Shown here: positions 1-14,963 of the stretch, piece after piece | How positions within the stretch are numbered: the stretch's first letter is position 1 | Layout: the number at the start of each line of letters is the position of its first letter | Origin: a virus | Strand: one strand, 5' to 3' | DNA length: 14,963 nucleotides | UHGV virus genome: UHGV-0220714 | Made by a program: the position numbers and the translations under genes | The notes under the pieces: model-generated | What the model saw: only the letters and a program-made list of their open reading frames with translations | The model's database searches: none | Told to the model about the DNA's origin: nothing

Positions 1-6384: not shown

Positions 6385-6822
6385 TTATTTATTTGAGAAT
6401 TTTAGGAGTTGGAAAAGTATGATGCTTATATGCATCATTGATGAAGCTGATAGGCCGATCGATAAGGATGGCAACAAAGCAATTGGTTGCTTGCTTGTGG
6501 CCATTAAAAATAACCCCATAAAAAAAACAATGCCAAGCTCCGCAAAGGTCAGTGCATACAGAATAATGACAGATGTCATATATCCGTATGCCTTTACTTT
6601 TTGCATGTTTTTTCCTCTGATGCCTATGACAAACGTCAACGCGGCAATGAGTATTGCGATAGTGGTCCCTGCATATGAAGATATAGCTGCTCCCAGCGCG
6701 TCTCTGTGCTCGGTGAACGAAATTGCTGAGGTAAGGCTACGGAAAATGCAGTAAACGACAATAGTGAAAAGTATTGGTAAAGCGAATAGCAATACGCCGG
6801 GAACGATTTTGTGCTCTCTCAT
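6385..6822 (-). CDS. rexB: RexB-like inner-membrane protein, 145 aa, ~4 TM segments
   Basis: ORF track; four hydrophobic stretches; size and position (between repressor and PL, same strand as cI) match lambda RexB; remembered lambda RexB shares HRD.LGA..SSYAGT.IAILIAALTF. GGGAGG SD 4 nt upstream. Confidence 0.65.
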   Translation of the reverse strand: MREHKIVPGVLLFALPILFTIVVYCIFRSLTSAISFTEHRDALGAAISSYAGTTIAILIAALTFVIGIRGKNMQKVKAYGYMTSVIILYALTFAELGIVFFMGLFLMATSKQPIALLPSLSIGLSASSMMHISIILFQLLKFSNK

Positions 6823-6852
6823 ACGCCCTCCCTTACCCTTAGGTATTCACTC

Positions 6853-7683
6853 TTACTCGTCTTCACAAAAATCTTTATAACTTTTCATTATAACATTTTT
6901 CATTCTTATGTAGCAAATTTCCATTTCCTCTGCAATTTCTTCATTTGTCGATTTGTAAATGTTGGCACTGATGTGCCCCTTGCTTGAAAGGTAGTAGTCA
7001 GTTAGCAAATCAGCTGCGTACTCCTTCGCTTTAAGATGTATGTCACTATGAGAATCATCGGCATTACGAATCAGCTCCTTGGACATGTTGCTGATATTTC
7101 TCATTCTTTTTGGTTTTATTGTTATTTCCACACCTTCAAGAAGCTCTTCTTCGATGGTTTCGATCCCGGCAGCTCTCAGCAAAGGAGACAAAAGCTTGGA
7201 TCCAGACTCAACTCTTAAGGTTGTTCTACCGATGAACTCCATGTCGAGAGCATCATCCCTAGTTACGTCTCTCATCAGAGGTTCTAAACATAGCTTGAAT
7301 GGTTTTGTTATGTTCAATTTATTAGATAAGTAAATTTCAAGCTCACGAACTCTTGGCCCGTGCTGAGTGCAGGCATAACCAATGACGCCATCTTTGATCA
7401 ACAGGAATGATGGAAACGCTAGCGTTTCGTCACTGCCTAATACGTTTTTGATTTCATCGACTGAGAGCGTGGTTTTATTGACCCTTTTAACCAAGTCTGA
7501 GTCATATGTTTTTGTTATTAAATAACATTCTCTGCTAATGTGATGAGCAAATATAAAGTAATCATCAATCTCGAAGGCATTGTTTTTTGCTTTGATTACC
7601 TGTTCGGATAAGCCTGACACCAAATCAATAGGAAAACGTTCCTTACCGTTTTGTTGATAGGAGGCGTAAAAATTAAGTTTCAT
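6853..7683 (-). CDS. rexA: RexA-like protein, 276 aa
   Basis: ORF track; size and position match lambda RexA (279 aa); shared motifs recalled: FPSFL, EPLMR, FIGRTT, IKPK, YLS.KGH, EIAEEM. Confidence 0.65.
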   Translation of the reverse strand: MKLNFYASYQQNGKERFPIDLVSGLSEQVIKAKNNAFEIDDYFIFAHHISRECYLITKTYDSDLVKRVNKTTLSVDEIKNVLGSDETLAFPSFLLIKDGVIGYACTQHGPRVRELEIYLSNKLNITKPFKLCLEPLMRDVTRDDALDMEFIGRTTLRVESGSKLLSPLLRAAGIETIEEELLEGVEITIKPKRMRNISNMSKELIRNADDSHSDIHLKAKEYAADLLTDYYLSSKGHISANIYKSTNEEIAEEMEICYIRMKNVIMKSYKDFCEDE

Positions 7684-7814
7684 ATATCAATCCGTTATAT
7701 ATGGCGTAAGTCATTATATCGTTAAAGTGCATAAAATTTCTTTTTGCATTGAATGCAATGAATGTCGGCTTTAAACCTGCTGGTCACTCTACGCCCGGCG
7801 TACTTTTCCATCCA

Positions 7815-7833
7815 TCACCCAAACGTCTCTTCA
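7815..7833. repeat. 19-bp direct repeat copy 1 (tcacccaaacgtctcttca), 1 nt downstream of stop of gene 7835..8176
   Basis: Exact match to 8186-8204, read directly from sequence. Confidence 0.9.
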
Positions 7834-7834
7834 C

Positions 7835-8176
7835 TCATCCGAAGAAGCAGCAATCCGGGTCAGCACACACAAGCTCAAGCGCATCAGTCAGCGAAAGCTC
7901 AGTACTGTACTGATGCCATTTCATATCCTTCCGCATCCAATAGATTTTCCATCTATCCAGAGAACGTATGTACTTGATTCTTGCTGATGGCAGGATGTTT
8001 GTTTCACCAGGATTGCCCTGCCACACGGGGCGCTGTTCACCGATATCTATCGTTTGGTCATTGATGCTATAAACAATATCCAGTTCATTGCGGATATGTT
8101 CAGGCGGCCTTATGCTTTCAATGAATTGGTGAACTTCTTTTTTGACCGCTTGATATTCAAGGTCAGTGAACGCCAT
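7835..8176 (-). CDS. Hypothetical 113-aa protein inserted between cI and rexA-like (possibly DUF3024-like)
   Basis: ORF track; ATG 8176-8174 with GGAGGA ~5 nt upstream; aromatic-rich core (RWKIYWMRKDMKWHQY) and C-terminal CADPDCC; flanked by 19-bp direct repeats. Confidence 0.7.
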   Translation of the reverse strand: MAFTDLEYQAVKKEVHQFIESIRPPEHIRNELDIVYSINDQTIDIGEQRPVWQGNPGETNILPSARIKYIRSLDRWKIYWMRKDMKWHQYSTELSLTDALELVCADPDCCFFG

Positions 8177-8185
8177 CTATCCTCC

Positions 8186-8204
8186 TCACCCAAACGTCTC
8201 TTCA
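8186..8204. repeat. 19-bp direct repeat copy 2 (tcacccaaacgtctcttca), 10 nt upstream of start of gene 7835..8176
   Basis: Exact match to 7815-7833, read directly from sequence. Confidence 0.9.
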
Positions 8205-8236
8205 GGCCACTGGTTACCAGCTATGTGACGATGAAG

Positions 8237-8944
8237 TCACGAATTTTTCAGCCACTCCCTTGCCTCGATGTCATCCAGATGACGAGATTGCTTCAGAATA
8301 CCAGCCACATACTCCACCTTTGCTACTTGATGATAAGGCAACGTTATAGGCCTGTGGTCCTGGTTAATGCTTGTAAATTGGTATTCTCCATCTCTGTCAT
8401 AGCCAAGAACCTTAATCATGTTGTGTCCTTCAACGGTTCTGACAAACACCTCATCACCCGGGAATACTTTGGTGTTAGGCTCAATGAGTACATATTCTCC
8501 TGATTTTATTCTGGGCCACATGCTGTCTCCTTTCACACGAAGACCAAAGGCATCTGGATCATCGCTATAAATCTTGAGCCACCCATCGCGCTCTTCGGTC
8601 ATCTCGATGGCACCATCAACACCAAGAATTGCCTCACCAACCACGCGCACTAACCCTTTTTTTAATTTGCCAACAAATGAAAGAGTATCTTCATCATTCG
8701 CTCCATTTAACGAAGTGCCGTGCTGAAGCCAAACAACATCAACGTTTAGAAATTTCGCAAGCGCATTCATTTTTTCCTGACGCGGTAAAGACTCAGCATT
8801 AAACCATTTGCTAACGCCTTTGGACGAAAGAGAAAGGGCACGGGCTATGGCCATCCCCCTACCATGTTCATCAAGACCAGCTTCTTTACAGGCTTGCGCT
8901 AGCCGCTGGGCGAATTCTTTGCGCACTTTTTCATTCTGAACCAT
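8237..8944 (-). CDS. cI: CI-type prophage repressor (N-terminal HTH, C-terminal S24/LexA-like peptidase), 235 aa
   Basis: ORF track; GDSMWP serine motif and downstream K in C-terminal domain; divergent from cro across an operator region; no SD before ATG (possibly leaderless). Confidence 0.85.
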   Translation of the reverse strand: MVQNEKVRKEFAQRLAQACKEAGLDEHGRGMAIARALSLSSKGVSKWFNAESLPRQEKMNALAKFLNVDVVWLQHGTSLNGANDEDTLSFVGKLKKGLVRVVGEAILGVDGAIEMTEERDGWLKIYSDDPDAFGLRVKGDSMWPRIKSGEYVLIEPNTKVFPGDEVFVRTVEGHNMIKVLGYDRDGEYQFTSINQDHRPITLPYHQVAKVEYVAGILKQSRHLDDIEAREWLKNS

Positions 8945-8963
8945 GAGTACGATACTAAAGCAC

Positions 8964-9007
8964 TTGCAAAAACTTTCAGTTCAATCATAATGCGTACTGA
9001 AAGTACG
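8964..9007 (+). promoter_or_regulatory. PR promoter (-35 TTGCAA 8964-8969, -10 CATAAT 8986-8991) with overlapping dyad operator (OR)
   Basis: 16-bp spacer; inverted repeat ACTTTCAGT (8972-8980) / ACTGAAAGT (8996-9004) and palindrome CGTACTGAAAGTACG (8993-9007) overlap the promoter, upstream of cro. Confidence 0.5.
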
Positions 9008-9022
9008 AAAAAGGATATTCCT

Positions 9023-9250
9023 ATGCAAAATCTTGATGAGCCGATTAAAGGTGTCGGCATCCCTGAAGTTGCGAAGGCTTGTGGAGTTAGCGAAAGGGCT
9101 GTCTATAAGTGGCTTAAAAACGGCTTCCTCCCTAAGACTGAGTTTTTTGGGAAAACGAAATATGCATCAAAAATCGAAGAGATTTCTGGTGGCAAATATC
9201 AAGCAAGCGAAATGCTTGAAATAAGCAAAAAGAACCTTCTGGCTGCATAA
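9023..9250 (+). CDS. cro: Cro-like HTH repressor, 75 aa (start MQNLDEPIKG)
   Basis: ORF 8990..9250 trimmed to ATG 9023 with AAGGA SD; HTH segment IPEVAKACGVSERAVYKWLKNG; divergent from cI. Confidence 0.7.
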   Translation: MQNLDEPIKGVGIPEVAKACGVSERAVYKWLKNGFLPKTEFFGKTKYASKIEEISGGKYQASEMLEISKKNLLAA

Positions 9251-9257
9251 GTAACAT

Positions 9258-9292
9258 CGCTCTTTATCAATCTGCACCGCCGACAACGCGGT
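9258..9292 (+). promoter_or_regulatory. nutR site: boxA CGCTCTTTA (9258-9266) plus boxB-like hairpin ACCGC-cgacaac-GCGGT (9276-9292)
   Basis: boxA consensus-like; hairpin loop contains GACAA as in P22 boxB; located between cro and cII. Confidence 0.6.
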
Positions 9293-9304
9293 AACTAATT
9301 AAGC

Positions 9305-9322
9305 ACTCATCGAAAGATGAGT
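9305..9322 (+). terminator. Candidate tR1-like hairpin (ACTCATC-GAAA-GATGAGT) followed by U-rich tract
   Basis: 7-bp stem with GNRA loop, then attagtgattattta; between nutR and cII. Confidence 0.35.
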
Positions 9323-9356
9323 ATTAGTGATTATTTACCTATGGAAATAGTAAGAA

Positions 9357-9656
9357 ATGGAACAAACAAGTTACAGCAAACTATCACAGCGCGACGTTGA
9401 TCGCGCAGAAACAGATTTACTCATCAACCTGTCAACGCTTACCCAGCGCGGTCTGGCAAAGATGATTGGCTGTCATGAATCGAAAATAAGCAGAACGGAC
9501 TGGAGATTTATTGCTTCGGTTCTGTGTGCTTTCGGAATGGCATCAGACATCAGTCCGATTAGCAGGGCTTTTAAGTATGCGCTTGATGGACTCACCAATA
9601 AAAAACGCCCGGTGTGCAAGACCGAGCGTTCTGATCAAATACAAATGGAATTTTAA
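9357..9656 (+). CDS. cII: Transcriptional activator CII, 99 aa
   Basis: C-terminus LTNKKRPVCKTERSDQIQMEF closely matches lambda CII ILTNKKRPAATERSEQIQMEF (memory); HTH LAKMIGCHESKISR. Confidence 0.85.
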   Translation: MEQTSYSKLSQRDVDRAETDLLINLSTLTQRGLAKMIGCHESKISRTDWRFIASVLCAFGMASDISPISRAFKYALDGLTNKKRPVCKTERSDQIQMEF

Positions 9657-9667
9657 CAACATCCAAC
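9597..9667 (-). ncRNA. Candidate OOP-like antisense RNA overlapping the 3' end of cII
   Basis: Minus-strand -10 TATAAT (plus 9674-9679) in cII-rep intergenic region; minus-strand terminator CGCUCGG-loop-CCGGGCG-UUUUUUAUU at 9597-9628 (G-U wobble works only on minus strand). Confidence 0.4.
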
Positions 9668-9678
9668 GAGGTAATTAT

Positions 9679-9822
9679 ATGCGAAAAACGCAGGAAAATA
9701 AACGCGTTAATCACCGAAAAGATGTGCTACGTGACCAGTTTTATCAGGGGGTTAATCCAGCAATAGCTGTGCCACTGAGAGAAATACTTAACAGGTACAA
9801 AACTTCGGAGAAGTCAAAATGA
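9679..9822 (+). CDS. Possible small basic protein, 47 aa (MRKTQENKRVNHRKDVLRDQFYQGVNPAIAVPLREILNRYKTSEKSK)
   Basis: In-frame tail of ORF 9511..9822; ATG 9679 with GAGGT 7 nt upstream; stop overlaps next gene ATG (ATGA). Confidence 0.3.
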   Translation: MRKTQENKRVNHRKDVLRDQFYQGVNPAIAVPLREILNRYKTSEKSK

Positions 9823-10550
9823 GCATGAATCTTATGGCTAAGGCCATGAATATAAAGGTTGGCAACCCACTGAGAAAACTGGTTCTGATTAAACTTGCCG
9901 ATAACGCCAATGATAATGGCGAATGCTGGCCTTCATATCAACATGTCGCTGACCAGTGTGAGGTGAGCAGATCGACAGTAAAAAGTCACATTAGGGCACT
10001 GGAAGAGATGGGGCTTTTGAAAAGGGAATTCAGAAGAAAAGGAGAGCTTAACCAGTCAAACGTTTTTTATCTGACGCTGGATAATGCACAACAAATCCAA
10101 CCAGAATCAGGTGGGGCAGGAGCTGCCCCCAGAACCTATCACTCTTTTGAACCAGTCAATGAACCTAAAAACATTATGTTCGAACATGTCCGAACAGAGT
10201 GTGAAAAAACTCCTGACCGTCACGAAGAAACCGACAAGGCATTCGAGGAAATATTCTGGTGTGCAGGCATGCGGAAAGCCGGGAAGAAAAACGCAGCTTC
10301 AGCATTCAGAACACAGTTCAGGGAATGGCGTAAAACTACAAGGGGTACGGCAAGCGAGTTTGCCACGATGCTGGCAGAAGACATCGCATGCAGGAATGGT
10401 AAGCAGTTCGGATTCGACAGGTTGTTACCATCGAGCTACCTGAACGGTCAGCGCTGGAACGACGAAAAGCCAGAAACCATTCAACCACAATCCAAACCAT
10501 CATCCGCAATCACCGTATCGAAAACTGGCTACGTGTTTTTCGACAGGTGA
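9819..10550 (+). CDS. Replication initiation protein with N-terminal winged-HTH, 243 aa
   Basis: ORF track; N-terminal LADNANDNGECWPSYQHVADQCEVSRSTVKSHIRALEEMGLLKR resembles wHTH of phage replication initiators; sits directly upstream of primase-helicase. Confidence 0.65.
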   Translation: MSMNLMAKAMNIKVGNPLRKLVLIKLADNANDNGECWPSYQHVADQCEVSRSTVKSHIRALEEMGLLKREFRRKGELNQSNVFYLTLDNAQQIQPESGGAGAAPRTYHSFEPVNEPKNIMFEHVRTECEKTPDRHEETDKAFEEIFWCAGMRKAGKKNAASAFRTQFREWRKTTRGTASEFATMLAEDIACRNGKQFGFDRLLPSSYLNGQRWNDEKPETIQPQSKPSSAITVSKTGYVFFDR

Positions 10551-10657
10551 ACCATGAAATCAAAAATCAAATCGCTACTGGTCGCTGGTTATAACCACGG
10601 CTGGTTAAGTATTTCGTTTGTCGATTTCTGGTTTAAAAATCTCAATCTGAGGGAATC

Positions 10658-12538
10658 ATGACGCCAAGTGAACTTAGCGACCTGCTTTGGGCGCAGGTTG
10701 ACAGGGTGGCTCCGCACCTGTTGCCAAACGGCAAGAAAGAGGGGCATGAGTGGGTTGCCGGTAACGTCAACGGTGACAAGGGAAACAGCCTTAAGGTCAA
10801 CCTTAGCGGCAAGAAAAAATGGGCTGATTTCGCTGAGGGAGACGGCGGTGACATGCTTGATTTGTGGATGGCATGTCGTGGAATTAACCTGCATCAGGCT
10901 ATGCAGGAAGCGAAAGCATTTCTCGGTATCAAGGATGACGATCACCATTTCGATGCCAAACGTGAGAAAAAATTCTCCAGACCTGATCGCAAGAAAATCG
11001 CCCGCTACGTTACCAGAACAGAATCCCATCTTGAGTACCTGCAATCGCGTGGCATATCGCCAGAAATCGTAAAGCGCTACGAGGTTGTCAGCGGCAAGGT
11101 GTGGAATGGAGAGCGGGAACTGGATGCTCTGGTGATTCCGTACAAACGCGATGGTGAGTTGTTGCAGGTCAAGCGAATCAGCACTGAGCGCCCGGACGGG
11201 AAGAAAGTCATTATGGCAGAAGGTGATTGCGAACCTTGTCTGTTCGGATGGCAGGCTCTGGACGCTGGCGTGAGGGCGGTTGTACTTTGCGAAGGCGAAA
11301 TTGATTGTATGAGCTATGCGCAATACGGCATCTCGGCGTTATCCGTGCCGTTTGGTGGAGGGAAAGGCGCTAAGCAACAGTGGATTGAGTTTGAGTATCA
11401 CAACCTCGACAGGTTTGAGGAAATATTCATCTCGATGGACGTTGATGATGTTGGTCGTGAAGCCGCAAGGGAAATCGCAAGCCGACTCGGTGAACATCGT
11501 TGCCGTCTTGTTACTCTGCCGTGCAAAGACATCAACGAATGCCTGATGAACGGTGTTACCGAGGATGAAATCTGGCAGTACATCGGCACGGCATCCTACT
11601 TCGATCCTGAAGAACTCTACAGTGCGCGAGAGTTTTACCAGGACACTATCAACGCTTTCTACGGCAAGCAGCAGTATCTGTTTAATCCACCGTGGGAATC
11701 TCTGGCAGATAAATTCCAGTTCCGTGAGGCAGAGTTGACGCTGGTCAATGGTGTGAACGGTCACGGAAAAACGGAGGTTGTCGGGCATATGGCACTTGAG
11801 GCAATGCGTCAGGGTGTGAAGACGTGCATCGCGTCACTTGAGCTGAAGCCTGGTATTCTCCTTAAGCGCCTTACCCGTCAGGCGACGTGCTGCAAGATGC
11901 CGCCAGTGCTGGAAATTGACTCTGCATTTAAATTTTATGACGAAAGACTTTGGGTGTTTGGCCTGACCGGAACGGCGAAAGCCGACAGGCTGATCGAAAT
12001 ATTCGACTACGCTCGCCGCCGATACGGGATCCAGTTATTCATCATCGACAGCCTGATGAAATGTGGCATAGGCGACGATGACTATAACGGGCAGAAGGCG
12101 TTTGTTGACTCGATTTGCGATTTCAAAAACAAAACAAACTCCCACGTCATTCTCGTTACTCACTCGCGAAAAGGAGACAGCGAAGAAAAACCAACCGGGA
12201 AAATGGACGTAAAAGGCTCTGGAGCGATAACAGACCTGACAGACAACCTTTTCATCATCTGGCGTAATAAGGCTCGCGAGAGAGCGTTACAGAGAGTTCA
12301 GAGTGGTGAAAAGATGTCAGAGAAGGACGAACAGCTACTGGCATCTCCGGCATCTGTTTTGATGCTTGAAAAACAACGTAACGGCGAAGGTTGGGAAGGT
12401 GGTGTCCCGTTGTTCCTTGACGAGCAATCGCACCAGTTCCTGCAACTTGAATCAGGATCGCCATATAGCTACATCGCCAATATGCCGAAATCGGAATATG
12501 ACGAGGCGTGGCGACAAGAAAACGTGACGGAGTATTAA
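10658..12538 (+). CDS. Bifunctional DNA primase (Toprim) / DnaB-like replicative helicase, 626 aa
   Basis: ORF track; Toprim-like acidic motifs (LCEGEIDCMS, ISMDVDDVGREAA); Walker A NGVNGHGKTE and Walker B LFIIDSL in C-terminal half; GAGGGA SD. Confidence 0.85.
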   Translation: MTPSELSDLLWAQVDRVAPHLLPNGKKEGHEWVAGNVNGDKGNSLKVNLSGKKKWADFAEGDGGDMLDLWMACRGINLHQAMQEAKAFLGIKDDDHHFDAKREKKFSRPDRKKIARYVTRTESHLEYLQSRGISPEIVKRYEVVSGKVWNGERELDALVIPYKRDGELLQVKRISTERPDGKKVIMAEGDCEPCLFGWQALDAGVRAVVLCEGEIDCMSYAQYGISALSVPFGGGKGAKQQWIEFEYHNLDRFEEIFISMDVDDVGREAAREIASRLGEHRCRLVTLPCKDINECLMNGVTEDEIWQYIGTASYFDPEELYSAREFYQDTINAFYGKQQYLFNPPWESLADKFQFREAELTLVNGVNGHGKTEVVGHMALEAMRQGVKTCIASLELKPGILLKRLTRQATCCKMPPVLEIDSAFKFYDERLWVFGLTGTAKADRLIEIFDYARRRYGIQLFIIDSLMKCGIGDDDYNGQKAFVDSICDFKNKTNSHVILVTHSRKGDSEEKPTGKMDVKGSGAITDLTDNLFIIWRNKARERALQRVQSGEKMSEKDEQLLASPASVLMLEKQRNGEGWEGGVPLFLDEQSHQFLQLESGSPYSYIANMPKSEYDEAWRQENVTEY

Positions 12539-12808
12539 ATGAATAAAAAACAATTAGCCATTCTCGAAAAGGCATGGGATGCACAAATATCATGCGCTTT
12601 GAAAGAACAGGCACTACCAATAATCCAGACCAAATCGAAAATAGCCAGGCAGTTATGCGATGACGGATTCCTGAACGAAGTTGAGATTATGCACCAGATG
12701 GTAACGTTCAGAGGGTATGAGATAAATCATCATGGTATAGCGGCGTATTGCTCCCATCTTCCTGATGACGTTGACATTGATGAAATGGAAAGGGAGATGA
12801 AGCAATGA
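12539..12808 (+). CDS. Hypothetical phage protein, 89 aa
   Basis: ORF track; ATG immediately follows primase stop (TAAATG); GGAG 8 nt upstream. Confidence 0.55.
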   Translation: MNKKQLAILEKAWDAQISCALKEQALPIIQTKSKIARQLCDDGFLNEVEIMHQMVTFRGYEINHHGIAAYCSHLPDDVDIDEMEREMKQ

Positions 12809-12880
12809 CCATCTACATCACTGAGCTTGTAACAGGCCTGCTGGTAATCGCAGGCCTTTTTATTTGGGGGAGAGTAAATC

Positions 12881-13087
12881 GTGGCTGAGTTGATTTTTTC
12901 TGCATTGAGGATTCTCGGTGCTATGTGGATGGTGGCGACGTTCATTGTGGTTGCCAGCAGTTTTGTCCGGTTGGTAGGCGAAGGTAAAGACCTCGTGGGT
13001 GTGCTTTTCGGTAGCATTCTCCTGTGGGTGATTATCGGTGTTGCGCCTGTCGCTGTAGCAAAAATGGCGTGGCGTTTTGTGAGTTGA
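12881..13087 (+). CDS. Small hydrophobic protein, 68 aa, two predicted TM helices, GTG start
   Basis: ORF track; GGGGGAGAG SD 7 nt upstream of GTG; sequence almost entirely hydrophobic (MWMVATFIVVASSF..., LVGVLFGSILLWVIIGVAPVAVA). Confidence 0.4.
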   Translation: MAELIFSALRILGAMWMVATFIVVASSFVRLVGEGKDLVGVLFGSILLWVIIGVAPVAVAKMAWRFVS

Positions 13088-13104
13088 ACTGAGGGTAAGT
13101 ATCG

Positions 13105-13425
13105 ATGGACGAATCAAGAAAGCAGTTTGAAGAAAGTTGGTTGCGACGTGGAGGCGAATCATCAGACCTTATCCGTTACCCTGAAAATCACCATGAAATT
13201 GGCAGTGGTGATATTGGTGGTCAATACGTGATGGACGATGTTCAAGGCCACTGGCAAACGTGGCAGGCATCGCGAGCAGCTATTGAAATAACCGCGCCAA
13301 AGTTTATCGACAGCAGAGAAGCATTAGCCAAAGGGTTTACTGTTGATTATTCCAATGGCTTCGGTGATGCAATGGATGCTTATGAGGAAAACATCCGCGC
13401 TGCTGGAGTCAAAGTGAAGGAGTAA
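13105..13425 (+). CDS. Hypothetical acidic phage protein, 106 aa
   Basis: ORF track; GAGGGT SD upstream. Confidence 0.6.
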   Translation: MDESRKQFEESWLRRGGESSDLIRYPENHHEIGSGDIGGQYVMDDVQGHWQTWQASRAAIEITAPKFIDSREALAKGFTVDYSNGFGDAMDAYEENIRAAGVKVKE

Positions 13426-13427
13426 CG

Positions 13428-13838
13428 ATGAAGCAGACAATCTTCCTCCGAAGTAAGCAACAACAGCAAGCCGCAATCAACGCCATCCTCGCAACACCAC
13501 TCGATAAAGACAAGCCAGTCACCATCCGCATTACTGACTACAAGCGCAACCTTGACCAGAACGCGAAATTTCACGCGATGCTGGCGGATATCGCTCGTCA
13601 GGTTCAATGGTGCGGCAAATGGTTAAAACCGGAACAATGGAAGGTTTTGTTGATCAGCGGTCATGCAGTGGCAACAAACCTGGAAGCTGATGTTTTGCCC
13701 GGGCTTGAAGGCGAATACGTCAACATTCGTGAAAGCAGCGCGCAGATGAGCGTGAAGCGCATGGCAAGTCTGATCGAGTACACAACAGCCTGGGCTATTG
13801 GTCAGGGTGTCAGATTTACCGACAGGAGGTACGAATGA
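13428..13838 (+). CDS. ninB: NinB (Orf-family recombination mediator), 136 aa
   Basis: AAGGAG SD; motif [32 protein letters not shown] parallels lambda NinB SLDQNRKLWACLGDVSRQVEWHGRWLDAESWK (memory). Confidence 0.8.

Positions 13839-14963: not shown

Follow-up and report, generated by a model that had tools for sequence, protein, structure and literature searches.

A diverged allele of the lambda rexA-rexB module, probably a functional exclusion system, behind a Stx-phage-type repressor in UHGV-0220714

No phage-exclusion system has been known for longer than RexAB. In lambda RexA, roles in binding DNA and in changing conformation have been ascribed to residues D215 and R219/K221, the hinge G140-K143, and the swivel loop 239-244 (PMC11077077). 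The protein also binds CI, and it has a stabilising effect on the lytic state (bioRxiv 10.1101/2021.04.19.439022; PMC11077077). The promoter PLIT is located in the distal part of lambda rexA, and roles have been described for both PLIT and the terminator tIMM (bioRxiv 10.1101/2021.04.19.439022). Beyond lambda, prophage-encoded two-gene systems that pair a DNA-binding RexA-like protein with a membrane RexB-like effector, often beside the repressor, are the RexAB-type system of Pseudomonas putida prophage P1 (PP_5643/5644; PMC12894663) and the Rex-like pairs of the actinobacteriophages Sbash, CarolAnn, and Butters (cited in PMC11077077). Here, we analysed a window of 14,963 nt (UHGV virus genome UHGV-0220714), in which positions 6385-7683 hold a gene pair of this general make-up (Table 1). 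Unlike the P. putida and actinobacteriophage pairs, which are much more distant in sequence, this one is a close enterobacterial relative of lambda's. With a probability of roughly 0.88, we regard it as a diverged but functional version of the rexA-rexB module by which lambda achieves exclusion (abortive infection). Its carrier is a lambda-like prophage with a Stx-phage-type repressor, and the exclusion phenotype would follow by analogy with lambda and P. putida.

Table 1. Features in and around the rexA-rexB pair of UHGV-0220714 (positions in the 14,963-nt window).
Feature	Position	Strand	Evidence or remark
N gene, left of rexB	5611-5946		
PL-like promoter TTGATA-17-CATTAT, left of rexB	6174->6146	-	Promoter motif
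tIMM-type intrinsic terminator, hairpin CCCGGCC-TCAGC-GCCGGG then TTTTCTTTGCC	6352-6383	-	Terminator scan, lambda identity
rexB homologue, 145 aa	6385-6822	-	Pfam, PADLOC, lambda identity, hydropathy
rexA homologue, 276 aa	6853-7683	-	Pfam, PADLOC, 8TWQ match, lambda identity
PLIT-like motif TTGCTA-N18-TATAAT, TG before -10	6887-6916	-	Inside rexA 3' end; promoter scan 10/12
Cassette's own cI-rexA spacer, 131 bp, positional counterpart of lambda 112-bp spacer	7684-7814	-	Travels with rexAB
TATAAT hexamer, candidate -10 of the earlier note	plus 7713-7718	-	Present
Perfect palindrome TTGCATTgAATGCAA	7744-7758	.	Present
Remnant of lambda-type cI 3' end (...EETFG-stop), right junction of rexAB cassette	7815-7833	-	19-bp exact direct repeat with 8186-8204
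DUF3024 gene, 113 aa, between cI and rexA	7835-8176	-	Pfam, PADLOC
Second cI-tail remnant copy, just downstream of real cI stop, upstream of DUF3024 gene	8186-8204	-	Direct repeat
cI-type repressor, 235 aa, HTH + S24 peptidase	8237-8944	-	Pfam Peptidase_S24 and HTH_3

An earlier note, made from the letters of the window, had placed a Rex-like pair between the repressor and PL on the repressor strand, and the layout bears this out. Both open reading frames are where it had put them, sharing one strand with the S24/HTH repressor, and both genes are far above chance level. The order is cI, DUF3024, rexA, rexB, terminator, PL, and N, with the PL-like promoter and N both to the left of the pair, and a gap of 30 bp separates rexA from rexB. 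The gene that was said to be inserted between cI and rexA is there as well, and encodes a DUF3024 protein (Pfam, 1.7e-31) that also matches the candidate defence family PDC-S43 (PADLOC, 2.2e-41). Since the terminator scan found no minus-strand terminator in 7684-8236, rexAB would be co-transcribed with cI.

For RexA, the identity is carried by profile and pairwise searches. The protein matches Pfam RexA (PF15969) with an E-value of 9e-46 (156.8 bits; cut-off, 25), the PADLOC RexA profile with 1.6e-116, and the lambda RexA structure 8TWQ with 2.9e-63 over residues 1-270. In BLASTP it shares 41% identity with lambda RexA over the full length and with hardly any gaps, and its size is close as well (276 vs 279 aa). 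The invariant family motifs IGRTT and IKPKR are retained, the residues aligned with lambda D215, R219, and K221 are D, K, and K, and the swivel loop is partly retained. At the hinge, the sequence reads D-V-T-R here vs G-T-T-K in lambda; the residue at the lambda G140 position is Asp in this protein and in every other aligned non-lambda homologue. An identical RexA is already named 'protein rexA' in NCBI ('MULTISPECIES: protein rexA [Enterobacteriaceae]').

Its partner matches Pfam RexB (PF15968) with an E-value of 8.3e-39 (133.7 bits; cut-off, 27) and the PADLOC RexB profile with 3.1e-54, and is 46% identical to lambda RexB (145 vs 144 aa) over the full length, again with hardly any gaps (BLASTP). 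The four-pass topology that the note had likened to that of lambda is predicted likewise from Kyte-Doolittle hydropathy, which places four hydrophobic segments at about 6-27, 44-68, 82-108, and 116-140 in the same pattern as in lambda RexB. Conserved charged residues sit at the segment borders, E95 lies inside segment 3, and the invariant residues R28, R40, E95, H131, and Q138 are all retained. An identical protein in NCBI carries the name 'biopolymer transporter ExbB', which, if taken at its word, would make the 145-aa protein an ExbB-type transporter subunit and the pair something other than a Rex system. We find this scarcely credible given the two RexB profile matches and the full-length identity to lambda RexB; Pfam returns RexB alone, with no MotA/ExbB family at E <= 0.01, and no NCBIfam model matches the protein, as is also the case for RexA, the DUF3024 protein, and the two open reading frames to the left. 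The ExbB label is a mislabel, and RexB is the correct name. On sequence grounds, then, the two proteins are genuine homologues of RexA and RexB.

Purifying selection on the two genes is strong (dN/dS 0.05-0.09 at a dS of 0.18-0.30), the ratio being about 0.05 for rexA and 0.05-0.09 for rexB. A pseudogene or decaying remnant was rejected on these ratios and on the open reading frames, which are intact in all relatives, including a locus (L015) where no rexB had been called, yet an intact rexB is present.

The likeness to lambda extends from full-length homology, sizes, gene order, strand, and the cI-PL position to the control signals. The terminator just past rexB is identical to lambda tIMM at 34 of 34 bases, and the minus-strand terminator scan gives its hairpin eight pairs, six of them G-C, with the stems CCCGGC at 6364-6369 and GCCGGG at 6376-6381. 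The note had described a bidirectional hairpin 4 nt past rexB; a simple terminator rule is indeed passed on both strands, but the distance is 3 nt from the stop codon (6385-6387), not 4. The note had also overlooked the PLIT-like motif inside rexA. This lies 64 nt upstream of the rexB ATG, and lambda has its counterpart, TTGCTA-N18-TATACT with a TG, at the homologous place. Exact published coordinates of PLIT were not found in the literature searched, and the equivalence refers to this homologous place in rexA. The motif is retained in four other loci (L001, L006, L004, and L025) and in alleles down to 62% RexA identity. Because its hexamers fall in codons of the conserved peptide CY(I/A)RMK..I(M/L), however, this conservation may be at the protein level only.

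There are differences from lambda as well. The repressor here is unrelated (23% identity to lambda cI), and its region instead shares 97-98% DNA identity with Stx-phage repressor regions. A DUF3024/PDC-S43 gene stands between cI and rexA, the spacer before rexA can be aligned with that of lambda only over the ~15 nt next to the ATG, and hinge G140 is replaced by Asp. Stx phages also carry the cI-DUF3024 pair, there flanked on the left by different cargo. In Stx-type lambdoid phages, this position between repressor/DUF3024 and PL is taken by NYN/PIN-domain genes or by the stk kinase (933W-like phages), with the same cI-tail remnant and a tIMM-type terminator; in one Stx phage, the same junctions bound an NYN-domain cargo, which the same tIMM-type element closes. 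The proteins themselves are unrelated to RexA and RexB, and the shared slot therefore reflects slot exchange, not homology of function.

The junctions of the cassette can be followed in the sequence. Read on the reverse complement, 8189-8212 gives QWPEETFG, the lambda cI C-terminus, while the bases of 7815-7833 form the true cI end in eight related loci (L001, L006, and L014-L019). The recurring junction sequences are the cI tail GAAGAGACGTTTGG(G/A)TGA and the terminator CCCGGCC-N5-GCCGGGTTTTCTTTGCC. In prophages of Escherichia coli, Escherichia albertii, and Shigella (L001, L005-L020), RexA is 97-100% identical and comes with the same spacer and terminator. Two of these (L013 and L020) have the whole cI-DUF3024-rexA-rexB arrangement in common with UHGV-0220714; in most relatives the copy directly follows cI, lacks DUF3024, and stands behind other repressor types. 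A scan of one genome per species returned a single relative, Izhakiella australiensis (89%), and exact-protein look-ups yielded more. Judged from these comparisons, the stretch from tIMM to the cI-tail remnant (~6348-7833) is mobile as a unit, recombining at a pair of conserved junction sequences, and the slot that rexAB fills between the cI tail and tIMM is one for exchangeable cargo.

Such mobility bears on the job for which the pair is kept. In principle, the main target of selection might be the way in which the prophage itself passes from lysogeny to lysis, rather than exclusion of other phages; RexA would then bind repressor and DNA, and RexB would have a modulating part. The reported binding of CI by lambda RexA speaks for this, as does the nearly constant position of the module directly after a repressor gene. 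Nevertheless, we consider it quite improbable as the main role. One and the same rex allele follows at least five repressor types, lambda cI included, whose mutual identity is only 20-25%, and a repressor-specific interaction is unlikely to be the conserved function of near-identical rexA alleles serving such different repressors. In addition, rexAB homologues also stand far from any repressor, after dinI or, on the opposite strand, among tail genes, and the P. putida homologue works in defence (PMC12894663). Exclusion thus continues to be our preferred reading.

With regard to expression, the note had presented the 151-bp spacer between rexA and the DUF3024 gene (7684-7834) as a departure from lambda. 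This does not hold, as lambda itself has a 112-bp cI-rexA spacer, and the 151 bp consist of a 19-bp lambda-type cI-tail remnant plus, at a length similar to that in lambda, the cassette's own 131-bp spacer. The latter accompanies rexAB behind at least five different repressors and immediately follows cI in relatives, and consequently belongs to the cassette rather than being a product of the DUF3024 insertion. Its two halves evolve differently. Between alleles, the 70 nt nearest rexA (7684-7753) carry two differences, against 16.8% at four-fold sites (binomial P = 3e-4), whereas divergence in the distal half is near neutral, at about 10 differences per 50 nt (MAFFT). The distal part contains a 1-nt indel between alleles, and an ungapped comparison over-counts differences there, the proximal count being unaffected.

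Also as the note had reported, this spacer contains a minus-strand TATAAT and a perfect 15-bp palindrome. Its claim that they give the pair a promoter of its own is not established. Under that proposal, 7684-7834 would be a separate regulated promoter, with a -10 at 7718-7713, a start near 7706, and the palindrome as an operator ~45 nt upstream, making rexAB partly independent of cI. In its favour stands the conservation of the 70 nt beside a freely diverging distal spacer. Moreover, homologues outside immunity regions (those after dinI or among tail genes) must have their own promoters, and the DUF3024 insertion adds distance from the repressor promoter. Against these, the best -35 is AAGAAA (3/6), there is no TG extension, and the site is unlisted in the promoter scan. 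In none of the other alleles did the region upstream of rexA yield a promoter with at least 9/12 matches. Within the conserved block there are just two substitutions, and they strike exactly the two features, changing TATAAT to TATGAT in the sister allele and one palindrome arm from AATGCAA to AACGCAA in the 97% allele. The palindrome is further broken in L001, both features are missing in Izhakiella and lambda, and the palindrome is perfect in 8 of the 28 loci fetched, all with identical RexA; among the enterobacterial relatives, the perfect palindrome and the TATAAT are confined to the identical-RexA sub-lineage.

Chance levels also differ little from what is seen. The TATAAT is not beyond chance, with one appearing in 25% of shuffled spacers (four in the window vs 5.5 expected). 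The palindrome is marginal: 3.6% of shuffled spacers have a perfect one whose arms reach 7 nt or more and whose loop does not exceed 3 nt (eight in the window vs 4.2 +/- 2.2 expected). Furthermore, the palindrome is unlike the prophage's own operator-like repeats. On balance, a separate regulated promoter in the spacer seems unlikely to us, and read-through from the repressor promoter is the route that we prefer. The two are compatible with each other. We also observed that simple read-through does not account for how strongly the 70 nt preceding rexA are conserved.

Several other roles for the spacer were tried and set aside. For the palindrome, a presumptive candidate was the CytR operator. 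The CytR operator consensus has inverted TGCAA-N2-3-TTGCA / AATGCAAC..GTTGCATT half-sites with flanking CRP sites (half-site consensus: PMC3454398). The half-sites here, TTGCATT-c-AATGCAA, face the other way from those of the published consensus (PMC3454398), a search of 7684-7834 for CRP-like sites allowing up to three mismatches found none, and the palindrome decays in sister alleles. A role as terminator was dismissed, as no T-run follows the palindrome on either strand. Likewise, a 19-codon upstream open reading frame (ATGCAC...TAA, overlapping the rexA start) is not supported as a coupling leader, with all three allele differences non-synonymous and no equivalent in Izhakiella or lambda. 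The fold energy of the spacer/5' UTR RNA was no better than that of shuffles (z = +0.58), and Rfam gave no match anywhere in the window.

Taking these observations together with what is known for lambda and P. putida, the module can be pictured as follows. In the lysogen, leftward transcription of cI, the DUF3024 gene, and rexAB would start at the repressor maintenance promoter, the presumed main operon promoter, and stop at tIMM just past rexB. Additional transcripts of rexB alone probably arise from the second promoter motif, which lies in the 3' end of rexA and corresponds to lambda PLIT. By analogy with lambda and P. putida, RexA would serve as a soluble, dimeric sensor that binds DNA and switches on RexB in response to an infecting phage, and RexB, as a four-pass inner-membrane protein, would damage or depolarise the membrane, leading to growth arrest and aborted infection. 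As in lambda, RexA may also bias the lysis-lysogeny switch. For exclusion, membrane depolarisation, and RexA-RexB interaction alike, we infer from the lambda proteins (41-46% identity) and from P. putida RexAB (PMC12894663). More speculatively, and with rather poor odds in our estimation, the conserved 7684-7753 might hold a weak activator-dependent promoter or a palindrome-centred binding site through which rexAB is expressed apart from the repressor; together with DUF3024/PDC-S43, two defence genes would then be stacked in the immunity operon, within a slot whose cargo is swapped through recombination at the cI-tail and tIMM junctions.

The kind of system is already known, with this allele labelled rexA in public databases and found by standard defence-finding profiles, and hence the finding has little significance beyond correct annotation. 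That annotation matters mostly for the partner protein, which is widely mislabelled as 'biopolymer transporter ExbB' and needs the name RexB. As an allele diverged to 41-46% identity with control signals identical to those of lambda, the pair would also be a handy natural variant in studies of how structure relates to function in RexA and RexB. The cI-tail remnant and tIMM act as fixed junctions round exchangeable cargo (rexAB, NYN/PIN genes, stk), and cargo exchange at these junctions explains how both the rexAB cassette and the DUF3024 candidate defence gene arrived here. The occurrence of one rex allele behind repressors that are unrelated to one another argues for a conserved job that is tied to no particular repressor.

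Homologs of the minus-strand ORF pair were sought by pairwise and profile alignment, which confirmed the RexA and RexB kinship proposed in the earlier note. Pfam RexA matches the 276-aa protein at 9e-46 and Pfam RexB the 145-aa protein at 8.3e-39, both far over the curated cut-offs, and the PADLOC defence models gave 1.6e-116 and 3.1e-54, respectively. BLASTP alignments with the lambda proteins (J02459) are nearly gapless, with 41% identity for RexA (1e-73) and 46% for RexB (6e-48), and over residues 1-270 the match to the sequence of the solved lambda RexA structure (8TWQ) reaches 2.9e-63. In an alignment of nine RexA homologs, 28-89% identical to the window protein, the invariant IGRTT and IKPKR motifs are retained, and D, K, and K stand at the positions of lambda D215, R219, and K221, residues that have been mutated and studied (PMC11077077). 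At the lambda hinge glycine (G140), however, the window RexA has an aspartate, as do all other non-lambda homologs aligned. RexB retains the invariant R28, R40, E95, H131, and Q138 together with the GTxIAILIAAxTF block, and its four hydrophobic segments, as in lambda RexB, agree with the membrane topology first suggested. Moreover, both genes are intact and in operon position, and dN/dS values of 0.05-0.09 (dS 0.18-0.30, against two alleles ~94% identical in DNA) point to strong purifying selection on each. Judged from its sequence, the pair is a real RexAB module of known kind, correctly recognized at the outset.

The module is already named in databases, and standard defence-system profiles would detect RexAB. 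In NCBI, a RexA sequence identical to that of the window comes from Shigella flexneri, E. coli, and others under the name "MULTISPECIES: protein rexA [Enterobacteriaceae]", and a 97% variant is entered as "protein rexA [Escherichia albertii]". An identical RexB is filed in NCBI/RefSeq under "biopolymer transporter ExbB" or as hypothetical; Pfam, PADLOC, and NCBIfam profile searches gave no support for the ExbB name, which looks like a propagated mis-annotation of RexB.

Features of the immunity region around the rexAB pair (plus-strand positions)
Feature	Position	Strand	Basis or location
N-family gene	5611-5946		left of ORF pair
PL-like promoter, TTGATA-17-CATTAT	6174->6146	-	left of pair; inverted repeat flanking
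Hairpin terminator stems	6364-6369 / 6376-6381		left of pair, after rexB
rexB homolog, 145 aa	6385-6822	-	ORF call
rexA homolog, 276 aa	6853-7683	-	ORF call
TATAAT, proposed -10	7713-7718	-	sequence
Perfect palindrome TTGCATTgAATGCAA	7744-7758		spacer; sequence
DUF3024 gene, 113 aa	7835-8176	-	right of pair, same strand
Repressor, 235 aa, HTH and S24 peptidase domains	8237-8944	-	right of pair, same strand

On the PL side, operator-like repeats at 6151-6187, GTACCAATAGTTC (6187->6175) and GAACTATTGGTTC (6163->6151) in minus-strand reading, bracket the PL-like -35 and overlap the PL-like -10, and related elements, ACTTTCAGTTC (8972-8982) and GTACTGAAAGTAC (8994-9006), occur in the cI-cro intergenic region (8972-9006). 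Between PL and the terminator, a strong plus-strand promoter-like site (TTGTGA-18-TATAAT, 10/12, 6195-6224) is aimed at rexB in antisense, and the hairpin, read on the plus strand, could end its transcript; the flank that holds it is also present in Stx phages. Also between the terminator and the PL region, the stretch at 6255-6347 aligns poorly with lambda, an E. coli FDAARGOS_943 locus (L001), and an E. coli O121 Stx prophage (L002), and is overlapped by a 50-aa minus-strand TTG ORF at 6205-6357.

Downstream of rexB, the sequence CCCGGCCTCAGCGCCGGGTTTTCTTTGCCTCACG equals that of lambda over 34 bases, despite 41-46% protein identity. The hairpin therein agrees with a simple terminator rule on both strands; it had been described as a bidirectional terminator 4 nt past rexB, and its distance from the stop codon is 3 nt. 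The sequence taken as the module's own terminator is lambda's tIMM, which in lambda ends the PRM and PLIT transcripts alike (bioRxiv 10.1101/2021.04.19.439022). The region's best minus-strand promoter-scan match, TTGCTA-N18-TATAAT (6916-6887) with TG preceding its -10, is located within the rexA 3' end, and the -10 ends 64 nt before the rexB ATG; at the homologous place, lambda rexA has TTGCTA-N18-TATACT with TG. The motif is kept in L001, a related locus (L006), Izhakiella, and L025, whose allele is 62% identical; three alleles at greater distance have a weaker form of it. Because its hexamers overlap codons of a conserved peptide, we call it a PLIT-like motif and a putative promoter only. 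Since a scan found no minus-strand terminator between the cI stop and rexA, the simplest expectation is that transcripts from the repressor promoter would read through DUF3024 into rexA.

A promoter of the module's own had been proposed in the 151-bp spacer (7684-7834), with the palindrome as a sign of partly independent regulation; the spacer's length, TATAAT, and palindrome are exactly as first described. The TATAAT is within chance, being present in 25% of shuffled spacers (4 in the window vs 5.5 expected), and the palindrome is a marginal case, as 3.6% of the shuffles have one like it (8 matches in the window vs 4.2 +/- 2.2 expected). Two further perfect palindromes, GAAACGCTAGCGTTTC (7413-7428) and TGTTATTAAATAACA (7513-7527), occur within the rexA coding sequence. 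The promoter candidate pairs a perfect -10 with a -35 of only 3/6, is without TG, and was not listed by the promoter scan. The 97% sister allele has TATGAT for the -10 and AACGCAA in place of the palindrome arm AATGCAA; three changes and an indel disrupt the palindrome in L001, and Izhakiella (89% RexA) and lambda are without both elements, only ~15-20 nt before the ATG being kept. The perfect palindrome is limited to eight loci encoding identical RexA. The specific spacer motifs are not conserved, the spacer promoter and operator are unproven, and the PLIT-like motif is the better-supported candidate for a second promoter. The 70 nt nearest rexA (7684-7753) differ from L006 at 2/70 sites, compared with 26/155 four-fold sites (binomial P = 3e-4), and the distal half diverges at ~10 per 50 nt; something in the proximal part is thus constrained within this allele lineage. 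Rather unlikely explanations are a promoter that is weak or depends on a factor, and a translation-initiation region that extends this far. Neither an evident RNA structure (fold z = +0.58) nor a known RNA family was found in the spacer, and a CytR/CRP site and a conserved small ORF were rejected.

The spacer had also, wrongly, been considered a departure from lambda, which itself has a 112-bp cI-rexA gap. In 17 related loci, rexA is preceded by the same sequence, starting ...CCTGAAGAGACGTTTGG(G/A)TGA, which is the true cI end (…QWPEETFG-stop) where the repressor has a lambda-type C-terminal domain, and a non-coding remnant where it is of another type. In the window, this 19-bp cI-tail element forms an exact direct repeat (7815-7833 and 8186-8204) flanking the DUF3024 gene, and with the related loci it resolves the 151 bp into a 19-bp cI-tail remnant and the cassette's own 131-bp spacer. 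The exact repeat of a lambda-type cI 3' end (…EETFG-stop) also suggests that DUF3024 was inserted by recombination at this linker. Among the PADLOC models, the DUF3024 gene hits PDC-S43, a candidate defence family, with 2.2e-41.

The module itself looks like a mobile cassette and appears in varied settings. Two complete E. coli genomes have a segment with 93.7% identity to positions 6348-7833, and in them it comes immediately after a repressor that shares 99% identity with lambda cI. The L001 prophage (5038-7181), whose repressor also shows 99% identity to lambda cI, carries this diverged rex allele rather than lambda's own (41-46% to lambda RexA/RexB). Nearly identical rexA alleles stand behind at least five repressor types, mutually 20-25% identical, and more distant ones (54-70%) follow yet other repressors in Yersinia and E. 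coli. Outside immunity regions, one rexAB pair comes after dinI, close to an integrase. In Pantoea-type prophages, a second pair sits amid tail genes and on the opposite strand, where it must have a promoter of its own; such homologs (59-71% RexA identity) were seen in L021 (2141-3804) and L027/L028 (2501-3806). Stx phages have a repressor and DUF3024 gene 97-98% identical to those of the window, but their slot has cargo with an NYN/PIN domain in place of rexAB (933W-like phages have stk there), between the same tIMM-type hairpin on the left and the same GAAGAGACGTTTGGGTGA element on the right. This arrangement was seen in L002 at 4180-5210, and the window has the two bounding elements at 6352-6383 and 7815-7833. 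By these comparisons, the cargo in the slot is exchangeable and the junctions are fixed; being shared around different cargo, the junctions look like recombination linkers, recombination itself being our inference.

By analogy with the lambda literature and a P. putida RexAB study, RexB would damage or depolarize the membrane, halting growth and aborting infection, and RexA may also bias the lysogeny-lysis switch. That one rex allele is found promiscuously with unrelated repressors speaks against a conserved function that depends on contact with a specific repressor.

What the first reader, a model, noticed from the sequence alone, without database searches (positions are those of the whole stretch)
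7815..8204. Single-gene cassette bracketed by perfect 19-bp direct repeats, inserted between cI and the rexA-like gene
The sequence tcacccaaacgtctcttca occurs exactly twice in the window (7815-7833 and 8186-8204). The copies sit 1 nt past the stop and 10 nt before the start of the 113-aa ORF 7835..8176, so the repeats delimit precisely one gene plus its RBS. In lambda, cI is followed directly by rexA, so this is an extra gene in the lysogen-expressed immunity operon, a known slot for exclusion or defence cargo. The protein (aromatic-rich core, C-terminal CADPDCC) is not a family I can assign with confidence. It could act alone or with the downstream Rex-like pair.
Basis: partly seen in the sequence, partly recalled or inferred. 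Interest (0 to 1): 0.8.

Follow-up and report, generated by a model that had tools for sequence, protein, structure and literature searches.

The report
Repressor-gene tail relics flanking a prophage gene
The two identical 19-base repeats are leftover copies of the last five codons of a lambda-type repressor gene, marking where related prophages recombined around a small gene of unknown function; this is ordinary phage mosaicism, not a new mobile cassette.

Summary
TCACCCAAACGTCTCTTCA occurs exactly twice (7815-7833, 8186-8204) and brackets the 113-aa ORF 7835..8176(-).

The repeats are not cassette ends. Read on the gene strand, each is ...E-E-T-F-G-stop, the 3' end of a lambda-type cI gene.
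- The right copy ends a 51-nt untranslated relic behind the functional 933W-type cI.
- The left copy is the tail of the lambda-CTD cI that directly precedes this same rexA/rexB pair in sister prophages lacking the 113-aa gene.

The window is a two-parent recombinant: 9000-7808 is 98.4% identical to 933W, and 7833-6338 is 99.6% identical to the cI-rexAB type. The tracts overlap only in the 26-nt patch holding the left copy.

Across 120 viral contigs the 15-nt core ends 47 intact repressor genes and occurs as 42 short relics, with about 50 different downstream flanks. It is a common module boundary.

The gene is 933W L0084, a DUF3024 protein (PADLOC candidate PDC-S43). It is present with both copies (17/19 alike) in 933W and about 630 complete E. 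coli genomes. Its function is untested, and the confident model's fold is uninformative.

Verdict: a known kind of mosaic joint. Low to moderate interest.

The parts
8186..8204 (-). Right copy of the 19-mer. On the gene strand it reads TGAAGAGACGTTTGGGTGA, i.e. (P)EETFG-stop, the relic 3' end of a lambda-type cI gene. It is not part of any long ORF here.
   Evidence: Lambda cI ends CAGTGGCCTGAAGAGACGTTTGGCTGA. The window's 8186-8216 matches the L127 cI end 30/31.
8186..8236 (-). 51-nt untranslated relic tail between the stop codon of the functional cI and the DUF3024 ribosome-binding site. It reads LHRHIAGNQWPEETFG-stop.
   Evidence: The same relic follows the cI of 933W, H-19B and BP-4795 and 16-codon relics in many viral contigs.
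8237..8944 (-). Functional repressor cI of the 933W type (HTH + S24 peptidase). It ends ...EAREWLKNS-stop and has no PEETFG tail of its own.
   Evidence: 98.4% DNA identity to 933W over 9000-7808. Only remote similarity to lambda cI.
8180..8185 (-). Shine-Dalgarno GGAGGA of the DUF3024 gene, directly after the relic's stop codon.
   Evidence: Sequence. Conserved in 933W, L036 and L138.
7835..8176 (-). 113-aa DUF3024 gene (= 933W L0084 / ST933Wp24; PADLOC PDC-S43; phrog_3467).
   Evidence: Pfam PF11225 1.7e-31, full length. PADLOC 2.2e-41. PHROG 2.2e-66. 97-99% identical in Stx phages. AF2 model pLDDT 86 with alpha-beta5-alpha topology.
7815..7833 (-). Left copy of the 19-mer: relic of the last 5 codons plus stop of the lambda-CTD cI gene that precedes rexA in the donor lineage.
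   Evidence: L127 and relatives read ...CAGTGGCC TGAAGAGACGTTTGGGTGA TGGATGGAAAAGTACGCC..., identical to the window from the left copy onward.
7808..7833 (.). 26-nt homology patch shared by both parental types; the crossover site. The wobble base at 7818 (C here, T in all 933W-type left copies) is of the rexAB-donor type. This places the exchange inside the 15-nt core 7819-7833.
   Evidence: 933W tract ends at 7808, L127 tract begins at 7833..
7684..7814 (-). cI-rexA intergenic spacer of the rexAB donor lineage. It contains a palindrome TACGCCGGGCGTA and a 29-codon ORF.
   Evidence: 99.6% identical to L127 over 7833-6338. Sequence.
6853..7683 (-). RexA homologue (276 aa, 41% identical to lambda RexA).
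6385..6822 (-). RexB homologue (145 aa).
6362..6383 (-). Intrinsic terminator closing the cI operon. It is the left edge of the exchanged cargo and matches the annotated tM terminator of 933W.
   Evidence: 8-bp stem, 6 GC, T-run. (window 6338-6381 is 97.7% identical to the 933W 'terminator' feature)..

Best explanation
The 19-bp direct repeat is two relic copies of the 3' end (...Glu-Glu-Thr-Phe-Gly-stop) of a lambda-type cI repressor gene. They are scars of recombination at the distal edge of the immunity module.

Shown:
1. The right copy terminates a 51-nt untranslated cI-tail relic that follows the stop codon of the functional, unrelated 933W-type cI.
2. The left copy is continuous with a cI-rexA spacer that, in sister prophages, directly follows an intact cI gene with a lambda C-terminal domain ending in this very 19-mer.
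3. The window is a two-parent mosaic. One parent is 933W-like (cI-relic-DUF3024-relic). The other is cI(lambda CTD)-rexA-rexB. The two tracts overlap only in the 26-nt patch 7808-7833.
4. The cI tail is a widespread conserved boundary. Identity between different repressor alleles is 0.95 just before the core and falls to random right after the stop codon.

Inferred:
- The exchange was a homologous crossover in this short patch, catalysed by host RecA or by a phage annealing recombinase (the window encodes an ERF-family protein).
- The older event that first placed a cI tail behind the DUF3024 gene was an illegitimate join or deletion with an arbitrary endpoint.
- Once flanked by two tails, the gene reassorts as a one-gene module without any dedicated machinery.

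The DUF3024 gene has a strong ribosome-binding site but no promoter or terminator of its own. It is most likely transcribed with cI from the maintenance promoter through to the terminator after rexB. Its product is a small alpha+beta protein without catalytic motifs. The most likely role (about 35% confidence) is a stand-alone superinfection-exclusion or defence factor acting by protein binding. This is untested.
For: - Repeat verified.
- Translation of the relic. Lambda cI end tcaGccaaacgtctcttcaggccactg.
- 933W has both copies at 17/19 identity.
- H-19B and BP-4795 have the same relic with one exact copy followed by HigB-like cargo and no DUF3024.
- The identical RexA occurs with and without DUF3024. 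The DUF3024-less form has cI...QWPEETFG-stop followed by the same spacer. Its cI C-terminal domain is 100% identical to lambda's.
- Breakpoint map: 9000-7808 vs 933W 98.4%; 7833-6338 vs L127 99.6%.
- Survey of the 15-nt core in 120 viral contigs gave 127 occurrences. Of these, 92 are in cI-tail context: 47 end long in-frame ORFs, 42 are relics of 6-27 codons, and 3 run off the locus end. About 50 distinct downstream flanks follow.
- Identity profile over 31 non-redundant ends: 0.61-0.75 upstream, 0.95 at -8..-1, 0.27-0.30 downstream.
- Other genes are bracketed the same way: an 87-bp mini-ORF in 9 loci, and DUF3024 in Kluyvera between repeats of a different repressor tail.
- DUF3024 sits behind at least three repressor contexts: intact lambda-type cI (L036), another intact cI allele (L084), and the 933W-type relic.
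- No minus-strand promoter or terminator between cI and rexB except the final terminator.
- 933W stk, downstream of this gene, is reported as co-transcribed with cI (PMC3564112).
- An ERF recombinase is encoded in the window.
- Exchange via short conserved flanking sequences is an established model (PMC2327257).
Against: - The homology patch (26 nt, 15 nt between informative sites) is at or below the roughly 30 bp quoted as minimal for Red/RecA recombination (PMC2327257). The crossover mechanism is therefore inferred, not shown.
- The survey was seeded with an exact 15-mer, so the conservation of relic copies is over-estimated.
- Untranslated relics that keep an exact core, and the 0.95 identity just upstream of it, could also reflect selection on the DNA itself.
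- No precise repeat-to-repeat loss of the gene was found in the 933W context among the records listed.
- Co-transcription with cI and any phenotype of DUF3024 were not tested.
Confidence: 0.85

Rival explanations
1. The 19-mers are the attachment or target sites of a dedicated one-gene mobile cassette. Either they are integron- or att-type sites recombined by a site-specific enzyme, or they are a target-site duplication made on insertion.
For: Formally, the filled site equals the empty site (L127) plus 352 bp of new DNA plus a 19-bp duplication. The gene occurs behind several repressor types and in front of several cargos.
Against: - The sequence is the coding end of 47 intact repressor genes.
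- Relic length varies from 5 to 27 codons.
- The Kluyvera homologue is bracketed by a different repressor tail and the Yersinia homologue by none.
- The copies are only 17/19 identical in 933W.
- There are no terminal inverted repeats and no recombinase or transposase next to it.
- 19 bp is far longer than known target duplications (general knowledge).
Confidence: 0.03
2. The cI tail is a functional cis element kept by selection even when untranslated. It could be a recombination hot spot or 'linker' that promotes cargo shuffling, or an RNA signal affecting translation or stability of the downstream gene.
For: - Identity of 0.95 in the 8 nt before the core, higher than in the cI body, with a sharp drop after the stop codon.
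- 42 relics retain an exact 15-mer.
- Diverged relics persist on both sides of the Erwinia homologue at 58% protein identity.
- The stop codon overlaps start codons of downstream mini-ORFs (GTGATG) in several loci.
Against: - No stable or unusual RNA fold around either copy (z = +0.25 and -0.60; the 19-mer itself is unstructured) and no Rfam match.
- No Chi site in the window.
- Relics decay or are absent in other lineages (L006/L052 degenerate; L137 none).
- The exact-match ascertainment inflates apparent conservation.
- Frequent recombination with intact tails explains homogeneity without selection.
Confidence: 0.1
3. The repeat is a chance coincidence or an assembly artefact.
For: None beyond its short length.
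Against: 0 of 200 shuffles reach two copies. The same two-copy arrangement with 371-bp spacing is found in 933W, several viral contigs and independent assemblies.
Confidence: 0.01

Closest known systems
Mosaic module boundaries of lambdoid phages with short conserved flanking ('linker') sequences
   Same: A short sequence is shared by phages whose flanks are otherwise unrelated. It lies exactly at a gene boundary, and the parental tracts switch inside it. This is the model cited in PMC2327257.
   Different: Here the linker is the coding tail of the repressor gene. It has been left behind repeatedly as untranslated relics, so cargo genes end up bracketed by direct repeats. I did not find this specific pattern described in the searchable literature.
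933W immunity operon: cI - L0084 - RuvC-like - stk
   Same: The same cI type, the same relic, the same DUF3024 gene and both repeat copies at 97.6-98.4% DNA identity.
   Different: The RuvC-like/stk/small-ORF cargo of 933W is replaced by rexA/rexB homologues from another lineage. The repeat is 19/19 here versus 17/19 in 933W.
Lambda cI-rexA-rexB operon
   Same: The gene order cI, rexA, rexB, terminator. The cI tail sequence. RexA and RexB are homologues.
   Different: The working repressor is not lambda-type. RexA is only 41% identical. One extra gene and two cI-tail relics lie between cI and rexA.
Phage 434 hex and other accessory genes on the maintenance-promoter transcript
   Same: A small gene immediately downstream of the repressor, expressed in the lysogen (PMC3564112).
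Morons (Hendrix-type extra genes in phage genomes)
   Same: An extra gene present in some relatives and absent in others, at a gene boundary.
   Different: No own promoter or terminator was detected, and the base composition equals that of cI (45.3% vs 45.6% GC).

Membership tests
Pfam DUF3024 (PF11225) | Full-length match to the family profile above the gathering score | tested here: met
   109.2 bits vs cut-off 24.9, residues 4-113 on profile positions 2-112 of 112. The invariant C-terminal C-F-[FW]-G is present.
PADLOC candidate defence family PDC-S43 | Match to the PADLOC profile | tested here: met
   2.2e-41, full length.
PADLOC candidate defence family PDC-S43 | Demonstrated protection against phage infection | not testable with these tools
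   No paper in the library mentions DUF3024. PDC-S43 appears only as a software hit in one preprint.
RexAB abortive-infection system | Adjacent RexA and RexB homologues downstream of the prophage repressor | tested here: met
   PF15969 9e-46 and PF15968 8e-39. PADLOC RexA 1.6e-116 and RexB 3.1e-54. 41% identity to lambda RexA.
Site-specific gene cassette (integron or att type) | Dedicated recombination site with internal symmetry, plus a cognate recombinase nearby | tested here: not met
   The 19-mer is unstructured. The window's main ORFs showed no integrase or transposase domain. The sequence is a repressor coding tail.
Transposable element with target-site duplication | Terminal inverted repeats inside the direct repeats, and a transposase | tested here: not met
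   No inverted repeat at the ends of 7834-8185, only scattered 10-11-nt pairs. The only ORF of 113 aa or more in the interval is the DUF3024 gene.
Moron (autonomous extra gene) | Presence/absence polymorphism between otherwise collinear relatives | tested here: met
   L127-type loci (absent) versus the window and L129-type loci (present), with the identical RexA.
Moron (autonomous extra gene) | Own promoter and terminator | tested here: not met
   No promoter-like or terminator-like site on the minus strand between 8236 and 7684. There are only 9 nt between the relic and the ATG.
Lambdoid mosaic boundary with conserved linker | A short sequence conserved among phages with unrelated flanks, coinciding with the switch between parental tracts | tested here: met

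The most novel reading that the evidence does not exclude
The repressor tail is more than a passive scar. It may be a conserved homology 'linker', maintained at the DNA level, that turns the slot behind the prophage repressor into a recombination-driven array. Lysogen-expressed defence or exclusion genes (DUF3024, Rex, Stk, toxin-antitoxin, mini-peptides) would each be separated by tail copies, and so could be stacked, swapped and lost as single-gene units across immunity types.
Probability: 0.15. Interest if true: 0.55.

Novelty: new member of a known kind. Interest (0 to 1): 0.3.

Why it matters
The result removes a tempting misreading. Perfect direct repeats around a gene in a prophage immunity region need not signal a mobile cassette. 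Here they are duplicated ends of the neighbouring repressor gene.

It also gives a base-pair-resolved example of how lysogen-expressed accessory genes are shuffled between immunity types. The 3' end of cI is a sharp, widely shared boundary behind which about 50 different cargos were seen.

The DUF3024 gene sits first behind the repressor in 933W-type Shiga-toxin prophages (about 630 complete E. coli genomes) and has no known function. That makes it a reasonable but not urgent target for defence or lysogen-stability assays.

Tried and rejected
- **Empty-site search with an artificial one-copy junction from the window.** No full-length hit in phage records, but it led to H-19B and BP-4795, which have a single copy and other cargo.
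- **Artificial precise-deletion junction in the 933W context.** The records listed that cover the whole query (top 25 of the E. coli search; the full-coverage rows of a spread sample of phage records) held it in two pieces 371 bp apart, so the gene is present. The remaining records were not inspected.
- **Search for the DUF3024-rexA junction.** Absent from 5,426 complete E. coli genomes and 50,697 phage records. The arrangement was found only through the exact-protein look-up.
- **RNA-element idea.** Folding z-scores were +0.25 and -0.60, and there was no Rfam hit with E below 0.1.
- **Chi hot spot.** None in the window.
- **Literature.** 'DUF3024' gave 0 papers. 'PF11225/L0084/ST933Wp24' gave only irrelevant hits. 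'downstream of cI / rex genes' was irrelevant. One search failed on term length and one on phrase length.
- **Obligate partnership with Stk or Rex.** Rejected, because homologues sit next to Stk (933W, Erwinia), RexAB (window), an MqsA-like gene (Kluyvera) or a P63C protein (Yersinia).

Full report
**1. The observation**

The 19-mer TCACCCAAACGTCTCTTCA occurs exactly twice in the window, at 7815-7833 and 8186-8204. Allowing three mismatches adds no match, and none of 200 dinucleotide-preserving shuffles gave two copies. The 113-aa ORF 7835..8176 on the minus strand lies between the copies. One base separates its stop codon from the left copy. Nine bases, including GGAGGA at 8180-8185, separate its ATG from the right copy.

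**2. What the repeat is**

On the gene (minus) strand the repeat reads TGAAGAGACGTTTGGGTGA. With its upstream flank, the right copy translates as ...AGNQWPEETFG-stop. Lambda cI ends ...QWPEETFG-stop, encoded by CAGTGGCCTGAAGAGACGTTTGGCTGA.

The working repressor of the window (8237..8944, minus strand) is not lambda-type:
- It is 97.6-98.4% identical in DNA to the cI region of Shiga-toxin phage 933W.
- It ends ...EAREWLKNS-stop.
- It is only remotely similar to lambda cI.

So 8186-8236 is a 51-nt untranslated relic of another repressor's tail, lying just behind the functional cI. The same relic follows cI in 933W, H-19B and BP-4795.

**3. Origin of the left copy**

An exact-sequence look-up of the RexA-like protein found it in two arrangements.
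- In L129, L133, L135 and L136 the order is cI(235 aa)-DUF3024-RexA-RexB, as in the window.
- In L127, L128, L130, L131, L132 and L134 a 231-aa cI is followed directly by RexA-RexB.

That 231-aa cI has a C-terminal domain 100% identical to lambda cI, joined to a different N-terminal domain. Its gene ends ...CAGTGGCC TGAAGAGACGTTTGGGTGA, followed by TGGATGGAAAAGTACGCCGGGCG... This is the same sequence that follows the window's left copy, through to rexA. The left copy is therefore the last five codons plus stop of the cI gene that sits in front of this rexAB pair in the donor lineage.

**4. The window as a two-parent mosaic**

Local alignment gives two tracts:
- Window 9000-7808 versus 933W: 98.4% identity.
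- Window 7833-6338 versus L127: 99.6% identity.

The tracts overlap only in 7808-7833, which is the left copy plus 7 nt (TGATGGATGG on the gene strand, shared by both parents). All 933W-type left copies read ...TTTGGATGA, whereas the window and L127 read ...TTTGGGTGA. The exchange therefore lies within the 15-nt core. This also explains why the repeat is perfect here but only 17/19 in 933W.

The other edge of the swapped cargo is the operon terminator at 6362-6383. It matches the annotated tM terminator of 933W. In effect, the RuvC-like/stk/small-ORF cargo of 933W has been replaced by rexA/rexB.

**5. How general the motif is**

| Class of occurrence | Count |
|---|---|
| In cI-tail context (preceded by GGCC or a close variant) | 92 |
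| - ending an in-frame ORF of at least 150 codons | 47 |
| - short relics of 6-27 codons | 42 |
| - in-frame ORF runs off the locus end, not classifiable | 3 |
| Not in that context (includes 7 left copies behind DUF3024, preceded by GGATGAG, and chance matches) | 35 |

About 50 different sequences follow the stop codon.

Mean pairwise identity among 31 non-redundant intact repressor ends:

| Region | Identity |
|---|---|
| cI body | 0.61-0.75 |
| 8 nt before the core (not part of the search pattern) | 0.95 |
| From 5 nt past the core (just after the stop codon) | 0.27-0.30 |

The cI tail is therefore a sharp, widely shared module boundary.

Other genes are bracketed in the same way:
- An 87-bp unit encoding a 23-residue hydrophobic peptide lies between two cores in nine loci.
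- A Kluyvera DUF3024 homologue is bracketed by direct repeats of a different repressor tail (...FWSAHSW-stop).
- An Erwinia homologue (58% protein identity) keeps diverged copies of the same tail on both sides.
- A Yersinia homologue has none.

The variable relic lengths fit arbitrary (illegitimate) endpoints for the founding events. The sharp shared tail fits later homologous exchange.

**6. The gene**

The protein is a full-length member of Pfam DUF3024. It also matches PADLOC's candidate family PDC-S43 and PHROG 3467, which has unknown function. It is 933W L0084/ST933Wp24.

The gene with its neighbouring cI matches about 630 of 5,426 complete E. coli genomes. Homologues reach down to about 35% identity across Enterobacterales. 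The exact proteins of the window come from E. coli, Shigella and E. albertii assemblies.

It has a strong ribosome-binding site but no detectable promoter or terminator of its own. Its GC content equals that of cI. In 933W the kinase gene further downstream is reported to be co-transcribed with cI (PMC3564112). Co-transcription of DUF3024 with cI is therefore the likely state, though I did not test it.

A confident AlphaFold model (pLDDT 86.3, pTM 0.77) shows a helix, a five-stranded meander sheet and a second helix.
- No solved or viral structure matches significantly by Foldseek.
- No paper in the library mentions DUF3024.

Its neighbours differ between lineages: Stk in 933W and Erwinia, RexAB here, an MqsA-like gene in Kluyvera, and a P63C protein in Yersinia. 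It probably acts alone or with host factors. My best guess is a lysogen-expressed exclusion or defence factor acting by binding. A role in repressor stability, like 434 Hex, is a weaker alternative.

**7. Rivals**

- **Dedicated cassette with att-like ends or a target duplication.** This is contradicted by the coding origin of the repeat, the variable relic lengths, the different bracketing sequence in Kluyvera, the imperfect copies in 933W, and the absence of inverted repeats and of any recombinase.
- **Functional RNA or regulatory motif.** There is no support from folding or Rfam, and no Chi site is present. Selection on the tail as a recombination linker cannot be excluded. The tail is better conserved than the cI body, and many untranslated relics keep an exact core. 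However, the exact-match search biases that impression, and decayed relics exist.
- **Chance.** Excluded.

**8. Comparison with what is known, and novelty**

Exchange of modules through short conserved flanking sequences is an established model for lambdoid phages (PMC2327257). The gene and both repeat copies are already in the 933W sequence.

What is new is modest:
- This particular recombinant (933W-type immunity plus DUF3024 joined to a rexAB pair). It is absent from complete E. coli genomes and phage records but present in draft and metagenome assemblies.
- The pattern that repressor tails recur as relics between cargo genes, which I did not find described in the searchable literature.

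I rate it a new member of a known kind, with interest 0.3. The main caveats are that the 26-nt patch is at the lower limit of homology quoted for Red/RecA, so the crossover mechanism is inferred. Expression and function of DUF3024 remain untested.

Noticed in passing
L020, L046, L051, L055, L062, L083, L099, L103, L107 (e.g. L103 2870-2971): An 87-bp unit encoding a 23-residue hydrophobic peptide (MREYLIVGVVTLLSVVAIVLMVA) is bracketed by two copies of the same cI-tail core. It lies behind several different repressor alleles. Its ATG overlaps the repressor stop (GTGATGA) and its own stop lies in the next tail copy.
   Followed up: partly
L139 2444-2900 (Kluyvera, GCA_040930405.1): A DUF3024 homologue (74% identity) sits behind a short HTH repressor. 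It is bracketed by direct repeats of a different tail: TGGTCGGCGCATGGTTGGTGA upstream and TGGTCGGCGCATAGCTGGTGA downstream. The octamer GCTGGTGA in it is one base from Chi.
   Followed up: partly
L138 2400-4630 (Erwinia aphidicola): A DUF3024 homologue (58% identity) is followed by a 153-aa ORF, a 348-aa protein kinase and a 47-aa ORF. This is the same gene set as 933W (RuvC-like, stk, small ORF). Diverged cI-tail relics lie on both sides, and a conserved hairpin GGTCGCAGAGGTGCGGTC lies downstream.
   Followed up: partly
L019, L046, L054, L059, L062, L080, L090, L097; lambda L002 1690-1727: Some sequences read in frame as ...FWS(A/T)HSW-stop, immediately followed by RPEETFG-stop. This looks as if a premature stop cut off the usual tail. 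I did not confirm that the upstream reading frame is an intact repressor. Lambda itself carries a relic of this second tail type right after its cI stop codon (ATCGGCAAGGTGTTCTGGTCGGCGCATAGCTGA).
   Followed up: no
L127 3174-3869: The repressor of the DUF3024-less rexAB prophages is a chimera. Its C-terminal domain is 100% identical to lambda cI, and its N-terminal DNA-binding domain is different.
   Followed up: partly
window 6887-6916 (minus strand): A good sigma-70-like promoter (TTGCTA, 18-nt spacer, TG-TATAAT, 10/12) lies inside the 3' end of the rexA homologue, pointing at rexB. From memory, this resembles the position of lambda's internal P_LIT promoter.
   Followed up: no
window 7722-7811 (minus strand): A 29-codon ORF (MEKYAGRRVTSRFKADIHCIQCKKKFYAL) starts inside the 26-nt crossover patch and fills much of the cI-rexA spacer. 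It is shared with the L127 lineage. The palindrome TACGCCGGGCGTA lies within it.
   Followed up: no
L006, L052, L084; phage records H168-H179 (e.g. Stx2 II, PA-series phages): A second DUF3024 allele (about 82% identity) matches only in two pieces over residues 12-112. Its DNA shows apparent frameshifts or stops, suggesting a pseudogene in many Stx2 phages. The relic behind it is degenerate and is followed by a hairpin plus T-run (terminator-like).
   Followed up: no
window 7835-7846 vs 7815-7823; L010: The DUF3024 gene's own 3' end (TTC TTC GGA TGA here; TTC TTT GGG TGA in L010, encoding the conserved FFG-stop) resembles the last 9 nt of the cI tail (TTT GGG TGA, TFG-stop). This microhomology might have helped the original join.
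   Followed up: no
window 3780-4415 (minus strand): An ERF-family single-strand annealing recombinase (PF04404, 2.5e-44) is encoded in the same early-left operon. It is a plausible catalyst of exchanges at short homologies.
   Followed up: no
protein cluster of the DUF3024 gene (P0064, P0068, P0067): The 90%-identity cluster includes longer gene calls: 163 aa in Salmonella Newport and 299 aa in E. coli. These may be N-terminal extensions or fusions reading through the relic or the cI end.
   Followed up: no

Follow-up and report, generated by a model that had tools for sequence, protein, structure and literature searches.

A probable oop antisense RNA gene opposite the 3' end of cII in a Stx-phage-like virus sequence

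Background

The OOP RNA of bacteriophage lambda is the textbook antisense regulator of the lysis-lysogeny decision. It is 77 nt long with a pppG start (PMC3349717), it overlaps the cII gene by 52 bases (PMC5869508), and it pairs with the cII-O transcript, which leads to RNase III-dependent cleavage, less CII and a decision in favour of lysis (PMC5869508, PMC2327240, PMC12197685). This RNase III-mediated lowering of cII has been established only for lambda (PMC5869508, PMC2327240), where the role of OOP is only modest under some conditions (PMC2327240). The -10 element of its promoter, pO, has been defined experimentally, a -10 mutation being located 2 bp from the first O codon, and pO has been found to interfere with convergent transcription from pR and to affect replication (PMC3985674). 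A LexA site has been cited within the oop-pO region of lambda (PMC5869508).

Related loci have been described in other lambdoid phages. A 63-nt oop RNA of P22, with its own divergent terminator hairpin, was found by small-RNA-seq (PMC13397905), and an OOP transcript of the BTP1 prophage was detected by RNA-seq (PMC7067206). OOP-like sequences have been reported in the cII-O regions of Stx phages in reviews of the Wegrzyn / Nejman-Falenczyk group (PMC5488031, PMC12197685); in these phages cII control has an indirect influence on prophage induction and toxin release (PMC5488031). According to Hayes et al., about 21 lambdoid phages share a 33-bp block, ACTGGATCaATCcACAGGAGTaATTATGaCAAA, located at pO and the oop 5' end, and a small 'orf' is known from lambdoid phages in the interval from oop to the replication gene (PMC3349717).

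Here we analyse a stretch of 14,963 nucleotides from the virus genome UHGV-0220714 (henceforth the window), in which a sequence-only reading had proposed an OOP-like antisense RNA at the 3' end of cII, and we compare it with a segment of lambda (NC_001416, 37900-39300; L001) and with a set of divergent cII loci. The interval is very probably the oop gene of a lambdoid phage or prophage, comprising pO, a predicted RNA of about 65-69 nt and tO. As such it is an already known, ordinary lambdoid feature, with nothing in it that goes against current understanding, and the value of recognizing it lies mainly in annotation, as it prevents misreading of the small ORF and of the cII tail. The sole points that are mildly new are the loss of a LexA-like box in the variant found here, and the wide occurrence of the cII-tail terminator among Enterobacterales, with covariation.

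Results and Discussion

Genetic context and closest records

Gene content and profile matches identify the window as a lambdoid, Stx-phage-like immunity and replication region. A cI-like repressor with matches to Peptidase_S24 and HTH_3 is encoded on the minus strand (8237-8944), and a cro-like HTH gene extends to 9250. Then come cII on the plus strand (9357-9656, 99 aa; Pfam Phage_CII, E = 1.9e-34; phrog_191, CII-like activator, E = 1.2e-38), a plus-strand ORF of 47 aa (9679-9822; phrog_1913, E = 4.7e-22) located between oop and an O-like HTH_36 replication initiator (9819-10550), and a primase/helicase (10658-12538).

The best-matching records are Stx2a-converting phages, including Phi24B (vB_EcoP_24B), Min27 and phiXuzhou21-Stx2a. 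The segment 9332-9900, which has the entire oop locus inside, matches Phi24B, Min27 and further Stx2a phages with 97.7% identity, and the cII of the window is 100% identical to cII in several of the Stx2a phages. A 116-bp query covering the oop core found matches in 887 of 5426 complete E. coli genomes, with 115 records at 99% identity or more; several E. coli genomes, including O157:H7 strains, carry it with 100% identity, and the Xuzhou21 copy is located at NC_017906 1260506-1260621. No OOP annotation is present at this locus in the matching phage record or in the listed E. coli records, which annotate the CII protein only; the product of the 47-aa ORF is labelled a hypothetical protein in the phiXuzhou21-Stx2a record. 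A search of the whole window against Rfam at the gathering threshold found no family, and a permissive search of 9500-9760 returned only noise (MicC, STnc310 and others, E = 2-5, far under the gathering scores).

An intrinsic terminator in the last codons of cII

The inverted repeat that had been read in the last codons of cII is indeed located at 9606-9628, with the plus-strand arms CGCCCGG (9606-9612) and CCGAGCG (9622-9628) and with AATAAAAAA (9597-9605) in front of them. On the minus strand, folding, homology and covariation identify it as an intrinsic terminator, a homolog of lambda tO (stem-loop 9632..9602; 9632..9597 with the U-run). The minus-strand fold is AGAACGCUCGGU-CUUGCAC-ACCGGGCGUUUU, then UUAUU: a stem of 12 pairs, 6 of which are G-C and one of which is a U-G wobble within the core (arms 9628-9622 and 9612-9606), with a U-A closing pair and a 7-nt loop, and with the tail UUUUUUAUU (9605..9597) after the stem-loop. 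The hairpin and its U-run (9597-9632) thus lie opposite the end of a genuine cII gene, whose tail NKKRPVCKTERSDQIQMEF is encoded opposite the predicted antisense RNA.

The sequence-only reading had further claimed that the 7-bp core contains a G-U wobble on the minus strand in place of a C-A mismatch on the plus strand, and that the terminator pairs well only on the former. Both claims are borne out here: an 81-nt segment folds with -20.6 kcal/mol as the minus strand versus -14.1 kcal/mol as the plus strand, which has a C-A mismatch inside the stem where the minus strand has its wobble, and lacks a U-run behind the hairpin. The reading as a plus-strand terminator or attenuator was rejected for the missing U-run and the C-A mismatches on that strand. 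Within 8800-10200 the minus-strand hairpin is the top terminator-like site of a terminator scan, and it dominates both the MFE and the centroid folds of the minus-strand RNA, folding of this transcript being a check that had been named beforehand. When the 20 cII codons underlying it were recoded synonymously 300 times, 290 of the versions gave a less stable hairpin and 10 were as stable. Computationally, the stem, the U-run, homology, covariation and the strand preference all point to a rho-independent terminator of the tO type, at which leftward transcription would terminate itself.

The same scan gave a weak terminator-like pattern on the plus strand inside cII (9497-9522; 9 pairs, 4 of them G-C, tail TGTGTGCTTT), which is probably due to chance.

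Selection on the hairpin among divergent cII homologs

Homologous loci were taken from divergent phages (Hafnia phage yong1, a P22-like Salmonella phage, HK75 and phiSTEC1589) and from a scan of a genome collection, with an alignment of four cII sequences as the query, which contributed 13 prophage cII loci from contigs representing one genome per species; the genera include Shimwellia, Atlantibacter, Pseudescherichia, Mixta, Pantoea, Winslowiella and Pectobacterium. A scan of viral contigs gave only relatives at 95-100% identity, which served for mapping of mosaic junctions and not for covariation.

A minus-strand, G+C-rich hairpin followed by a U-run is present in the last 20 codons of cII in all 17 homologs, which come from several enterobacterial genera and have amino acid identities of 45-100%. 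The stems of these hairpins and the encoded tail peptides vary widely (e.g. KKSPTAVTADDS, EKPQPSGNSIRA and KKSASGKGADS), and in each of the 17 loci just 1 to 24 of 300 synonymous recodings reach the stability of the native hairpin. The minus-strand fold is more stable than that of the plus strand in 16 of the 17. When the 11 hairpins of comparable size were aligned, standard pairs were found in 98.3% of the cells, with both-sided (compensatory) changes at 5 pairs, e.g. from C-G to U-A and from G-C to C-G; the covariation score was reached in none of 500 shuffles, and slid controls were paired to 34-61%. In the same alignment, 18 cells are G-U on the minus strand and would be A-C mismatches on the plus strand, as opposed to 1 cell the other way round, so the strand asymmetry noted in the window extends to the family.

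Constraint on the protein only was rejected as an explanation, as the hairpin survives where the tail peptide changes. From the retention of the hairpin, the recodings and the covariation it follows that protein constraint alone is insufficient and that the strand on which the cII-tail hairpin folds is the minus strand; the structure is selected beyond the protein. The cII-tail terminator is a conserved, covarying RNA element in prophages of many Enterobacterales genera, and one that is without an Rfam family.

Comparison with lambda oop

In lambda, we take the OOP RNA to occupy L001 776..700, starting with GUUGAU 8 nt after CATAAT, as counted from the 77-nt sequence. With these coordinates the hairpin of the window coincides with the tO terminator: both arms (CGCUCGG and CCGGGCG, the U-G wobble included) and the UUUUUUAUU tail of lambda tO are identical to those of the window, and the whole of CTCACCAATAAAAAACGCCCGG...CCGAGCGTTCTGA is identical except for the loop, which is 3 nt longer in the window. 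In both phages the locus lies opposite the cII 3' end, in antisense orientation, and converges with pR, and the -10 element overlaps the ATG of the next gene, which is O in lambda and the 47-aa ORF in the window. The likeness to lambda OOP, proposed earlier, thus holds for the identity of the cII gene, for the arms and U-run of the terminator and for the placement of the -10 element over the next start codon, and by position and sequence we regard the locus, with high confidence, as a homolog of lambda oop.

The two loci differ in their promoter-proximal halves. The -10 hexamer is TATAAT in the window and CATAAT in lambda, and the best -35 candidate of the window is TTTATT (3 of 6 consensus positions) as compared to TTGAGT (4 of 6) in lambda, both with a spacing of 17 bp. 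The 5' motif GUUG(G)AU is common to both, GUUGAU of lambda aligning with GUUGGAU of the window, but the 5' part of the window RNA is about 12 nt shorter (about 69 nt in total versus 77 nt), and the 5' stem-loop of lambda (AUCCAG/CUGGAU) is not conserved. A LexA-like box, CTG-N10-CAG, spans the start of lambda oop, where it presumably is the LexA site, and is absent from 9600-9720 of the window.

As regards the coding sequence opposite the RNA, the CII proteins of lambda and the window are only 34% identical overall, whereas their last approximately 18 codons are nearly identical in DNA (window 9540-9660 versus L001 640-754). The cII tail plus oop behaves as a separate, highly conserved module, either under dual constraint or as a recombination patch.

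The candidate promoter and its overlap with the small ORF

The minus-strand TATAAT that had been placed about 45 nt upstream of the hairpin is found at 9679..9674, some 42-46 nt from it. This pO-like -10 element is a perfect hexamer in the homologous position, and it begins with the base opposite the A of the ATG at 9679. Of 18 divergent cII loci, 15 have [C/T]ATAAT over the start of the following gene, which predicts RNAs of 64-77 nt, and the hexamer does not vary among six divergent loci that were aligned. The best candidate for the -35 element, TTTATT at 9697..9702 on the minus strand, is weak and lies in the variable part of the mosaic. A generic promoter scan did not call pO, the -35 element being below its threshold, and an extended -10 element is absent at pO of the window. 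Since the -10 element falls on the AT-rich spacer and the ATG that belong to a ribosome-binding site, GAGGTAATTATATG, translation signals could account for part of its conservation. As a leftward promoter in its own right the site accordingly presents a homologous and conserved -10 element, set against a -35 element with half of the consensus positions, the missing call and the overlap with RBS and ATG.

The 47-aa ORF at 9679..9822, named in the sequence-only reading, exists as an in-frame ATG within the mechanically derived ORF 9511-9822. Its stop codon overlaps the next ATG (ATGA, 9819-9822), by which it is translationally coupled to the O-like gene, and it belongs to a recurrent family, phrog_1913. 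The earlier contention that the antisense promoter and this ORF are competing signals misframes the arrangement: the overlap of the -10 element with the ORF start weakens neither, and lambda has the same layout at pO and O. Since a small ORF recurs at this position, the overlap is a normal design and poses no contradiction. The PHROGs label of phrog_1913 is 'tail protein', which is implausible for a 47-aa ORF of the early region coupled to an O-like gene and is probably a mis-annotation in the library.

Near-identical loci comprising cII and the spacer split right after ATGCGAAA (9679-9686), which marks a sharp mosaic junction with at least two different downstream genes beyond it; many matches to Stx2a phages stop at 9686. 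With the junction at this point, the -10 element of pO travels with cII and the -35 element with the exchangeable replication module. At some loci the -10 hexamer is missing from its expected place: Hafnia phage yong1 (about 1010-1025 of its locus) and Atlantibacter (about 920-930) have no [C/T]ATAAT there and carry CATG[G/A]TATTCT over the start of the next gene, similar to an extended -10 element (TGnTATTCT), and phiSTEC1589 has no recognizable -10 element.

The predicted antisense RNA

From homology and from the spacing between the -10 element and the terminator, an OOP-like antisense RNA of about 69 nt is predicted on the minus strand at 9667..9599. Its 5' end is likely to be at about G9667, GUUGGAU beginning 7 nt after TATAAT, with G9664 or G9663 as alternatives, and its 3' end would be at about 9599, in the U-run. 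The length of 65-69 nt so predicted agrees with the 65-75 nt anticipated by the sequence-only reading and is that of a short transcript of roughly 60-80 nt. Such an RNA would be perfectly complementary to 58 nt of cII (9599-9656), i.e. to the last 55 nt of coding sequence and the stop codon, and would cover in addition about 11 nt of the spacer between cII and the small ORF. The 69-mer folds with -20.3 kcal/mol (z = -2.6) into a small 5' stem-loop and the terminator. We do not claim a conserved lambda-like 5' stem-loop, as the stem has only 4 bp and is weak here, and recombinants mix both types of arms.

A variant with a short 5' segment

The terminator of the window is shared with phage 21 (lambda imm21), where the whole hairpin, including the loop UCUUGCACA, is identical and cII is 92% identical. 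Upstream of it the two differ: lambda imm21 has the lambda-type 5' oop, pO and O, while the window has the short segment CAACATCCAACGAGGTAATTATATG and then the small ORF. P22 oop and BTP1 OOP share with the window the site, antisense to c1 as the cII equivalent, the size class and a 3' end made of a hairpin and a U-run (PMC13397905, PMC7067206), and P22-like phages also have a small ORF between oop and the replication gene (PMC3349717); the stem of the P22 terminator, however, is unrelated (GCCUCAAAACUG...CAGUCUUGAGGC), and P22 has a canonical 5' end, GAUUGAUCCAG, which the window is without.

The 33-bp block, a common marker of such loci that is not part of their definition, is not found in the window, which has CAACATCCAACGAGGTAATTATATGCGAAA with about 12 nt missing and keeps only the recognizable ATCCA..AGG..TAATTAT. 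The LexA-like CTG-N10-CAG, not found in 9600-9720, is likewise a feature of lambda and not a defining one. With the spacer shorter and diverged, the lambda-type 5' stem-loop has been lost. A short spacer of this type, CAACGAGGTAATTATG, recurs with CATAAT in a distant Pantoea prophage. By its sequence, the oop locus of the window combines a terminator of the phage 21 type with a short, non-canonical 5'/promoter segment, like Stx2a phages of the Phi24B/Min27 type.

The loss of the 33-bp block with its LexA-like operator, together with the gain of a consensus -10 element, makes SOS-independent, constitutive expression of OOP conceivable. That the short-5' variant represents an SOS-independent, constitutively expressed subclass of OOP is a tentative suggestion that we consider rather doubtful. 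If true, such expression would alter how Stx phages of the Phi24B/Min27 type weigh lysis against lysogeny; in any case, a variant promoter without the LexA-like box is a small difference that can be tested.

Probable function and alternative explanations

We infer that the variant promoter fires and think it quite likely, judging from the sequence, that a functional antisense RNA, about 65-70 nt long, is made from the locus. A sigma-70 promoter at pO (TATAAT, 9679..9674) would drive leftward transcription against the pR operon, and some 65-69 nt would be transcribed before the polymerase is stopped at tO (9632..9602 and the U-run) within the last codons of cII. By analogy with lambda, OOP would pair with the pR transcript to form a double-stranded substrate for RNase III, and the ensuing cleavage would lower the expression of cII and tilt the decision to lytic growth. 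In addition, pO transcription running leftward may hamper pR transcription going rightward into the replication genes.

An alternative is that the locus is a relic, in which the terminator was inherited with the cII-tail module while the promoter and the 5' segment were replaced, so that little or no RNA is made and the hairpin is functionless or merely stops stray leftward transcription. The missing 33-bp block, the weak -35 element in a mosaic segment, the divergence of near-identical sequences right after ATGCGAAA and the phiSTEC1589 homolog without a recognizable -10 element are all in line with it. We nevertheless consider a relic unlikely, given that the -10 element of the window is a perfect TATAAT and hence better than CATAAT of lambda, that the CAACGAGGTAATTATG spacer with CATAAT is also present in a distant Pantoea prophage, and that the variant is widespread and conserved among the complete E. 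coli genomes (887 of 5426).

It could also be argued that the palindrome has been kept with no antisense role, either as an element of the plus-strand mRNA concerned with stability or pausing, or because it encodes the C-terminal, FtsH-targeting tail of CII. Proteolysis of lambda CII is indeed signalled by its C-terminal 16 residues (PMC5869508), lambda and the window resemble each other far more closely in the tail than in the body of the protein, and the hairpin can form on the plus strand too. This explanation is very improbable in view of the distant homologs, which change the peptide and yet keep a hairpin more stable than its synonymous recodings, of the wobble pairs, which occur almost only on the minus strand, and of the U-run, which follows the hairpin only there; besides, a plus-strand terminator at this place would cut off the replication genes. 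Finally, the inverted repeat and the TATAAT might both have arisen by chance. TATAAT is not enriched in the window (4 occurrences on both strands versus 5.9 expected), and 1.6 terminator-like patterns are expected at random in a region of 1.4 kb. Against this, the hairpin has a homolog in a terminator that was defined by experiment and its position is kept in all 17 homologs with covariation, and any one 20-nt interval of a strand should contain about 0.004 TATAAT by chance, as estimated from the count in the window. Chance has a negligible probability and is effectively refuted by homology, recoding and covariation, and an oop gene of the lambda type is the reading that we retain.

Neighbouring regulatory signals

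Two further signals were observed in the vicinity of oop. The spacer between cro and cII (9258-9325, plus strand) contains a boxA-like sequence, CGCTCTTTA (9258-9266), and two hairpins, the second of which is ACUCAUC-GAAA-GAUGAGU (about 9305-9322), and the fold of 9251-9356 has z = -2.25; this spacer looks like a nutR site (boxA and boxB) for N-type antitermination. In the first codons of cII, on the minus strand, TTGCTGTAACTTGT (9366-9379) corresponds to TTGC-N6-TTGC with one mismatch, a pattern that is not enriched in the window; the CII-binding repeats at pRE of lambda occupy the same place.

Follow-up and report, generated by a model that had tools for sequence, protein, structure and literature searches.

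The DNA analysed here (UHGV virus genome UHGV-0220714, 14,963 nucleotides, hereafter the window) is from a lambda-like phage or prophage and represents its early region. Its genes run in the order Erf, SSB, cIII, an N-like gene, RexB, RexA, cI, cro and cII, continuing with an O-like initiator (9819..10550), a toprim/DnaB-like primase-helicase (10658..12538), an 89-aa ORF (12539..12808, + strand, PHROG 2239), two smaller frames, ORF1 and ORF2, a 106-aa ORF (PHROG 343) between ORF2 and NinB, and NinB itself (13428..13838). The N-like antiterminator gene (5611..6030, PHROG 271, E=6e-48) and cI (8237..8944) lie on the minus strand. Just after cro, at 9258-9266, there is an exact match to boxA, CGCTCTTTA, with a small hairpin next to it, and the two together look like nutR. 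A promoter scan of 12300..13600 returned one weak match only, at 12564-12593, and otherwise nothing promoter-like upstream of ORF2 in the stretch scanned.

ORF1 occupies 12805..12888 on the + strand and has 27 codons (product MTIYITELVTGLLVIAGLFIWGRVNRG), its ATG lying at 12805 and its stop ending at 12888. A Shine-Dalgarno-like (SD-like) AGGGAG (12791..12796, + strand) is found 8 nt 5′ of the ATG, inside the 3′ end of the 89-aa ORF, and the TGA stop of that ORF overlaps the start codon in an ATGA at 12805-12808. The stop of ORF1 (12886-12888) falls 8 nt inside ORF2, the two frames sharing GTGGCTGA at 12881-12888. ORF2 (12881..13087, + strand, 68 aa) opens with a GTG and is preceded, 6 nt 5′, by the Shine-Dalgarno sequence GGGGGAGAG (12866..12874, + strand), the same bases that serve ninB in lambda. 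An initial annotation made from the letters alone had given the coordinates of both frames, the AGGGAG, the ATGA overlap, the GTG start and its Shine-Dalgarno sequence just so, and re-reading the sequence confirmed them all. It had also held that neither product belongs to a family that can be named. This is still correct for ORF2, but ORF1 has a name.

By sequence, ORF1 is the long-known ninA reading frame carrying the terminator tR2. It matches PHROG 5907 (E=1.1e-18, residues 1-26 against 26 of the 27 profile positions), and the ORF1 segment is identical at 76/76 nt to a stretch of HK620 annotated as ‘ninA’ and ‘terminator tR2’. The same ORF is annotated as ninA with tR2 in P22 and Nil2. In lambda the same frame is open at 40567-40647, encoding 26 aa, with ATGA overlaps to both ren and ninB; ninA is listed among the lambda nin genes, and the lambda nin region is a chain of genes joined by ATGA overlaps (PMC8022706). 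The 76-nt segment is present at 90% identity or more in 385 phage records and was found in 1969 of 5426 complete E. coli genomes. The arrangement in lambda, in HK620 (AF335538: ninA 12302-12385, tR2 12330-12362) and in P22 (X78401) resembles that of the window in its slot, with replication or ren genes before and nin genes after, in an ATG that overlaps the upstream stop and in the GGGGGAGAG Shine-Dalgarno sequence that follows the T-tract. Only the neighbours differ. Upstream the 89-aa ORF fills the slot held by ren in lambda, rather than ren or a helicase gene, and downstream there is a 68-aa membrane protein rather than ninB; as a consequence NinA ends here in ...GRVNRG (27 aa) instead of ...GRGKS (26 aa).

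ORF1 contains a perfect intrinsic terminator that the initial annotation had overlooked. A terminator consensus scan placed a hairpin at 12834..12857 (+ strand; stem AGGCCTGC, loop TGGTAATC, stem GCAGGCCT) and a T-tract, TTTTATTT, at 12858..12865 (+ strand), and the RNA is predicted to fold into an 8-bp stem with 6 GC pairs and an 8-nt loop, followed by the T-tract. Hairpin and T-tract are identical at 32/32 positions to lambda 40596-40627, between the ren stop (40570) and the ninB start (40644), and tR2 is annotated over the homologous bases in HK620, P22 and Nil2, whilst mEp235 annotates at this place a rho-independent terminator only. On the strength of this match, 12834-12865 is a lambda-type intrinsic terminator tR2. 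A search of 12500-13500 against Rfam gave solely a sub-threshold Trp_leader match at chance level (19.7 bits against a gathering score of 41, E=0.37). In lambda, with the native upstream sequence, tR2 works with an efficiency of ~0.8 when the upstream stop is 18 bp away and of ~0.9 when it is more than 30 bp away, so that ~80-90% of unmodified RNA polymerase is halted (PMC4824070); the corresponding distance in the window is 25 nt. Two stem changes were seen among tR2 variants, C>T and A>G, both of which keep G-U pairs and are also synonymous in ninA, in a collection where most loci had been chosen for the exact hairpin.

The terminator also accounts for the composition of the ORF1 product. 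The peptide segment GLLVIAGLFIW is the translation of CUGCUGGUAAUCGCAGGCCUUUUUAUUUGG, a GC-rich hairpin followed by a T-run, so ORF1 is hydrophobic because the sequence of the terminator forces it to be. The initial annotation had named membrane effectors among the possible roles of such small hydrophobic peptides; this hydrophobicity is no evidence for one, since the residues concerned are dictated by the tR2 hairpin and T-tract.

We consider ninA to be probably translated because of its initiation signals in five upstream contexts, the spacing between its stop and the next start, a bias towards synonymous change, reporter data from lambda and the existence of a second allele. The five upstream contexts are unrelated (ren, two helicase families, the 89-aa ORF found here and, in Shimwellia, the primase-helicase directly). 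Each provides an SD-like purine run 6-8 nt 5′ of the ninA ATG, and in all five the upstream stop overlaps or abuts that ATG. On the other side, the 189 loci with the exact hairpin place ~8 unrelated genes after ninA, namely NinB, the 68-aa family (in three subtypes) and proteins of 108, 92, 90, 71, 65 and 60 aa, and with few exceptions the next start codon precedes the ninA stop by 0, 4 or 8 nt. Thirty four distinct 70-nt variants yielded 15 synonymous and 13 nonsynonymous alleles, the latter mostly conservative. This share of synonymous change exceeds the neutral expectation of 27-31% (P=0.003-0.011), in a test of 28 alleles that counts alleles rather than phylogenetically independent events and draws on loci partly selected for the exact hairpin. 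Most ninA loci were gathered through an exact hairpin match or through ORF2, and variation in the hairpin is consequently under-sampled. The bias is also seen in the 29 nt 5′ of the hairpin (8/15, P=0.03), a segment with no known RNA role.

A second ninA allele, found in 105 viral contigs, shares the first ten codons and continues into an unrelated hairpin, AGGGGCTATTTACACAGTAGCCCTT, and T-rich sequence. It keeps an open frame of 24-32 codons that ends near the next start, with a looser stop/start spacing of -10 to +17 nt. In a lambda reporter with native upstream sequence the NinA initiation site was described as ‘not weak’, and translation from it lowered termination at tR2 by only ~10% (Li et al., PMC4824070). 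Nor is ninA indispensable. Rare variants carry nonsense, frameshift or start-loss mutations, and in some Stx-phage-like contigs ninA is interrupted immediately 5′ of the hairpin by an HNH_3/AP2 homing-endonuclease gene, tR2 being kept. Taken together, ninA is probably a translated coupling link across tR2. A short translated ORF lying across an intrinsic terminator is reminiscent of the trp and pyrBI leader-peptide attenuators, and in principle the position of the ribosome could modulate termination here too. The analogy extends to architecture and not to control logic, as ninA/tR2 differs from those systems in having neither an alternative antiterminator hairpin nor regulatory codons, control presumably being exerted by the N protein.

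ORF2 belongs to PHROG 1165, which it matches over its full length (residues 1-68 against all 68 profile positions, E=2.3e-36). Its homologues form 240 clusters at 90% identity, all labelled hypothetical, from Escherichia, Salmonella and one Pantoea MAG. An exhaustive search with ORF2 recovered 16 representatives at E<0.001 among 1.84 billion, and the family is therefore narrow. The subtype found in the window is carried by 529 of the 5426 complete E. coli genomes (~10%), by many Stx2a-converting phages and by HK75, HK629 and mEp235. Among named members of the family, gp69 of Stx2-converting phage 86, gp46 of mEp235 and AEW24540 of TL-2011a are 91-98% identical to ORF2, and HK633_054 and the Salmonella P22-like subtypes are 43-57% identical; all of them sit in the same place, directly after ninA/tR2. 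In mEp235 a shorter, 52-aa version is annotated from an internal ATG, and nothing essential differs. We favour the 68-aa form because residues 1-16 are conserved across subtypes and the Salmonella subtype has an ATG at the same position as the GTG. A distant homologue in another lambdoid prophage follows O and DnaC-like genes and precedes phiTE_015, NinX and NinF, which is the same neighbourhood.

Several lines of comparison indicate that ORF2 is a genuine protein-coding gene. Exactly 68 codons are kept across three subtypes at 57-65% DNA identity, and all start at the same place after the conserved Shine-Dalgarno sequence with either GTG or ATG. At the amino-acid level the H-19B, HK633 and mEp213 subtypes are 53-57% identical to ORF2 and that of Salmonella P22-like phages 43%. 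Between subtypes the Nei-Gojobori dN/dS amounts to 0.27-0.42, dS being close to saturation. The other + frames over ORF2 always hold stops, and the antisense frames are stopped in 14-54 of 54 variants. W16, W49, G53, K61 and W64 are invariant in homologues down to 29-35% identity, with D37 and P56 nearly so; a second tally of the invariant residues lists W16, W49, G53, P56, V57, K61 and W64. Constraint is nonetheless moderate, as befits a dispensable nin gene. Within the closest subtype the variable alleles are distributed 22/13/24 by codon position, which is no third-position excess, truncated or frameshifted copies are common in prophages, and the H-19B copy has an in-frame stop. In the literature nin genes are described as non-essential, a given phage having a selection from a pool of 30-50 (PMC5630979). 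Chance ORFs of similar size do exist in this DNA, including antisense frames of 95 and 100 aa, and it is because ORF1 and ORF2 are conserved, and not because of their size, that we rate them above chance. The proposal that both are real is thus upheld by the conservation seen across phage records and E. coli genomes.

The two transmembrane helices that had been proposed for ORF2 were recovered by two approaches. The Kyte-Doolittle profile has two hydrophobic helices with its minimum at residues 30-40, and AlphaFold2, run with a 20-sequence alignment, gave an antiparallel helical hairpin with helices at residues 2-33 and 38-67 (pLDDT 90.3, pTM 0.69). The product is therefore predicted by the model to insert in the inner membrane as a helical hairpin, and the placement of the charges R10, K61 and R65 relative to the EGKD loop suggests an N-in/C-in topology. 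Searches for a known relative yielded little. Scans of both ORFs and their two neighbours against Pfam, NCBIfam and PADLOC returned nothing useful, the sole match being a sub-threshold one to zf-CCCH_6 on the 89-aa ORF. Foldseek of the ORF2 model against BFVD and the PDB found generic helical hairpins only (best E 0.8), and literature searches turned up no specific characterised small membrane protein of the nin region.

The junctions of the locus bear the marks of lambdoid mosaicism. For 79 viral contigs the stretch homologous to the window starts precisely at 12805, and its other limit is very often 13087; the block bounded by these edges is therefore a unit of exchange. Within it, ninA/tR2 remains ~95-100% identical even where ORF2 has diverged to ~60% DNA identity, which is typical of junction sequences in lambdoid mosaics. 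The initial annotation had described ORF1 and ORF2 together as consecutive ORFs, and they are not an obligate pair, ninA/tR2 being present in 1969 E. coli genomes and this ORF2 subtype in 529. In lambda and P22 ninB follows ninA directly, with no ORF2 between. Besides ORF2, no fewer than three unrelated small membrane proteins occur in the slot behind tR2, so that the transmembrane proteins seen there comprise the 68-aa family, a 60-aa protein with two TM helices, and proteins of 108 and 90 aa that carry a TM helix at the N-terminus. The 60-aa protein was considered as a homologue of ORF2 and rejected (hhalign probability 0.6%). A supposed mutual exclusivity of ren and ORF2 was likewise dismissed, as H-19B and E. 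coli RM14723 carry ren with an ORF2-type junction. In some Salmonella prophages ninA and ORF2 are fused into a 93-94-aa protein by the loss of 1 nt, and these fusions look like single-nucleotide losses in T5 and G5 runs. Programmed frameshifting from ninA into ORF2, which lies at a +1 offset, was rejected, there being no recognisable slippery site.

From these observations we think it likely that the 283-bp block is a standard, exchangeable piece of the early-right (pR) operon of lambda-like phages, made up of the ninA/tR2 coupling link and ORF2, an N-dependent nin gene for a membrane hairpin. Under this proposal tR2 would stop most unmodified polymerase, and only N-modified polymerase arriving from pR/nutR would read through it, a dependence that we infer because of the N-like gene, the boxA and the gene order of the window. 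ORF2 would then be a delayed-early, N-dependent accessory nin gene that is silent in the lysogen, because it lies directly behind tR2 and, apart from the weak match noted above, has no promoter-like sequence upstream within 12300..13600. Translation of ninA would start from a Shine-Dalgarno sequence supplied by whichever gene lies upstream. Translating ribosomes would be passed across the terminator to the GTG of ORF2, whose own Shine-Dalgarno sequence abuts the U-tract, and on leaving ninA 8 nt inside ORF2 they could re-initiate at the GTG or clear structure from around the Shine-Dalgarno sequence. The hand-over from ninA to ORF2 is suggested by comparative anatomy, whilst the start site is backed by the lambda reporter. 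The ORF2 product would reside in the inner membrane with both termini cytoplasmic (R10, K61, R65) and the short EGKD loop outside. What it does there can be proposed only tentatively; it may be an accessory factor that interferes, in the course of lytic growth, with some inner-membrane process of the host or with rival phages, for instance by modulating a membrane protein or by blocking a competitor, a suggestion to which we give somewhat less than even weight.

Other readings of the locus deserve consideration. ORF1 might not be a useful gene at all, its frame being open by chance across tR2 with selection acting only on the terminator and the Shine-Dalgarno sequence. We regard this as unlikely, although several observations favour it. 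The hairpin and T-tract determine which hydrophobic residues are encoded, the NCBI pipeline leaves ORF1 unannotated in E. coli genomes and mEp235 annotates the terminator alone, and the interrupted and mutant copies of ninA, as well as the small effect of its translation on termination, are as this reading would have them. As for the second allele, that a frame of ~26 codons should remain open over a different hairpin is only ~50% unlikely by chance. A chance frame fits poorly, however, with a synonymous bias that extends to the 29 nt 5′ of the hairpin, with SD-like runs correctly spaced in each of five unrelated upstream genes, with a stop only a few nt away from the following start codon in ~8 unrelated downstream contexts, and with a start site that is active in the reporter (PMC4824070). 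The opposite extreme would be a NinA that is a dual-coded, functional membrane micro-peptide of ~26 aa, with the tR2 slot as a landing site for small membrane effectors. These effectors might work together with NinA in lytic growth, for example in phage competition or against host defence. The NinA-ORF2 fusions, the synonymous bias and the hydrophobic NinA tail kept by two alleles that have no tR2 hairpin are all compatible with such a peptide, without proving it, and we consider it rather improbable. Our preferred reading of ninA thus remains that of a coupling link.

For ORF2, on its own or acting with ORF1, the initial annotation had proposed a small membrane toxin, a superinfection-exclusion factor or a membrane-depolarising effector. 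Both products are indeed hydrophobic, the two are naturally joined in the Salmonella fusions, rexA and rexB are present in the window, and the recurrence of unrelated small membrane proteins in the tR2 slot suggests a preferred site for membrane-acting accessory genes. Set against this, ninA occurs mostly without ORF2, as the genome counts and the lambda and P22 junctions attest, PADLOC found no match for either ORF, and neither the family searches nor the fold search linked ORF2 to Hok, TisB, holin, Imm or Sie proteins. Beyond the weak match at 12564-12593, the stretch 12300..13600 shows neither a promoter for ORF2 itself nor an antisense-RNA feature, the two elements that a Hok- or TisB-like type I toxin would have, and ORF2 matches no defence model. 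Its position behind a terminator of ~0.9 efficiency also implies that it would not be expressed in a lysogen, in which it would be unlike the prophage exclusion genes known to us. Together these points speak against a self-contained toxin or an exclusion cassette expressed by the prophage. An effector of this kind is consequently doubtful, about as much so as the micro-peptide, and we do not think that ORF2 is a stand-alone toxin. A holin-like or lysis-timing protein is a good deal less probable still. Class II holins and pinholins have ~68-71 residues and two TM helices, a size and topology that ORF2 resembles. But ORF2 lies in the early-right operon upstream of ninB and not in a lysis cassette beside an endolysin, its C-terminus (KMAWRFVS) is no highly charged tail, having only K61 and R65, it has no dual-start motif, and it matched no holin family in Pfam or PHROGs, the only holin in the fold search having E=6.2. 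More generally, T4 Imm, HK97 gp15, P22 SieA and the pinholins are small phage inner-membrane proteins, and ORF2 is like them and like class II holins at large in being a small phage accessory protein with 1-2 TM helices. It differs from those named in sequence, in fold and in genomic slot, does not have the charged holin tail, and would not be expressed from the prophage. The least probable reading, and one to which we give hardly any weight, is that ORF2 is spurious and that its DNA is conserved for a Rho-dependent terminator or an antisense gene. The antisense ORFs of 95 and 100 aa do overlap ORF2, and Rho-dependent terminators are known from the nin region of lambda (Cheng et al. 1995). Yet at ~60% DNA identity the + frame stays open for exactly 68 codons while the other frames gain stops, dN/dS is below 0.45, Trp, Gly, Pro and Lys positions are conserved at 30% identity, and the predicted structure is confident.

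Both elements, ninA/tR2 and PHROG 1165, are already catalogued, so the finding is largely an ordinary one, and neither the point about ORF2 nor that about ninA will surprise a lambda specialist. Its main value lies in correct labelling, in that the lambda tR2 terminator with its overlapping ninA frame ought not to be scored as a candidate toxin peptide. ORF2 belongs to a narrow enterobacterial-phage family, occurs in ~10% of the complete E. coli genomes, Stx2a-converting phages among its carriers, and would make a sensible target, if one of low priority, in screens of small membrane proteins. Such proteins recur in the slot behind tR2, and the comparisons made here lend weight to the long-standing idea of ninA as a translated coupling link across tR2.

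The small membrane protein encoded directly 3′ of the terminator tR2 differs from phage to phage, and at least four kinds that are unrelated to one another occur there (related loci L098, L104, L119, L131, L335, L338 and others). The 68-aa family, to which ORF2 of the window belongs, is one of these. The second is a 60-aa protein with two TM helices (MVNAFICSLFLVAIF...), for which the hhalign probability against ORF2 was only 0.6%. The remaining two carry an N-terminal TM helix and are 108 aa (VADWQIPIIIL...) and 90–93 aa (MKDLLVTLNVGLSLLGYAYIMF...) in length.

Natural in-frame fusions of NinA and ORF2, 93–94 aa long, were found in Salmonella prophages (P0147, P0149, P0150, P0151), with four different sequences at their junctions. 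These are consistent with 1-nt losses from a homopolymer tract, T5 or G5, within the terminator tail or Shine-Dalgarno sequence, and could be either real mutations or homopolymer sequencing errors. In phage H-19B (L085, AF034975, about 1198..1404), whose record has no annotation over this region, the reading frame of the ORF2 copy is broken by a TGA at codon 15; this is likely a pseudogene or, again, a sequencing error. The 207-nt unannotated gap between ninA and ninB of HK620 (L091, AF335538, 1577..1783) contains a 68-codon ORF, detected by script, of the type-B ORF2 subtype.

The ninA gene also varies. Directly 5′ of the tR2 hairpin, it is interrupted by a 203-aa HNH_3 + AP2 homing-endonuclease gene (L015, 789..1450; also L032; phage record AP012530). 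The truncated ninA reads on as a 34-aa ORF that is still hydrophobic (MTIYITELIAGLSLLMVLTVYIIKYILYANKKTN), and both tR2 and ORF2 are kept downstream. A second ninA/terminator allele is widespread, being present at L244 (111..191) and on 105 IMG/VR contigs (L255 onward). Its first ten codons (MTIYITELIT) are the same as those of the tR2-type ninA, while its hairpin, AGGGGCTATTTACACAGTAGCCCTT followed by TTTTATT, is unrelated to that of tR2. Nevertheless, 24–32 codons are still open (MTIYITELITGAIYTVALFYW...), and the frame ends between -10 and +17 nt from the next start.

Sequence identical to lambda ren-ninA-ninB was also found on contigs, in some cases short ones with low coverage, from Oceanobacillus, Bradyrhizobium, Pseudoxanthomonas, Nocardioides, Shewanella, Pseudomonas and other unrelated genomes (L216, L227, L229, L230, L233, L234, L236–L238, L240, L241, L250–L252). 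This is almost certainly contamination of the assemblies with lambda DNA.

Upstream of ninA, the slot taken by ren in lambda holds an 89-aa ORF of PHROG 2239 (12539..12808); ren is absent from the window, even though rexA and rexB are carried (6385..7683, minus strand). In Shimwellia (L253), ninA lies directly 3′ of the same primase-helicase, without the 89-aa ORF. Just 3′ of cro, an exact boxA (CGCTCTTTA) is followed by a small hairpin, ACCGC-CGACAAC-GCGGT (9258..9290), and this looks like a putative nutR. Similarly, a boxA with one mismatch just upstream of the N-like gene (6092..6100, minus strand) resembles a nutL, and is put forward as a candidate.
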